The position numbers and the translations under genes were made by a program. Of a DNA stretch of 49,911 bases, positions 1-49,911 are shown piece after piece. The stretch lies in sequence record PZ445414.1. One strand, 5' to 3'. This stretch comes from a phage. Under the pieces are notes generated by a model that did no database searches, was not told the origin of the DNA, and saw only the letters and a list, made by a program, of their open reading frames with translations. Positions within the stretch are counted from its first letter, which is position 1; each line of letters starts with the position of its first letter.

Positions 1-1572
1 ATGCTGATATGGGAAGATTTAACAGTGGCGCAGAAACGCGCCATTAAAGAAATGAGTGAAATGTCATTTGAGAAGATGATCCGAATCTGGTTCCAGTTAC
101 TCCAGGGTCAAAAATTCCTTGGTAACTGGCATTTCAGCTATTTGTGCCATGAGGTGGAGAAAATCATTTCCGGCGAGTCGCAAAACGTGATCTTTAACAT
201 CACACCAGGCTCTGGTAAGACTGAGGTTTTCTCGATCCATATGTCGCCTTATGCGTCACTGAAAAGCAAGAAAGTGCGAAACCTAAACCTGTCATTCTCT
301 GATGGACTTGTCCAGCAGAACAGCAACCGGATCAAAGAAATTATAGGCTCTCCAGAGTGGCAGGAGTTATGGCCTGGCAAGCTGGCAAAAGCAAGCGCGA
401 AAGATCTGATTGTTCAGGACGGCAACGGCAAGGTTAAATTGCAGGTCAACTCTCGCTCCATCGGCGGACAGGTAACGGGTTTGCGTGGCGGCTATATGGA
501 TGATGGGTTTACCGGAATGTTGGTGCTTGACGATCCAGATAAACCTGACGACATGTTTTCAAAGGTGCGGCGCGAAGCGATTCACAACCGCTTAAAAAAC
601 ACCGTCCGATCTCGTCGAATGAAGGACACAACGCCTATTGTGATGGTTCAGCAGCGGCTACACGTCAACGATTCGACGTGGTTTATGACTAGCGGCGGCA
701 TGGGTGGCATTGAGTTTAAAGTTGTGAGCATTCCGGCACTGGTCACGAAAGAGTATGGCGATTCACTCCCTGATTGGTTAAAACCAGAGTTTGAGCGTGA
801 CGTGCTGAGCAGCGAGCCAGTTTACATTGACGGCGTGGCTCATTACTCATTCTGGCCTGCAAAGGAGAGTGCAAAGGACTTGCTCGCGCTACGCGAAGCG
901 GATCCGTATACTTTTGCGTCTCAGTACCAGCAGCAGCCGATAGCGCTGGGTGGTAACGTATTCAAGGTGGATTGGTTCCAGTTTTACGGCGACGGCGAAA
1001 AATGCACGCTGCCGAAACCGGATCGCTTTGAATATACGTTTATCACTGGCGATACGGCGCAGAAAGCCGGAGAGCTTAACGACTACTCTGTTTTCTGTTA
1101 TTGGGGCATGTTCAAGAATCGCGTTTACTTCATTGACGGCATCCGTGGAAAGTGGGAGGCTCCAGATCTTGAAACCAATTTCAAGGCGTTTGTCAATCAA
1201 TGCTGGAAGCGTAATAAAGAGTGCGGAAGCTTGCGACGGATCCACATAGAGGACAAAGCGAGCGGTACGGGTCTGATTCAGGGGGCGCAAAAGAGCTTGC
1301 CTATTGATATAAATCCCGTTCAGCGTAGTACGGACAAAGTTACCCGCGCAATGGATGCCGCTCCAGTTATGCGAGCCGGACGCGTTGCGCTGCCAGAGAG
1401 TCACCCGATGTTAAACGAGATTCTCGCAGAGGTAGCAGCTTTCACTTTCGACGACTCGCACCCGAACGACGATATCGTAGATAACATCGTTGATGCGGTT
1501 AACGTTGAAATGAACCTGGCAGACGATCCAGTAGCGCGAATGAAAAAGCTTGCTGGGCTACGGAAGAAATAG
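1..1572 (+). CDS. terminase large subunit (start coincides with window edge)
   Basis: 523-aa ORF; P-loop-like NITPGSGKTE near N-terminus, Walker-B-like LVLDDPDKPDD, acidic nuclease-like C-terminal half; directly follows TerS if the window is circularised. Confidence 0.8.
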   Translation: MLIWEDLTVAQKRAIKEMSEMSFEKMIRIWFQLLQGQKFLGNWHFSYLCHEVEKIISGESQNVIFNITPGSGKTEVFSIHMSPYASLKSKKVRNLNLSFSDGLVQQNSNRIKEIIGSPEWQELWPGKLAKASAKDLIVQDGNGKVKLQVNSRSIGGQVTGLRGGYMDDGFTGMLVLDDPDKPDDMFSKVRREAIHNRLKNTVRSRRMKDTTPIVMVQQRLHVNDSTWFMTSGGMGGIEFKVVSIPALVTKEYGDSLPDWLKPEFERDVLSSEPVYIDGVAHYSFWPAKESAKDLLALREADPYTFASQYQQQPIALGGNVFKVDWFQFYGDGEKCTLPKPDRFEYTFITGDTAQKAGELNDYSVFCYWGMFKNRVYFIDGIRGKWEAPDLETNFKAFVNQCWKRNKECGSLRRIHIEDKASGTGLIQGAQKSLPIDINPVQRSTDKVTRAMDAAPVMRAGRVALPESHPMLNEILAEVAAFTFDDSHPNDDIVDNIVDAVNVEMNLADDPVARMKKLAGLRKK

Positions 1573-1587
1573 CACGAATTGCTAAAA
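1568..1587 (+). promoter_or_regulatory. conserved box AATAGCAC-N5-GCTAAAA (copy 1) with TACAAT 5 nt downstream
   Basis: aatagcacgaattgctaaaa; overlaps TerL stop TAG. Confidence 0.5.
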
Positions 1588-1602
1588 GCGTGTACAATGA
1601 AG

Positions 1603-1628
1603 GCTGGACTTTTCCAGCCTTTTTTATT
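1603..1628 (+). terminator. hairpin + T-tract between TerL and portal
   Basis: ggctgga cttt tccagcc tttttt. Confidence 0.5.
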
Positions 1629-1643
1629 ATGGGAGATCAGATA

Positions 1644-2918
1644 ATGACCGAGAAAACAAAACTCGTTAAGGCTGACGGCTACAACGAGATCTTTAAGGGA
1701 GAGCAGCGAGTAGAAACGCCATTTTACATGCAGGGCGGAGTTGCGAAGCAGAGTCTTGCGACATTCTACGAGCGTGACGGGATGGCAAAGCGAATCATCG
1801 ACGTGATCCCGGAGGACATGGTTACGCCAGGCTTTAACGTTGACGGCGTGAAAGACGAGGCAGCATTCCGCTCTTTGTGGGATGAAAAGAAGCTAAACGC
1901 TAAAATCATTGACGCGCTTTGCTGGTCGCGCTTATTTGGCGGCTCCGCTATTGTCGCAGTTATCAACGATGGGCGCATGTTGAAATCTCCAGTTAAAGAG
2001 GGAGCGCCACTTGAAGATATTCGCGTTTATGACCGATTCCAGATCCGAGTTGAGAAGCGAGAAACAAACGCGCGTAGCGTGCGATACGGCGAGCCTGTTT
2101 TGTACACCATCATGCCAGGCGGCGAGATTCCAGAGTATCAGGTGCATTACACGCGAATCTGCATTATTGACGGAGAGCGCTTACCTAACGAGCAGCGCCG
2201 GAAAAATGATGGATGGGGCGCGTCAGTCCTCAACAAAAAGCTGATTGAAGCAATCCACGATTACAACTATTGTGAGGAGTTAGCAACTCAGCTTTTACGA
2301 CGCAAGCAGCAAGCAGTTTGGAAAGCTAAAGGACTCGCGGATTTGTGCGACGATGAAGAAGGCGTGTCGGCGGCGCGGCTGCGATTGGCTCAAGTTGACG
2401 ACGAGGGCGGCGTTGGTCGGGCAATCGGCATTGACGCAACGGACGAGGAATACGAGGTTCTTAACTCTGATATTTCCGGCGTAGACACTTTCCTTGAGAA
2501 GAAAATGGATCGCATCGTTTCGCTTACTGGCATCCATGAAATCATCTTGAAGAACAAAAACACCGGAGGCGTTAGCGCAAGCCAAAACACCGCGCTTGAT
2601 ACATATCACAAGCTAATTGAGCGCAAGCGCAAAGAGGACTACAAGCCGATCCTGGAGTTCCTCTTGCCATTCATGATCGCGGAGCAAGAATGGTCTATTT
2701 CGTTTGATCCGCTTTCGGTTCCAAGTAGCAAAGACCAGGCTGAGATCTTGAATAAAAACATTGAATCGATCAGTAAGGCGATTGAAGGTCAGTTTATGGA
2801 TGTTGAGGAAGGACGCGACACATTGCGCTCTATCGCTCCGTCTCTTAAACTGAAAGACGGCAACAAAATCAAGCTACCGGAGCCGGAGCAGGAGCCGGAG
2901 CCAGGAACGGAGGTTTAA
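1644..2918 (+). CDS. portal protein (putative)
   Basis: ORF immediately after TerL; ATG at 1644 preceded by GGGAGA; ~424 aa; acidic C-terminus; position/size typical of portal. Confidence 0.6.
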   Translation: MTEKTKLVKADGYNEIFKGEQRVETPFYMQGGVAKQSLATFYERDGMAKRIIDVIPEDMVTPGFNVDGVKDEAAFRSLWDEKKLNAKIIDALCWSRLFGGSAIVAVINDGRMLKSPVKEGAPLEDIRVYDRFQIRVEKRETNARSVRYGEPVLYTIMPGGEIPEYQVHYTRICIIDGERLPNEQRRKNDGWGASVLNKKLIEAIHDYNYCEELATQLLRRKQQAVWKAKGLADLCDDEEGVSAARLRLAQVDDEGGVGRAIGIDATDEEYEVLNSDISGVDTFLEKKMDRIVSLTGIHEIILKNKNTGGVSASQNTALDTYHKLIERKRKEDYKPILEFLLPFMIAEQEWSISFDPLSVPSSKDQAEILNKNIESISKAIEGQFMDVEEGRDTLRSIAPSLKLKDGNKIKLPEPEQEPEPGTEV

Positions 2919-2921
2919 TCC

Positions 2922-3671
2922 ATGAAGGTAAAAGGAATCGTTAAACAGTGGCGATTCCCCGAAGCCAGCGAGCGGCAATTAAGCCGCTCCATTAAAGAGG
3001 CTGTAAGGGATCTGGTTGTGTTTATGCGCAGCAAAACAAAGGCGATGAAGTTTGACGCTACAGATCAGGAGATCAGCAGCGCAGAGGACGAGATCAAGGA
3101 GTTCGCAAAAGAGCTTGCGCTCTCCCTGATTGGTCTGCTTCCGGCGCTCGCGTCGGCTGTATACAAGTTCAACTCAAAACAGTGGGTTAATGTTGCGAAG
3201 TCAACCGGAGGGGCTAACAATCCAGTTATCATCCTGCTAATTGCAGTCGGAGCCAATCAGGGCGAGGAATGGTATAAAACTCTATACGGCGAGTGGTACA
3301 ACATGAGTGCAGCCTCGTTTGACAAGCTTTTCACCAACATAATTAACGACTGGTCTACGAACATACGCCAGGCTAATTTCACCGGAAAGAAAGCGGAGCA
3401 GGTGAACGAGATCGCGGAGCGTCGTTTCGCTGTTTACTCCTCATGGGCTGGCAATCGCGCAACGGGAATTATTGGATCGTGGAATAGCCGCCTTATGCGC
3501 CAGAGGTTGCTAGATGCTGGGGTGAATTCTTATTACTGGCATGGCGTCATGGATGAAAGGGAGAGATTGAAACACGTACTGCTAGAGGGTAAACTGATCT
3601 CACTTAATGAGATACACATCTTTCCAGGAGAGGAGTATGGTTGCAGATGTTGGGCGATTCCAAAATGGTAG
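2922..3671 (+). CDS. head morphogenesis / minor head protein (putative)
   Basis: 249-aa ORF with SD (GGAGG) directly after portal; gene order. Confidence 0.4.
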   Translation: MKVKGIVKQWRFPEASERQLSRSIKEAVRDLVVFMRSKTKAMKFDATDQEISSAEDEIKEFAKELALSLIGLLPALASAVYKFNSKQWVNVAKSTGGANNPVIILLIAVGANQGEEWYKTLYGEWYNMSAASFDKLFTNIINDWSTNIRQANFTGKKAEQVNEIAERRFAVYSSWAGNRATGIIGSWNSRLMRQRLLDAGVNSYYWHGVMDERERLKHVLLEGKLISLNEIHIFPGEEYGCRCWAIPKW

Positions 3672-3682
3672 AGGAGAATTGA

Positions 3683-4798
3683 ATGAAAAAGGTACAGCGT
3701 TTTGATAGCGTTCAGGTGAAAGCAAAGATTGACGAGCACGGTTTTCTTGTAGACCGTCCGATTGTTGCCCGTATCGGCTTGCAGGTTTACAAAACTCCGT
3801 TTGGGGAGCGTAGAGAGTTTCGCCCTGCATCGGAGGTTTTTAAGGCTGACTCATTGGCTACGTTTTCCGGCAAGCCTGTCACAATCGGTCATGTAACGGT
3901 TACGCCGGAGAATGCAAAAGAGGTTGTAGTTGGTGCGTGTGCTGGCGCTGGCGTGCCAAACGGGATCGGCGTTGAGGTTCCGTTGAGCATTTACGACAAG
4001 CGAGCCATTCAGAGCGCGAAGAAAAAACAGACTGCGGAGTTATCGGTTGGCTACACCTCAGTTGATATTGATAAACCAGGCTGGGGGAATAATGCCACTG
4101 GTGAGTATTTCTTTGATGAAGATATGCCTGAGGGCTGGAAAGCTGACTCGGATGATTGGGTGCGATTCGATGCGGTTCAAACGAATATAAGCGTGAATCA
4201 TATCGCTATGGTGTTCAAAGGCCGCGCAGGTATCGCAAAATTAAATCTTGATAGCGAACAGGAATTCCCGTATCATGACGAGGAATTTTCAAACAAAGAG
4301 GATGAAGTTATGACCGTAAAAATCAAACTGGACGGCGCGGTAGAGTTTGACGTGCCAAAAGAGGTAGCAGCTCACATCAACGCGATCACCGCAAAAGCAG
4401 ATGCAGCAACCGCAAAAGCTGACGGCCTGGAAGCGGAGCGTGATGCACTGAAAGCAAAAGTAGACGGCATTCCGGCACAAATCGAGGCTGCGGTTGCTAA
4501 GGCAAAAGCTGATGCAGAGGCGCACGCCGAACTGGTTGCGATTGCTGGTGAGGCTGGCGTTAAGTGCGACGGCCTGGACGCAAAAGCGATCAAAGTTGCC
4601 TACGTCAAAGAGGTTACTGGCGCTGACATCGCAGAGAAAACCGACGCTTATATTGATGCTGCGTTTGATCTGGCGAAAAACTCTGATAAAATGGCAGCAC
4701 AGCGCAAAGCCATTAAAGGCGATGCAGAGAAGCAAGAGAAGCAAGACGGCGAAGATAAACCGCTGAATCCTGCGGCTCGTTTGGCTAAAGTACAGTAA
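3683..4798 (+). CDS. scaffolding protein, possibly with N-terminal protease-like domain
   Basis: 371 aa; strong SD (AGAGGAG); C-terminal half Ala/Lys/Glu-rich predicted coiled coil typical of scaffolds; position before capsid genes. Confidence 0.45.
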   Translation: MKKVQRFDSVQVKAKIDEHGFLVDRPIVARIGLQVYKTPFGERREFRPASEVFKADSLATFSGKPVTIGHVTVTPENAKEVVVGACAGAGVPNGIGVEVPLSIYDKRAIQSAKKKQTAELSVGYTSVDIDKPGWGNNATGEYFFDEDMPEGWKADSDDWVRFDAVQTNISVNHIAMVFKGRAGIAKLNLDSEQEFPYHDEEFSNKEDEVMTVKIKLDGAVEFDVPKEVAAHINAITAKADAATAKADGLEAERDALKAKVDGIPAQIEAAVAKAKADAEAHAELVAIAGEAGVKCDGLDAKAIKVAYVKEVTGADIAEKTDAYIDAAFDLAKNSDKMAAQRKAIKGDAEKQEKQDGEDKPLNPAARLAKVQ

Positions 4799-4810
4799 GG
4801 AGAAATAAAT

Positions 4811-5296
4811 ATGGCAATTCAAGCAACTTATCAAGCTACAATGTCACGCGCACTGCCTGGCCAGGTGTCCGACACCTCAGCTTATAACATTGACGGCGCT
4901 TGCGTGCTCGACGGCACTGACGGGCAGGTAAGTGTGGATCATATCCTGGTTGGTGTTGCGGTACAGCATAACGGCGTTGACTCAATGGGTAACAAAAAAG
5001 TCAAGCCTATGGCATCTGGTGGTAAGGCTTATGGCGTAGCAATCCGCTCACACTTCCAGACTACTTCCGTAGATGGTCGCATGGTTTATGAAGTTGGCGG
5101 CGGAATCAACGTAATGACTAAAGGCCGCGTGTGGATGGTTGCAGCAGGGGAAGTAAACGCCTCATTTGGTGATCAGATCAATCTTGATGATAATGGTCAG
5201 GTTGCATCTGCTGGCGAAGTAACCACTAACTGGATCGCAACTGGCGACAATACCAAGTTTGGCGATATCTTCTTGGTTGAGGTTCAGGTTCAGTAA
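4811..5296 (+). CDS. capsid decoration-like structural protein (paralog A)
   Basis: 161 aa; SD AAGGAG; shares motifs (GVAV..., KGRVW/RGRVW, FGD) with next ORF; followed by intrinsic terminator. Confidence 0.4.
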   Translation: MAIQATYQATMSRALPGQVSDTSAYNIDGACVLDGTDGQVSVDHILVGVAVQHNGVDSMGNKKVKPMASGGKAYGVAIRSHFQTTSVDGRMVYEVGGGINVMTKGRVWMVAAGEVNASFGDQINLDDNGQVASAGEVTTNWIATGDNTKFGDIFLVEVQVQ

Positions 5297-5301
5297 TATA
5301 C

Positions 5302-5328
5302 AGGCGCTCAATGAGCGCCTTTTTTATT
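5302..5328 (+). terminator. intrinsic terminator
   Basis: aggcgctc aatg agcgcct tttttatt. Confidence 0.7.
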
Positions 5329-5338
5329 GGAGGTGAAA

Positions 5339-5836
5339 ATGAGCGATTATTCATCACTGATTGGCGTGCCGTCTCCTGGATGCCTTGTTGACTCGACAAC
5401 TCATACAATAAACGGCACTGGCGTTTGCTATGACGATTATATTTTGCCTGGGGTTGTTGTAAGAATTGCCGACATGGTGGACGGATACAACATGATCGGA
5501 GTTTCTGGTGGAAAGGTTGCCGGAGTTGCTGTAAAGCCTTTTATTTGCGGAGAAGTATACGAGCAAGGAGATCCGGTTAGCGTCATATCTCGCGGAAGGG
5601 TTTGGTGTTTAACATCGTTGGATGAAGCGCCAAACTTTGGCGATCCCGTTCAGGTTGATGTGAGCGGGTTTGTTTGCAGCGATGGGATAGAGGCCGTTCC
5701 AGGATGGAAGTTTTCGGGTGAATTTGAGAGGATCGATTATGATGTTTATATTGCTGGCGTGATTCTTGATTCAGTGATCGTAAACATCCACAAAGTTAAA
5801 AGCGCTGAGATTGTCGCACCATTCGATGAAAGCTAG
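5339..5836 (+). CDS. capsid decoration-like structural protein (paralog B)
   Basis: ATG 5339 after GGAGGTG; paralogous to 4811..5296; ends with TAG that is followed in frame by an Ig-like coding segment. Confidence 0.4.
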   Translation: MSDYSSLIGVPSPGCLVDSTTHTINGTGVCYDDYILPGVVVRIADMVDGYNMIGVSGGKVAGVAVKPFICGEVYEQGDPVSVISRGRVWCLTSLDEAPNFGDPVQVDVSGFVCSDGIEAVPGWKFSGEFERIDYDVYIAGVILDSVIVNIHKVKSAEIVAPFDES

Positions 5837-6058
5837 CCACAACCAAACAACAAGCCATTTACGCTTAAGGTTAATGTCTATCCAGACTACGCAACTGATA
5901 AGACTGGAGTTTGGACTTGCTACAGTGAAGATCTGGCAGAAGTTGATCAGAATGGAAATGTTTTCCCGAAAGGCATTGGCGGCCTTTGCTTTGTTGACTG
6001 GACGGCGAACGATGGAGGAGGGGCTACAGATACCTGTGTGATTACATTTGCCGACTAA
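5837..6058 (+). CDS. in-frame Ig-like (Big_2-like) domain segment downstream of TAG; possible readthrough extension of 5339..5836
   Basis: 73 sense codons in the same frame as upstream gene, no in-frame ATG/GTG with SD; peptide PQPNNKPFTLKVNVYPDYATDKTGVWTCYSEDLAEVDQNGNVFPKGIGGLCFVDWTANDGGGATDTCVITFAD resembles bacterial Ig-like group 2 domains. Confidence 0.35.
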   Translation, partial: PQPNNKPFTLKVNVYPDYATDKTGVWTCYSEDLAEVDQNGNVFPKGIGGLCFVDWTANDGGGATDTCVITFAD

Positions 6059-6077
6059 CATAAAAACCTATTGCACG

Positions 6078-6096
6078 TTTAACAAAAAGTGCTATC
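6078..6096 (-). promoter_or_regulatory. conserved box, inverted orientation, in leader of major capsid gene
   Basis: fwd tttaacaaaaagtgctat = reverse complement of ATAGCACTTTTTGTTAAA. Confidence 0.45.
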
Positions 6097-6140
6097 ATTG
6101 AGGCTGTTAATTGCTAACAGCCTTTAAAGGAGAAAGAAAC

Positions 6141-7103
6141 ATGACTAAAAAGTATGACGAATTTGACGCTAGCGTAGTTACCGCTCACCTGCAAATGCAG
6201 GGCGTTAAGGCTGACGCTTCCGACATGGGTATCTGGACTGCGCAGGAGCTTCACAAGATCCGCTCCTCTGCATACGAAAAAGAATACCCTGTAGGCTCCG
6301 CACTGCGTGTGTTCCCTGTCACCAACGAACTGAGCGACACGGATAAGACTTTCGAATACCAGACTTTCGATAAAGTTGGCTACGCGAAAATCATCGCAGA
6401 CTACACAGACGACCTGCCAACCGTTGACGCGCTGATGTCTACTGAGTTTGGTAAAGTGTTCCGCCTGGGTAACGCGTTCCTGATCTCCATTGACGAAATC
6501 AAAGCGGGTCAGCGTACTGGTAAGAGCCTGAGCGCTCGCAAGGCAAACGCCGCGCAGAATGCTCACGATCAGCTTGTTAACTTCCTGGTGTTCAAGGGTT
6601 CCAAGCCGCACAAAATTCTGAGCGTGTTTGATCACCCTAACCTCACCAAGATTGTTGCGGCTAAACAGTGGTACGACTCAAGCACCAAGACGAAAGAGCC
6701 AGAGCAAGCTTTCGACGATCTGACTGCGGCAATCGAAGCGCTGGAAACTCAGACCAACGGGCAGCATCGCGCTACTCACATTCTGATCCCGCCAAGCGTG
6801 CGCAAAGTCCTAACGGTTCGCATGGAAAACACCACTGAGAGCTACCTGGAATATTTCCAGAAGCAGAACGGCGGTATCACCATTGAAGCAATCGCAGAGC
6901 TTGAAGATATCGATGGCTCAGGCGGCAAGGGCGTACTGGTATACGAAAAAGATCCGATGAATATGTCAATCGAGATCCCGGAAGCATTCAATATGCTGCC
7001 AGCGCAGCCTAAAGACCTGCATTTCAAAGTGCCTTGCACCTCTAAATGCACTGGCCTGACAATCTATCGCCCATTAACTCTTGTGTTAATCACTGGCGTG
7101 TAA
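6141..7103 (+). CDS. major capsid protein (putative)
   Basis: 320 aa; strong SD AAAGGAG; flanked by terminators; size and position consistent with major head subunit. Confidence 0.6.
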   Translation: MTKKYDEFDASVVTAHLQMQGVKADASDMGIWTAQELHKIRSSAYEKEYPVGSALRVFPVTNELSDTDKTFEYQTFDKVGYAKIIADYTDDLPTVDALMSTEFGKVFRLGNAFLISIDEIKAGQRTGKSLSARKANAAQNAHDQLVNFLVFKGSKPHKILSVFDHPNLTKIVAAKQWYDSSTKTKEPEQAFDDLTAAIEALETQTNGQHRATHILIPPSVRKVLTVRMENTTESYLEYFQKQNGGITIEAIAELEDIDGSGGKGVLVYEKDPMNMSIEIPEAFNMLPAQPKDLHFKVPCTSKCTGLTIYRPLTLVLITGV

Positions 7104-7108
7104 TATCA

Positions 7109-7140
7109 TGGGAGCCTCTTTGGAGGTTCCCTTTTTTTAT
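7109..7140 (+). terminator. intrinsic terminator after major capsid gene
   Basis: gggagcctc tttg gaggttccc ttttttt (one mismatch in stem). Confidence 0.6.
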
Positions 7141-7155
7141 TCAGGAGATAAAGTA

Positions 7156-7428
7156 ATGGCTAAAGAAAAAACTGTAACGCTGGTAAACTCTGGCGTTTGC
7201 TCAATTTTCATCAAAGGTGATCGCTATGTTCCAGGTGATGAAATTGAAGTCCTTGAGTCGGATCTGGAAACTTCAGGCATTGAAATGTTGATCGCTCGCG
7301 GCGATCTGAAAGTTAAGAACGACGAAGAAAAGACCGAAGAAGTAAGGGAGCGCGTTACCAAGCGCAAGAAAGCAAGCCCAACCGAGGGCAAGACGAAAAA
7401 CGAGCTTGAGGACGGCGGCGAGTTTTAA
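7156..7428 (+). CDS. small acidic structural-region protein
   Basis: 90-aa ORF with SD CAGGAG; bracketed by two intrinsic terminators; Lys/Glu-rich C-terminus. Confidence 0.4.
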   Translation: MAKEKTVTLVNSGVCSIFIKGDRYVPGDEIEVLESDLETSGIEMLIARGDLKVKNDEEKTEEVRERVTKRKKASPTEGKTKNELEDGGEF

Positions 7429-7434
7429 TAACAA

Positions 7435-7459
7435 GGGAGCCTATGCTCCCTTTTCTTTT
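7435..7459 (+). terminator. intrinsic terminator
   Basis: gggagc ctat gctccc ttttctttt. Confidence 0.65.
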
Positions 7460-7470
7460 AGGGGGAAATC

Positions 7471-7869
7471 ATGAATCAAGATGTTATTGACCAGATCGTA
7501 AAAATTGCGCCTCCTTTCGCTGGTGTTGATCCGGCCTTACTACAGGCCTGGATTGAGCTAGCGGAGGAATTTGTTTGCAAGAAGCGTTTCAAGGACTCAT
7601 ACACCAAAGCTGTTGCGCTCTACACATTGCACCTAATGACGCTTGACGGAGCCATGAAGCAAGAAGGGGAGAGCGTAGAATCTTATTCTCAGCGCGTCGC
7701 GTCATTCTCCCTGACTGGTGAATTTTCTCAGACGTTTGATCGCGTTTCTTCTGATTCATCCGGCAAGGAAATCCGACAGACTCCGTGGGGCAAGATGTAC
7801 GAGGCTTTAAACCGCAAGCGCGGCGGAGGATTTGGGCTTGTAACTGGATTGCGGCGGAGGTCTTGCTAA
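7471..7869 (+). CDS. head-tail adaptor/connector protein (putative)
   Basis: 132 aa; position between capsid and tail genes; SD GGGGGA. Confidence 0.4.
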
Positions 7870-8240
7870 TGAATTATGCTAACATTGCACGAATGGCTAA
7901 ATCTGGAATCGCGTTTTTCAGTGATCGTAATGGGGTGTTTAAGCTTATCACTAGCGGAGGCGGCGTTGAGATTGTCGGCGGAGTTGAGGTTGAAAAGCCG
8001 GAGCAATCCACAACAATTAAGGGGCTTATTCGAGCGCCAAAAGTCCGAGAGGTTGACGGAGAAACAATCCGTGTGACGGACAAGCTGGGAGTGTTTGACG
8101 CAGACATTGAGATCAAGAATGGGAACCAGATTGAGGTTGACGGTGAGCGATATGTCGTTGTTGAGGCAAGACCAATCAGACCAACGGGGCTAACGGTTGC
8201 TTATCGCCCGATACTGCGGAGGGTTGCGGTTCATGGCTAA
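7869..8240 (+). CDS. head-tail joining / head closure protein (putative)
   Basis: ATG overlaps upstream stop (TAATG coupling); 123 aa; gene order. Confidence 0.4.
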   Translation: MNYANIARMAKSGIAFFSDRNGVFKLITSGGGVEIVGGVEVEKPEQSTTIKGLIRAPKVREVDGETIRVTDKLGVFDADIEIKNGNQIEVDGERYVVVEARPIRPTGLTVAYRPILRRVAVHG

Positions 8241-8673
8241 CTATTCGATCCGAGAGTTTCAGGGTAATATTGACAAGTGGATAAGCGCGGTTGAGAGCGG
8301 ACTAACTGATTGCATTGAGATTTTCGGAGGTAAAGTTCAGGAGGCGCTCGTTAATGGATCGCCAGTTGATACTGGAAGATTCCGAGGAAACTGGCAGGTA
8401 ACAGCAAACGAGCCTCCGCTATACGCGCTCAACCAGTACGACAAGGACGGAAGCAAAACAATCGCATACGGAGAGCGAGCTATTCGCGCCATAATGCGCG
8501 GCGGCGGTGCGGTTCGCGCTATCTACTTTTCAAATATGCTTATCTACGCCAACGCGCTAGAATACGGACACTCAAAACAGGCTCCCGCTGGTGTTGTTGG
8601 AATCGTTGCAATTCGCTTGCGTTCATTCATGGCGGAGGCGATCAGAGAGTCGAGGGCTAAAAATGGATTATGA
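8233..8673 (+). CDS. tail completion protein (HK97 gp10-like, putative)
   Basis: 146 aa; DTGRFRGNW motif reminiscent of gp10-family neck proteins; overlaps neighbours. Confidence 0.45.
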   Translation: MANYSIREFQGNIDKWISAVESGLTDCIEIFGGKVQEALVNGSPVDTGRFRGNWQVTANEPPLYALNQYDKDGSKTIAYGERAIRAIMRGGGAVRAIYFSNMLIYANALEYGHSKQAPAGVVGIVAIRLRSFMAEAIRESRAKNGL

Positions 8674-9064
8674 TCTCATGCTGGCGGCACGCAAGGCATT
8701 CGCCGCCGAATACGAAAACAGATACGCAATCGCCTATGAAAACGTGGAGTTTACGCCTCCTGGCGATGGCTCTATGTGGTTGGCGTTTCACTACGTTGAA
8801 TCTGAGCCGTTGAGGTTGTCGCTTGATCGAAAATGCGTTTCTTACATGGGGATGGTGCAAATAAATGTCACGTTTGCGCCTGGTACTGGAACAGACAAGC
8901 CGCGCAAGCTGGCAAAAGAGATTGCTGATTTTTTCAAAGATGGTAAAATGCTGGACGTGGGCTACATCTACGAGGGCGCTAGCGTCCGGTCAGTCCAGAA
9001 ATCAGAAACGGGCTGGATTGTTCCGATCCGGTTTGTTGTAAGAGTTGACACAAAAGGAGAATAA
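8663..9064 (+). CDS. tail terminator-like protein (putative)
   Basis: 133 aa; SD GAGGG; position immediately before major tail protein. Confidence 0.4.
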   Translation: MDYDLMLAARKAFAAEYENRYAIAYENVEFTPPGDGSMWLAFHYVESEPLRLSLDRKCVSYMGMVQINVTFAPGTGTDKPRKLAKEIADFFKDGKMLDVGYIYEGASVRSVQKSETGWIVPIRFVVRVDTKGE

Positions 9065-9065
9065 C

Positions 9066-9725
9066 ATGCATCTTCCAAACGGTTCACAGATTTTTATCGA
9101 AGCGTCTCGCGGCTCCGAGCTTTCCGCTAGCGCAATCAGCAACGCAGAAAAGCCAGTTTTCACCATGGCTGATACTGGCGATCTCGAAAAGGGTGATTAC
9201 GTAATTGTAACTGAGTCCTCTTGGGGTAAACTTCTTGATCGCGTACTGCGCGTTAGCGAGGTTTCCAGCAACTCAAGCGCAACGCTTGAAGGTATCGACA
9301 CCACTGATACCAACGTGTTCCCTACCGGAGCAACAGCGAAGATCGCAAAGATTAACGCGTGGTCTGAAATCCCTTGCGTCCAGGATCTTGCTCAGGACGG
9401 CGGCGAGCAGCAGTATTATACTTATCAGTGCTTGTCCGACGATCAAGAGCAGCAGTTGCCAACCTACAAGAGCGCCGTTTCCCTGACGTACACTTTTGCG
9501 CACGAGTACGACAACGCGATCTATCCTCTACTGCGCACCGCCGATGAAACTGGCGAAGTCACCGCAATGCGTATGTACGTACCGAAAGCGAAAGAAATGC
9601 GTTGCTGGGCTGGCGTGCTGTCATTCAACGAGATCCCGCAAACTGCGGTTAACGAAATGGAAACCGTCTCCCTTTCTTGCTCGCTGAAAGGCCGCTACAC
9701 ATTCCTTCCTGCATCACAGGGTTAA
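9066..9725 (+). CDS. major tail protein (putative)
   Basis: 219 aa from ATG 9066 (SD AAAGGAG); followed by strong terminator; precedes G/GT chaperone genes. Confidence 0.55.
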   Translation: MHLPNGSQIFIEASRGSELSASAISNAEKPVFTMADTGDLEKGDYVIVTESSWGKLLDRVLRVSEVSSNSSATLEGIDTTDTNVFPTGATAKIAKINAWSEIPCVQDLAQDGGEQQYYTYQCLSDDQEQQLPTYKSAVSLTYTFAHEYDNAIYPLLRTADETGEVTAMRMYVPKAKEMRCWAGVLSFNEIPQTAVNEMETVSLSCSLKGRYTFLPASQG

Positions 9726-9731
9726 TCACAA

Positions 9732-9755
9732 GGGGCGTTGCGCCCCTTTTTTATT
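9732..9755 (+). terminator. intrinsic terminator after major tail gene
   Basis: ggggcg ttg cgcccc tttttt. Confidence 0.75.
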
Positions 9756-9800
9756 TGATGTAATATTACCCCAACATTTAACCACTAAGGAGAAACACCA

Positions 9801-10115
9801 ATGGCTAAAATGAAATTGACTCTTGCCCCGCTTCCAGACTTCAAACTTCCAGTTAAATTTGTGTTGCCGGATGGTAGCGAGCAAAAAATTGTGTTTACCG
9901 TTAAGCATAAAAAGGCAAGCGAGATTCAAGAGCTTTACCAGAAAGAAGGTATTAAAGATCCTGAATTCATCATGAATGTTGCAGTAGGTTGGGATCTGGA
10001 AGAAGAATTCAACGAAGAAAACGCGCAACTGTTAGTTGATTATTATCCTAGCGCGGCGCTGGCTCTCATGGGATCTTATTTAAGCGCTCTGGCAGGGCAG
10101 CGAGTAAAAAACTAA
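9801..10115 (+). CDS. tail assembly chaperone G-like
   Basis: 104 aa between major tail and tape measure; ends VKN* with slippery A_AAA_AAC immediately before stop. Confidence 0.7.
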   Translation: MAKMKLTLAPLPDFKLPVKFVLPDGSEQKIVFTVKHKKASEIQELYQKEGIKDPEFIMNVAVGWDLEEEFNEENAQLLVDYYPSAALALMGSYLSALAGQRVKN

Positions 10116-10429
10116 AACGGGCGGTTTATCTGTACTACCAGAAGCCGCCCACAGATGCAGAGCTTGAGGCCGTAGGTTTAACCCGAGCAGACTATGAAGG
10201 AGAGGAACCGCCGGAAGTTATATTTGATGAATCAATGATGCAGTCATGGGATGTATTCTGCGCAATGCAGACTCAATGGAGATCTGCTGGTGGCGGCGCT
10301 TACGGACTTGATTACAATGTTTTGCCTATGTTGTTCAAAATCTATAAAATAGACGATGAAGAAATGGCATTGAACGACTTGCGGATCATGGAAAGTAAAG
10401 CGCTCGAAATGATGCACGCAGGAAAATAA
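9801..10429 (+). CDS. tail assembly chaperone G-T fusion (programmed -1 frameshift at 10106-10112)
   Basis: -1 frame is open from 10112 to TAA 10427-10429 (includes track ORF 10235..10429); canonical X_XXY_YYZ heptamer A_AAA_AAC. Confidence 0.6.
10106..10112 (+). other. -1 ribosomal frameshift slippery heptamer A_AAA_AAC
   Basis: heptamer aaaaaac spanning last codons of G ORF; stop codon follows directly. Confidence 0.65.
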
Positions 10430-10431
10430 AC

Positions 10432-10457
10432 GAGCGCCTTTTGGCGCTCTTTTCTTA
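10432..10457 (+). terminator. intrinsic terminator after G-T
   Basis: gagcgcc tttt ggcgctc ttttctt. Confidence 0.7.
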
Positions 10458-10472
10458 TCTGGAGGTAAATTA

Positions 10473-13376
10473 ATGGCAGAACAATACGCAGGTTTGACGT
10501 TAGGCGTTGACGTTCAGCAGGTAAACAACGCAGTTAAATCTCTAAGAGATTTCAAGACTGCCTCAGAGGGTGCGGCTGATGGTCTTGAGTCTTTCGTCAA
10601 TGAGGAGCAGATTGCCCGACAGAGAGCCAAAGATTTGGTCTCCGAGCTTGCAAAGCAGAGAAAGGAATTTCAGAGCGTACAGGCCGCAATAGATCCGACT
10701 GCGGCAAAAATGGAGCGACTAAAGGTTGCGGCGGCTGACCTTGATAAGCTTTGGAAAAAGGGAGTGGTTCCAGACGAGACATTTTTCCAGCTTGGAGAAA
10801 TGCTTGAGGCTCAGACAAACAAGCTTGCAGCAAACAGAAAAGCGTTAACTGCTGAGGGCATGGCGGCAATCGAGGAGTCAAAACAGAAAGCTAAAGCGGC
10901 GGCTGAGGCTAAGAAATTCATTGCGGCTCTTGAGGCGCAAGCGGCTGCGGCTGGTAAAACTCAATCAGAACTGATGGAAATGAAAGCTGCGCAGCTTGGT
11001 GTAAGTGCTCAGGCCGCGCCATTCATTTCACAGCTTAAAGCGCAAGAAAAACAGATGAAGTTAACCGGAATTAGCGCAGGGCAATATAACCAGGCTATGC
11101 GAATGCTTCCGGCTCAGATCACTGACGTTGTAACGTCGCTTGCTTCCGGTATGCCTGTTTGGATGGTTGCAATTCAGCAGGGCGGGCAGATTAAGGACTC
11201 TTTCGGCGGCATTGGTAATACGTTTAAAGCGTTGTTGTCGTTTCTGAATCCGGTAAACGTTGGCCTTGCAGCATTAGCCGTTTCAATGGGTGCTCTTGTT
11301 AAGGCTGGTTATGATGCGTATAAATCACAACGTGACTTGCAAGAGGCATTGGTTCTGACTGGTGGATACGCTGGCACAAGCGGCGCACAGTTTGATAAGC
11401 TGGCGCAGGACATTAATAACAGCACTGATGCGACGATAGGAAATATCCGATCCATCGCAACAGAGCTTGCAAAGTCCGGCAAGTTCACGATTGATCAGAT
11501 TAAAGCAATCACGAAAACCACCGCTCAGTGGTCAACTGTAACTGGTGAATCAAGCGACAAGATAACCGATTACTTTAATAAGATTGCCGGAGATCCGGTT
11601 AAAGGTCTTGCAGAGCTAAACGAGCAATTCAACTTTTTAAGCGAAGGGCAGTTAACTTATATTGCAGATCTTGAGAAAACGAAAAGCAAGACAGAAGCAG
11701 TAACGACGGCAACAAAGTTATTTGCTGATGTTATGGATCAGAGGTTAGCTGAACTGGCGGACTCCGCAACGCCATTAGAAAAGATGTGGACTGACATTAA
11801 AAAATGGGCGTCAGATGCGTGGGGTTGGGTTGGTGATCATACTCTGGCGGCGCTTAACCTGATCATTGACGTTGTAGCTGGAACGGTTGAGCAGGTTCGT
11901 TATTTGCTTAATCAGGGTGATATTCTCATTGGTGAGTTTATTGTATCTGCAACAAAGGCTATGCAAAAAATACCTGGTCTTGATGGCGTTGGTGACTCAG
12001 TAATTGCACAGCAACAGAATATTATCAATAACGCTAAGGAGAACAACAAGGAGCTATTAAAATCAATTGCCGAACGTAACGAGCGAGTCAAAAAAGGCGA
12101 GCAGGGTTACATTGACATGATGAAAAATCGTGCAGCGGTTGAACAGCAATATGCGACAAAAACAAAAGAGAATATCAGGAAGGAAGCCGAGGAATTAGCT
12201 AAGCGCGATAAAAAGCAAAAGGCTGAAAAAGCTAAGGTATCGGCTGGCGATAAGCTGGAAGAACAATATCAGCGTGATATCCTTGCGCTAGAAACTCAAT
12301 TAAGAGTTTTGAAAGAGCACAAGACGATCACAGATACCATAAGCCAGCAACGTAAATCTTTATGGGCTGAACAAGCTAAAATTCAGATTTTGCAAGAAGC
12401 CTCAACAAAACGGCAACTTACTGATGAAGAAAAAAGCATTTTAGCCAACAAAGATAAGATCCTAGCGATGGCTGAACAAAAAGCTATTTTGGGCGATCAG
12501 ATTGTTGCGCAAACGCGCCTTAATCAGTTGCAAGATAGCTCAATCAAGTTTATCCAGCAGCAGAAAGCAGCAACGGAAGCACTAGCAAAAACCAGAGGGT
12601 TAAGCGAGCGTGAAGCAGCAAGAGCGGCGGAACGTGCAAAGGTTGAATCTGATTATCTTGCTAAGGGAGGACAGAAAGAAGATCCGCAACTTAAAGCCAT
12701 GATGGATGCCTTAGACAACCGCTATAAAGAGGAAGATGCTAAACGTGCTGATTGGTTGGCTGGCGCTAAAAATGCCTTTGCGGAGTACGGAGAAGAAGCA
12801 ATGAACATGTATGATAATATCGGCAACATTGCGAGCCAGGCGCTAAACGGCCTATCGCAGCAAATGGCTGATTTTTTGACTACTGGACAAGCCAACTTCA
12901 AAGACTTTGCAAAATCAATCATTAGCCTGATTGTTCAGATGATCACAAAAATGGTTATCTTCAATAGCATTTCCGGCATGATGGGAGGCTCAACGTGGAC
13001 TATGGGATCTCTAATGAGCGGCTTCTCGTCTGGTGGGTACACTGGCGACGGCGGCAAGTATGATCCGGCTGGCATTGTTCACAAAGGCGAGTTTGTTTTC
13101 ACCAAGGAAGCAACGCAGCGAATCGGGGCGCGTAACCTTTACCGCCTGATGCGTGGATATGCCAACGGCGGCAGTGTTGGCGGTTCCGGTTATAGCAGGG
13201 CTTCAACTGGCGGCGCTGGACTTGCTTACTCGTTCGGTGATATCAACGTTGATATCAACAACGGAAACGATCCAAAAGGTCTTGAAACTGGTGTTAGAAT
13301 GCTGGTTACTGATATGCTCAAGCGTGAAATGGGTCAAGGCGGCAGCATTTACAATTTCGTTATGGAAAGGAGGTAA
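10473..13376 (+). CDS. tail tape measure protein
   Basis: 967 aa, long Ala/Gln/Lys-rich helical N-terminal region, hydrophobic segments, Gly-rich C-terminus; located between G/GT and M-L-K-I. Confidence 0.85.
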
Positions 13377-13378
13377 TT

Positions 13379-13732
13379 TTGGCTAACCTGGAAATGTTTA
13401 AATGGTGTACCCAAACGCAGGGAGGCGGCGGGAGCATGACGACTGAGGACACCGTGAGGGAGGTTGTTTTTGGGAATGGCTACACGCAAGTTGCGTCGTC
13501 TGGTTTAAACACGACGAAAAGAAGCTTTAGCGTTATCTACGCTGGCGCTGATTACATGGATGTGATCAGCTTCATGCAAAGGCATCTTGTTAAACCTTTC
13601 GCGTGGATTGCGCCGGATGGAAAGGCTGGATTGTTCAGGGTTAAATCTGGAACCATCGCAGCCAAGCCAATCTCCCCAACCGTTCAGGAGGTAGCGGCGA
13701 CTTTCGTTGAGCAATTTACCAGCATGGAATAA
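13379..13732 (+). CDS. minor tail protein M (lambda gpM-like)
   Basis: N-terminus MFKW...VREVVFGNGYTQVASSGLNTTKRSFSVIY parallels lambda gpM; TTG 13379 or ATG 13394 start after AGGAGG. Confidence 0.75.
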   Translation: MANLEMFKWCTQTQGGGGSMTTEDTVREVVFGNGYTQVASSGLNTTKRSFSVIYAGADYMDVISFMQRHLVKPFAWIAPDGKAGLFRVKSGTIAAKPISPTVQEVAATFVEQFTSME

Positions 13733-13735
13733 TCA

Positions 13736-13762
13736 AAGCCGCCTTTGTGCGGCTTTTTTATT
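13736..13762 (+). terminator. intrinsic terminator after gpM-like gene
   Basis: aagccgc ctttgt gcggctt ttttatt. Confidence 0.7.
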
Positions 13763-13764
13763 GG

Positions 13765-13773
13765 TGCTACAAT
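13765..13773 (+). promoter_or_regulatory. extended -10 element TGcTACAAT immediately after terminator (internal late promoter candidate)
   Basis: tgctacaat; upstream of gpL-like gene. Confidence 0.4.
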
Positions 13774-13801
13774 ACGCAATTATCACAAAGGAGGTCTATC
13801 A

Positions 13802-14554
13802 ATGGCTACAGGCAAAGAAGAATTTGAGAACTGCTTACAGAGCCTTTACCCTGGCGAGATCATGACACTGGTAGAGGTTGACGGTACAAAGTTTGGCGCT
13901 GGCGTTTACCGATTCCATAATGAGAATGTGCAATACACGCCGGAGGAGATCATGAAAGCGGTTGAGAGCGGCACGCTACCGCCTAAGGAAATTATTTTCC
14001 AGGGCGAGGCATACGGTGCGCGGCCTTTCGGGATCACTGGTATCAGCTTTACAAGTGACGGCAAGGCCGGAAAGCCGGAGTTAACCCTGTCAAACATTGA
14101 CAGCCAGGTATCCGCACTTATCCGATCATTTAATGGGATGATGCAAGCAAAGGTCACAATATGGGTCACGTCAAAAGAAATGATTCAGAGTGACGGCAGC
14201 GTAAAAGACGGCGCTTATCGTAAACTGGTCTACTACGTCGAGCGGCCTAGCTACTGCAACAAGAGCATAGCACGCTTTGAGCTTACATCGCCGTATGATA
14301 TGGATGGCATAATGATCCCTCCGCGAATCACTCAAAGCGTTTGCTATTGGGCGCAGCGTGGATGGTACAGAAGCGGGAAAGGCTGCGGCTACAACGGATC
14401 GCGAATGTTCGATAAGGACAACAACCCTGTAACAGATCCGAGCCTTGACCAATGCGCGGGAACAGCAACGGCCTGTAAGTTGCGTTTTGGTGCGGATCAA
14501 GAGTTAGATTTTGGCGGCTGCGCCGTCGCATCACTTTTAAGGAGCTACCAATGA
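13802..14554 (+). CDS. minor tail protein L (lambda gpL-like)
   Basis: ATG 13802 after AAAGGAGG; conserved Cys cluster (CYW...C.GY.G...C...C) and LTLSNI motif as in gpL. Confidence 0.8.
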   Translation: MATGKEEFENCLQSLYPGEIMTLVEVDGTKFGAGVYRFHNENVQYTPEEIMKAVESGTLPPKEIIFQGEAYGARPFGITGISFTSDGKAGKPELTLSNIDSQVSALIRSFNGMMQAKVTIWVTSKEMIQSDGSVKDGAYRKLVYYVERPSYCNKSIARFELTSPYDMDGIMIPPRITQSVCYWAQRGWYRSGKGCGYNGSRMFDKDNNPVTDPSLDQCAGTATACKLRFGADQELDFGGCAVASLLRSYQ

Positions 14555-15267
14555 TTAGCGCAAAAATTAAACTGGAAATAATGCGCCACGCGCAGGACGT
14601 ATACCCCGCCGAGTGTTGCGGGGTTGTAACCCAAAAGTCACGCGTCCAGCGATATCACCGAATCAAGAACGTGCATGATGATCCAGAAAATCATTTCTTG
14701 ATGGACGCAGACGAATACGCAGAAATTGAGGGGGGAGATCACGAGATAATCGCCATTGCTCACAGTCACACTGGAGACGGCGCAACCACGTTACCGAGCG
14801 CACACGATACATGTATGTGTGATGAAATGGGCGTGACTTGGGTTATCGTATCGCTTCCAGAGGGTGATATGAGAATGATTGAACCTGCAACGCGTCCTCT
14901 GATTGGTCGCCCGTGGTCGCTAGGATCGTATGATTGCTGGGGCTTGATTATGGCGTGGCACAAAGAGCAAGGCGTGATCCTTAATGACTTCCGCAAGCCT
15001 TACGAGTGGTGGAAGCCTGAATATGGCGAAAATCTCTATCAGGAGAACTATCTGAAAGAGGGTTTCATTCCAACAGGTAAGGAGCCGGAGCATGGCGATA
15101 TGATCATAATGCAGCTTCAAGCGCCAGTATGGAACCATGCCGGAATCTACTTAGGTAACAATCAAATCCTGCATCATGCTTTCGGCAAGCTTTCAAGATC
15201 TGATATCTATTCTGGATGGTATCAGGAGCACACGGTAATGATTTGCAGACATAAGGAGCTAAAGTAA
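14551..15267 (+). CDS. tail assembly protein K (JAB/MPN + NlpC/P60 domains)
   Basis: JAMM motif AHSHTGDGATTLPSAHD (HxH..S..D), NlpC/P60-type DCWGL cysteine; ATGA overlap with L. Confidence 0.8.
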   Translation: MISAKIKLEIMRHAQDVYPAECCGVVTQKSRVQRYHRIKNVHDDPENHFLMDADEYAEIEGGDHEIIAIAHSHTGDGATTLPSAHDTCMCDEMGVTWVIVSLPEGDMRMIEPATRPLIGRPWSLGSYDCWGLIMAWHKEQGVILNDFRKPYEWWKPEYGENLYQENYLKEGFIPTGKEPEHGDMIIMQLQAPVWNHAGIYLGNNQILHHAFGKLSRSDIYSGWYQEHTVMICRHKELK

Positions 15268-15866
15268 TGCAGACACTAAAGAGAATTAAGCTTTCCGGCT
15301 CGCTGGGGCGGCGTTTCGGCGTTTTTCATGAGCTAGCCGTCGAATCATACCCCGAAGCAATTCGTGCGCTCTCCGTTTCGCTGGGTGGCTTTAAAGACTA
15401 TATGCAAAGTGAAGTTGGATCGCGTATGCACTACGCTGTTTTTGTTGATGGGAAAAATGTAGGTCAGTATGACGAAAAGGCGTGGAAGTGCGGCAAGGAA
15501 ATCCGAATCATTCCGATCCCGTCCGGCTCAAAATCTGGCGGATTGTTCCAGGTTGTTTTAGGCGCAGCAATCATGGCTACGGCGTTCTTTACTGGCGGTG
15601 CATCACTTGCCGCAATGGGCGCTCTATCCTCCTCAGCGTTCATGATGGGTGGCGCTATGGTTTTGGGCGGTGTTATGCAGATGATATCACCACAGCGCGG
15701 CGGAATGCAGATGGAGGTAAAGAGCACGGAAAATAAGCCGTCCTACGCGTTCGGAGGTGCTGTAAACACAACTGCGGCAGGTTATCCGCTACCGCTGCCA
15801 TACGGTTATCGAACCGTTGGCGGAGCTATCTGGAGTTCGGGAAGCTACGCAGAGGACAAAGTATAA
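15267..15866 (+). CDS. tail assembly protein I (lambda gpI-like)
   Basis: 199 aa, Gly/Ala-rich hydrophobic C-terminal half; ATG overlaps K stop; followed by terminator. Confidence 0.7.
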   Translation: MQTLKRIKLSGSLGRRFGVFHELAVESYPEAIRALSVSLGGFKDYMQSEVGSRMHYAVFVDGKNVGQYDEKAWKCGKEIRIIPIPSGSKSGGLFQVVLGAAIMATAFFTGGASLAAMGALSSSAFMMGGAMVLGGVMQMISPQRGGMQMEVKSTENKPSYAFGGAVNTTAAGYPLPLPYGYRTVGGAIWSSGSYAEDKV

Positions 15867-15872
15867 AATAAA

Positions 15873-15895
15873 CCCCGCATTGCGGGGTTTTTTAT
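15873..15895 (+). terminator. intrinsic terminator after gpI-like gene
   Basis: ccccgca ttgc ggggg-like stem ccccgc/gcgggg + ttttttatt. Confidence 0.75.
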
Positions 15896-15899
15896 TGGT

Positions 15900-15908
15900 T
15901 GCTATAAT
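15900..15908 (+). promoter_or_regulatory. extended -10 element TGCTATAAT immediately after terminator
   Basis: tgctataat; upstream of J. Confidence 0.45.
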
Positions 15909-15918
15909 GCAACCTCAA

Positions 15919-15938
15919 AACAGCACAAATTGTTAAAA
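15919..15938 (+). promoter_or_regulatory. box variant (AACAGCAC-N5-GTTAAAA) in leader of J gene
   Basis: aacagcacaaattgttaaaa downstream of TGCTATAAT. Confidence 0.4.
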
Positions 15939-15953
15939 CTGGAGGCCAAAATT

Positions 15954-18900
15954 ATGATAAGCGGCAATAAGGGCGGCTCCTCTAAGCCGTACAAGCCAAA
16001 GGAGATGGAGGACAACCTGATCTCCATCAACAAAATCAAAATCCTCCTGGCGGTTTCAGACGGAGAGGTAGACGGCGAGTTTTCGCTAAAAAATCTCTAC
16101 CTTGACGACGTGCCAGTGCAAAACGCAGACGGATCGCTTAACTATAGCGGTGTTAGTGCTGAGTTCCGGCCAGGCACTCAAACGCAGGACTACATCAAGG
16201 GATTTTCAGACACGTCAAGCGAAATCACGATTCAGCGAGATCTGGCGCAGAATAACCCTTACAGCATTGCGGTAACAAACAAATCACTATCTGCTATCAG
16301 GATCAAAATCCTGATGCCTCAGGGCTACAAGCAGGAGGATAACGGCGATCTTGTTGGTGTTTCTGTGCAGTACGCAGTTGATATGGCAGTTGATGGCGGT
16401 TCGTTTAAGCGCGTGCTAACTGATACAATCACTGGTAAAACGACTAGCGGCTACGACAGGAGCCAGCGCATTGACCTGCCAAACTTCAACGAGCAGGTGA
16501 TTTTGCGAGTTAGTCGAGTTACGGAGGATTCAACATCAAGCCGCCTTGTCGATAAAATTCGTTTGCAGAGCTATGCGGAGGTTGTTGATGCAAAATTCCG
16601 TTATCCTCTGACTGGTTTAGTTTACGTTGAGTTTGATAGCGAGCTTTTCCCTAACCAGCTACCAAACATTTCTATCAAGAAGAAATGGAAGCTGATAAAC
16701 GTTCCTGTTAACTACGATCCAGAATCACGCGAATACTCAGGAAGCTGGAACGGTCTGTTTAAAAAGGCTTGGAGCAACAACCCAGCTTGGGTTCTGTATG
16801 ACCTGATCACCAATCAGCGCTACGGGCTAGACCAAAGAGAGCTTGGGATTGAGATTGACAAGTGGAGCATCTACGAGGCAGCACAGTATTGCGATCAGAT
16901 GGTTCCAGATGGCAAAGGAGGACTAGAGCCTCGCTATCTGTGTGATGTTGTTATCCAGAGCCAGATTGAAGCGTTTAACCTGATCCGTGATATTTGCTCT
17001 ATCTTCCGTGGCATGAGCTTTTGGAACGGAGAGAGCCTTTCTATCGTGGTGGATAAACCGCGTGATCCGTCTTACATTTTCAGTAATGACAACGTGGTTA
17101 ACGGCGATTTCCAGTACACCTTTGCAAGCGAGAAAAGCATGTACACGCAGTGTAACGTGACTTTCGACGACGAGCAAAACATGTACAGCCAGGATATTGA
17201 GGGCGTTTTCGACACTGAGGCCGCTTTGCGCTTTGGTCACAATCCGACAAGCATCACAGCAATCGGATGCACACGACGCAGCGAGGCGAACCGCCGAGGG
17301 CGCTGGATTCTCAAGACCAACCTGCGCAGCACCACGGTAAACTTTGCAACTGGTCTTGAGGGCATGATCCCGACAATCGGAGATGTGATCGCAATCGCGG
17401 ATAACTTCTGGGCTAGCAACTTGACGCTTAATCTTTCTGGGCGCGTCATGGAGGTTTCAGGGCTGCAAGTTTTCCTCCCGTTCCGAGTTGATGCGAGGCC
17501 TGGTGATTTTATCCTGATCAACAAGCCGGACGGAAAGCCAGTTAAGCGCACTATTTCACGAGTTAGCGCAGACGGGAAAACTATTGAGTTAAACGTTGGC
17601 TTTGGTTTCGACGTTAAGCCGGACACGGTTTTCGCAATCGACAGGACTGATCTTGCGTTGCAGCAGTACGTTGTTACCGGAATAACCAGGGGCGACGATA
17701 CGGAGCAATTCACGTACTCAATAACGGCTGTCGAATACGATCCAAACAAGTACGACGAGATTGATTACGGAGTGAACATTGACGACAGGCCAACAAGCAT
17801 TGTAAACCCTGGCGTGATGAAAGCGCCTGAAAATGTGCAGGTGTCCTCTTACTCTCGCATTGTTCAGGGGCAGAGCGTAGAAACGATGGTTGTTAGCTGG
17901 GATAAAGTCGAATACGCAAGCTTGTACGAGGTGCAATGGAGAAAGGACAATAGCAACTGGCTAAACGTTCCTCAGACTGCAAACAAAGAGGTTAGCGTTG
18001 AGGGTATTTACTCAGGCAACTACTTTGTAAGGGTTCGATCAGTATCCGCGTCTGGAAGCACGTCGCCGTGGTCTAGTGTTGTTTCAGCCGCATTAACTGG
18101 CAAGGTTGGCGAGCCTAAAATGCCTATTAACTTGACCGCCTCAGATAATGAGATATTTGGGATCCGCGTCAAGTGGGGTATACCTGAGGGTGCTGGCGAT
18201 ACTGCTTACATAGAGCTACAGCAAGCGCCGGACGTAGACGGAATGGCTAGCGAAGAAAACGCAACACTGCTAACTCTCGTTCCGTATCCTCAAATGGAGT
18301 ATTGGCACGCAACGTTACCACCTGGATATATCAACTGGTATCGAGTGCGAAGTGTTGACAGGATCGGAAACGTTTCTGCGTGGACTGACTTTGTGCGCGG
18401 TATGTCGTCAACTAACGTTGATGATATTTTAGGCGACATTCTTGATGATATTTTAAACTCTGCTGGGTTTGAGGAGTTCAAAGAGAATGCCGTAGATACT
18501 GCAAACAAGGTTAAAGACCAGGCGCAAAGCGTGATCCAGAATGCGCTAGCTATTGATACCAATCTGCGTTGGAACCGAGTAGAAAACGGGAAGCGTAAAG
18601 CGGAGCACGGACAGGCGCTTGAGCTTATCGCAAACGAAACAGAGGCGCGAATTCAGGCGGTTGAGGTTCTGCGAACTGAGTTTGACGAGGGCATCTCCTC
18701 TAACATTACAGAAGTCAAGAAATTGATTTCTAACGAGGCGGAAACGCGAGCGAGCCAGGTTCAGCAGTTAGACGCTACATTCACGAAAAAAGTTTCTGAC
18801 GTGAATGGTAGGGTTGACGGTGTTTCTCAAGAGATCGTTAAGACAAACGCAAACGTGAGTAGCGCACAGCAAGCGATTGCAAACGAGACTGAGGCAAGGA

Positions 18901-19532
18901 CTCAAGCGGTTAGCTCTCTTGACTCCAAGTTTACAGGGCAGATTAATGGCGTTAAGCAGGATTTATCCTCAAACGTCACGAGGTTGGATCAGTCTATCGC
19001 TAACGAGACTCAAGCGAGAGCCAGTGCTGACACTGCGTTGTCAACTCGTGTTGGTAAAACGGAATCGGCAATTACTCAGAAGCTTGACTCTTGGGTAGAC
19101 AACGGATCTATAGGTGCTCAGTACGCTCTCAAGCTTGGGATTAAACGTGCTGGTGTTGAGTACACGGCTGGAGTTTCGCTATCGCTAATCCAGTCAGGTA
19201 GCGAGATAAAATCTCAATTCCTGGTTGATGCGGCGAGGTTCGGGGTAATGACTAGGCAGGGAGGGAGCTACACATTGCCGTTTGTAGTTGATAATGGAAC
19301 GGTTATCATGAATACGGCGCTAATTAAAAACGGCTCTATAACAAACGCAATGATTGGTAACGTGATTCAGTCAAATAATTATGTTGCTGGCAAGTCCGGT
19401 TGGAGGCTGGACAAAAACGGAAACCTTGAGATCAATGGCAGCGCCGGAAATGGCAGACTGACCATTAACAATAACATTATCGCGGTTTACGATGGTAATG
19501 GTGTCTTGAGGGTTCGAATGGGGTTGTTCTAA
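15954..19532 (+). CDS. tail tip / host specificity protein J
   Basis: 1192 aa from ATG 15954 (SD GGAGG); N-terminus MISGNKGGSSKPYKPKE... like lambda J; FN3-like segments; repeated IANETEAR motifs near C-terminus. Confidence 0.8.
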   Translation: MISGNKGGSSKPYKPKEMEDNLISINKIKILLAVSDGEVDGEFSLKNLYLDDVPVQNADGSLNYSGVSAEFRPGTQTQDYIKGFSDTSSEITIQRDLAQNNPYSIAVTNKSLSAIRIKILMPQGYKQEDNGDLVGVSVQYAVDMAVDGGSFKRVLTDTITGKTTSGYDRSQRIDLPNFNEQVILRVSRVTEDSTSSRLVDKIRLQSYAEVVDAKFRYPLTGLVYVEFDSELFPNQLPNISIKKKWKLINVPVNYDPESREYSGSWNGLFKKAWSNNPAWVLYDLITNQRYGLDQRELGIEIDKWSIYEAAQYCDQMVPDGKGGLEPRYLCDVVIQSQIEAFNLIRDICSIFRGMSFWNGESLSIVVDKPRDPSYIFSNDNVVNGDFQYTFASEKSMYTQCNVTFDDEQNMYSQDIEGVFDTEAALRFGHNPTSITAIGCTRRSEANRRGRWILKTNLRSTTVNFATGLEGMIPTIGDVIAIADNFWASNLTLNLSGRVMEVSGLQVFLPFRVDARPGDFILINKPDGKPVKRTISRVSADGKTIELNVGFGFDVKPDTVFAIDRTDLALQQYVVTGITRGDDTEQFTYSITAVEYDPNKYDEIDYGVNIDDRPTSIVNPGVMKAPENVQVSSYSRIVQGQSVETMVVSWDKVEYASLYEVQWRKDNSNWLNVPQTANKEVSVEGIYSGNYFVRVRSVSASGSTSPWSSVVSAALTGKVGEPKMPINLTASDNEIFGIRVKWGIPEGAGDTAYIELQQAPDVDGMASEENATLLTLVPYPQMEYWHATLPPGYINWYRVRSVDRIGNVSAWTDFVRGMSSTNVDDILGDILDDILNSAGFEEFKENAVDTANKVKDQAQSVIQNALAIDTNLRWNRVENGKRKAEHGQALELIANETEARIQAVEVLRTEFDEGISSNITEVKKLISNEAETRASQVQQLDATFTKKVSDVNGRVDGVSQEIVKTNANVSSAQQAIANETEARTQAVSSLDSKFTGQINGVKQDLSSNVTRLDQSIANETQARASADTALSTRVGKTESAITQKLDSWVDNGSIGAQYALKLGIKRAGVEYTAGVSLSLIQSGSEIKSQFLVDAARFGVMTRQGGSYTLPFVVDNGTVIMNTALIKNGSITNAMIGNVIQSNNYVAGKSGWRLDKNGNLEINGSAGNGRLTINNNIIAVYDGNGVLRVRMGLF

Positions 19533-19538
19533 CAGAAA

Positions 19539-19567
19539 AGGGAGCCTTGCGGCTCCCTCTTTTTTTA
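19539..19567. terminator. bidirectional terminator between J (+) and secreted-protein gene (-)
   Basis: gggagcc ttgc ggctccc tctttttttt; A-rich on the other side. Confidence 0.7.
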
Positions 19568-19897
19568 CATCAATTTGTTGTGGTCAACAGGGATTCTGTT
19601 TGTTTGCTTGGTGATCATATCAAGCTTGTATTCATCGCCGCGATTCCACTCGAAGCGAAGGGTATACGTGTTAGCGTCACCGTGGCACATTACGTGCTTG
19701 AATTTGCGCAAGTGCTTGTCAAAGATCGCGTTTGTGCTCTCCTCAATCTTCACCGTCCGATCTGAGCAGTTTACAACGGCGACGGTTGAGCCAGTAAGAG
19801 ACATTCTGGAAGCTTCAACCGGATAGCCGATATTAACGTTCAAAGCCATAGCGTTTAAAGGCGCTACAAGAGCCATAGCGAGCATGATTTTTTTCAT
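19565..19897 (-). CDS. small secreted protein (signal peptide, 2 Cys); candidate moron
   Basis: 110 aa; N-terminal signal peptide MKKIMLAMALVAPLNAMA; own box-type promoter; opposite strand to structural operon; flanked by hairpins. Confidence 0.6.
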   Translation of the reverse strand: MKKIMLAMALVAPLNAMALNVNIGYPVEASRMSLTGSTVAVVNCSDRTVKIEESTNAIFDKHLRKFKHVMCHGDANTYTLRFEWNRGDEYKLDMITKQTNRIPVDHNKLM

Positions 19898-19953
19898 TTG
19901 TATTTCCTCGTTTCGTTAAGTTGAAATGAGTATAGCCCCATTTGCGGGGCTTG

Positions 19954-19972
19954 TTTTAGCAATTCGTGCGGT
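19954..19972 (-). promoter_or_regulatory. box variant upstream of secreted-protein gene
   Basis: minus-strand CCGCACGAATTGCTAAAA followed by hairpin, TATACT and conserved leader. Confidence 0.4.
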
Positions 19973-20625
19973 TAGTTGTAACCCTGGAATTTCGCGTATG
20001 GTATTTTGAGGTTTCCGCACCCGTTAAAGATTTCAGAGAAAGAGCGCTGGTTTCTTCTGATCCAGTATGTCTGCAACTGCGAACCAGTCCAGCGCATGAG
20101 GTTGCCTGAATAACCCTGCGTTTCTCCGTCGTCGCTCCATTCGCCGTAGCAGGCATCCCATAGAAAGAATGGGTTAAAACCTGGAGTCACGGAGGCAACT
20201 CTAGCCTCAAGATTGAAAGACGCTGGAACGTCAAGGAATCCCATTATTCGAGGCATTGTTGCGGCGCTGGCGGCAGTCCAAACAAGATTACCGGAAGCGT
20301 CGAATACGTCGAGATAGCCGGACTTAAGTGCCTTGTTTCTCGAAGTCCTGATTATCCTGATTGCGTTAGTGCTGAACATATCCGCGCCAGGGTAGCCCCA
20401 CTGGTTATTACCTGTAAACTGAATCCAGGTTAGAAAGCCATCCTTGCGCTTATCACCATCGCGAAGATTGCCAAGGGCTTTAACGTCGCCAAATGGCGTG
20501 CTTAGGCTGTAAGCCCCAACGTCAATTAGCGGTTGCGGAGTGTAGATAGAATCAAAGATCGTATGCTTTTGATCGGAGTTGATCAGGACAACCCCCGCGT
20601 TATTACGTACCTCAAAGCCTGACAT
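19972..20625 (-). CDS. hypothetical protein (possibly tail-associated)
   Basis: 217 aa; SD AGGAGG; shares DASGNLV motif with 20634..20939. Confidence 0.5.
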   Translation of the reverse strand: MSGFEVRNNAGVVLINSDQKHTIFDSIYTPQPLIDVGAYSLSTPFGDVKALGNLRDGDKRKDGFLTWIQFTGNNQWGYPGADMFSTNAIRIIRTSRNKALKSGYLDVFDASGNLVWTAASAATMPRIMGFLDVPASFNLEARVASVTPGFNPFFLWDACYGEWSDDGETQGYSGNLMRWTGSQLQTYWIRRNQRSFSEIFNGCGNLKIPYAKFQGYN

Positions 20626-20633
20626 AAAGCCTC

Positions 20634-20939
20634 CTAGTTAAACATGTAAACTTCAATGGTAAGAGTCTGATCAGCAAACGGATTGCTTGTTGGCAGGTAA
20701 AGAACATCAACGCCGCCGTTTCTCGTCACGGCTGCATAGCTTTGTTTATACACAGCGCCAGCAGATGCCGCCATGACAACCGCGAACGAGTTGGAACCAG
20801 TCAGCCCAGCTACGTTGAAAGAAACCGAGCGAGTAGTTCGCGGGAATGAAATGTTTTTCCGGACAACAAAGCGCGTACTGAAATCGCCAAGATCGACAAC
20901 CAGGTTTCCGCTTGCATCCCATGCTTGAAGACCAGGCAT
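20634..20939 (-). CDS. hypothetical protein (paralogous motif DASGNLV)
   Basis: 101 aa; SD GAGAGGTGG; driven by sigma70-like promoter in AT-rich region. Confidence 0.5.
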   Translation of the reverse strand: MPGLQAWDASGNLVVDLGDFSTRFVVRKNISFPRTTRSVSFNVAGLTGSNSFAVVMAASAGAVYKQSYAAVTRNGGVDVLYLPTSNPFADQTLTIEVYMFN

Positions 20940-20975
20940 AATGCCACCTCTCTAGTTTGCTTATTAAGTGCATTT

Positions 20976-21004
20976 AATATACAGGCGCGGCGTAATCATT
21001 TCAA
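20976..21004 (-). promoter_or_regulatory. sigma70-like promoter TTGAAA-N17-TATATT (minus strand)
   Basis: reverse complement of 20976-21004; upstream of minus gene starting 20939. Confidence 0.55.
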
Positions 21005-21125
21005 TGGCAAATGCAAAACCTTACCTTAATTGTTCTTTTTGTTTCTCTGTGTTCTCGATTGCACCCACCGCAGAATCGCACAACGTTTTAGAACAGAAAA
21101 AACAAAATAAATCATCTATAATATA

Positions 21126-21157
21126 TAATAAAATCAATAGTTTAGTTTATATGTATT
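21126..21157. repeat. conserved ~30-bp AT-rich element containing IHF-consensus-like AATCAATAGTTTA (copy A)
   Basis: taataaaatcaatagtttagtttatatgtat; near-identical copy at 40555. Confidence 0.5.
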
Positions 21158-21388
21158 TGTATGTTGTTATTTATTGTTTCCAATGTTTCAGTGTTAATTG
21201 ATGTACTGGCTTTCTTTAGTCTGGATATCTCTATTATCCATTTGATGTGTGTATTTATATAAACCCCACCGCAAATCCGTGAACAATGAAACAAAAAATA
21301 ACGACGTTTAAAATCATGCACTTAAGAGCTGATTTTGTTATCGGGGTTGAAAGATGTGTTTCGAGAACAGAAAAAACAATTGAAGGTA

Positions 21389-21416
21389 TTGACTAAACGC
21401 CACAAATGGCTACAAT
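21389..21416 (+). promoter_or_regulatory. sigma70-like promoter TTGACT-N16-TACAAT for recombination module
   Basis: ttgact 21389-21394, tacaat 21411-21416; ~30 nt upstream of exonuclease ATG. Confidence 0.6.
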
Positions 21417-21446
21417 GCACGTATACCAACACACAGGAGCGAAAGA

Positions 21447-22505
21447 ATGAGTGAGTTTAAGGTTTTCACTAGCGCAGAAATGCCAAACAGTGAGTATCAC
21501 GATCCGAATAGCTGGACGGCTGAGTACACAAGCGGATCGAATCTGGCTGAGGTTTTCCAGTCCTCCCCCGCATCCTGGAAATTTAAGGAGCGAGACGAAA
21601 ACGCAAAGCCGCTAATTTTCGGCACTCAGTCGCATACAAACTTTGAGAGCAAGGCATTGTTTGAGGCTCAATATCGCAGAGCGCCAGCGCCGGAGGACTT
21701 CAAAGATCTGATTACCAGCCAAACGGCTCTCGCTGCGAAATTGAAATCTTTCGGCCTGAAAGGTACAAGCGGGAAGCAGTATCCAGATCTTATTAAGATG
21801 ATGGTTGATTGTGGTGAGGATTTGCAGGTTCAATGGCTGATTGAAATGATCGCAGAATCCGAAGCGCGTGCGGCTGGAGTAGAGCTTGTAAACGCAAAAG
21901 ATTATGACGCTTGTGTAGCCATGCGCCAGGTTCTTGAGTCGATACCGGAGCATAACGCGTGCATGAATAGCCCAACGGCACAGCGCGAGCTTTCAATTTT
22001 CGGCGTTATCAACGGCGTTAAGGTGAAGGTCAGACTAGACCATATTGACGAGTGCGAAAACGTAGAGTTTACGCTAATCACTGGCTACGACGACAAAGGG
22101 CAGCCTATTTGTGAGGATGTGATTTATCCTGAGGCGATTGTTATAACCGACTATAAAACCACAATGAGCGCCAATCCTCTTGAATTTGAGCGCCTGGCAT
22201 TTAATCACGGTTATTATTTGAAAATGGCTTTGCAGCACGATCTATTCCGCAAGGCTTACCCAAACGAAACGCGACCCGTAGTGGTTAGACTACTGGCGCA
22301 GGAGAAGAAAAAACCTTACTTGCCGCTGGCGTACCGCATGAACAGCGAGCAACTCAAGATCGGGCGCATTCAGTACATGAGCGTGATCAATCAGTTTGCA
22401 ATGTGCCAGGCGCATAACATTTGGCCTTCATACGCAAACGGAGCGCCTGAAATTTCACTAACAACTCCTGATTGGGTGCGCCGCCAGTACAAAGAGTTTC
22501 TGTAA
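21447..22505 (+). CDS. exonuclease, PD-(D/E)xK family (putative recombination exonuclease)
   Basis: 352 aa; motifs RLDHIDE ... ITDYKTT consistent with PD-(D/E)xK core; precedes Erf and SSB. Confidence 0.5.
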   Translation: MSEFKVFTSAEMPNSEYHDPNSWTAEYTSGSNLAEVFQSSPASWKFKERDENAKPLIFGTQSHTNFESKALFEAQYRRAPAPEDFKDLITSQTALAAKLKSFGLKGTSGKQYPDLIKMMVDCGEDLQVQWLIEMIAESEARAAGVELVNAKDYDACVAMRQVLESIPEHNACMNSPTAQRELSIFGVINGVKVKVRLDHIDECENVEFTLITGYDDKGQPICEDVIYPEAIVITDYKTTMSANPLEFERLAFNHGYYLKMALQHDLFRKAYPNETRPVVVRLLAQEKKKPYLPLAYRMNSEQLKIGRIQYMSVINQFAMCQAHNIWPSYANGAPEISLTTPDWVRRQYKEFL

Positions 22506-22524
22506 ACAGCACAAATAGCTAAAC
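22505..22524 (+). promoter_or_regulatory. box variant (AACAGCAC-N5-GCTAAAC)
   Basis: aacagcacaaatagctaaac upstream of 22547 ORF. Confidence 0.35.
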
Positions 22525-22546
22525 AAATGAAAATGGAGGTGTTATA

Positions 22547-22876
22547 ATGCCTCCATCAAGTAAACAAAGAGAGGATATCAGAATGGAAAACATCACCAAT
22601 GAAGAAATGATTAGCGCGGCATGTGAAGCTCATATGCGTATTTTTGTACACCGCGTCACTTTCGCCATGAAGGACTTTGTTAAGCCGCTTAATCCGGCAG
22701 ACGGCGAAGAAGAAATGAAATACATCCGTGACGTTATGGAGGCGGTTGACAACGTTGTAGCCACTGCGCTGATGGTCAAAGATAATCCAGAGGCAATCAA
22801 GATGATGAAGGAATCCACCGACAGGCTGATCAATCAGCTTATCGAGATCCACAACGGCGGCGAAGTAAAACACTAA
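22547..22876 (+). CDS. hypothetical protein
   Basis: 109-aa ORF with SD GGAGGTG; between exonuclease and Erf. Confidence 0.45.
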   Translation: MPPSSKQREDIRMENITNEEMISAACEAHMRIFVHRVTFAMKDFVKPLNPADGEEEMKYIRDVMEAVDNVVATALMVKDNPEAIKMMKESTDRLINQLIEIHNGGEVKH

Positions 22877-22915
22877 TAAATGACGGCGGCGAAAGCCGCC
22901 TTTAAGGAGAATGCA

Positions 22916-23563
22916 ATGAAGTTATCCGAAAAGTTCGACGAGATTTTGCCAGCGCTGCACAAAGCACGCAGTCAGTTTGTTAAAGTTAAAAAAGATCGAC
23001 AAAACACACACCTTAAAAACAAATACGCAACGCTTGATAGCGTGCTTGATGCAATCACGCCAGCATTGACGGAAAACAAATTAATGATCATGCAGGACAG
23101 CGAGCGCATCGAAAGCACAATGCGTGTTGAAACGACTGTGATCCACATTTCCGGTCAGTGGGCTAAATTTTACTTTGATATCCCAATAGTCAAAAACGAC
23201 CCGCAAGGCGTAGGATCTGCTTTTACATACGGGCGACGATATGCACTGGCGGCAGCGTTCGGACTAAGCCAGGCAGACGACGACGCGCAAATTGCTGTGA
23301 AGTCTGCGCAGGATTGGAAACGAGATCTTGACAAGTGCGAGACTGTAGACGACTTGCAAGGCGTGTTGCGTGATGCGTGGAAGTCAAGCGACAAAGCGAA
23401 CCAGGTGATCATTAAAGAGCACTACGAGAAGCGCAAAGCAGAGATTGAGATCGGAAGCGCTCGCGGTTTTAGCGCCGCCGCTCCAAAGCAAAACCTTGCC
23501 GCTAAGGTTGACGAGCCACAAGCGCAAACTGTAGAATCGCAACCAATTACCAGTTTCGAATAA
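22916..23563 (+). CDS. erf: Erf-family single-strand annealing protein
   Basis: ATG 22916 after AAGGAG; motifs KYATLDSV and TYGRRYAL characteristic of ERF superfamily. Confidence 0.7.
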
Positions 23564-23568
23564 TTTAA

Positions 23569-23592
23569 GGGGCGCTAGTCGCCCCATTTTTA
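23569..23592 (+). terminator. terminator-like hairpin after erf
   Basis: ggggcg ctagt cgcccc attttta. Confidence 0.5.
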
Positions 23593-23604
23593 GGAGGTTA
23601 ATAA

Positions 23605-24027
23605 ATGCACGTTATTACAGGTGAAATCCGCAAAGAGCCGCGAATCAAGGAAACAGCAAACGGCAAGCTTTATGTCGTCGAACTCTCTGAGCGGTTCAAA
23701 GATCGTGAAGGTCAATGGCAATACACCAATTATACATTTTTCTTCAACGCAAAAACTGACGGTATGCGCGGCTGGTACGATGAAGCATTCCAGCAGGGTA
23801 AGGTGATCAGCGTTTCATGCGAAACCCTCAAAGCGGAAATGCGAGAGTACAACGGCAACACTTACGTTACGCTCCAGGCGGCAGACTTCCCGAAACTGTT
23901 GTTTAGCCAGCGCGGGGAGGGTGGAGCGCCTCAGCAGCAAAGCCAGCCACGTCAGCAGCAGACGCAGCAGCAGCCACGGCAAAACAACGAGCCGCCAATT
24001 GATTTTGACGACGATATCCCGTTCTAA
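23605..24027 (+). CDS. ssb: single-stranded DNA-binding protein
   Basis: 140 aa; OB-fold-like N-terminus, Gln/Pro-rich linker, acidic C-terminal tail DFDDDIPF typical of SSB. Confidence 0.8.
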   Translation: MHVITGEIRKEPRIKETANGKLYVVELSERFKDREGQWQYTNYTFFFNAKTDGMRGWYDEAFQQGKVISVSCETLKAEMREYNGNTYVTLQAADFPKLLFSQRGEGGAPQQQSQPRQQQTQQQPRQNNEPPIDFDDDIPF

Positions 24028-24032
24028 AAGAA

Positions 24033-24058
24033 AAGCCCCCAATTGGGGGCTTTTTTAT
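24033..24058. terminator. bidirectional terminator between ssb (+) and tail fibre (-)
   Basis: aaaag ccccc aatt ggggg cttttttatt. Confidence 0.8.
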
Positions 24059-26058
24059 TACTTGTTTTTCAGCATTACGATGTCAGCCTTTAACGCTTCA
24101 ATCTCTGCTTTCTGCGCATCAATTAGATCGCGCATTTCCTTGAATGCCTCAACATACAGCGCGGATAATGCGTTGTAGTCGAGCGTTAGCGGGTTTTCCA
24201 CCTTGTCACAATTCTTTGTAAGCACATTGTGATCTTTTCCCTCTGTGACGCTAACAGCCTCCGGTAGCACCTTCTGCACGTCCTGCGCGATCACGCCAGC
24301 ATTTCGAACGGTATTCTGAATCGTGGTGTGCATGGAGTATGTAACGCCGCGCAGGGAGCAAATCTTATCAAGCGCACCAGTTACGGGCTTGATCCAGAAT
24401 TTCGCTCGCTCGTCTGACGTTGCAGTGAATTTCACCGCCTTACATTCACCCGTTGCGCCGTAAATGCTGAGTGCTTGGCCACCCGCGCCAGTGCTAGCAT
24501 TATCAGATCGCAATTGCAACACTTGCGTATCGTTTGAGTAAATCACGGCACGGTTTCTGCCAGATCTGTTTTGCAGCCATACGTGAGTATTGTCACTTCC
24601 ATCACCTCCGCGAACGTATGCGCTAGAGCCGTCAACAAACAAATTGCCTTGGCAGTTTGTGTCACCTCCGTTAAGTCGAATGCGATCTGAGATCTGAATG
24701 CCTTTTTTGTGTACATAACTCCAAAGGCCAATGCTATCATCATTGTTAGATGGATTCCCCACCCATCCTGTGTTCTTGTTCAGATCGTTGAACATGATGT
24801 AATGCGAGTTTCCAGCAGTTCTAGGCCTGACAACAAACGAATCAGCATCCCATGACGTGTACAGCTTCGTCCTAAGGTTGATATCAGAGGTTTCAATGGT
24901 GAGGCGCCCACCATTAAACAGATATCCGCCAGCAATGTTTGCGCTCATATATCCAGCAGTAAACCTTAGGTTCCCGCCTCCGTTCGCATCTCTGTTCATT
25001 CCGTCGCAGTAAATTCGCGCGTCGTAGTCATACTTTCCGCTGTAGTGAAGATCAATGTAGGCCGTTGAGTTTTTTGTTCGGTAGCCTAACTCAAGCTGAT
25101 TAGCCTCCACCCCCATTGACGCAACAAGGTTAGGTACGCTGAAATCACCAGTAGGAGACAATGACGCGAACTGCGGAGAGTTTTGGTTGCTCCTGTTAAT
25201 GATTGAAATGTTCTGGTTGCGATCCGCCCTAAACTCTGCCTGTGACAATATTGTGCTTCCGCTCATTAGCTGAGCAGCGAATGCGGCGCTGGGGTTGTCA
25301 TTGTTTGCGTTTGAAGGAGTTCTGATCAGATATCCGTTAGCTGTGATCGCATTACCAAACTCAACCGTGCTACTCTTACCCAACCCCAAATTTTCTCTTG
25401 ATGTTGGCTTGTCAGCAACATCACTCAAGTTATTAGCTTTCTTCAACTGGTTATCAGGGTTTGCAGTTTGTGCGCGGTCTGCTTCCGATTTTGCGCGATC
25501 CGCTTGCTGCGTTGCCGTTGTAGCTGATGCCGCCGCAGCGCTCTTTGACGCGTTTGCGCTTGATGCGGCTGTCTGAGCCTCGTTCTTTGCTGTATTTGCC
25601 GCGCTTGCACTGCTTGCTGCGTTTGTTTCGCTTGATTTTGCAGACTTTGCGCTTGCGTCAGCAGCGGCGGCGTTTGCTTCCGTGTTTCGCTCAAGTTGCT
25701 CCAGCTTTTGCCAATCAAAGCTTTTCAGGAAGTCAACAAACTCCTGATACATTGTTTCCTGACCCTGGTAATAACGCAGAGTTTCGGCAACATCTTGCGC
25801 CAGGCCGTCAACCGTCAGAGAGTCATGAAGCAGGATCACATAGTCTCCGCGAGGCACTACCGCGCCGCCAGTAGACGTGGCACGCAGTGAGGTATCATTC
25901 ACGATCTCGCTAATGGTTGCGTATGCAACCGGATTGGATGCAAACACGATTGTTGCACCTGGACGAATCAGCGTTAATGCTGTTTTCCACTTTGTTCCGT
26001 AACCAGTGATATAGCCGTTAGCGTCCATTGACGCTTGACCAGTGCGATAAATAGCCAT
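24058..26058 (-). CDS. side tail fibre protein with C-terminal intramolecular-chaperone-like domain
   Basis: 666 aa from ATG 26058 (SD GGAGA); Ala/Ser-rich low-complexity region; C-terminal TSDERAKFWIKPV...LDYNALSALYVEAFKE resembles S74 autoproteolytic chaperone domain. Confidence 0.65.
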   Translation of the reverse strand: MAIYRTGQASMDANGYITGYGTKWKTALTLIRPGATIVFASNPVAYATISEIVNDTSLRATSTGGAVVPRGDYVILLHDSLTVDGLAQDVAETLRYYQGQETMYQEFVDFLKSFDWQKLEQLERNTEANAAAADASAKSAKSSETNAASSASAANTAKNEAQTAASSANASKSAAAASATTATQQADRAKSEADRAQTANPDNQLKKANNLSDVADKPTSRENLGLGKSSTVEFGNAITANGYLIRTPSNANNDNPSAAFAAQLMSGSTILSQAEFRADRNQNISIINRSNQNSPQFASLSPTGDFSVPNLVASMGVEANQLELGYRTKNSTAYIDLHYSGKYDYDARIYCDGMNRDANGGGNLRFTAGYMSANIAGGYLFNGGRLTIETSDINLRTKLYTSWDADSFVVRPRTAGNSHYIMFNDLNKNTGWVGNPSNNDDSIGLWSYVHKKGIQISDRIRLNGGDTNCQGNLFVDGSSAYVRGGDGSDNTHVWLQNRSGRNRAVIYSNDTQVLQLRSDNASTGAGGQALSIYGATGECKAVKFTATSDERAKFWIKPVTGALDKICSLRGVTYSMHTTIQNTVRNAGVIAQDVQKVLPEAVSVTEGKDHNVLTKNCDKVENPLTLDYNALSALYVEAFKEMRDLIDAQKAEIEALKADIVMLKNK

Positions 26059-26073
26059 ATGTAAAATCTCCCA

Positions 26074-26092
26074 AATAGCACGTTTTGTTAAT
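26074..26092 (+). promoter_or_regulatory. conserved box in leader of (minus-strand) tail fibre gene, inverted relative to gene
   Basis: aatagcacgttttgttaa between TGCTATAAT (minus) and tail-fibre SD. Confidence 0.45.
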
Positions 26093-26102
26093 GACAAGTC
26101 GG

Positions 26103-26111
26103 ATTATAGCA
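26103..26111 (-). promoter_or_regulatory. extended -10 element TGCTATAAT (minus) upstream of tail fibre gene
   Basis: fwd attatagca; follows primase terminator. Confidence 0.45.
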
Positions 26112-26124
26112 TTGCGCAAGGCAT

Positions 26125-26147
26125 AAAAAAACCCCGCCGAAGCGGGG
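26125..26147 (-). terminator. intrinsic terminator after primase gene (minus)
   Basis: fwd aaaaaaa ccccgc cgaa gcgggg. Confidence 0.7.
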
Positions 26148-26162
26148 CAAGAAAGCAATGGT

Positions 26163-27119
26163 TTACCGTGTCGGGAGTAAAGTCTCAGGCTTGTAAAGCT
26201 TTCGCTCTATCCCTTGCCGGAAATTATCGTTAACAGGAAGCATTACGTCAAGTCCTCTCTCCTCAGCGGCAATTATCACGTCCTGATCGGTTGACTTGCA
26301 CACCACGCGCATTTTTCGATCTCCTTTATACCGATGCGCAACAATCTCAACGTTATAACTTGAGAAGCAAGCCCACACCTCCTGGCCTGTAGATAGGTGA
26401 ATGTGTTGAGCATCAACCCAATCAACGCACAGATAGATCGTGTTGTCAGTTTTACCAGTCACCGCAACGGAGCCTCGCGTATAGTCCTTTGCATAGAAAC
26501 TTTTCTCGCCTAGCTCGTCAATCATGAGGATGTTACACATTTCATCATCTAAACCATCGTCATGCACAAGGTAGCAAGGGATTGCATGAATAAGCGATTC
26601 TCCGCCATTCTCCAGCGATTTTACGCCTACAGAGTACATTTCATCATCTGGCGGAGCGATGCCCTCAAAAACGCTTAGGGGCGTTTTTAGCACGCCTTTG
26701 GTTCTCTCCATTACTGCAACGCAGTTTTCATGTGGAGCCTGGGATCCAAAAGAGTAACCTGATGCGCGGGAGGCTCGCTTGTTCGCCTTAACTATATACT
26801 CCTGAGGAACCTTTCCGAGAAAGCGCCCTAAGATGTTGATGCACTCGCTATATGATTCGCCAGTGAGCTTCATTAGCCAGCCAATACCGCTATCGTTCCC
26901 ACAACCGTTGCACACTGCGCCGCCGTCTCCGTCAGTGCTAAGTTTGTCAGTCCAGCGGAATCTGTCTTTACCTCCGCAGTGGGGGCAAGGTTGGTGTTTC
27001 TTGTTGAAAACGTCATTGCTCAATCCGCAAAGGCTTTGTAGCGCATCGCGCCACATGCCTTTCATGTACGGCAAAACGTCCTCTTTCTGAAAAATCATGT
27101 TTGGGTGTACTTCTTGCAT
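26163..27119 (-). CDS. DNA primase (zinc-ribbon type, putative)
   Basis: CPHCGG ... CNGCG zinc-ribbon motif near N-terminus; ATG 27119 after GGAGCGAG; adjacent to helicase gene. Confidence 0.5.
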   Translation of the reverse strand: MQEVHPNMIFQKEDVLPYMKGMWRDALQSLCGLSNDVFNKKHQPCPHCGGKDRFRWTDKLSTDGDGGAVCNGCGNDSGIGWLMKLTGESYSECINILGRFLGKVPQEYIVKANKRASRASGYSFGSQAPHENCVAVMERTKGVLKTPLSVFEGIAPPDDEMYSVGVKSLENGGESLIHAIPCYLVHDDGLDDEMCNILMIDELGEKSFYAKDYTRGSVAVTGKTDNTIYLCVDWVDAQHIHLSTGQEVWACFSSYNVEIVAHRYKGDRKMRVVCKSTDQDVIIAAEERGLDVMLPVNDNFRQGIERKLYKPETLLPTR

Positions 27120-27131
27120 GACTCGCTCCAA

Positions 27132-27170
27132 TAAAAAAATCGCGTAGCCGGATGATACCAGATACGCGAT
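27132..27170 (-). terminator. terminator-like hairpin after HTH gene (minus)
   Basis: fwd aaaaaaa atcgcgta ... tacgcgat (8-bp stem, 16-nt loop). Confidence 0.4.
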
Positions 27171-27177
27171 CTTTGAT

Positions 27178-27618
27178 TTAGCTATTTGTGCTGTTTATGA
27201 AGTCCGACTCTTTCACTACGCGCAGCATTTCGTATCGGTCGCATTTCGTCGTTAACGCTTTGCCGTTTGAGTCAAATCTCAGATCTGGACGGCAGAATGA
27301 AGCGCGATAGCCCTTGCAGCCGTTTCGCTTATAGTCGGCGTGAACCTTTTCGGCTCCAGAAACGGAAATCATTCCGCGCTTGCGCCACTGCTGGATAACC
27401 TGGTGAGTAACCTTTAAGCGCCTTGTCATTTCTGCCTGAGATCCGTAATATTCGCAAACGGCATCCAGACGAGCACGCAATCCGGCTTTGACTTCATCCT
27501 TTAGAACGTAGTAGCCTGTTTTGCGCTTGCGCTTTTTCTTGTCTTTACCGCGCTTTACACCGTTGTTGCCATTGATTGTGCGCTTGTCAATTTCGCCAGT
27601 TGATGCAGCAATTTTCAT
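27178..27618 (-). CDS. HTH DNA-binding protein (Cro/YdaS-like, putative regulator)
   Basis: 146 aa from ATG 27618 (SD GGAGG); basic N-terminus; HTH-like SQAEMTRRLKVTHQVIQQWRKRGMIS. Confidence 0.45.
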   Translation of the reverse strand: MKIAASTGEIDKRTINGNNGVKRGKDKKKRKRKTGYYVLKDEVKAGLRARLDAVCEYYGSQAEMTRRLKVTHQVIQQWRKRGMISVSGAEKVHADYKRNGCKGYRASFCRPDLRFDSNGKALTTKCDRYEMLRVVKESDFINSTNS

Positions 27619-27629
27619 ATTAAACCTCC

Positions 27630-27649
27630 GATAGCACTTTTTGCTAAAA
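27630..27649 (+). promoter_or_regulatory. conserved box upstream of helicase gene
   Basis: gatagcactttttgctaaaa; TATTAT at 27669-27674. Confidence 0.5.
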
Positions 27650-27706
27650 ACACTCAAAACGTAGGAGCTATTATACATTCAATCGGTTAACGAATAAAGG
27701 TTAAAA

Positions 27707-29707
27707 ATGGCAATTCCAAATATTGACAAACAGCTTTCCGCTTTGGGTGAAGCGGTAATCAAGGCGATTCAAGATCGCTTTACGTTTGGCGGAATCACCC
27801 CATACCCTTACCAGTGCGTTGCGTACACTGAGATCGCAAAACGCATGAAAAATTACGAACATCCTTTCTTTGTGAAAGCGTCCGTATCTGCTGGCAAAAC
27901 AATGATTTTTGCAATGGTCGCGGCGCAGTGTCAGAGGATGGGGCTTAAAATGATGGTTCTCGCTCGCCAGGGTGAGATTGTGGATCAGGATTCAGAGGAG
28001 ATCAGTAATTTCGGAGTGCCTAACTCCGTCTACTGCGCGGCGCTGAAACTCAAGGGCGTACACTTCCCCATCGTGGTTGGCTCTGAGGGAACCGTTTCAA
28101 ACGGACTCTTTAAGGCGCTGGGCGACTACGTGCCGCACGTTATCGGGATTGACGAATGCCACCAGGTAGATTGGGAGGATTTAGCGGAGGCAATCGAAAA
28201 CGATGAGCCGTGGCAGCAAATGACCACGAAAAAAGGCGAGATTGTCCTGAATGGTGACGGCTCCCGCGCTCTCAACAATGACGGTGAGCCAATGGAGGGA
28301 ACCGGACGCACGCAATACACTCTTATAATTCGAGAAATGCAGCGCCGATGCAAAGAGACATACGGGCATGAGTTGCGCATTTTTGGAATGACTGGATCAG
28401 AATTTCGCGGCGTTGTTCCAATCCTGGTAGAAGATAAGCGCCAGCGCGGTTTCTGGCGTGAACAGGTGACGAACATTGATACCAACTACCTTATCAAGTT
28501 CGGCTCCGTTGTGCCTACAAACTTTGGCGGCGTAGATGGATTGGGTTATGACCTTTCAGAGTTCACCGCATCCAGCGAGGACGGAGTAGCAGACTTTGAC
28601 CAGAAAACCCTCCGAAAGATGGAGGAGAAGATCCATAAAGATGCAACCATGACGCAAAAAATCATGGCACGCGTGCATGAGATCTGCAAAGACCGCAACG
28701 GCGTGCTGGTAACTTGCGCTGGAGAGCGTCACTGCAAAGAGGCTGCCGCCGCACTTCCGCCAGGGGCAACATACAGGATCATCACTGGCAAGACCGGAGA
28801 GAAACAACGTAAAGAATGGTTAAAAGAGGCATTCGAGGGAAAAGTAAAATACATTTTCCAGGTTCAAGCACTAACAACTGGCGTAAACGTTCCATATTGG
28901 GATACGTCCGTTATCCTGCGCAAAATAGGATCGCTTACTCTGCTGATCCAGCTTTTGGGGCGCGGTATGCGACTTTTAAAGAAATGGCACATCGAGCAAG
29001 GATTCAAAAAAGACGATCACCTTGTTCTCGACTTTGCCGGATGCATGGACGAGTTGGGGCAGCTTTACTTTGATCCTATTCTGGAACAGGCGCAATATCA
29101 GCGACGTGGCGATAACGGAAAGGATCCCAAATTCTGCCCTGACTGCGGCACTGAAAACTCATTCTATGCACGCCGTTGCGTTCACGTTGACGAAAACGGG
29201 AATCGATGCGAGTATTTTTGGAAGTATCGAGAGTGCGAGGATCAGGTAGACCCGCGCACTAAAAAGGTTATCGTCAAAGGCTGCGGCACTAAAAACGACA
29301 TAGCCGCCAGGGTTTGCCGCTGCTGTGATGTGTCGCTCATTGACCCGAACGAAAAACTATCAGGCAAGCACTACACTAAGAATGATTGGTGCAATGTGAA
29401 ATCTTTCCGTGTCGATATGACCAAAAACCAGAGAGGGATCGTGTTCTGTTATGAGCTTGAGGCGCACGGGGAAACGTTCAAGGCTTATGAGCGATTCTTC
29501 CCTGAGTCTGACAACCAGATCTGCAAGACGCTATGGAGGCAAACGGCGCTCAAGCATATTGCAGATCGCAGGATTGCAGGTGTTACGGCGAGCTATCGCA
29601 ACGCTCGCAAGATTATGCAAAACGCGCATCACATTATGGCTCCGAAACGCGTTACGCATCGCAAAAACGCGAAAGGAGAGGACATTATTTATCATCGGGA
29701 GTTTTGA
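27707..29707 (+). CDS. ATP-dependent helicase (SF2, DEAH-like)
   Basis: 666 aa; Walker A SVSAGKTM, motif II GIDECHQV; C-terminal Cys clusters. Confidence 0.7.
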   Translation: MAIPNIDKQLSALGEAVIKAIQDRFTFGGITPYPYQCVAYTEIAKRMKNYEHPFFVKASVSAGKTMIFAMVAAQCQRMGLKMMVLARQGEIVDQDSEEISNFGVPNSVYCAALKLKGVHFPIVVGSEGTVSNGLFKALGDYVPHVIGIDECHQVDWEDLAEAIENDEPWQQMTTKKGEIVLNGDGSRALNNDGEPMEGTGRTQYTLIIREMQRRCKETYGHELRIFGMTGSEFRGVVPILVEDKRQRGFWREQVTNIDTNYLIKFGSVVPTNFGGVDGLGYDLSEFTASSEDGVADFDQKTLRKMEEKIHKDATMTQKIMARVHEICKDRNGVLVTCAGERHCKEAAAALPPGATYRIITGKTGEKQRKEWLKEAFEGKVKYIFQVQALTTGVNVPYWDTSVILRKIGSLTLLIQLLGRGMRLLKKWHIEQGFKKDDHLVLDFAGCMDELGQLYFDPILEQAQYQRRGDNGKDPKFCPDCGTENSFYARRCVHVDENGNRCEYFWKYRECEDQVDPRTKKVIVKGCGTKNDIAARVCRCCDVSLIDPNEKLSGKHYTKNDWCNVKSFRVDMTKNQRGIVFCYELEAHGETFKAYERFFPESDNQICKTLWRQTALKHIADRRIAGVTASYRNARKIMQNAHHIMAPKRVTHRKNAKGEDIIYHREF

Positions 29708-29709
29708 AT

Positions 29710-30126
29710 ATGGTTACTGACAAAGGCGATTATCTGGAATATTACGAGAGGGATCCGAGCGATACGCGCAAGGAAGATTCTCACCAGGTTGATTGTGTGG
29801 CGTGGTTGCGCCACCACTACCCACACTTGCTCTTTTGGCACACTGTAAACGAGGGGAGCAAGACAATCACCGCCGCGCTGCGTGACGAACAGGCCGGATT
29901 GCTAAAGGGCGTATCAGACTTTGTTATCCTGATTGGTTCTGGTAAATACCCGTTTGCAGCCATAGAGCTAAAGCAAGCCAACAAATCAGGCAAGCGCAAG
30001 GCTTCACCAGTCAGCGACAACCAGAAAGCTTTCTTGAGCAGGGTTAGACACTTGGGAGGTTTCGCAGCCGTTTGCTATGGCGTGAAGCAATTCAAGCTTG
30101 CAATTGCAGATCTCTTGCAGGAATAG
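29710..30126 (+). CDS. VRR-NUC domain nuclease
   Basis: 138 aa; motif DFVILIGSGKYPFAAIELKQ (D..E.K) typical of VRR-NUC; start ATG right after helicase stop. Confidence 0.6.
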   Translation: MVTDKGDYLEYYERDPSDTRKEDSHQVDCVAWLRHHYPHLLFWHTVNEGSKTITAALRDEQAGLLKGVSDFVILIGSGKYPFAAIELKQANKSGKRKASPVSDNQKAFLSRVRHLGGFAAVCYGVKQFKLAIADLLQE

Positions 30127-30141
30127 CACTTTTTGCTAAAA
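30122..30141 (+). promoter_or_regulatory. conserved box + hairpin + CATAAT upstream of lipoprotein gene
   Basis: aatagcactttttgctaaaa; inverted repeat ggcgca/tgcgcc; overlaps VRR-NUC stop TAG. Confidence 0.55.
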
Positions 30142-30198
30142 CAGGCGCAAAGGAATGCGCCATAATGCACCCAACGAAACAAACACGGAGAATTAACC

Positions 30199-30477
30199 AT
30201 GAAAAAGATGTTATCAGTAGTTGCTTTATCGCTTGCCATTGTCGGTTGCATGGATAAACCAAAAGCATATATTTGCGGAAATGAAGTGTTTGAGGTTACA
30301 AGCGAATACATGAAAGTTGTACAAGGTAAAAACACAGGCGTTGTAATGGATAATATCAGCAAAAATAAATACAAGCTGTTTACGCCAATTGGAACAGCTT
30401 TTTACACTGTTAACGATAGCACCATTGATGTTAGAGTCGGAATCTTTCAGCACACTTTAACTTGCGAGGTGAAATAA
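30199..30477 (+). CDS. lipoprotein (candidate superinfection-exclusion protein)
   Basis: 92 aa; signal peptide with lipobox LAIVGC; box-type promoter upstream. Confidence 0.55.
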   Translation: MKKMLSVVALSLAIVGCMDKPKAYICGNEVFEVTSEYMKVVQGKNTGVVMDNISKNKYKLFTPIGTAFYTVNDSTIDVRVGIFQHTLTCEVK

Positions 30478-30478
30478 A

Positions 30479-31225
30479 ATGGCTAAAGACGTTCTGGATA
30501 ACTCAACAATCGACGGTATCGAGCAGGTTGATGAAATGGACTTTCACGAATTGCAGCACGGCAAGTATTCAGACATAACCCTGCGCTCAGGCGGTCACTA
30601 CCAGGCCGTGAAACCATGCCAGTATTACAAGGTTACAGGCAACCGTTACGCCGGAAGCAACACTCCAGATGTTGTCCGTGACCTTTGGGCTACTCCGCGC
30701 GATGTTGTCGCGTATATGGAAAGCCGCTACGGTAAATATGATCTTGACGCTGCGGCTAGTGAGGACAATAAAGTCTGTGAAAAATTCTACAGCAAAGAAA
30801 CAAACTGCTTAAAGCGTTGGTGGGGTAGCAAGAAGCACGTATGGCTGAATCCTCCATATTCTAATCCAGATCCGTTTGTGCTCAAGGCCATTGAGCAAAT
30901 GGAGCACGAAAACCAGATCGACATATTGCTTCCAGCCGATAACTCAACGGCATGGTTTAGCGATGCGCAAAAGCACGCTGCGGAAATTATCTGGATCACT
31001 GGCGAAACCTGGAAAGATGAAGATGGGCGCGAGTATTCACGAACCGGACGATTAGCGTTTATTTCCGGCCTGACAGGTGAGCCAGTTAGCGGCAACAACA
31101 AAGGCAGCGTGATCTTTGTCATGCGCAAATTGAAAGAGGGCGAAACGCAGCAAACTCACTACGTGAAAATCAGCGATATTTGCACGTCTGTAAAAAACAA
31201 GCGAGCCAAAGCAAGGAGTTTTTAA
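30479..31225 (+). CDS. dam: DNA N6-adenine methyltransferase (phage Dam family)
   Basis: 248 aa; motif IV WLNPPYS (NPPY) and DLDAAAS SAM-binding-like motif. Confidence 0.75.
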   Translation: MAKDVLDNSTIDGIEQVDEMDFHELQHGKYSDITLRSGGHYQAVKPCQYYKVTGNRYAGSNTPDVVRDLWATPRDVVAYMESRYGKYDLDAAASEDNKVCEKFYSKETNCLKRWWGSKKHVWLNPPYSNPDPFVLKAIEQMEHENQIDILLPADNSTAWFSDAQKHAAEIIWITGETWKDEDGREYSRTGRLAFISGLTGEPVSGNNKGSVIFVMRKLKEGETQQTHYVKISDICTSVKNKRAKARSF

Positions 31226-31335
31226 TGAAAGATGATATTTCAGCACTTGGAATGCTTTGTGCATTCATGATCGGCGGCGGTTTTTGTTCTTACGCGCTCA
31301 TTGCGCTAATCATCAAAGTAGGGGAGTTGATTTAA
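31225..31335 (+). CDS. small hydrophobic peptide (36 aa)
   Basis: ATG overlaps dam stop (TAATG); single predicted TM segment; not in ORF track because <60 aa. Confidence 0.3.
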   Translation: MKDDISALGMLCAFMIGGGFCSYALIALIIKVGELI

Positions 31336-31583
31336 TGGGCGAGAGAAATGTAACACTAAACGAGACTGGTTTATTTCTGCTGTATCGCGCTATGGTGTGC
31401 CAGGCTATTGACCTAAATCCACACATTAAGGATGTAATAGAGGTTGACCCGTGGGAGTATTCCAGCGCTCTTGACATGAGCTTTGAGGAAACCGCAAAAC
31501 TACCTCTTGAGAAGTGGCATATCAAGATTGCTGATGATCTGGATGAAATGTGGCAAGACCTTAAAAAGCGAGTTGCTCACTAA
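31335..31583 (+). CDS. hypothetical protein
   Basis: 82 aa from ATG 31335 (TAATG coupling); ends at box. Confidence 0.4.
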   Translation: MGERNVTLNETGLFLLYRAMVCQAIDLNPHIKDVIEVDPWEYSSALDMSFEETAKLPLEKWHIKIADDLDEMWQDLKKRVAH

Positions 31584-31602
31584 ATAGCACTTTTTGTTAA
31601 AA
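31583..31602 (+). promoter_or_regulatory. conserved box + hairpin + CATAAT
   Basis: aatagcactttttgttaaaa; hairpin gcccg...cgggc. Confidence 0.55.
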
Positions 31603-31659
31603 ATGCCCGGCGAAAGTCGGGCATAATTATTTCCAACGAAAACCACTGAGGAAAACGAA

Positions 31660-31851
31660 ATGAAAATTTACAGCAAACGCTCTTTCAAAATCGCTCAGGA
31701 ATTAGCACGCGAGGCGGTAGCAGGAGGAAGCGAAGGGGGATACGGTTTCGATTGGGATATAGCAATGATTTACTTGCAGATGGCAACAGGTCACGCTCCA
31801 ATAGAGAAGATCGAGCAGGTTGATCGCATGGTTGAGGAGGGATTGGTTTAA
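31660..31851 (+). CDS. hypothetical protein
   Basis: 63 aa; box promoter and conserved leader upstream; SD GAGGAA. Confidence 0.5.
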   Translation: MKIYSKRSFKIAQELAREAVAGGSEGGYGFDWDIAMIYLQMATGHAPIEKIEQVDRMVEEGLV

Positions 31852-32099
31852 TGAAGGTTGAGCAAGGCCGCGAGGCCGTTTGGAATCACGCCAAAGAAAC
31901 CGGAATGGCAGACGATATAGCACGAATTGCTAAAATATTTGATCTGGCTGATGTTAGTATTATCAGCAACGGGAAAATGACTTACTTGCACGAGAGGCCG
32001 CGCAAAATGCACCGCGTGCCAGCAAACCCGACAAAAATTGACTTCAAAGAAGCAATGGCAAAAATCAGAGAGCCGAAAAAGTATTACAAAGGAGAATAG
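31851..32099 (+). CDS. hypothetical protein
   Basis: 82 aa; TAATG coupling to upstream ORF. Confidence 0.45.
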   Translation: MKVEQGREAVWNHAKETGMADDIARIAKIFDLADVSIISNGKMTYLHERPRKMHRVPANPTKIDFKEAMAKIREPKKYYKGE

Positions 32100-32104
32100 T
32101 TATC

Positions 32105-32179
32105 ATGTGGCGCTTGCTTGTTCTTCCAATGCCCGTTATCATTGCCGCCGTTGTTATGTACGCACTTGTTATGTGATTT
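32105..32179 (+). CDS. tiny hydrophobic peptide (24 aa)
   Basis: ATG after AAAGGAG; single hydrophobic stretch; very short. Confidence 0.2.
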
Positions 32180-32193
32180 AAGAGGAAAAATTA

Positions 32194-33312
32194 ATGATTC
32201 AGAAAATGACAGATCAGCAGTTTAAAGACGCACGAGCGGAGGGTAAAACCTACAAGCAGATCGCGGAGGAGTTCGGCTTGAATGTTCGCACCGTTGAGCG
32301 CCGCGCCGCTCGCCTGGCTCGCGCAGGTGAAACCGAAATCAAAGGAGCACCAGGTTTTGCGGTTGTTCGTGAGTCAGTCCTTACCCGCGCAAACGGCGAA
32401 GAAGTGATGCGCTGGACTATCACCAACAAAGATAAAGAGCAGTTGGAAGCACTCATGCAAGCCGCGATGGATGCATTTGCTGAGGAAGTTCCGCGCCTTG
32501 AGCCTCAGCCGGAAAGCCGAAAGGACTACAGCGAAAGCCTGGCGCTATACCCTATCTTTGACATGCACATTGGCGCAATGGCTCACAAGCATGAATGTGG
32601 TGAGAATTGGGACACGGCAACAGCCGAGAAGGTCATGAATGACTTCTTTGATTATGCGGTTGAGTGTGCGCCAAATAGCGAGAAAGCCGTGCTCCTGATT
32701 GGTGGAGACATGCTTCACAGTGACGGCCTGGAGGCTGTAACACCTGCCAGCGGTCACGTTCTGGATCAGGATAGCCGCTACGCCAAACTTGTTTATGTCG
32801 CAATCCGAGCAACTCGCCGCGCTATCTCATTGATGTTGACCAAGCACAAAGAAGTTGAAATTCAGGTAATCGAGGGCAATCATGACCAATCAGGCATGAT
32901 CTGGCTACGCGCAGCAATGGCTGCGGCATACGAGGACGAGCCGCGCGTGATGGTTGATGTTTCACCTCGCGTAGTGCATCACACGCAGTACGGAAAAACA
33001 TTCCTCGCGTATCATCACGGTCACACCGTGCGCAAGCCGGAAACGTTATTGATGATGTGTGCGGCAGATTGGCGAGAGGATTTTGGCAAATCAAAATCAA
33101 TGTATGCTCATGTAGGCCATTGGCATCACCAGACCGTAACAGAAACCAGCCTGGGTATTGTTGAAGTTCACAGCACTATGGCGGCTAAAGATGCGTATGC
33201 GGCACGTGGCGGCTGGCGCTCTCGTCGTCGCGCTGCGGTTATAATCTACGACAAAGAGCACGGCGAGATCGGTCGATTCATGTTCTACCCTGAAATGATG
33301 GAGTCAAAATAA
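32194..33312 (+). CDS. metallophosphoesterase (calcineurin-like) with N-terminal HTH
   Basis: motifs DMH, GDMLHSD, GNHDQ, YHHGH, HVGHWHH; N-terminal YKQIAEEFGLNVRTVERR HTH-like segment. Confidence 0.6.
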   Translation: MIQKMTDQQFKDARAEGKTYKQIAEEFGLNVRTVERRAARLARAGETEIKGAPGFAVVRESVLTRANGEEVMRWTITNKDKEQLEALMQAAMDAFAEEVPRLEPQPESRKDYSESLALYPIFDMHIGAMAHKHECGENWDTATAEKVMNDFFDYAVECAPNSEKAVLLIGGDMLHSDGLEAVTPASGHVLDQDSRYAKLVYVAIRATRRAISLMLTKHKEVEIQVIEGNHDQSGMIWLRAAMAAAYEDEPRVMVDVSPRVVHHTQYGKTFLAYHHGHTVRKPETLLMMCAADWREDFGKSKSMYAHVGHWHHQTVTETSLGIVEVHSTMAAKDAYAARGGWRSRRRAAVIIYDKEHGEIGRFMFYPEMMESK

Positions 33313-33482
33313 TGAAGGTTAAATGCGTTGAGAATTCATCTAAAACACTGCCTTACTACGAGGGCTTTGTGTACGAGGCCGATCCATTACCTGGCGGGAT
33401 GTACAAGATTAAAGATGAATCAGGGCAGCATATTATTGCGCCGCTAAAAGGGCATTATCTGGAGTTTTTACAGATTGATTAA
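33312..33482 (+). CDS. hypothetical protein (56 aa)
   Basis: ATG overlaps upstream stop (TAATG); followed by intrinsic terminator. Confidence 0.35.
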   Translation: MKVKCVENSSKTLPYYEGFVYEADPLPGGMYKIKDESGQHIIAPLKGHYLEFLQID

Positions 33483-33506
33483 CATTTAATTTCATGAGCT
33501 TACAAA

Positions 33507-33534
33507 GGGCTGGCGTTTGCTAGCCCTTTTTTTA
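33507..33534 (+). terminator. intrinsic terminator before lysis cassette
   Basis: gggctgg cgtttg ctagccc ttttttt. Confidence 0.65.
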
Positions 33535-33609
33535 TTGTTTCGCTTTTGCTCATTGCTGGTTAACATACACTCACTTAATTATTGACATTTTGCACGAGGA
33601 GGTTAGATC

Positions 33610-33825
33610 ATGAGAGAATTTTTAAACGCAGCAACCACCAGCACCGGAGGCGCATCACTGACGGGCGCGGCGACGGGGCAAATTACCATTGCGGTTGCTG
33701 GTCTTATCCTAATGGCGGCTTTCGGCTTTTGGGGCGCGTATCTGCGCTGGAAGGATAGCAAGGCGCTGCGAGAGGCTTTGGATCGTGAAGATATCAAAGA
33801 GGCAATTCGAATCAGGGGGAAATAA
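33610..33825 (+). CDS. holin (pinholin-like)
   Basis: 71 aa; Gly/Ala/Ser/Thr-rich weakly hydrophobic TMD1 then hydrophobic TMD2, charged C-terminus; directly upstream of SAR-type endolysin; SD GAGGAGG. Confidence 0.65.
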
Positions 33826-33827
33826 TC

Positions 33828-34322
33828 ATGAGTTTACAGAGAAGCGCGGCATACGCTTTATTTGGCGCTGCGCTCTCGTTAACTTCTCCGCTCCTGGAGG
33901 AGATCGAGGGCATCCGGTACAAGCCTTATAAAGATATTGCCGGAATCTGGACAGTCTGCGCGGGTATTACCGGATCTGACGTTGTGCTTGGTAAGACGTA
34001 CACGCAGAGAGAATGTGACGCACTTCTTGCCAAGCATATCGGGATTGCAAAGGCAGAAGTCGATAAGCGCGTAAATGTTGAGATACCGGACACTATGCGT
34101 GCGGCAATGTACTCCTTTACGTACAACGCTGGTACTGGAGCGTTTCGCAAGTCAACCATGCTCAAGAAGATCAACAATGGCGATCTTTATGGGGCGTGCG
34201 ACGAGCTTTGGAAATGGACGTATTACTACAATCCAAAAACGGGAAAGCGCGAGAAGTCCAAAGGTTTAAAAAACCGTCGCGCGGTTGAGTATAAATATTG
34301 CACTAAGGATCTGAAAAAATGA
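33828..34322 (+). CDS. endolysin, lysozyme (GH24-like) with N-terminal SAR-like segment
   Basis: [26 protein letters not shown] and [13 protein letters not shown] closely parallel phage 21-type SAR lysozymes as recalled; N-terminal [18 protein letters not shown] weakly hydrophobic. Confidence 0.75.
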
Positions 34323-34714
34323 AACGATTAGCTTTGGCGGTACTGGTTGCCGCCTCTCTTTCTGGTTGTTCAGCGTCAAGCGCTCTGAGCGGTTTAATCG
34401 GCAGCAAGCCGGAAATCACAGCACAGGCCGGAGCCGAAAACGTAAAGCAAACAGTAGGCGTGACGGCAAAGAATGACGAGAGCAGCAAGCAGGAAAACAC
34501 GATCAAGGATTCGCAGGTTGGCAAGGTTGACTCCTCCAACAAAAAGAAGGTGAGCACTTCAAGCATCCAGGCTGAGACAATCACAGCCGACAAGATCGAG
34601 ATCAGAAACAGCGAGAGCGATTTGTATGTGATGTTCTTTGCGCTTGCTTGCTTATTTGTTGCTGGCTTTGCCGCTGGCGTTTTTTGGAAGGGCAGAAAAA
34701 ATAAAGGGGCATAA
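34319..34714 (+). CDS. unimolecular spanin (lipoprotein with C-terminal TMD)
   Basis: N-terminal lipobox LSGC, C-terminal TM helix [22 protein letters not shown]; position after endolysin, as for T1 gp11-type u-spanins. Confidence 0.7.
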
Positions 34715-34727
34715 TGCCCCTTTTTTC
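34706..34727. terminator. bidirectional terminator after spanin gene
   Basis: aaaggggc ataat gcccc tttttt. Confidence 0.7.
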
Positions 34728-34917
34728 ATTCCAGTAGTCTGACGTTGACTAATACAACTCCGTCCTCGTCGTGCAGGTTGTGCTCCTTTGCCGGATTAGC
34801 TCGCATATCGCTGTACAGGATCAGGAGCAGCGCCGCAATCATTTCGTCATGCGATACCGAATTTTTTGCGCAGTGCATCATAATCGCATCTATTAGATTT
34901 TGTGTTGAATAATTCAT
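34726..34917 (-). CDS. hypothetical protein (uncertain start)
   Basis: 63-aa ORF overlapping end of 34847..35239; real start may be internal. Confidence 0.25.
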   Translation of the reverse strand: MNYSTQNLIDAIMMHCAKNSVSHDEMIAALLLILYSDMRANPAKEHNLHDEDGVVLVNVRLLE

Positions 34918-35239
34918 CGTCGCTTAACTCGTCAAGGTGAAACAGATCGTAAATGTATTTATTGCTCTCACCCTCCAGGCTATACAGTTCAAACCCAAAC
35001 GGCCTCTTGTGCGAGCCGTGGCACGTCACTACGCCTTTATCTATCCCAAGATATCCCAATGTAGCCATTCGCGGGATAAACTCAAGAGAAACGCTTGAGG
35101 CGAATTTGCGAGGAGTCATATTGGCGGCTCTTGCGAGCCGCTCACATTCTTTGTGCTGAAAAACAAATCTGGCTAAGTGCTGACGGTTAAACCAATCGTA
35201 ACTTTCGCAAAACTTATACAGATCCAGCAGAAACATCAT
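34847..35239 (-). CDS. hypothetical protein
   Basis: 130-aa ORF; ATG shortly after stop of upstream P-loop gene. Confidence 0.45.
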   Translation of the reverse strand: MMFLLDLYKFCESYDWFNRQHLARFVFQHKECERLARAANMTPRKFASSVSLEFIPRMATLGYLGIDKGVVTCHGSHKRPFGFELYSLEGESNKYIYDLFHLDELSDDELFNTKSNRCDYDALRKKFGIA

Positions 35240-35242
35240 TTA

Positions 35243-36820
35243 TCACCCCATTAAAGCAGGATTCACAAACACGCGCCCATTCGTGAGGCATACGTAATTC
35301 AGATCTTCAAGGATTGGCAGTAAGTGATCTTCAATTCGCTTCATCACGCCAGCCTGACCTAAGAACGGACGAACCTTTCGCACAGATTCGTAAATCGCTC
35401 GCGCAGTGATAGCGCCCTTGTTGGCTTTTCCGAGTCTGGTTATCGTGTCGATAATCTTGATCAACTCTGCATCCTGACCAGCATGACCGGAGGCGTTTGC
35501 CGCGCTAATGTAGGTCTTGCTCAACTCCTGGAACATCAAGAGCGCCTCCTGCATCGTCTCAACGTCAATCTCTCGTGACTTTGTGGCGGTTCCGTTAACA
35601 TCCTGCCAGTTTCGGATCGTGTGAATAACGGATGCCAGGCGAATGACTTGTTTATCCATTTTACCCAACGCGCCGCGTAGCATGGTGTGAGAATATTCTC
35701 CTCCGTCTGCAAGCTTTGGCTCCATTTCCTGGCGTGCCATGTTGAGCACTCGCATAGCGGAGCGGCTAACCTTTAATGAAACGGATTGCTCCATCATGAT
35801 ATTATGGATCAGCTTGTAATAATCCGCCTTAAGACCTGCATCAACTGGCGTGTAGGTTGTGTCTCCGTTGTCGTCAACGAATTTACGGCGGCCTAAGAAT
35901 GACTCCTCGCGCACCAGCAGGAAACGCTCAGAAACACCGATACCACGAGCACCAGCCTCCATAATGCCGCTGATTGTTTCGTCCTGCGCAATCACAGCCA
36001 TGCAGCCGAGAGCCGTAAAGCTCATGTTGTTTTCTGCAGTTGCACGGGCAATGGAAACGTGACCGCTATCCCAAGCCTTTAGCACCAATTCGCTGTTAGT
36101 CTTGCGCTCGCTATTGGCGTATGTCAGACCGAGCAGTGAGTTGATACTTGTTGCCTCGTCCGAGATAACAGCAAAGTTGCCCTGGCGGAAGTTGATTTTA
36201 GCCAAACCCTCTGGAGTGGTGTCTGAAACCGGAAACACCACATCGCACAGTTTTGCAAGCTTTTCCTCATACTCCTCTTTTTCCTCGTAAAGAGCGGCAT
36301 ACTCAGTGCCGGAGCGCTCGCTCTTTAATTCCTTTACGATCCCGTTGAGTTTGGCCTGAATCTTTTTGCGCTCTTTCTTGCGTTGCTCGTTGATGCTCTC
36401 AACCTCTGCAACAATCGGAGCAATAGCCATTGAGTTGATCGCGGATTTACCAGTAGACGGCGGCTGGCTGGTAACAACGTATAGCGCCGTTGGCTGATCG
36501 GTTCCGTGGTACTCCACGGTGAATCGTCCGAGCATTGCGGCAGACACGCAGCCTACAAAGTGCATATAGGCAGATGAAACAGGGAATTGCACAGACTCCG
36601 CCAGGCTGCGAGACAACTTGCCTACAACGTCGCAATCGTTGCCGAGGGAAATAACAGGGTATTTGTCGTTTCCGCTGTTAATGTCCTTCACGTCACCCCA
36701 AAAACCAGACGAGCGAGAGTATCCGTTTGCCTGGATTGCAACCTTAACGGCGCTCAAGCCTTGAGCCTCAGCCGTTGAAATGATTTGTTGTGGTGTCAGC
36801 GTGGATTGTTCAAAAAACAT
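35243..36820 (-). CDS. P-loop NTPase (putative replication/DNA-metabolism ATPase)
   Basis: 525 aa; Walker A-like SQPPSTGKSA; box promoter with hairpin-embedded TATAAT upstream. Confidence 0.45.
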   Translation of the reverse strand: MFFEQSTLTPQQIISTAEAQGLSAVKVAIQANGYSRSSGFWGDVKDINSGNDKYPVISLGNDCDVVGKLSRSLAESVQFPVSSAYMHFVGCVSAAMLGRFTVEYHGTDQPTALYVVTSQPPSTGKSAINSMAIAPIVAEVESINEQRKKERKKIQAKLNGIVKELKSERSGTEYAALYEEKEEYEEKLAKLCDVVFPVSDTTPEGLAKINFRQGNFAVISDEATSINSLLGLTYANSERKTNSELVLKAWDSGHVSIARATAENNMSFTALGCMAVIAQDETISGIMEAGARGIGVSERFLLVREESFLGRRKFVDDNGDTTYTPVDAGLKADYYKLIHNIMMEQSVSLKVSRSAMRVLNMARQEMEPKLADGGEYSHTMLRGALGKMDKQVIRLASVIHTIRNWQDVNGTATKSREIDVETMQEALLMFQELSKTYISAANASGHAGQDAELIKIIDTITRLGKANKGAITARAIYESVRKVRPFLGQAGVMKRIEDHLLPILEDLNYVCLTNGRVFVNPALMG

Positions 36821-36876
36821 CTTAAAGTCTCCTTGTTGGTTGACCTGTATTATAGGTCAACCATCTTACAGCCTTT

Positions 36877-36896
36877 TGGCAATTCGTGCTATTTTA
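36877..36896 (-). promoter_or_regulatory. conserved box upstream of P-loop ATPase gene
   Basis: minus AAAATAGCACGAATTGCCAA; TATAAT inside hairpin GGTTGACC/GGTCAACC. Confidence 0.5.
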
Positions 36897-37134
36897 AACG
36901 TTCAACTTTTGCGAGAAGTTTCGATCCGTCATGGCTCCAGCATTCGAGCGTCTCAGGATCAAAGTCTAAAGACCTGTGGAATGTGTGACCAATCAGCAGA
37001 TATCCGCCGCGCTGACGAATCTGATAAACCGTTTCGCCAACCGTGAATATTGAAATGTCGCTGTATGTCACCTTGAATCTGTTAGCCAGCATACTCTTTG
37101 GTATGTGGCGAGTGTATTCTACGCCTTGAATCAT
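36889..37134 (-). CDS. hypothetical protein
   Basis: 81 aa; ATGA coupling with upstream ORF. Confidence 0.4.
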   Translation of the reverse strand: MIQGVEYTRHIPKSMLANRFKVTYSDISIFTVGETVYQIRQRGGYLLIGHTFHRSLDFDPETLECWSHDGSKLLAKVERLK

Positions 37135-37496
37135 GAGTATTTCGCCTGGAATAAGTAAGCCCCACCAGCAGAGAAACCAACCTCCTCCCGATACAGAGTG
37201 AATCGGTCGCCGTCCTCGTCAAACACATAGCCAGCAACTCCGCCCAATACGCGCCCTTGTTCGATCTGGTAGCGCTTGCCAGCCTTAAACGTTTTCTTGT
37301 GCTTCATGCTATGGTCTACCCAAGTGCATTTTATCGTTTTGGTCTTGATCTCACGGAAGTCATTAAAATTTGCGTGCTCCCACTTTGCGCCTTTGGTTAA
37401 TTCCTTGACCTGGAAAGCGCCAGTTTCAAAGAATTGAACCTCGTCAACAATGCGAGCTTTCATTAATTTGTTGTCGGCGTTGCGGATAACTTTCAT
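37131..37496 (-). CDS. hypothetical protein
   Basis: 121 aa from ATG 37496 (SD GGAG); coupled to neighbours. Confidence 0.45.
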   Translation of the reverse strand: MKVIRNADNKLMKARIVDEVQFFETGAFQVKELTKGAKWEHANFNDFREIKTKTIKCTWVDHSMKHKKTFKAGKRYQIEQGRVLGGVAGYVFDEDGDRFTLYREEVGFSAGGAYLFQAKYS

Positions 37497-37498
37497 GA

Positions 37499-37705
37499 TC
37501 ATTTCTCCATCCATTTACGATATTTGGTTAACTGGTTCATTGAGGACAAAATGCCTTGCTCTTTCATGTTGCTTGCGCGGTAAATCTCAGCTAAATAAGT
37601 CTCGCCGTTGTATAGATAAACAGAGCCGCGAAAGGTTTTCAGCTTTGGATTATCAAGACCTGCAATCATTGCCAGGAAATCCGCTTTCTTAGTCATGTGA
37701 GCCAT
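37499..37705 (-). CDS. hypothetical protein
   Basis: 68 aa from ATG 37705 after conserved leader and GAGGA; box promoter at 37764-37784. Confidence 0.45.
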   Translation of the reverse strand: MAHMTKKADFLAMIAGLDNPKLKTFRGSVYLYNGETYLAEIYRASNMKEQGILSSMNQLTKYRKWMEK

Positions 37706-37763
37706 TTGTTTTATCCTCAATTCGTTTCGTTGAGAAGATAATAGCGGATCTTATCGACCCGCT

Positions 37764-37784
37764 TTTAACAAAAAGTGCTATTTT
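37764..37784 (-). promoter_or_regulatory. conserved box (minus)
   Basis: minus AAAATAGCACTTTTTGTTAAAA; overlaps MTase stop TAG; TATTAT and leader CTCAACGAAACGAATTGAGGA follow. Confidence 0.55.
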
Positions 37785-38491
37785 GAGTTTGCAAGCCATA
37801 CAGCAATAGCCAGGCCGCGAGGAGTGAGCGAGCGAATCAGTTTTGTTCGCGCTGATTTACCGCCTAATTTCTTCCAGCCTGGATTATCATTCCCAACCGG
37901 ATCCACTGGCAAAGCCTCAGGCATCACAAAGCCGTTACCAGTCCAAAGGCAAGTTTGCTTATTGTAAGCGTCACTCGATGGGATGATATCAGGAAAAGCA
38001 GGGTGAGCTTCATCCTTGATATGGATATAGCCGCCATAGTCGCACGGATGAAATTTGTGATCCGGCTTGCGCCATAGCGTTGACAGCTTGCCTACAGGGT
38101 TTTCGATCATGTACGGAGCACCGAAGTGATCAGCAATCTCCGCCGCAATCTTGCAGGTAGTCGCCGCCTTGACCTGGAAATCTGGATCAATCTCAGCTTT
38201 GCGCTTCCAGTGGCGAGAGCCGGAGTTTGCCAGGTCAGTACATGGAGGAAACGCCATAACGAAATCAGGTTTACCCCAAAGCAGGTTGCACGCGCTCGCC
38301 TTGAAATCCTCGTCAATCCAGGCGTTAACGTAGCTGATATTGGGATGCATTACGCGCACTGACTGGTACGAACCGTGATCGCCTTCATCGGCATTGAAGC
38401 AGACGACTTTATAACCAGCTTTCGCCCACGGCAGCGCCGCATAGCCGGAGCCGTCGAACATTGAGAAAACCAGGCCTTTACGTTCAAACAT
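37778..38491 (-). CDS. DNA (cytosine-5)-methyltransferase-like protein (compact)
   Basis: 237 aa from ATG 38491 (SD AGGTG); motif I-like FSMFDGSGYA, PC motif AFPPCTDLANSG, ENV motif MIENPVGKL. Confidence 0.5.
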   Translation of the reverse strand: MFERKGLVFSMFDGSGYAALPWAKAGYKVVCFNADEGDHGSYQSVRVMHPNISYVNAWIDEDFKASACNLLWGKPDFVMAFPPCTDLANSGSRHWKRKAEIDPDFQVKAATTCKIAAEIADHFGAPYMIENPVGKLSTLWRKPDHKFHPCDYGGYIHIKDEAHPAFPDIIPSSDAYNKQTCLWTGNGFVMPEALPVDPVGNDNPGWKKLGGKSARTKLIRSLTPRGLAIAVWLANSK

Positions 38492-38501
38492 ATCTATCAC
38501 C

Positions 38502-38726
38502 TCAGAACGGGAAGCAACGTTTGCAAGCCGGATCAAAATCACAGCCGCAGTCATTTACAATCATGGTTGGATCGGCAAACATCGCTCCGCTTTCCATATC
38601 CATATCCATATCGCCAAGCGCATCATCAAGCGTGCGCAGTTTATAAGCAACCTCAAGCGCTGCCTCTTTATTTAGTCCAGCCGCCTCCGCCTCTTGCAGA
38701 CGGGCAAAGAAACCATCTTGTGCCAC
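38502..38726 (-). CDS. hypothetical acidic protein
   Basis: 74 aa, GTG start after GGAG; Cys-rich C-terminus (CGCDFDPACKRC). Confidence 0.4.
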   Translation of the reverse strand: MAQDGFFARLQEAEAAGLNKEAALEVAYKLRTLDDALGDMDMDMESGAMFADPTMIVNDCGCDFDPACKRCFPF

Positions 38727-38783
38727 AATTCACTCCTCTAAAACTGGCGGCGCAATTGCCGCCTTTAAACCAATCAGGACTTA

Positions 38784-39011
38784 TCAAGCTTTCCAGGTTT
38801 CGATATACATCGAATTTTCATCCAGGAAGTCGATCACATCTTGCTTTCTGTACTGGCGCAGAGTGCAGCGCGGCGATGTTCCAACGGTGTAGCAGCCTTT
38901 CCCCTCGGTGATGGTCACTTGCTTGATTTTCTCGCCTGGGATATCGCACTTGATGATCACGCGATGATGGCTATCAAGAGTTTTCATGATGTTTTCGGTT
39001 TTGAGTTTCAT
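38784..39011 (-). CDS. hypothetical protein
   Basis: 75 aa; box promoter (variant) at 39068-39087 with hairpin containing TGgTATAGT. Confidence 0.45.
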   Translation of the reverse strand: MKLKTENIMKTLDSHHRVIIKCDIPGEKIKQVTITEGKGCYTVGTSPRCTLRQYRKQDVIDFLDENSMYIETWKA

Positions 39012-39067
39012 TCGTTTATCCTCGCTCGTTGTTGATGGCGCTACTATACCAGGACTCAGCGCCGGAG

Positions 39068-39087
39068 TTTTAACAAAAAGTGCTGTC
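39068..39087 (-). promoter_or_regulatory. box variant (minus)
   Basis: minus GACAGCACTTTTTGTTAAAA; hairpin with TGgTATAGT downstream. Confidence 0.45.
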
Positions 39088-39352
39088 AGTTGTAGATAAC
39101 ACTTTTAATCTTCTTGATCTCGTTAACAAGCTCTTGCTCGTCGTGAATCATGGCTGGCGAGCACTCCCAACAAGCGGAGGGAAGCTTCTTGTTCTTGCCC
39201 TTGATCAGAAATCCGCCCATCAACTCCCAATTGCAGATAAGGCGATCATCGCGCATATCGTACAGGTTGAACAAGTTGCGGCGCTCGCCACTAACATAAA
39301 TCTTCATGCCATTGTTGCGGCAGAATACGCGCAATTCTTTCGTCACTCGCAT
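39086..39352 (-). CDS. hypothetical protein
   Basis: 88 aa; TAATG coupling with upstream ORF. Confidence 0.4.
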   Translation of the reverse strand: MRVTKELRVFCRNNGMKIYVSGERRNLFNLYDMRDDRLICNWELMGGFLIKGKNKKLPSACWECSPAMIHDEQELVNEIKKIKSVIYN

Positions 39353-39546
39353 TATTCACTCTCCAGTACGGTTACAGGCTCCAGGCGCTCCAGCACAACT
39401 TTAAAGTCGGCAAAGAATGTCGGCCTACGTTCGGTTAACTCCGTATAGGTGTCAGTCGCCAGCGTTGCGCGATCACCTTCATAGCACACCACGCGCTTTC
39501 CGTTCTCGCGGCTGATTGCCACCACGCGATAGGTATTCTTGACCAT
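39352..39546 (-). CDS. hypothetical protein
   Basis: 64 aa; translationally coupled. Confidence 0.4.
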   Translation of the reverse strand: MVKNTYRVVAISRENGKRVVCYEGDRATLATDTYTELTERRPTFFADFKVVLERLEPVTVLESE

Positions 39547-39746
39547 TAAATAACCTCCATAACAGTATGCTCGTCACCAGCCAGTGACCAGAGAGTGTTA
39601 GTAAGTTGCTTCACTTTCCAGGTTAGGCCGGAGTGATAGCAGACCATTTCCTCAAGGTCGATTGTGATTTCAACGCCTTTCTTGAAGATTCCGGGTGTCA
39701 GCTCTGGATTGCGGCGAATAACTTTAACCTCGATCTGGTCTTGCAT
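39546..39746 (-). CDS. hypothetical protein
   Basis: 66 aa; box promoter at 39804-39823; conserved leader. Confidence 0.45.
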   Translation of the reverse strand: MQDQIEVKVIRRNPELTPGIFKKGVEITIDLEEMVCYHSGLTWKVKQLTNTLWSLAGDEHTVMEVI

Positions 39747-39803
39747 TTTTTGATTCCTCAGTTGTTTTGTTGAGGCAATGATAGCGCATCGCCTCTGATT
39801 GGT

Positions 39804-39823
39804 TTTAACAAAAAGTGCTATTC
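39804..39823 (-). promoter_or_regulatory. conserved box (minus)
   Basis: minus AATAGCACTTTTTGTTAAAA. Confidence 0.5.
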
Positions 39824-39927
39824 CATTTCAGGAATCTAATCCTGCCTGGTGCGCATGGCCTCGCACGCCCATAGTAGCCATTACACACAGTCACCATAAA
39901 AGTTGAACGTTTCACTCCAACACCTCC

Positions 39928-40191
39928 TCAGTTCTTAACCTGGCTCATGCGATCCATTTCGCGATACCAGACGATCAAATCTTCCAGCGCCTGGAACAAG
40001 TCAGCTTTCTTTGTCTCTTTAATGGTGTCACATACTAGGTTGATATCACATTCCAGCACACCGAGATACTCACCATACTGGCGGCAACCTTCAATGTTGT
40101 CTGCCTTGCTGGTGCGGCGATTGTTACGCTGCGCACGGCAAATCAGGCTGATGATGTTGCTGGTTTCTTTGCTGGTGATGTGATAGGTCAT
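39928..40191 (-). CDS. hypothetical protein
   Basis: 87 aa from ATG 40191 (MTYHITSKE) placed by conserved leader/SD; box at 40248-40267. Confidence 0.45.
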   Translation of the reverse strand: MTYHITSKETSNIISLICRAQRNNRRTSKADNIEGCRQYGEYLGVLECDINLVCDTIKETKKADLFQALEDLIVWYREMDRMSQVKN

Positions 40192-40247
40192 TTCGTTTTC
40201 CTCATTTCGTTTCGATGAATGCATTATGCCAAATCCAGATCACGTAG

Positions 40248-40267
40248 TTTTAGCAAAAAGTGCTATT
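40248..40267 (-). promoter_or_regulatory. conserved box (minus)
   Basis: minus AATAGCACTTTTTGCTAAAA; CATAAT and leader CATCGAAACGAAATGAGGA follow. Confidence 0.55.
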
Positions 40268-40280
40268 CAATCGGTAGTTA

Positions 40281-40390
40281 GATGATTTGGTGATTTTCTG
40301 ACCTGCATTTTGATGGTTAGTTTGATGTGCGTCAGCTTTTGACGAGATTTGATGATTGTTGATTAGATTTGATTGAATTTGATTGTGGGA
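40281..40390. repeat. iteron-like array of ATTTGAT(G/T) repeats
   Basis: TTTGAT at 40309, 40321, 40348, 40358, 40367, 40378 with ~10-12 bp spacing inside 690-bp non-coding AT-rich region. Confidence 0.55.
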
Positions 40391-40554
40391 ATCAGCATGG
40401 TCTGACGATGCCGTTTTTGCGCTCTCGAAAACTCCGCTCTGTTATCTTCTGTTTACACTCGTTTCCTCTTGTTACCGAAAGTGCGGTGGCGTAGTTTGTT
40501 CGCGTTTTTCGCGTAGCAGAAACAAAAAAAACTTTTAATCCCCCTATAAACAAC

Positions 40555-40586
40555 TAATAAAATCAATAGTTTATTTTATATATATT
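40555..40586. repeat. conserved ~30-bp AT-rich element containing IHF-consensus-like AATCAATAGTTTA (copy B)
   Basis: taataaaatcaatagtttattttatatatat; matches WATCAANNNNTTR. Confidence 0.5.
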
Positions 40587-40851
40587 ATATTTGTTTTCAC
40601 TACGTTATACTTGTTCCACATGGTATGGGGTGGTTATGGGATTTTATTATTGGTGGTATTGGTTAATTTATAGGCATGTTCCGCTCAGGATGTGTGCGAC
40701 TCATCATTTCGTTGTGGTTGCTTTGGGTGACATATACATATTGATTATGGCCTCCGAAAAAACTGTAACAGCTGTAACATGCAAAAAACAGAATTTATCA
40801 TCATGCAAATCAACAACTTGCGATAAATTTTGTTTTTCGGCTCAAAAAAAA

Positions 40852-40880
40852 CTTGTGGAAACCGATTGTAACATGCATAA
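40852..40880 (+). promoter_or_regulatory. sigma70-like promoter TTGTGG-N17-CATAAT for rightward early array
   Basis: followed by leader CACCGAAACGAACAAACGGAGG and ATG 40914. Confidence 0.5.
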
Positions 40881-40913
40881 TGCACACCGAAACGAACAAA
40901 CGGAGGTAAAACG

Positions 40914-41339
40914 ATGTCAGATCAATCATTTGGCGACCAGTTGCGTGCAGCGGCGCGAATGCTGGCGAGTGGGGAGCGTGATGAAATTATCATGACCGAC
41001 TACCAGTTACAGCAAGCGTCCGGCAAGGAGAAAATCAACCCAAGCCATATCCGTACAACTATGGCGCGAGAGGTTCGCACCCTGGGGGCTATCAGCGTGA
41101 AGCGCATCACGGATCCGGTTGGCTACGTTTGCACATTCAACCCTGACCCGAAAAAGCGAGCGATTGCCAGCGACGAGCTACCAGCAATCAAGGCGCGTGC
41201 GGCTAACAAGGCACTGAAAGCGATTGCAGACGTGATGCCAAATCTCACATACCTGGAGGGCGAGCAGTTGCAGGGCGCTATCATTGCGGTGCAGCGCTAC
41301 CAGGATTTAATCAAGAAGCAAATCAACGAGGAGGTTTAA
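40914..41339 (+). CDS. hypothetical early protein
   Basis: 141 aa; sigma70-like promoter and conserved leader upstream; SD GGAGG. Confidence 0.5.
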   Translation: MSDQSFGDQLRAAARMLASGERDEIIMTDYQLQQASGKEKINPSHIRTTMAREVRTLGAISVKRITDPVGYVCTFNPDPKKRAIASDELPAIKARAANKALKAIADVMPNLTYLEGEQLQGAIIAVQRYQDLIKKQINEEV

Positions 41340-41341
41340 TT

Positions 41342-41602
41342 ATGTGCAACGAGAAAATCGATCAGCTTGTGGACGAAATCATTGAGACGCACGACCGCGT
41401 CGGATTCAACTCTATCTTTATGGTATGCCCTGACGCGTGCGGCGTAACAGAGAGCGAGCTTAAAGAAGCGGTTGAGCAGGTGGAGTCCGTACTCCGAACC
41501 GATAACCCTGGCGACGAAATCTTTTCAGCCTTGACTGCTTGCGATGGTGGCGGAGTGTTTGCCCTATCATTCATCAATGCGAATACGATCTTGACCATCT
41601 GA
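41342..41602 (+). CDS. hypothetical protein
   Basis: 86 aa; closely follows upstream gene. Confidence 0.4.
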   Translation: MCNEKIDQLVDEIIETHDRVGFNSIFMVCPDACGVTESELKEAVEQVESVLRTDNPGDEIFSALTACDGGGVFALSFINANTILTI

Positions 41603-41608
41603 TTGGTA

Positions 41609-41628
41609 AATAGCACTTTTTGTTAAAA
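41609..41628 (+). promoter_or_regulatory. conserved box + hairpin + ATAATA
   Basis: aatagcactttttgttaaaa; hairpin gcccc...ggggc. Confidence 0.55.
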
Positions 41629-41686
41629 CTGCCCCGCGCGAGTGGGGCATAATAGCCTCAACGAAACGAATTGAGGAGATTGCAAA

Positions 41687-41842
41687 ATGGTTACACTGAT
41701 TACCTGGGAGCACGAGAGCAGCAACGCGGTAGTGCGCGAGTTTGATTCAGTAGCAGCGTGCCACAGCCTGGCCGCTAACGGCGGTTTCTATAAAGCGCAG
41801 ATTGTAAACGAGTTTGGGGTGGTTGATTATGAGTTTCATTAA
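41687..41842 (+). CDS. hypothetical small protein (51 aa)
   Basis: ATG after box promoter, conserved leader and SD GAGGAG; below ORF-track length cutoff. Confidence 0.35.
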   Translation: MVTLITWEHESSNAVVREFDSVAACHSLAANGGFYKAQIVNEFGVVDYEFH

Positions 41843-42038
41843 TGCAAGCGATGTTAAGCCTGGCGTGGTGTACCGCGCCAAATATACAGATCGGCTGTGG
41901 CGCTGGGATGGTGAAACCATGTGGACGAAAGGCGCTGGCGATGTGATTTGGCATCAATCCGGCTGGCCTCACCCAACAATGACGCGCAAGGACATTGCAT
42001 ATTATCTGGCAGTTGGCGAATTCGAGGAGGTTAAATAA
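41829..42038 (+). CDS. hypothetical protein
   Basis: 69 aa from internal ATG 41829 of track ORF 41814..42038. Confidence 0.4.
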   Translation: MSFINASDVKPGVVYRAKYTDRLWRWDGETMWTKGAGDVIWHQSGWPHPTMTRKDIAYYLAVGEFEEVK

Positions 42039-42226
42039 TGCTCAAGACTGTACACCCTGACACGCACGGCGACGAAATGAAAATCTATGATCGCCATGAC
42101 AAGATCCACATTGATGGATGCTTTGACGGCGACAGAGTGGCATGGCGTGGCATTTACACGCCGGATGGAGCGCGAGAAATCGCAAAGCGACTTAATGACC
42201 TGGCCGACATTATGGAGGGCAAATAA
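42038..42226 (+). CDS. hypothetical protein
   Basis: 62 aa; TAATG coupling. Confidence 0.4.
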   Translation: MLKTVHPDTHGDEMKIYDRHDKIHIDGCFDGDRVAWRGIYTPDGAREIAKRLNDLADIMEGK

Positions 42227-42411
42227 TGATCCGATTTAACGCCGACTATCCAGGATTTAAATCTGGCAAGAACTACCAGGCAAAATACGCCATGCATCCA
42301 TATTACGGCTACCTGGCGATCAAAGTTGTAGACGAGGACGGCGACACGCGATATCTACCGTTCGGTCTGCTTGAGGACGGCTCAATCGTTGAGGTGGACG
42401 ATGAAGATTAA
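42226..42411 (+). CDS. hypothetical protein
   Basis: 61 aa; TAATG coupling. Confidence 0.4.
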   Translation: MIRFNADYPGFKSGKNYQAKYAMHPYYGYLAIKVVDEDGDTRYLPFGLLEDGSIVEVDDED

Positions 42412-42751
42412 CGCTCAGGCACGCAACTATGCGCTAAAGCACGGCGTGCATATCTACGGACTGACCAATGAGCAGAGCCGCGCCCTGGTTTTCTACGATA
42501 TCGCCAGCGGTACAAAGCTTTGCACTTACAAGAGCTACAGCGATGATAACCCATTGCAGAAGTCGATCAACTACAAGATGAAGCCGGAAACCTGGCAAGC
42601 GATGCCGGATGATATCCGCACGGCTCAGGGTGTGCAAAAGGCAATCGAGGCGATGGTTGCAACTGGCACGGCGCGACTGCTGGACGAGGACGAATTAGCG
42701 GAAGCACGAAACAAGATCCTGGCGCGGTCAACGGGAGTTGAGATCCTATGA
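42401..42751 (+). CDS. hypothetical protein
   Basis: 116 aa from ATG 42401 after GAGGTGG. Confidence 0.4.
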   Translation: MKINAQARNYALKHGVHIYGLTNEQSRALVFYDIASGTKLCTYKSYSDDNPLQKSINYKMKPETWQAMPDDIRTAQGVQKAIEAMVATGTARLLDEDELAEARNKILARSTGVEIL

Positions 42752-42810
42752 GTAGTTGGCACAATGAGCACGTCATGCAATTCTACCGCCAACGGATAAA
42801 GAAAATCCTC

Positions 42811-42830
42811 AATAGCACGAATTGCTAAAA
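42811..42830 (+). promoter_or_regulatory. conserved box + hairpin containing TATAGT
   Basis: aatagcacgaattgctaaaa. Confidence 0.55.
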
Positions 42831-42891
42831 CACCAGATCGGGGTTGCGCTATAGTAACCCCATCGAAACGAAACACACTGAGGAGCACAAA

Positions 42892-43059
42892 ATGAAATCT
42901 CGCAAATACCGCAACATCTTCAACAACCTGACGTACTGGCTGGAGGACGGCGCTGTCATGGTTAGCAACGGCGAGAAAACAAAGAAATCGCTGTTAAGCG
43001 CAGAGGAGTTTTTCATTGCGGTAGGCCGTGACGTTCTGGTACTGATTGAGGGGGAATAA
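42892..43059 (+). CDS. hypothetical protein (55 aa)
   Basis: ATG 42892 after box promoter, conserved leader CATCGAAACGAAAC and SD GAGGAG. Confidence 0.45.
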   Translation: MKSRKYRNIFNNLTYWLEDGAVMVSNGEKTKKSLLSAEEFFIAVGRDVLVLIEGE

Positions 43060-43062
43060 TAC

Positions 43063-43305
43063 ATGCTATCAATTCGCAACTGGTTTATGCGCTTCATCGG
43101 GAAAGAGGTTGAGGCTTTCGGCTACAACATTCCGGCAAACTTCAAGCGTGCTTGTCCTGGCAATGCCAGCGGGGTTTATTGGGAAATGCCAGACGGCACA
43201 TACTGGTTCACGGTTATTTCTGGAATGCCGATCCAGGTTAGTGAGCGCGACTATGAGCGCGGAACGTGGTTTACAGCAATGCAAGAGGTCGGGGAGGAAT
43301 TTTAA
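43063..43305 (+). CDS. hypothetical protein
   Basis: 80-aa ORF; Trp/Phe-rich. Confidence 0.4.
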   Translation: MLSIRNWFMRFIGKEVEAFGYNIPANFKRACPGNASGVYWEMPDGTYWFTVISGMPIQVSERDYERGTWFTAMQEVGEEF

Positions 43306-43841
43306 TGATCAAATTTGAGCTTTGGGGTTACACATACCATCTGCGCGGCACTTATGGTGTCGCAATCGTTGACCTGGACGGCACGCTTTCGGACGGCACG
43401 CACCGCTTGCACCTGCTGCCAACAAAGGACTTGCACCTCACTGAAAGCTGGAGCGAGTTTAACAAGGCGGCTGCAAACGACAAGCCGATCCAGAGCACGA
43501 TTGATGTTGTGCGCAACCTTTGGCGTGCTGGAATGGGCGTCGTTATCCTGACTGGTCGCAGTGACGAGGTGGAAACCGACACTATCCTTTGGCTAGACCG
43601 CCATAAGGTGAAATATGACTGGCTTATCATGCGCCGCGCCGAGGATAACCGAAAGGACACCGTTATCAAAGAGGAGGTGTTGCGTGCAATAGGTCTGCAT
43701 CATATTACGTGCGCCTTTGACGACTCGCCAAACGTGATCAGCCATTTCCGCAGCCTGGGAATCACAACCTATCAGGTGACGGAATACGACAAGCCTCACT
43801 CTCATTTGCAGAGTCACGGCGTGGATGAATTAGATGGATAA
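43305..43841 (+). CDS. HAD-superfamily phosphatase (DxDGT motif)
   Basis: 178 aa from ATG 43305 (SD GGGGAGG); motif I VAIVDLDGTLSDGTHR as in HAD hydrolases / polynucleotide 3'-phosphatases. Confidence 0.5.
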   Translation: MIKFELWGYTYHLRGTYGVAIVDLDGTLSDGTHRLHLLPTKDLHLTESWSEFNKAAANDKPIQSTIDVVRNLWRAGMGVVILTGRSDEVETDTILWLDRHKVKYDWLIMRRAEDNRKDTVIKEEVLRAIGLHHITCAFDDSPNVISHFRSLGITTYQVTEYDKPHSHLQSHGVDELDG

Positions 43842-44046
43842 GATCGTAACATGGATTTTCGGAGCGGTGATTGCCGCTCTATCCGTCCTGCTGGTGCTCA
43901 TAATTTGGGCGGCGGTATACATGACAGCGAGCGACGATTACACCTGCGAGAAAACAGGCCGCCAAGTTCTTGTTATGATTCCGTCTGGTAAAGTCATGGT
44001 TCCTATCATGCAGGACGAAACTATTTGCAAGAGGGTTGAGAAATGA
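43834..44046 (+). CDS. small membrane protein
   Basis: 70 aa; N-terminal TM helix IFGAVIAALSVLLVLIIWAAV. Confidence 0.4.
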   Translation: MDKIVTWIFGAVIAALSVLLVLIIWAAVYMTASDDYTCEKTGRQVLVMIPSGKVMVPIMQDETICKRVEK

Positions 44047-44258
44047 TTGTGACGCACGATGTAGAGCCAGGCGCGAGCACTGCGCGTGATATGATTGCCG
44101 GAATGCCGCCAAAATCGCACAGAATGGTACGTGTACGCGGTTATAATTTCAATGTCAGCCAAACGCTCAAGGAAATTTTAGCCTTGCCAGAAGTCGATAC
44201 AGCGCTTGTGGGAGTGCATACAAATGAATATGTTTCTTTCCACATTGTGACAAAGTGA
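44043..44258 (+). CDS. hypothetical protein
   Basis: 71 aa; ATGA coupling. Confidence 0.4.
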   Translation: MIVTHDVEPGASTARDMIAGMPPKSHRMVRVRGYNFNVSQTLKEILALPEVDTALVGVHTNEYVSFHIVTK

Positions 44259-44265
44259 GGTTGAC

Positions 44266-44475
44266 GTGATTCTTACAGTAGCTTTTGCCAATCCGCGAGC
44301 GTGCAACATCTTTGGATTCAGGGAGAGGATGCGCATTGAGGCCGAGCGCAACGATAAAGGCATCCTTTACGTCAAATCGCCAAAAACTGGCGTTGCAATG
44401 ATGGTCAAGGAGAATGGAGGCCGGATGTTCATTCGCTCAATGTCAGGCCAGGATCTGGTGACTTTCACAAAATAG
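44266..44475 (+). CDS. hypothetical protein
   Basis: 69 aa; GTG start after GAGG; stop TAG embedded in next box. Confidence 0.35.
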   Translation: MILTVAFANPRACNIFGFRERMRIEAERNDKGILYVKSPKTGVAMMVKENGGRMFIRSMSGQDLVTFTK

Positions 44476-44490
44476 CACGAATTGCTAAAA
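44471..44490 (+). promoter_or_regulatory. conserved box; TATAAT at 44510-44515
   Basis: aatagcacgaattgctaaaa; overlaps upstream stop TAG. Confidence 0.55.
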
Positions 44491-44547
44491 CGCGCTCCGA
44501 TAGGGGCGCTATAATGCACCCATACCAAGCAACGAGAGGAAAACAAA

Positions 44548-44778
44548 ATGAAATATCAAGTATTCAAGGCAGTAGACAAAATCGACGGCGACTTGTCAAT
44601 TTTCGTTTTCGACGAGAATGATAATTACACTGTGATTTTTTATTCTGATTACCTGCTTGGCCGAGTCATTGATCGAATTAAAAATGGGGATGGTTGCGAC
44701 TTGTCGGCGGACTCAATCGAATGCCCGCGCCGAAATGACATGGTAAATCCTGTTTTACTGTGCGAGATTGAAGCATGA
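44548..44778 (+). CDS. hypothetical protein
   Basis: 76 aa; box promoter with TATAAT at 44510-44515 upstream. Confidence 0.45.
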   Translation: MKYQVFKAVDKIDGDLSIFVFDENDNYTVIFYSDYLLGRVIDRIKNGDGCDLSADSIECPRRNDMVNPVLLCEIEA

Positions 44779-44966
44779 AGTGCATCCGGTCAACATACGA
44801 TCTATTCAAGGCGGGTGAGAGCTACCCGCTAATTGAGAAAGGCCAGGCTGGGCGGTTCACGGTGTACGAATACACCGACTCGCAGGGTTGGGTTTACACG
44901 TTCGGCCTAGACGAGAATCTTGAGCAAGAAACAGACGGCAATTTCATTAAATTTACAAAGGAGTAA
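44775..44966 (+). CDS. hypothetical protein
   Basis: 63 aa; ATGA coupling. Confidence 0.4.
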   Translation: MKCIRSTYDLFKAGESYPLIEKGQAGRFTVYEYTDSQGWVYTFGLDENLEQETDGNFIKFTKE

Positions 44967-44970
44967 CAAG

Positions 44971-45201
44971 ATGATTGAGATCAAATTCGATGGCAACTCT
45001 AAGCGATTCAACGGCGTACAGATCCACAAAGATGCAACACACGCGGTAGCTGGTCGCAATTTCGGCACTTATTTTAAGCTAAATGGCGAATGGTATTTCA
45101 CAGTTTTCTCTGGCTACGCGCTGAAAGCAACGGTTGCGTCTCATGACTTTGATATCCGCGATCACATCAGAGACGACGCAAAAATCACAGAGTTTAAATA
45201 G
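44971..45201 (+). CDS. hypothetical protein
   Basis: 76 aa from ATG 44971 after AAAGGAG. Confidence 0.4.
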   Translation: MIEIKFDGNSKRFNGVQIHKDATHAVAGRNFGTYFKLNGEWYFTVFSGYALKATVASHDFDIRDHIRDDAKITEFK

Positions 45202-45216
45202 CACTTTTTGCTAAAG
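45197..45216 (+). promoter_or_regulatory. conserved box; TGgTATAGT in hairpin loop
   Basis: aatagcactttttgctaaag. Confidence 0.55.
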
Positions 45217-45280
45217 ACTTTCCGCGAGGCCATTGGTATAGTGGCCTCATTGAAAGCAATCACGCAAACAGGAGATAAAA

Positions 45281-45438
45281 ATGCGTAACTTTGAGAAAAT
45301 CCGCACTAACAAAGACCGTCGCGCCGCTGGTGAGATTGTGGACTCACACCGTCGACGCAAGAAAACCCAAAAGCGCGGGAGTGAGGCAAAGCGCATGGAT
45401 TGGGATCAACTTCAAACTAACTACAAGGCAGGTCGATA
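45281..45438 (+). CDS. small basic protein (52 aa)
   Basis: ATG 45281 after box promoter, leader and SD CAGGAG; Arg/Lys-rich; preferred over out-of-frame track ORF 45291..45533. Confidence 0.45.
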
Positions 45439-46005
45439 ATGAAAAAGGTAATTATTCTCAACGCGCCACCAGGGGCTGGCAAAGACACCATCGGAAATCT
45501 GATTTGCAAGCATGCTCCGCAATACGTTGTTAAGCGCTCATTCAAAGAGCCGATGTTCAAGATCGCAAAGGCAATGTTGGGTGATTATCGTTTCGGTCTG
45601 TTTATGCAAGCGTATGACGACAGGGGGCAGAAAGAAAGAGCGCAATCTTTCCTGAATGGTAAATCACCTCGCCAGTTTATGATCTGGATTAGCGAGGACG
45701 TGATAAAACCTCAATTTGGGGATCAGTATTTTGGCGTGGTAATGGCTGAGGCCGTGCGAGATAGCCAGGTTCCGGTTGTCATTACTGACGGCGGTTTCCC
45801 CGATGAAGTTAAACCACTGGTCAGTGCTGGGATTCAGGTAAACATTTGCCGCCTACATCGTGACGGCTACACGTTTGCCGGAGATAGCAGGGATTATCTC
45901 AATCTTGAGGGCTACCATCACCGAATCGTGACGCGAGATTACATCCTGGTAAATGGCGATCCGATGCATACAATGATTCAGATCTGTGAGGATATTTTGG
46001 AATGA
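45439..46005 (+). CDS. P-loop kinase (putative nucleotide/polynucleotide kinase)
   Basis: 188 aa; Walker A NAPPGAGKDT at N-terminus; TAATG coupling. Confidence 0.5.
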   Translation: MKKVIILNAPPGAGKDTIGNLICKHAPQYVVKRSFKEPMFKIAKAMLGDYRFGLFMQAYDDRGQKERAQSFLNGKSPRQFMIWISEDVIKPQFGDQYFGVVMAEAVRDSQVPVVITDGGFPDEVKPLVSAGIQVNICRLHRDGYTFAGDSRDYLNLEGYHHRIVTRDYILVNGDPMHTMIQICEDILE

Positions 46006-46105
46006 TAACCACACCACACGATCCAAAAGAGCCGTTTGACTTCCACAAGGCCGCCGTTATCGGCCTTACAATCCTAACTGTCATTTACACTGTACGAGGT
46101 ATTTT

Positions 46106-46303
46106 ATGGCTGTTAACACACTAAAACGAATTGGCGTTATCATGCTAATTATCGGAGGGTCATTGCTAACAGAGCCAGGTTTTGCAAACACGGCTGGAAG
46201 TATGGCGCTGTTAATCGGCGGTCTTATTGGCGGCTACATGGACGGCGTAAAGGCTGGGCGGCGTGAGGCGTTCGGCGGTGAAGATAAAAATCCGATTAAA
46301 TAG
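46106..46303 (+). CDS. small membrane protein
   Basis: 65 aa; two hydrophobic Gly-rich segments; SD GAGG. Confidence 0.4.
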   Translation: MAVNTLKRIGVIMLIIGGSLLTEPGFANTAGSMALLIGGLIGGYMDGVKAGRREAFGGEDKNPIK

Positions 46304-46318
46304 CACGAATCGCTAAAA
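46299..46318 (+). promoter_or_regulatory. conserved box variant (TCGCTA)
   Basis: aatagcacgaatcgctaaaa; TGgTAAAGT downstream. Confidence 0.5.
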
Positions 46319-46384
46319 CTTCCGCGAGGGCATTTGGTAAAGTGTCCTCATTGAAGCAAAGCAACCAATCAAGGAGATAACGAA

Positions 46385-46663
46385 ATGGCTACTATCCGCA
46401 AACACCTGGTAAACGCATTCGAGAACGTTGGCGAGCGCTACGGCTGGGATGATGGACTGAAAACACCATACACGGCACGCCGCCAGGGTTTCAACTCACT
46501 GCGCGAGTGGGCGCGATGCATGGCGGCTAACTACATGCCGGAGAACTGGCAACTCATGCCTGACTCACTGCGCGAAATGATCGAAGATGCACAGGCGGCA
46601 GGTGTGCCACTCACTCAGCATGATTTTGACGATTACGCAGAGGAAGAAATTTTATGCTGGTGA
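46385..46663 (+). CDS. hypothetical protein
   Basis: 92 aa; box promoter (variant) and leader upstream; SD AAGGAG. Confidence 0.45.
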   Translation: MATIRKHLVNAFENVGERYGWDDGLKTPYTARRQGFNSLREWARCMAANYMPENWQLMPDSLREMIEDAQAAGVPLTQHDFDDYAEEEILCW

Positions 46664-46848
46664 AAATCCGTACTGATTATGAGGACTCGCCGTGGATAGC
46701 GGCGGGTAAGATTTACGAGGCGGTATTGGTTAAAACAGGCCGCTACGCAGGAACGTATAAGTTTATTGGGGAGTTAGGCTCCCCGTGCTACACAAGGCTT
46801 GAGCGTTCAATTCACATCGGCGGGAAAGATTGGGAGATTGTAGAATGA
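46654..46848 (+). CDS. hypothetical protein
   Basis: 64 aa; overlaps neighbours by a few nt. Confidence 0.4.
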   Translation: MLVKIRTDYEDSPWIAAGKIYEAVLVKTGRYAGTYKFIGELGSPCYTRLERSIHIGGKDWEIVE

Positions 46849-47318
46849 AATATTATGTGCGTCCTACTGTAGATGGTGAAAACTTTACTGCTGGCAAACT
46901 CTACGAGATCCAGCATTGCTTTGGAACTGGTCGCGTTATCGTGCTCAACGATGCAAAAGAGGAAACCATTGTGCGTTGCGATGGAATTGTGTCGGCTCGC
47001 CTGGACTGGCGCGGAAAGTTTGATCGCGTGAACATTCCAGGCGCTCAAGAAGCTATGGAGTCGGCGCAATCCGCTGCGGAGTATATGCTGAAAGTTGGGA
47101 TTGGTCGCCATGGCGGCTGGCAGCACAGCAAGATCGGGCAGGTGACTATCAGCGACGGGCAAATCTACGCAAGTGCATCGCCTCGCAACGAGTACGTCGA
47201 AGTGCTGGAACAGTTACGCGAAATTCTGCGCGTGCCGGAGGGTGAGAATATCCTGACTCATGCGAAAGTTGTGCGCGTGCTGGCTGATGGGTTAATCAAC
47301 CTCCAGAAAACGAAATAG
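46845..47318 (+). CDS. hypothetical protein
   Basis: 157 aa from ATG 46845. Confidence 0.45.
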   Translation: MKYYVRPTVDGENFTAGKLYEIQHCFGTGRVIVLNDAKEETIVRCDGIVSARLDWRGKFDRVNIPGAQEAMESAQSAAEYMLKVGIGRHGGWQHSKIGQVTISDGQIYASASPRNEYVEVLEQLREILRVPEGENILTHAKVVRVLADGLINLQKTK

Positions 47319-47333
47319 CACTTTTTGCTAAAA
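47314..47333 (+). promoter_or_regulatory. conserved box; TGgTATAGT in hairpin loop
   Basis: aatagcactttttgctaaaa. Confidence 0.55.
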
Positions 47334-47389
47334 CTCAGATGGGGTAGGCTGGTATAGTTACCCCATCGAAACGAAACGGAGACACCAAA

Positions 47390-47602
47390 ATGAAAATTCG
47401 CATCACCAAAATCGACACCATCAACGGCGACGGCTCACTCACCCTTGATGAGTGCGGCCTTAAAATCGGTGACGTTCTTGAGGTTGATGGACATTTCAAC
47501 GATGGATCTTATTGCGTTATTGCTCCGCGTAACAGTGGGTTTATCCAGGCTGGTGACAATATCAGCGTAAACAAAGACGAGTGCGAGGTTGTAGAAGAAT
47601 GA
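47390..47602 (+). CDS. hypothetical protein
   Basis: 70 aa; box promoter with TGgTATAGT and leader CATCGAAACGAAAC upstream. Confidence 0.45.
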   Translation: MKIRITKIDTINGDGSLTLDECGLKIGDVLEVDGHFNDGSYCVIAPRNSGFIQAGDNISVNKDECEVVEE

Positions 47603-47835
47603 TCACGATTAACCTTTCAGACGAGCAAGCGCGGAAACTTCTTGCAGCTACGGGGTGGAATGACCCAATCCCAAACGATGTAGCCAGGGAGATTTTTATA
47701 CAGCTTGAGAACAAGCTTACACCGCCAGGAAATGAGCAAGCGGAAATCGCAGCCTGGCGAGCGGAAAATGGCTACACTGCTGAGGTTATCGAAAACTGGA
47801 AGCGCAAGCATGAGACAATGGAGGGCTTTGAATGA
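47599..47835 (+). CDS. hypothetical protein
   Basis: 78 aa from ATG 47599 (ATGA coupling). Confidence 0.4.
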   Translation: MITINLSDEQARKLLAATGWNDPIPNDVAREIFIQLENKLTPPGNEQAEIAAWRAENGYTAEVIENWKRKHETMEGFE

Positions 47836-48173
47836 TTTTCGTACACACATACAAGATCGGAACCAACGAGAACAAGAAGGAGCGCCGCGCTCTTTGGGAT
47901 ACTGAGGAGCAAGCGTTGGCGCAGCAGCGAGTTTTAGGTGGTGCTGTTCAGGCTTTTGAATCGGTAGAGAACATCGAAAGCGAGTACGCTGAGCGCGAGC
48001 ACATCAAAGAGCTTGTTATTGACGATGTTGCTTGTTTGATAGATGATCTGACAACCGACGCGCCAGGCTCTCCGAGAAACTATGAGCCAGGTTCGGCGGA
48101 GTGGGATAGCTGGAAGGTGAAAACGCTTAACAACCTACGCAATATCATTGATGGAAAATTTAACGAAATTTGA
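47832..48173 (+). CDS. acidic early protein (candidate DNA mimic, speculative)
   Basis: 113 aa, markedly Asp/Glu-rich; ATGA coupling. Confidence 0.4.
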   Translation: MIFVHTYKIGTNENKKERRALWDTEEQALAQQRVLGGAVQAFESVENIESEYAEREHIKELVIDDVACLIDDLTTDAPGSPRNYEPGSAEWDSWKVKTLNNLRNIIDGKFNEI

Positions 48174-48184
48174 TAGTGTTTAAA

Positions 48185-48218
48185 GCGCCTCAGACGCTCT
48201 ACACGAGGCGCAAATTTT
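48185..48218 (+). terminator. terminator-like hairpin
   Basis: gcgcctc ...13 nt... gaggcgc aaatttt. Confidence 0.4.
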
Positions 48219-48232
48219 AGGAAGGTGATTAC

Positions 48233-48361
48233 ATGGATAACTACGAAAAACCGTCTCAGTGGTGCGCACGCAAGCAGGAGGAGGCGCTTGAGCGCGGAGA
48301 CCAGAAAGCGTCTTTAAATTATTTTCAGATGTTCCAACTTTGGCAGAGCAGAGGGCTATAA
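48233..48361 (+). CDS. hypothetical small protein (42 aa)
   Basis: ATG after GGAAGGTG; below track cutoff. Confidence 0.3.
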   Translation: MDNYEKPSQWCARKQEEALERGDQKASLNYFQMFQLWQSRGL

Positions 48362-48362
48362 A

Positions 48363-48593
48363 ATGTTCGGATTGAATGAGGCAGAATTCAACATCGTCAA
48401 GCGTGCGGCAAAAGATTGCGTAAACGAGATCGCTGATCGCATTGAGCAGAAGGACGAGAAATATGATCGCATTGCTGCGGGTATTATCTGCAAACACTAT
48501 CAGCCGATTAGCACTCTGCTGACGAAAACGCAGTTTATATGGCTCGCCGGATATCTGCGCGGAAGGTGGGGAAAGAATTTTGACCGCGAATGA
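48363..48593 (+). CDS. hypothetical protein
   Basis: 76-aa ORF. Confidence 0.4.
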   Translation: MFGLNEAEFNIVKRAAKDCVNEIADRIEQKDEKYDRIAAGIICKHYQPISTLLTKTQFIWLAGYLRGRWGKNFDRE

Positions 48594-48622
48594 TTGACGT
48601 CACGGCTCTGATTGGTTAACCT
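48594..48622 (+). promoter_or_regulatory. sigma70-like promoter TTGACG-N17-TAACCT preceding a non-coding region
   Basis: ttgacg 48594-48599, taacct 48617-48622. Confidence 0.35.
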
Positions 48623-48624
48623 AA

Positions 48625-48728
48625 GTCCCGTGAACATAAGAACGGCCTTTTAGCCGAACGAGTAGCGCGGAGCTACACAACAACGGCGCTATGCTGGTGG
48701 ATAACCGTAAGACGTAGCGCCTTTTTTT
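48625..48728 (+). ncRNA. candidate small non-coding RNA (promoter-to-terminator unit without ORF)
   Basis: TTGACG-N17-TAACCT promoter at 48594-48622, terminator at 48685-48728, only 7-8 codon ORFs between. Confidence 0.25.
48685..48728 (+). terminator. terminator (hairpin with long loop + T7)
   Basis: ggcgcta ... tagcgcc ttttttt. Confidence 0.5.
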
Positions 48729-48741
48729 ACAGGAGAAAGCA

Positions 48742-48909
48742 ATGAAACGATATCCAGAAGAAACAGCCAAAGTGACCATCATCGTAGAGCGAAACGGCGT
48801 TAAGACTCGCTACAAGAAACGATTCAAGAAAGGCGAGGCGATGTTAGGCCGAATCTCTGACTTCATGATCAAGATTCAAGAGGATAAGCCAGATGAAATG
48901 GAAGGTTAA
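48742..48909 (+). CDS. hypothetical small protein (55 aa)
   Basis: ATG after AGGAGAAAG directly downstream of terminator-like hairpin. Confidence 0.35.
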   Translation: MKRYPEETAKVTIIVERNGVKTRYKKRFKKGEAMLGRISDFMIKIQEDKPDEMEG

Positions 48910-49078
48910 GCTTACCATCCGGCGCATGGGGCGACAATGCCGCTCCTGCAAGCAAGTTTTTGAATGCGAGGTTTCAGCCTCAAACGAGGTAGAGGCGGCG
49001 CAGTTTGCAAAAGAGCTTTCTGGCGCAGATCCAGAAACACATAAATTTTCAATCGACTATTTAAGGAGCTTATCATGA
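48893..49078 (+). CDS. hypothetical protein (Cys-containing)
   Basis: 61 aa; CxxC pair (CRSC) ; overlaps upstream small ORF. Confidence 0.4.
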   Translation: MKWKVKLTIRRMGRQCRSCKQVFECEVSASNEVEAAQFAKELSGADPETHKFSIDYLRSLS

Positions 49079-49308
49079 TCTTAGGTTTTGTAATTGGATT
49101 CATTGCCGCTATCGTTATGGTTTTGGTTGTTGGTGGCGCTGCGCAGAAATACGCAATCAAAAAAGGCTGGTACGCCTCCGCGATCTGGATTGAGAAAGAG
49201 AAGCGCTGGAAAGTGCGCGGTCGATTCCTCAGTGTGGCATCTAAGCTTCACGCTGGAATCCTGGAAGAATACCGCTCAGGACGGAAAACCGTCAAATACG
49301 TAGATTAA
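49075..49308 (+). CDS. small membrane protein
   Basis: 77 aa; N-terminal TM helix ILGFVIGFIAAIVMVLVVGG; followed by strong terminator. Confidence 0.45.
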   Translation: MILGFVIGFIAAIVMVLVVGGAAQKYAIKKGWYASAIWIEKEKRWKVRGRFLSVASKLHAGILEEYRSGRKTVKYVD

Positions 49309-49311
49309 CCT

Positions 49312-49337
49312 AAGCCCCGCGTTTGCGGGGTTTTTTT
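49312..49337 (+). terminator. intrinsic terminator before terminase small subunit gene
   Basis: ccccgc gttt gcgggg ttttttt. Confidence 0.8.
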
Positions 49338-49378
49338 GTGCCTGTTATAATTGGCCTCCAACAAGAGGAGGATTAACC

Positions 49379-49909
49379 ATGAGCAGAGAAGAAAAACAAA
49401 AGCCATTCACGGCTTACAACTTCAAGAAGCTATATAACAAGCAATATGGCGACATTGCCACGTTAGGCAAGCAACACCGATACACGCCGGAGCAGGTTTT
49501 CAATCTTGCGGTCAAATACTTTGAGTGGGCGGAGTCCAACGCGCTAAAGGCGGCTGAATCTTCATCGTTCCAGGGTCGCACTTACCAGGACGAGGTAAAC
49601 AAGCCGCGCGTTTTCACGTTCAACGGTCTGCGCCTGTTTTGCGGCTGGTCGCGCTGTGCTATGGAGAAATGGAAGAAAGAGCCTGGCTTCTCTGAGGTCA
49701 TGGAGTTTATCGAATCCGTGATCTATGAGCAGAAATTCCAGCTTGCGGCTAACGGCGTGATTAACGCTGCATTCATCGCCAAAGACCTGGGAGTTGACCA
49801 GCCGACGCAAATCAACGTTAGCGCAAACTCCGAGTCAAGCGCTGCAATCGCAGAGGTTGGGGCTGATGAAGTGCGCGAGGCGGTTCGTGATATCCTGGCG
49901 GAGATCTGA
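49379..49909 (+). CDS. terminase small subunit
   Basis: 176 aa; SD GAGGAGG; position immediately upstream of TerL in circular map; typical small-terminase size and charge pattern. Confidence 0.65.
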   Translation: MSREEKQKPFTAYNFKKLYNKQYGDIATLGKQHRYTPEQVFNLAVKYFEWAESNALKAAESSSFQGRTYQDEVNKPRVFTFNGLRLFCGWSRCAMEKWKKEPGFSEVMEFIESVIYEQKFQLAANGVINAAFIAKDLGVDQPTQINVSANSESSAAIAEVGADEVREAVRDILAEI

Positions 49910-49911
49910 TT

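What the first reader, a model, noticed from the sequence alone, without database searches (positions are those of the whole stretch)
43305..46005. Separate HAD phosphatase and P-loop kinase genes: possible split polynucleotide kinase-phosphatase function
Seen in sequence: 43305..43841 has the HAD motif I DLDGT (VAIVDLDGTLSDG); 45439..46005 has Walker A NAPPGAGKDT. Established knowledge: phage polynucleotide kinase-phosphatases combine these two activities for nucleic-acid end healing after host nuclease attack. Inference: the two genes may provide RNA/DNA repair against host defence, encoded as separate polypeptides; they could equally be nucleotide-metabolism enzymes.
Basis: inference. Interest (0 to 1): 0.35.

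Follow-up and report, generated by a model that had tools for sequence, protein, structure and literature searches.

The report
Phage phosphatase and kinase gene pair
A T1-like coliphage carries a stand-alone copy of the phosphatase half of T4 polynucleotide kinase-phosphatase and, 1.6 kb downstream, an uncharacterised kinase related to phage dNMP kinases; the two genes are neighbours in hundreds of phages and occasionally fused, so they probably work together, more likely in recycling host DNA into precursors than in classical end repair.

Summary
The window is the complete genome of Escherichia phage IsaakIselin (Bas10, Drexlerviridae).

- **HAD gene, 43305-43841.** It encodes a stand-alone Pnkp-type phosphatase (Pfam HAD_PNKP, 76 bits). 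All the T4 Pnkp phosphatase residues checked are conserved. The closest solved folds are Pnkp1 and the T4 Pnkp phosphatase. GenBank's name "polynucleotide kinase" is a misnomer.
- **P-loop gene, 45439-46005.** It is not Pnk-like. It falls in the same PHROG as T4 gp1 dNMP kinase, and its best-TM solved fold is T4 gp1. It belongs to a distinct, almost phage-only clade (GKDT ... DGGF..E ... DSR) that lacks the D-x-R arginine of T4 gp1 and T5 Dnk. No member has been characterised, as far as I could find.
- **Linkage.** The order HAD then kinase, on one strand, holds in 70 of 80 viral contigs and in 734 phage records. The genes overlap in Drexlerviridae, Kagunavirus, Ahphunavirus and a Yersinia myovirus, and are fused in three protein clusters.
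- **Other contexts.** The kinase also occurs without this HAD, beside dUTPase, thymidylate synthase, an NT5C-like HAD, metallophosphoesterases and DNA ligases.
- **Missing partner.** No ligase or tRNA is encoded here.

Verdict: a functional pair is supported. A host-DNA-to-precursor module is favoured at about 0.45. True split end-healing remains open at about 0.25.

The parts
43305..43841 (+). Stand-alone Pnkp-type HAD phosphatase (178 aa; GenBank bas10_0069, mis-named 'polynucleotide kinase'). Motif I is D23-L-D25-G-T; T83, R85, D118, K122 and D139-D140 complete the active site.
   Evidence: PF25109 at 3.7e-21, phrog_415 at 9e-66. PDB sequence hits Pnkp1 4xrp at 2.7e-8 and T4 Pnkp. AF2 model pLDDT 86; Foldseek top hits 4xru, 5uj0 and 1ltq. 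Residue mapping to T4 D165/D167/R176/S211/R213/D254/K258/D277/D278.
45439..46005 (+). P-loop kinase-like protein (188 aa; GenBank bas10_0077 'putative P-loop NTPase'). It belongs to a distinct 'DGGF' clade of the T4 gp1 / T5 Dnk / phosphomevalonate-kinase-like fold. Walker A is G12-A-G-K15-D16-T17; other signature residues are K36, R62, K65-E66, R78, S85-E86, K90-P91, D117-G-G-F120, E123, R138/R141 and D149-S-R151.
   Evidence: phrog_139 at 1.3e-45, the same PHROG as T4 gp1. No Pfam, NCBIfam or PDB sequence hit. AF2 pLDDT 94; best TM is to T4 gp1 1dek at 0.67. Viral fold hits are annotated dNMP kinase or PMVK. Signature conserved over 139 representatives below 50% identity.
43834..45439 (+). 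Seven small hypothetical ORFs (bas10_0070-0076) between the two genes. Relatives have 0-2.2 kb here, so this looks like variable filler inside an ancestrally adjacent pair.
   Evidence: GenBank table. Gap distribution in 70 loci. A close relative, L013, lacks 42832-44470 including the HAD gene.
32194..33312 (+). HTH-plus-nuclease-like protein (bas10_0042, phrog_704 'DNA repair exonuclease'). In Webervirus, Braunvirinae, Yersinia phage 531 and the fusion-bearing phages its homologue lies immediately beside the HAD/kinase pair. In this phage it is 10 kb away.
   Evidence: phrog_704 at 1.2e-147. Homology 37-65% to the neighbours of the pair elsewhere. Contexts.

Best explanation
The two genes form a conserved two-enzyme module of phage DNA and nucleotide metabolism. 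They are not a T4-style repair enzyme cut in two.

The HAD protein is a Mg2+-dependent aspartyl-phosphate phosphatase of the Pnkp clade. It would remove 3'-phosphates from DNA or RNA ends, oligonucleotides or 3'-(d)NMP/pNp. The P-loop protein is an ATP-dependent kinase of the gp1/Dnk fold that would convert 5'-dNMPs to dNDPs.

T1-like phages degrade the host chromosome and have no polymerase or precursor-synthesis genes. In that setting the module, often with the adjacent nuclease-like gene, would channel breakdown products of host nucleic acid into dNTP precursors: the phosphatase clears 3'-phosphate blocks so that exonucleases can release 5'-dNMPs, and the kinase phosphorylates them.

Shown here: family and fold assignments, intact catalytic residues, and conserved linkage. 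Inferred: both substrates and the pathway.
For: - **Kinase family.** Same PHROG as T4 gp1. Highest-TM solved fold is T4 gp1 at 0.67. Motif-by-motif alignment with the biochemically characterised T5 Dnk: GKDT, SF.KP..E.A..LG, SPR, TD..FP.E. Viral fold neighbours are annotated dNMP kinase or phosphomevalonate kinase, none as Pnk.
- **Contexts of the same clade elsewhere.** dUTPase in Chaseviridae. An NT5C-like nucleotidase, thymidylate synthase and RNR in rV5. Beside DNA ligase in T7-like contigs. T7's own gp1.7 is a dTMP/dGMP kinase (PMC7693777, citing Tran 2012); that it lies near the T7 ligase gene is my recollection of the T7 map.
- **Absent repair partners.** The phage has no ligase (tblastn E >= 0.095; annotation) and no tRNA.
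- **Phosphatase.** The T4 Pnkp phosphatase acts on 3'-dTMP as well as on polynucleotide ends (PMC3592404).
- **Biology and prior suggestion.** T1 and TLS degrade host DNA and reuse the nucleotides (PMC11447400). PMC13164509 independently suggested nucleotide supply for this pair.
- **Nuclease neighbour.** A nuclease-like gene sits next to the pair in several lineages.
- **Kinase without the HAD.** This is seen in about half of the records and in a close relative with the HAD segment missing.
Against: - The clade lacks the D-x-R arginine conserved in T4 gp1 (DTR) and T5 Dnk (DVR), and analogous to adenylate kinase DGFPR. It has its own invariant set instead, so dNMP specificity is extrapolated.
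- A phosphatase coupled or fused to a dNMP kinase has no obvious sequential chemistry unless the phosphatase is strictly 3'-specific.
- The kinase recurs beside phosphoesterases of three different families: HAD_PNKP, an NT5C-like HAD and a metallophosphoesterase. In some T7-like phages the order metallophosphoesterase, kinase, ligase mirrors the domain content of bacterial Pnkp repair enzymes.
- No curated dNMP-kinase model (Pfam, NCBIfam) matches.
Confidence: 0.45

Rival explanations
1. True two-component end-healing system. The HAD removes 3'-phosphate or 2',3'-cyclic phosphate, and the DGGF-clade kinase phosphorylates 5'-OH ends of broken DNA or RNA. That would make a kinase of the gp1/Dnk fold a non-orthologous replacement for the Pnk kinase. 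Sealing would be left to host LigA or RtcB here, or to a phage ligase in other phages. The system would counter host nucleases that leave 3'-P/5'-OH ends.
For: - The HAD is unambiguously of the Pnkp clade with all catalytic residues.
- The order HAD then kinase is conserved, with overlapping stop and start codons, in at least four phage lineages.
- 734 phage records carry the pair within about 1 kb.
- Three fused HAD-kinase protein clusters exist. Their domain order is the same as in mammalian PNKP (my knowledge).
- In T7-like contigs the kinase sits between a metallophosphoesterase and a DNA ligase, which is the domain set of Clostridium thermocellum Pnkp.
- The kinase lacks the acceptor-phosphate arginine of proven dNMP kinases and has an invariant Glu123 there.
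Against: - Similarity to the T4 Pnk kinase is confined to the P-loop (27 aligned columns).
- 1ltq is absent from the top 50 fold hits.
- Walker A is GKDT, not GK[ST].
- There is no D-x-x-R after strand 2. The aligned position 37 is variable, whereas Asp35 and Arg38 are essential in T4 (PMC2831316).
- No ligase and no tRNA are encoded in this genome.
- The kinase is often found without any Pnkp-type HAD, and the HAD without the kinase.
Confidence: 0.25
2. A 3'-to-5' phosphate-switch salvage pair. The HAD dephosphorylates 3'-(d)NMPs to nucleosides. The kinase is then a (deoxy)nucleoside or 3'-NMP 5'-kinase rather than an NMP kinase, regenerating usable 5'-nucleotides from 3'-phosphorylated breakdown products.
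For: - A sequential pathway would explain the fusions.
- The T4 Pnkp phosphatase hydrolyses 3'-dTMP, and T4 Pnk accepts nucleoside 3'-monophosphates (PMC3592404, PMC2831316).
- The DGGF clade replaces the phosphate-binding Arg with Gly and has an invariant acidic residue nearby.
- E. coli lacks deoxynucleoside kinases other than Tdk (my knowledge).
Against: This is pure inference; no homologue with such an activity is known. The many invariant basic residues (K36, R62, K65, R78, K90, R141, R151) fit a phosphorylated acceptor at least as well.
Confidence: 0.1
3. No functional coupling. The two genes are independent accessory genes, and their shared order reflects common descent within Drexlerviridae and general clustering of DNA-metabolism genes.
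For: - Most of the 70 syntenic loci and the 734 records are related siphoviruses.
- Each gene occurs alone in other phages.
- A close relative lacks the HAD segment but keeps the kinase.
- In this phage they are separated by seven ORFs.
Against: The same order with overlapping codons recurs in Autographiviridae, Guernseyvirinae, an unclassified Yersinia myovirus and Drexlerviridae. Three fusion clusters exist in phage contigs.
Confidence: 0.15

Closest known systems
T4 polynucleotide kinase-phosphatase (PseT; PDB 1ltq, 5uj0) and bacterial Pnkp1 of the Pnkp1-Rnl-Hen1 RNA repair complex (4xrp, 4xru)
   Same: The HAD protein shares the DxDxT acylphosphatase fold and the residues D165, D167, R176, S211, R213, D254, K258, D277 and D278. 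It is most similar to these structures by sequence and by fold.
   Different: The polypeptide carries no kinase domain. The partner kinase belongs to another branch of P-loop kinases. No ligase partner is encoded. The order HAD then kinase is the reverse of T4.
T4 gp1 and T5 Dnk deoxynucleoside monophosphate kinases (phrog_139; PDB 1dek), and animal phosphomevalonate kinase (3ch4)
   Same: Same PHROG. Best fold TM is 0.67 to 1dek and 0.57 to 3ch4. Shared features are the GKD[TF] Walker A, a helical acceptor domain inserted after strand 2, and TD..FP.E after strand 3.
   Different: DGGF replaces DTR/DVR, so the arginine is missing. The helical domain is shorter. The clade has its own invariant residues (R62, K65-E66, R78, S85-E86, K90-P91, D149-S-R151). 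No curated dNMP-kinase model hits it. I found no characterised member.
Clostridium thermocellum-type bacterial Pnkp (kinase + metallophosphoesterase + ligase-like domain) with Hen1
   Same: In some T7-like phages the same kinase clade lies between a metallophosphoesterase gene and a DNA ligase gene, which is the same three activities in principle.
   Different: The genes are separate and the kinase branch is different. This arrangement is not present in this window, and its function is untested.
T7 gp1.7 nucleotide kinase
   Same: A phage-encoded dNMP kinase in a phage that recycles host DNA. As I recall the T7 map, it lies near the ligase gene, so it would be a positional analogue of the DGGF kinase in other Autographiviridae (PMC7693777 for the activity).
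   Different: It is an unrelated protein without a Walker motif.

Membership tests
Pnkp-type HAD phosphatase (Pfam PF25109 HAD_PNKP) | Profile match above the curated threshold | tested here: met
   76.2 bits against a cut-off of 27.6, E 3.7e-21, covering 137 of 143 profile positions. phrog_415 at 9e-66.
Pnkp-type HAD phosphatase (Pfam PF25109 HAD_PNKP) | DxDxT nucleophile and acid-base residues, motif II Ser/Thr, motif III Lys, and the motif IV Asp that binds Mg (T4 D165, D167, S211, K258, D278; PMC3592404) | tested here: met
   D23, D25, T83, K122 and D140 align with these residues. The Asp and Lys columns are invariant and the motif II column is Ser or Thr in all 17 sequences, which include T4 and canonical Pnkp proteins. 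R34, R85 and D118 also match T4 R176, R213 and D254. That these three are essential is from my memory of Wang & Shuman 2002 and was not verified here.
Pnkp-type HAD phosphatase (Pfam PF25109 HAD_PNKP) | Fold closest to solved Pnkp phosphatase domains | tested here: met
   AF2 model pLDDT 86. Foldseek ranks 1-8 are Pnkp1 and T4 Pnkp (E 2e-9, TM 0.79 relative to 5uj0). Class B acid phosphatases come next.
Pnkp-type HAD phosphatase (Pfam PF25109 HAD_PNKP) | 3'-phosphatase activity on polynucleotide ends | not testable with these tools
   Needs an enzyme assay.
Bifunctional T4-type Pnkp | Kinase and phosphatase domains on one polypeptide | tested here: not met
   The HAD protein is 178 aa, with the HAD domain spanning residues 20-160 and no P-loop. 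Only three related clusters are fused, and those are fused to the DGGF kinase.
Polynucleotide 5'-kinase (T4 Pnk N-terminal domain type) | Homology beyond the P-loop to Pnk kinase domains | tested here: not met
   hhalign aligns only 27 P-loop columns. The P-loop protein hit only phrog_139, 31701 and 761, none of the PHROGs that T4 Pnkp hits, such as 505, 2071 and 8238. 1ltq is not among the top 50 fold hits.
Polynucleotide 5'-kinase (T4 Pnk N-terminal domain type) | GxxGxGK[ST] Walker A and the D35-x-x-R38 acceptor motif after strand 2 (essential in T4; PMC2831316) | tested here: not met
   Walker A is GAGKDT. The segment after strand 2 is S-F-K-E-P-M-F with an invariant K36 and a variable position 37, and no D-x-x-R. 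Structural equivalence was inferred from the alignment and not from a superposition.
Phage dNMP kinase (T4 gp1 / T5 Dnk, phrog_139) | Profile and fold membership | tested here: met
   phrog_139 at 1.3e-45; T4 gp1 hits the same PHROG at 1.8e-65. TM 0.67 to 1dek. Viral fold neighbours are annotated dNMP kinase.
Phage dNMP kinase (T4 gp1 / T5 Dnk, phrog_139) | D-x-R after strand 3 (DTR in T4 gp1, DVR in T5 Dnk, DTRR in PMVK) | tested here: not met
   The motif is DGGF in 113 of 139 representatives and D[SC]GF in 22. Only one representative has an Arg in the motif (DRGF).
Phage dNMP kinase (T4 gp1 / T5 Dnk, phrog_139) | Curated family model or experimentally shown dNMP phosphorylation | tested here: inconclusive
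   No Pfam hit. NCBIfam hits are all far below their cut-offs. No PDB sequence hit. No paper characterising a member of the clade was found.
RNA/DNA break repair system (healing plus sealing) | A ligase encoded with the healing enzymes | tested here: not met
   tblastn of T4 Rnl1 and four phage DNA ligases against the window gives best E 0.095. None of the 90 CDS is annotated as a ligase. Host ligases could substitute, which cannot be tested here.

The most novel reading that the evidence does not exclude
The DGGF-clade P-loop protein is not a dNMP kinase. It is a 5'-hydroxyl kinase for polynucleotide ends (or for 3'-NMPs or nucleosides) that evolved from the gp1/Dnk fold. Together with interchangeable phosphoesterases (Pnkp-type HAD, NT5C-like HAD, metallophosphoesterase) and sometimes a ligase, it would form a previously unrecognised modular end-healing toolkit, carried by well over a thousand sequenced virulent phages of Gram-negative bacteria and presumably countering nucleases that leave 3'-P/5'-OH breaks.
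Probability: 0.25. Interest if true: 0.65.

Novelty: new variant of a known kind. Interest (0 to 1): 0.37.

Why it matters
Three points follow from this.

First, database names for both genes are unreliable. The HAD gene is called "polynucleotide kinase" although it has no kinase domain. The P-loop gene is called "dNMP kinase", "P-loop NTPase", "phosphomevalonate kinase" or "replication factor C" in different records.

Second, the kinase belongs to a large, sharply conserved, almost phage-only clade: 3811 representative clusters at 50% identity and 1465 phage records. I found no biochemical characterisation of it.

Third, it is linked to a Pnkp-type phosphatase by conserved order and by fusion. 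Working out its substrate would show either how T1-like, N4-like, rV5-like and many T7-like phages feed host DNA into replication, or that they carry a new kind of break-repair counter-defence.

This phage is Bas10 of the BASEL collection and grows on E. coli K-12, so both ideas are directly testable.

Tried and rejected
**Searches that gave nothing for the P-loop protein**
- Direct sequence comparison with T4 gp1, T4 Pnkp and the PDB aligned only the P-loop or nothing at all.
- Pfam gave no hit and NCBIfam gave only hits far below their cut-offs. Only PHROGs, the structure prediction and a family HMM placed it.

**Checks for a repair context**
- A search of the window for a ligase found none.
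- A search for tRNA genes found none.
- The promoter and terminator scan of 42800-46500 was no better than shuffled sequence, so it says nothing about operon structure.

**Cellular homologues**
- The scan of 185,579 species genomes returned only 4 weak loci, mostly metagenome bins. None has a Pnkp-type HAD nearby.

**Apparent fourth fusion**
- A single-piece tblastn hit in phage SA12KD turned out to be two separate in-frame ORFs 108 nt apart.

**Longer relatives**
- Relatives with C-terminal tails (P0269, P0277, P0279, P0351) have no HAD domain.

**Literature**
- Searches found only annotation-level mentions of the pair and no enzymology of the DGGF clade.
- I could not verify in the held library that T4 R176, R213 and D254 are essential.

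**Not possible with these tools**
- I could not inspect model coordinates. Pocket shape, and hence mononucleotide versus polynucleotide acceptor, was not assessed.
Full report
**Identity of the window.** Region 43000-46200 is 100% identical to Escherichia phage IsaakIselin (Bas10, MZ501077; Drexlerviridae, Tempevirinae, Henuseptimavirus). The record is 49,911 bp, the same length as the window. The window is the same genome started 533 bases later. All coordinates below are window coordinates.

**Checking the observation.** Both ORFs are present as described.
- ORF 43305-43841 (+, 178 aa) contains VAIVDLDGTLSDG.
- ORF 45439-46005 (+, 188 aa) starts MKKVIILNAPPGAGKDT.
- GenBank calls them "polynucleotide kinase" (bas10_0069) and "putative P-loop NTPase protein" (bas10_0077).
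- Seven small hypothetical ORFs on the same strand lie between them.
- The motifs sit inside real, conserved domains. The HAD ORF scores 76.2 bits on Pfam HAD_PNKP (cut-off 27.6) and 9e-66 on phrog_415. The P-loop ORF scores 1.3e-45 on phrog_139.
- Each protein has hundreds of full-length homologues, and nearly all the long contigs listed are about 50 kb, the size of these phage genomes.

**The HAD protein is the phosphatase half of Pnkp.**
- Its best solved relatives by sequence are Pnkp1 of the Capnocytophaga Pnkp1-Rnl-Hen1 RNA repair complex (2.7e-8) and T4 Pnkp.
- I aligned it with stand-alone homologues, canonical two-domain Pnkp proteins and T4 Pnkp. In that alignment D23, D25, R34, T83, R85, D118, K122, D139 and D140 fall on T4 D165, D167, R176, S211, R213, D254, K258, D277 and D278. 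These columns are invariant or nearly so.
- The roles of D165 (nucleophile), D167 (acid-base), S211 and K258 (phosphate contacts) and D278 (Mg2+) are taken from PMC3592404. That R176, R213 and D254 are essential is my recollection and could not be verified here.
- An AlphaFold model (pLDDT 86) finds Pnkp1 and the T4 Pnkp phosphatase as its eight best PDB matches. Class B acid phosphatases follow.
- The protein has no kinase domain, so the GenBank name is a misnomer.

**The P-loop protein is not a Pnk-type kinase.**
- Pfam and the PDB sequence search give no meaningful hit, and the NCBIfam hits are all far below their cut-offs.
- Profile comparison with T4 Pnkp or T4 gp1 aligns only the P-loop.
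- It shares phrog_139 with T4 gp1 (1.8e-65), whereas T4 Pnkp falls in other PHROGs.
- A confident model (pLDDT 94) has its highest TM-score with T4 gp1 dNMP kinase (1dek, 0.67). Phosphomevalonate kinase follows at 0.57 and archaeal adenylate kinases at about 0.5. T4 Pnkp is not in the top 50.
- In the viral structure library the annotated neighbours are dNMP kinases and phosphomevalonate kinases.
- A family HMM aligns it motif by motif with T5 Dnk, which has been purified and characterised according to the reference cited in PMC11447400. The shared motifs are GKDT, SF.KP..E.A..LG, SPR and TD..FP.E.
- The T4 Pnk signature is absent. T4 Pnk has Walker A GK[ST] and the essential D35-x-x-R38 after strand 2 (PMC2831316).

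**It is also not a typical dNMP kinase.**
- I aligned 139 representatives that are each less than 50% identical to one another. They share a very sharp signature: N8, G14-K15-D16, K36, R62, K65-E66, R78, S85-E86, K90-P91, D117-G-G-F120, E123, R141 and D149-S150-R151.
- T4 gp1 has DTR and T5 Dnk has DVR after strand 3. This clade has DGGF followed by an invariant Glu, so the arginine is missing.
- The clade is large: 3811 representative clusters and 1465 phage records.
- It is almost confined to phages. Only 4 weak loci were found in 185,579 species genomes.
- I found no paper characterising a member.

- In 70 of 80 viral contigs carrying the kinase, a HAD_PNKP gene lies upstream on the same strand, always in the order HAD then kinase, with a gap of 0 to 2.2 kb.
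- I searched all phage records with a concatenated HAD+kinase query. In 734 records one joined hit, with both halves on one strand, covers at least 80% of the query; the tool's stated joining rule allows only a small gap between the halves.
- The stop and start codons overlap in Webervirus, Kagunavirus of Guernseyvirinae and Ahphunavirus of Autographiviridae. The genes are 12-50 nt apart in Braunvirinae and in Yersinia myovirus 531.
- Three protein clusters (P0260, P0388, P0265) are fusions with the HAD at the N-terminus and the DGGF kinase at the C-terminus. For two of them (P0260, P0388) the encoding contigs were inspected and carry phage genes; P0265 is known only from a 1.9 kb contig.
- A homologue of the window's nuclease-like gene at 32194-33312 (phrog_704) sits beside the pair in Webervirus, Braunvirinae, Yersinia 531 and the two inspected fusion-bearing phage contigs.

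**But the linkage is not obligatory.**
- By the counts above, roughly half of the phage records with the kinase lack such a joined hit. I examined a sample directly. An HMM search confirms that no Pnkp-type HAD lies within the fetched flanks in Chaseviridae, rV5, an N4-like phage, several T7-like contigs and three Drexlerviridae contigs.
- In those phages the kinase has other neighbours:
  - DNA ligase and dUTPase in Chaseviridae.
  - An NT5C-like HAD, thymidylate synthase and RNR in rV5.
  - An exonuclease in the N4-like phage KM01.
  - A metallophosphoesterase upstream and an overlapping DNA ligase downstream.
- The HAD alone occupies the equivalent position in Drulisvirus.
- A contig about 91% identical to this phage lacks 42832-44470, which includes the HAD gene, but keeps the kinase. 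That contig is partial, so the HAD could lie elsewhere in that genome.

**Interpretation.** I favour a module of nucleotide and DNA-end processing that serves precursor supply, at about 0.45.
- The kinase's only characterised relatives are dNMP kinases.
- Its other contexts are nucleotide-metabolism genes.
- Phages that recycle host DNA repeatedly acquire dNMP kinases: T4 gp1, T5 Dnk and T7 gp1.7 (PMC7693777).
- T1-like phages degrade host DNA and reuse the nucleotides (PMC11447400).
- A recent paper independently suggested nucleotide supply for this gene pair (PMC13164509).
- This genome has no ligase and no tRNA.
- A 3'-specific phosphatase fits this picture. It could clear 3'-phosphate blocks or process 3'-nucleotides, and the T4 enzyme accepts 3'-dTMP (PMC3592404).

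**The split end-healing reading stays open at about 0.25.** Four facts are easier to explain if the kinase acts on 5'-hydroxyl ends:
- the fusions;
- the recurrent pairing of this kinase with three different phosphoesterase families;
- the metallophosphoesterase, kinase, ligase arrangement, which echoes bacterial Pnkp;
- the missing acceptor arginine.

A nucleoside or 3'-NMP kinase forming a phosphate-switch pathway (about 0.1) and no coupling at all (about 0.15) remain possible.

**Novelty and interest.** Both genes are annotated in public records, and their co-occurrence has been noted in the literature. What is added here:
- correction of the "polynucleotide kinase" name;
- definition of a distinct, uncharacterised kinase clade;
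- counts of the gene pairing, and the fusions.

This is a variant of known kinds of enzyme, not a new kind of system. It is moderately interesting, mainly because the clade is so widespread and the question can be settled with simple assays in a tractable phage.

Noticed in passing
window 49379-49909 and window start: The window is the complete 49,911-bp IsaakIselin genome, circularly shifted by 533 bases relative to GenBank. The terminase small subunit gene (record 1-531) sits at the window's end.
   Followed up: yes
L072 8719-11523; L091 1093-4038: In T7-like contigs and in Vibrio phage MGD2 the same kinase clade lies between a calcineurin-like metallophosphoesterase (phrog_221) and an ATP-dependent DNA ligase whose start overlaps the kinase stop. 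These are the three activities of bacterial Pnkp-type repair enzymes, encoded as separate genes.
   Followed up: partly
L098 5995-7196 (phage rV5 ORF103-104): In rV5 the DGGF kinase overlaps a downstream HAD of a different family (NT5C-like deoxyribonucleotidase, 25.5 bits, just above the cut-off). It lies next to thymidylate synthase and ribonucleotide reductase genes.
   Followed up: partly
L013 8376-8457 versus window 42832-44470: A contig about 91% identical to this phage lacks a 1.64 kb segment containing the HAD gene and its flanking small ORFs, but keeps the kinase at 93% identity. This may be a natural HAD-minus variant, although the contig is partial.
   Followed up: partly
L065 9938-10615: The kinase homologue is split into two consecutive ORFs, which points to a frameshift, a pseudogene or an assembly error.
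   Followed up: no
L092 2189-3082 (N4-like phage KM01): This kinase homologue has a roughly 100-aa N-terminal extension that matches its own PHROG (phrog_26149). Viral fold hits also include relatives annotated as carrying a homing-endonuclease domain or as nucleoside 2-deoxyribosyltransferase.
   Followed up: no
window 43834-44046: The ORF overlapping the HAD stop codon encodes a 70-aa protein with a strongly hydrophobic N-terminal stretch (IVTWIFGAVIAALSVLLVLIIWAAVY), probably a small membrane protein. Its function is unknown.
   Followed up: no
window 32194-33312: bas10_0042 is annotated as hypothetical, but it matches phrog_704 'DNA repair exonuclease' at 1.2e-147 and has an N-terminal HTH (Sigma70_r4_2). 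Its homologues flank the HAD/kinase pair in other phages.
   Followed up: partly
L102 2443-3777 (phage SA12KD): In the depositors' annotation of this Tunavirus, rho-independent terminators lie just before the HAD gene and just after the kinase gene, with none between. That suggests a two-gene transcription unit there.
   Followed up: no

What the first reader, a model, noticed from the sequence alone, without database searches (positions are those of the whole stretch)
48594..48741. Promoter-terminator unit without ORF: candidate phage small RNA
Seen in sequence: TTGACG-N17-TAACCT (48594-48622) followed by ~100 nt with only 7-8-codon ORFs and ending in a hairpin ggcgcta...tagcgcc + T7 (48685-48728). 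The segment TTAACCTAAG(T/C)CCCG(T/C)G also recurs at 49304-49322 where it forms part of a terminator. Not tRNA-like (no T-loop/D-loop signatures).
Basis: seen in the sequence. Interest (0 to 1): 0.45.

Follow-up and report, generated by a model that had tools for sequence, protein, structure and literature searches.

The report
Conserved structured RNA of T1-like phages
The unannotated 148-base gap ahead of the DNA-packaging genes of coliphage IsaakIselin holds a promoter, a roughly 100-base non-coding RNA of three hairpins and a terminator; this RNA is conserved with compensatory base changes across several hundred T1-like phage genomes, including T1 itself, and is in no RNA family database, but its function is unknown.

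Summary
The window is Escherichia phage IsaakIselin (Bas10, Drexlerviridae). Positions 48594-48741 are an unannotated gap holding TTGACG-N17-TAACCT, no ORF, and a 37-nt hairpin followed by seven T.

In one genome the promoter match is at chance level. Comparison makes it real:
- The unit recurs at the same syntenic place in at least 149 Tempevirinae records, 347 Webervirus records and T1.
- -35 TTGAC is invariant, the spacer is 17 bp, and only positions 1, 2 and 6 of the -10 are kept.
- Three hairpins keep pairing through compensatory changes: P1 95% paired, P2 100%, P3 98.5%, with 0/500 shuffles reaching these values.
- U-G pairs place the structure on the + strand RNA.
- Single-stranded motifs (5' GUNNACAUAAGAG, AACG, loop GCGNNA, CCGUAAGA) are conserved.
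- Rfam, tRNA and ORF tests are negative.

The terminator is lineage-specific. T1 and TLS lack it and run into an SD and ORF, and three distant relatives run into tRNA genes.

The element is therefore a new conserved non-coding RNA. In IsaakIselin it is most likely released as a ~100-nt RNA, with read-through serving as leader for bas10_0088-0090. No transcript data exist, and the mechanism is inferred.

The parts
48594..48599 (+). -35 hexamer TTGACG
   Evidence: TTGAC is invariant in 41 distinct relatives. It is also present in Webervirus and T1.
48608..48616 (+). Spacer motif CTGATTGGT. It is one copy of a genome-wide over-represented motif.
   Evidence: The motif is conserved at this place in nearly all relatives, as CTGAYYGG. 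There are 17 copies in the window against 1.8 expected.
48617..48622 (+). -10 hexamer TAACCT, 17 bp after the -35
   Evidence: Positions 1, 2 and 6 (T, A, T) are invariant or nearly so, while positions 3-5 vary among relatives: TAGCAT, TAACAT, TAGATT, TATCGT, TAACGT, TATAAT and others.
48600..48633 (.). Inverted repeat TCACGG / CCGTGA enclosing the spacer motif and the -10 ('P0')
   Evidence: Arms of 6 nt, p about 0.02 in this phage. Such repeats are enriched among relatives, but their register is not conserved and close relatives lose them. Its status is unexplained.
48630..48642 (+). Conserved single-stranded 5' box GUGAACAUAAGAA. The predicted start of the RNA is at 48629-48631.
   Evidence: This is the most conserved transcribed segment in all classes; ACA and AAGA are nearly invariant. 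The start site is inferred from its distance to the -10 and has not been measured.
48643..48656 (+). Hairpin P1 (CGGC, loop CUUUUA, GCCG)
   Evidence: 95.4% of cells are paired against 53% in shuffles. All 4 pairs show compensatory changes, and there are 8 or more different stems.
48657..48661 (+). Conserved junction AACGA
   Evidence: AACG is nearly invariant between P1 and P2.
48662..48676 (+). Hairpin P2 (GUAGC, loop GCGGA, GCUAC)
   Evidence: 100% paired in 41 distinct sequences on a plain MAFFT alignment. Four of 5 pairs are compensatory and 0/500 shuffles reach this. RNAalifold recovers it. The loop is conserved as GCGNNA.
48677..48684 (+). A/C-rich linker ACAACAAC
   Evidence: Conserved in class A relatives and A-rich in class B.
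48685..48721 (+). Hairpin P3. Outer stem 48685-48693 with 48713-48721; inner UGG/CCG 48698-48700 with 48705-48707; conserved CCGUAAGA at 48705-48712.
   Evidence: The outer stem is 98.5% paired, and 6 of 9 pairs are compensatory. U-G is the commonest type at one pair, which points to + strand RNA. RNAalifold recovers it. Hairpin energy is -18.6 kcal/mol.
48722..48728 (+). U7 tract. With P3 it forms an intrinsic terminator.
   Evidence: Read directly from the sequence. Class A and C relatives keep 4-8 T here; T1, TLS-like and the tRNA-linked relatives have none.
48731..48744 (+). Shine-Dalgarno AGGAG and the ATG of bas10_0088, the first gene of a three-gene cassette that has no evident promoter of its own
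49305..49321 (+). Second copy of TTAACCTAAG(Y)CCCG(Y)G. It overlaps the stop codon of bas10_0090 and the 5' half of the strong terminator at 49312-49333.
   Evidence: It occurs only in Henuseptimavirus, so it is not part of the conserved RNA element.

Best explanation
Positions 48594-48728 are a gene for a conserved, structured non-coding RNA of the Drexlerviridae.

Proposed sequence of events:
1. Host sigma-70 RNA polymerase starts about 7 nt after the -10, near 48630.
2. It makes an RNA with a single-stranded 5' box, two short hairpins (P1, P2), an A/C-rich linker and a long 3' hairpin (P3) carrying the CCGUAAGA motif.
3. In IsaakIselin, P3 plus U7 is an intrinsic terminator. Most transcripts should therefore end at about 48724-48729 as a free RNA of roughly 100 nt.
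4. The fraction that reads through carries the same RNA as the 5' leader of bas10_0088-0090.

I take the RNA body, not the terminator, to be the functional part. It would work as a stable RNA whose conserved unpaired motifs (5' box, AACG, GCGNNA loop, CCGUAAGA) are a binding platform for a protein or another RNA. It would be released by termination in classes A and C, and by processing in relatives where an ORF or a tRNA follows.

Shown: conservation, promoter signature, helices, strand, absence of coding.
Inferred: start site, termination, release, and acting in trans.
For: Identity and annotation gap.

Same element at the same syntenic position:
- 149 phage records
- 347 Webervirus records
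- T1 at 7587-7735, 48.3 bits

Promoter signature: TTGAC invariant, 17-bp spacer, and T/A/T of the -10 kept while the other three positions vary.

Helices:
- P2 is 100% paired with 4 of 5 pairs compensatory.
- P1 is 95.4% paired against 53% in shuffles, with 4 of 4 compensatory.
- P3 is 98.5% paired with 6 of 9 compensatory.
- RNAalifold finds compensatory changes in 10 of 13 pairs.
- Sliding the partners drops pairing to 14-63%.
- U-G and G-U pairs fit only the + strand.

Between IsaakIselin and Henu7 the flanking genes are 98-100% identical but the RNA body is only 70% identical, and all three stems still pair.

Other support:
- No conserved ORF.
- One copy per genome.
- The minimum-free-energy fold of the predicted transcript reproduces P1, P2 and P3.
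- In three lineages tRNA genes start 4-11 nt after the 3' hairpin. This fits a released stable RNA and not a translational operator.
Against: - No RNA-seq, Northern or start-site data for any member were found.
- T1 and the TLS-like lineages have no U-run, so a discrete RNA there needs processing that has not been shown.
- Several class A and C terminators are weak, with 4 U or an interrupted run.
- The element is always at the head of the same small-gene cassette, as a cis-regulator would be.
- No complementary target was found inside the phage beyond chance.
- The covariation counts include related sequences, so they are not independent events.
- The P1 and P3 alignments were anchored by hand on flanking motifs.
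Confidence: 0.5

Rival explanations
1. A cis-acting promoter-proximal leader. The nascent RNA (5' box, P1, P2, 3' hairpin) acts only on its own transcript or transcription complex. One version is an RNA-based processive antiterminator in the manner of HK022 put. Another, together with the conserved spacer motif and the initial transcribed box, is a loading site for a Q-like factor. Polymerase started here would then read through P3, through the strong terminator at 49312-49333 and through the many terminators of the late region. Polymerase arriving from upstream would stop at P3.
For: - The universal parts lie directly after the promoter. What follows varies between a terminator, an SD and ORF, or tRNA.
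- Genes 0088-0090 have no promoter of their own behind a U7 terminator.
- The late region carries many + strand terminator-like hairpins: 33 in the first 20 kb against 21 in shuffles. T1 has about 20 annotated terminators, and TLS has 21 terminators but only 3 recognised sigma-70 promoters.
- A conserved motif sits in the promoter spacer, where lambda Q binds. The lambda comparison is from established knowledge and was not tested here.
Against: - terS has its own strong promoter overlapping the upstream terminator: TTGCGG at 49323-49328, 17 bp, then TGT-TATAAT ending at 49351 (read). Late genes therefore need not depend on this unit.
- There is no boxA-like sequence.
- No antiterminator protein was identified.
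- Webervirus keeps only the box, P1 and a terminator.
- The spacer motif occurs about 25-36 times per genome, inside genes, which does not fit a dedicated loading site.
- Nothing here measures read-through.
Confidence: 0.28
2. A classical attenuator or riboswitch-like leader. A ligand, a protein or translation decides between the P3 terminator and an alternative antiterminator helix, setting expression of bas10_0088-0090.
For: - The architecture is promoter, structured leader, terminator, SD.
- In IsaakIselin a 7-nt alternative pairing, GUAGCGC with GCGCUAU, links P2 with the 5' arm of P3.
Against: - That alternative pairing is not conserved. In 10 other class A RNAs the best alternative is 4-7 nt and at chance level.
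- T1, TLS-like and the tRNA-linked relatives have no terminator at all.
- There is no leader peptide.
- The hairpins are simple, with no junction or pseudoknot typical of aptamers.
- There is no Rfam match.
Confidence: 0.07
3. No RNA function. The region is just the terminator of the upstream operon, a promoter and an untranslated leader for the next gene, and its conservation reflects DNA-level signals such as a packaging or replication site.
For: - By single-genome statistics the promoter match is at chance level.
- P3 also terminates transcripts coming from bas10_0087, which has no terminator of its own.
- A genome-wide DNA motif sits in the spacer.
Against: - P1 and P2 are needed neither for termination nor for initiation, yet they keep pairing through many compensatory changes.
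- U-G pairs are strand-specific.
- In T1 the element lies 7.6 kb from the pac end of the record, so it is not pac.
- The RNA body diverges faster than its flanks while keeping its structure.
Confidence: 0.05

Closest known systems
Lambda 6S RNA and StxS: the short transcript from the late promoter PR' ending at tR' (StxS: PMC7547250, seen only as title and abstract)
   Same: A host-polymerase promoter just upstream of the packaging and late genes gives a short non-coding RNA that ends at an intrinsic terminator. Read-through feeds the downstream genes. In Stx phages the short RNA has a trans-acting role of its own.
   Different: - There is no sequence relation.
- No Q homologue was identified.
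- Here the RNA body has covarying hairpins upstream of the terminator.
- The terminator is missing in T1 and TLS.
- terS has its own promoter.
HK022 put RNAs (cis-acting antiterminator RNA of two stem-loops just after PL and PR); comparison from established knowledge
   Same: Two short promoter-proximal hairpins whose stems vary while their shape is kept. No ORF. The genome is rich in terminators downstream.
   Different: No sequence similarity was tested or seen. The present element also has a conserved single-stranded 5' box and a conserved 3' hairpin motif. Antitermination has not been tested.
Phage T4 stable RNAs C and D (species 1 and 2), encoded in the tRNA gene cluster; function unknown; comparison from established knowledge
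   Same: Small stable non-coding RNAs of a virulent coliphage, co-transcribed with tRNAs and released by processing. In three relatives (L021, L022, L178) this element directly precedes tRNA genes.
   Different: IsaakIselin has no tRNA genes. No homology is known. The present RNA has its own promoter and, here, its own terminator.
Enterobacterial Hfq-dependent small RNAs with 5' seeds (RybB, OmrA/B type); comparison from established knowledge
   Same: About 100 nt, a conserved unpaired 5' end, an A-rich internal stretch, and a terminator hairpin with a U tail of 7 in IsaakIselin.
   Different: - Hfq binding and targets are unknown.
- Many relatives lack the U tail.
- The 5' box has no above-chance complement in the phage genome.

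Membership tests
Any Rfam 15 family | Covariance-model score at or near the family threshold | tested here: not met
   There were no matches at gathering score in the whole window. With E up to 10, no match fell inside 48594-48741. In 10 relatives' loci with E up to 0.1, only downstream tRNAs were found.
tRNA, tmRNA or tRNA-like | Cloverleaf recognised by ARAGORN or the Rfam tRNA model | tested here: not met
   ARAGORN finds no gene in the window, and Rfam tRNA gives no hit. Genuine tRNAs follow the element in L021, L022 and L178.
Sigma-70 promoter | -35 TTGACA-like and -10 TAnnnT hexamers 17 +/- 1 bp apart, with the positions contacted by sigma conserved | tested here: met
   TTGAC is invariant, the spacer is 17 bp, and T1/A2/T6 of the -10 are kept while positions 3-5 vary. 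Activity was not measured.
Intrinsic (Rho-independent) terminator | G+C-rich hairpin immediately followed by a U-run | tested here: met
   A 9-bp outer stem at -18.6 kcal/mol followed by U7. The stem covaries. This is met in classes A and C only. It is not met in T1, the TLS-like phages or the tRNA-linked relatives.
Structured non-coding RNA | Helices kept by compensatory substitutions, and no conserved reading frame | tested here: met
   Helices. ORFs differ in frame and length among relatives, and one relative has none.
Riboswitch or attenuator | A conserved, mutually exclusive antiterminator/terminator pairing | tested here: not met
   The best alternative pairing to the 5' arm of P3 is at chance level in 10 of 11 class A RNAs.
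Type III toxin-antitoxin antitoxin RNA (ToxI-like) | Tandem direct repeats of about 34-36 nt between promoter and terminator, followed by a toxin gene | tested here: not met
   There are no tandem or direct repeats inside 48594-48741. The downstream ORFs are 55-77 aa and of unknown function.
Lambdoid PR'-qut-tR' (Q antitermination) | A Q protein gene, a Q-binding element in the promoter, and a sigma-dependent promoter-proximal pause | not tested
   Only the layout (promoter, short RNA, terminator, conserved spacer motif) resembles it. No search for a Q homologue was made, and pausing cannot be tested with these tools.
HK022 put RNA | The nascent two-hairpin RNA makes its own polymerase terminator-resistant | not testable with these tools
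   Two promoter-proximal covarying hairpins exist. Function is untested.
Hfq-dependent small RNA | Hfq binding through a 3' U tail and an internal A/U-rich site, plus seed pairing with targets | not testable with these tools
   U7 and ACAACAAC are present in IsaakIselin. There is no U tail in T1 or TLS. No internal target was found.
pac site or packaging signal | Lies at the packaging start | tested here: not met
   In T1 the record starts at the terminal repeat (1-2800) and the element is at 7587-7735.

The most novel reading that the evidence does not exclude
The unit may be the control point of late transcription in T1-like phages, a mechanism that has never been worked out. In this reading it is a composite of three parts: a DNA site in the promoter spacer (CTGAYYGGT, which is also the most over-represented word of these genomes), a conserved initial transcribed box, and a nascent structured RNA. 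Together they would convert host RNA polymerase into a terminator-resistant form, or load a phage factor onto it. Only polymerases started here would then pass P3 and the roughly 20 terminators of the structural-gene region.
Probability: 0.15. Interest if true: 0.8.

Novelty: new member of a known kind. Interest (0 to 1): 0.6.

Why it matters
T1 is one of the seven classic T phages, and the Drexlerviridae are among the coliphages and Klebsiella phages most often isolated for therapy. Their transcription programme is nevertheless almost unknown. The TLS re-annotation found only three sigma-70 promoters and listed the intergenic repeats as an open question.

This work defines a conserved, unannotated RNA gene present in at least several hundred sequenced genomes. 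It comes with a testable promoter, a secondary structure and named conserved nucleotides. That gives three practical gains:
- an entry point for studying phage-encoded RNAs or transcription control in this family;
- a candidate new Rfam family;
- a correction for genome annotation, since some records call spurious ORFs across it, for example bas07_0089.

The fast turnover of the stems between otherwise identical phages hints at specificity or an arms race.

Tried and rejected
1. Known RNA family: Rfam at gathering score and at permissive E-values, on the window and on relatives. Nothing found.
2. tRNA-like: rejected.
3. Hidden small ORF: frames and lengths are not conserved. The 35-aa CDS annotated in JakobBernoulli is therefore probably spurious.
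4. Minus-strand RNA or a DNA palindrome: rejected because of the U-G and G-U pairs. The weak 'terminator' the scanner calls on the minus strand at 48656-48643 is simply the reverse complement of P1 and the box.
5. pac site: rejected from the T1 coordinates.
6. A conserved helix 'P0' around the -10: inverted repeats are enriched, but their register differs between lineages and single substitutions destroy them in close relatives. Left unexplained.
7. Conserved antiterminator pairing: not found.
8. Target of the 5' box inside the phage: 4 other sites with 3 mismatches, against 3.9 expected in total.
All 80 loci that were listed and checked (of at least 120 returned) failed the covariance model.
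10. Literature: seven searches found no description of this RNA and no transcriptome of a T1-like phage.
11. Function of the gene that is always downstream, bas10_0089:
   - It falls in a PHROG of unknown function and has no Pfam match.
   - It gave a confident model (pLDDT 91, beta-beta-alpha-beta) but no significant PDB match (best E 0.02; RNA polymerase epsilon/YkzG-like hits at E 0.3-0.6).
   - The label 'bacterial RNA polymerase inhibitor' in one Webervirus record is therefore unsupported.
12. Resemblances I noticed by eye were not testable and are treated as coincidence: CRISPR repeats, 16S rRNA helix 45, boxA, the 11-nt tetraloop receptor. The same goes for the Chi octamer inside the P3 loop (48693-48700).

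Full report
**Identity of the window.** The window is Escherichia phage IsaakIselin (Bas10, MZ501077.1; Drexlerviridae, Tempevirinae, Henuseptimavirus). It is rotated so that window position equals record position minus 533, and terS starts at 49379. The finding covers exactly the unannotated 148-nt gap between bas10_0087 (48363-48593) and bas10_0088 (48742-48909).

**Check of the observation.**
- TTGACG at 48594-48599, 17 nt, and TAACCT at 48617-48622.
- No + strand ORF of 20 codons or more.
- Hairpin 48685-48721 followed by T7 at 48722-48728.
- SD and ATG at 48731-48744.
- A second copy of TTAACCTAAG(Y)CCCG(Y)G at 49305-49321, against 0.01 extra matches expected by chance.

On the single sequence the evidence is weak:
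- The promoter pattern is as frequent as in shuffles, 5 against 5.3.
- The consensus scanner lists neither the promoter nor the hairpin.
- The fold z-score is -1.76.

**Distribution in relatives.**
- blastn of 48560-48780 finds 149 phage records. In nearly all, the matching stretch lies in an unannotated gap. The exceptions are short ORF calls across it, such as bas07_0089.
- Searches by protein synteny and by DNA pattern in IMG/VR brought in about 90 distinct versions.
- A short version is present in 347 Webervirus (Klebsiella phage) records.
- T1 itself has the element at 7587-7735 of NC_005833, 48.3 bits with my covariance model.
- The model finds exactly one copy in the window, at 48594-48685 (86.9 bits).

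The element always lies downstream of the phrog_303 gene and upstream of a phrog_2919 gene (bas10_0089), a DUF7299 membrane protein, a strong terminator and terS.

**Anatomy shared by the family**:
- -35 TTGAC(R), invariant.
- A 17-bp spacer that nearly always contains CTGAYYGG just before the -10.
- A -10 hexamer in which only T1, A2 and T6 are kept: TAACCT, TAGCAT, TAACAT, TAGATT, TAGGAT, TATCGT, TAACGT, TAAGCT, TATAAT. This is the signature expected of a working sigma-70 promoter.
- A conserved unpaired box, GU(N)(N)ACA(N)AAGAG.
- Hairpin P1, then the junction AACG(N).
- Hairpin P2 with loop GCG(N)(N)A.
- An A-rich linker.
- A 3' hairpin whose loop ends in CCGUAA.

Three classes differ at the 3' end:
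- Class A (Henuseptima-, Hanriver-, Warwick- and Changchunvirus): the 3' hairpin is long, carries CCGUAAGA in an internal loop, and is followed by 4-8 U.
- Class B (T1, TLS-like and others): an extra hairpin, then a 5-bp hairpin with an (N)CCGUAA loop, no U-run, then A(A/C)C(A)UUCA(G/A)GAG and an ORF.
- Class C (Webervirus): only the box, P1, AAGUCU and a short terminator.

In three distant relatives (L021, L022, L178), tRNA genes begin 4-11 nt after the 3' hairpin.

**Structure tests.**

| Helix | Alignment | Cells paired | Shuffled mean | Compensatory pairs | Paired after sliding partners |
|---|---|---|---|---|---|
| P2 | plain MAFFT, 41 distinct sequences | 100% | not reported for P2 alone | 4 of 5 | 19-60% (P1+P2 structure) |
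| P1 | ungapped, anchored only on the box and junction; 38 distinct sequences from all classes | 95.4% | 53% | 4 of 4 | 14-36% |
| P3 outer stem | 22 distinct class A sequences | 98.5% | 85.5% | 6 of 9 | 20-63% |

- For P1 and P3 separately, and for the P1+P2 structure in which P2 was counted, 0 of 500 shuffles reached the observed pairing and covariation score.
- For P1 the covariation score is 0.91 against 0.21 in shuffles, and at least eight different stems occur.
- In P3, U-G is the commonest type at one pair. G-U pairs also occur in P1 and P2. This fits RNA of the + strand and not the minus strand or duplex DNA.
- RNAalifold on 18 full-length class A RNAs independently recovers P2 and P3, with compensatory changes in 10 of 13 pairs.
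- The class B and T1 3' hairpin has seven different, perfectly complementary stems around the constant CCGUAA.
- The minimum-free-energy fold of the predicted IsaakIselin transcript reproduces P1, P2 and P3.

Caveats:
- The sequences are related, so counts are not independent events.
- The P1 and P3 alignments were built by hand from flanking anchors.
- For six sequences the P1 arms were located with a pattern that names them.

**Fast turnover of the RNA body.** Between IsaakIselin and Henu7 the identities are as follows:

| Segment | Identity |
|---|---|
| Upstream gene | 100% |
| Promoter | 97% |
| bas10_0088 | 98% |
| RNA body (48643-48721) | 70% |

All three stems are replaced by different complementary pairs. 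The body is a variable cassette that keeps its shape and its unpaired motifs.

**What it is not.**
- Not a tRNA and not in Rfam.
- Not coding.
- Not a type III antitoxin, since it has no repeats.
- Not pac, since in T1 it lies 7.6 kb from the packaging end.
- Not an attenuator with a conserved antiterminator helix. The 7-nt alternative pairing in IsaakIselin is not shared by relatives.

**How it most likely works.**

Shown: a conserved promoter signature, a conserved + strand RNA structure, and, in this phage, a strong terminator (9-bp G+C-rich outer stem, -18.6 kcal/mol, then U7).

Inferred: transcription starts near 48630 and mostly stops near 48724-48729, giving a free RNA of about 100 nt. 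Read-through supplies bas10_0088-0090, which have no evident promoter of their own. terS has one that overlaps the next terminator: TTGCGG at 49323-49328, 17 bp, then TGT-TATAAT.

The parts common to all lineages are the promoter, the 5' box, P1 (plus P2) and the CCGUAA hairpin. What follows can be a terminator, an ORF or a tRNA. For that reason I place the function in the RNA body itself.

Estimated probabilities:
- A stable RNA acting through its conserved unpaired motifs, released by termination or processing: about 0.4-0.5.
- A cis-acting promoter-proximal device (put-like or Q-like antitermination, or control of the fate of its own transcript): about 0.3. This reading is attractive because these genomes are full of terminators and poor in recognised promoters.
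- A classical attenuator: about 0.07.
- 'No RNA function': about 0.05.

The remainder is left unassigned. None of these can be separated without transcript mapping and reporter assays.

**Comparison with known systems.** In layout the unit resembles the lambda PR'-6S-tR' unit and StxS, HK022 put, the T4 stable RNAs of the tRNA cluster, and Hfq-type small RNAs. It meets the definitions of a sigma-70 promoter, of an intrinsic terminator (in this phage) and of a structured non-coding RNA. It fails the tests for tRNA, Rfam families, ToxI, attenuator and pac. Membership in the Q, put or Hfq classes could not be tested.

I found no description of it. The TLS re-annotation lists three promoters and 21 terminators but not this unit. 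I rate it a new member of a known kind, a phage-encoded structured small RNA or leader.

**Side observations** are listed separately. The most striking is that the spacer motif CTGAYYGG(T) is the most over-represented 8-mer of IsaakIselin and of T1, and also strongly over-represented in Webervirus NJS1.

Noticed in passing
window, 17 sites of CTGATTGG (e.g. 770, 3126, 5357, 12748, 14899, 22468, 29929, 32695, 39795, 41599, 48608 on +; 3260, 8179, 16817, 32893, 36996, 38777 on -); also L190 (T1) and L192 (NJS1): CTGATTGG occurs 17 times against 1.8 expected (largest shuffle 6) and is the most over-represented 8-mer of the genome. Together with CTGACTGG there are 25 copies of (C)CTGAYTGGT. T1 has 26 copies, with CTGACTGG on top. 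Webervirus NJS1 has 36 copies of CTGAYYGG. The sites lie on both strands, in all reading frames and mostly inside genes, so this is a DNA-level signal of unknown function. One copy sits in the spacer of the promoter studied here.
   Followed up: partly
window 1567, 27629, 30121, 31582, 31915, 41608, 42810, 44470, 47313 (+); 40268, 39823, 37783, 6097 (-): There are thirteen copies of the 21-nt repeat (A)AATAGCAC(N3)TTG(Y)TAAAA, which the TLS paper lists as unexplained. In most of the 13, it is followed 17-21 nt later by cATAAT/TATAAT/TATAGT and then CAACGAAAC. The spacer, or the flanks of the -10, often forms a G+C-rich inverted repeat. These look like a phage-specific promoter class, with TTGnTA as the -35.
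   Followed up: partly
window 48616-48632 and 49305-49321: A 15-17-nt direct repeat brackets the RNA together with bas10_0088-0090; the copies start 689 nt apart. It is found only in Henuseptimavirus (IsaakIselin, Henu7, L011). It may be a recombination boundary of an exchangeable cassette.
   Followed up: partly
window 49312-49351: The strong terminator AAGCCCCGCGTTTGCGGGGTTT plus a T-run overlaps a near-consensus extended -10 promoter for terS: -35 TTGCGG at 49323-49328 inside the 3' arm of the stem, a 17-bp spacer, then TGT-TATAAT at 49343-49351. The terminator and promoter are coupled.
   Followed up: no
window 48600-48605 / 48628-48633 and the same place in relatives: Inverted repeats enclosing the -10 of the promoter recur in many relatives, up to 10 bp in L128 and 7-8 bp in TLS-like phages. 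Their register varies and close relatives lose them.
   Followed up: yes
L186 455-562 (JakobBernoulli bas07_0089): A 35-aa CDS is annotated inside the homologous RNA element. No such frame is conserved in relatives, so the call is probably spurious.
   Followed up: partly
L021 1907-2554; L022 1974-2050; L178 1715-1792: Some T1-like phages from metagenomes carry one to six tRNA genes (Arg, Ser, Ser, Asn, Trp, Met) inserted directly after the RNA element, at the place where IsaakIselin has bas10_0088.
   Followed up: partly
window 48893-49078 (bas10_0089): This 61-aa protein is always encoded downstream of the element. It gives a confident beta-beta-alpha-beta model (pLDDT 91) with one conserved CxxC, but no significant structural match. 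One Webervirus record labels its homologue 'bacterial RNA polymerase inhibitor', which I could not support.
   Followed up: partly
window 48693-48700: The E. coli Chi octamer GCTGGTGG lies in the loop of P3. It is absent from the closest relative's element and is at chance frequency for a 50-kb genome.
   Followed up: no
MG0656xx records: About 20 GenBank records named 'Campylobacter phage' (marked UNVERIFIED) carry this element and are classified as Drexlerviridae, Tempevirinae. They are probably coliphage contaminants of those preparations.
   Followed up: no
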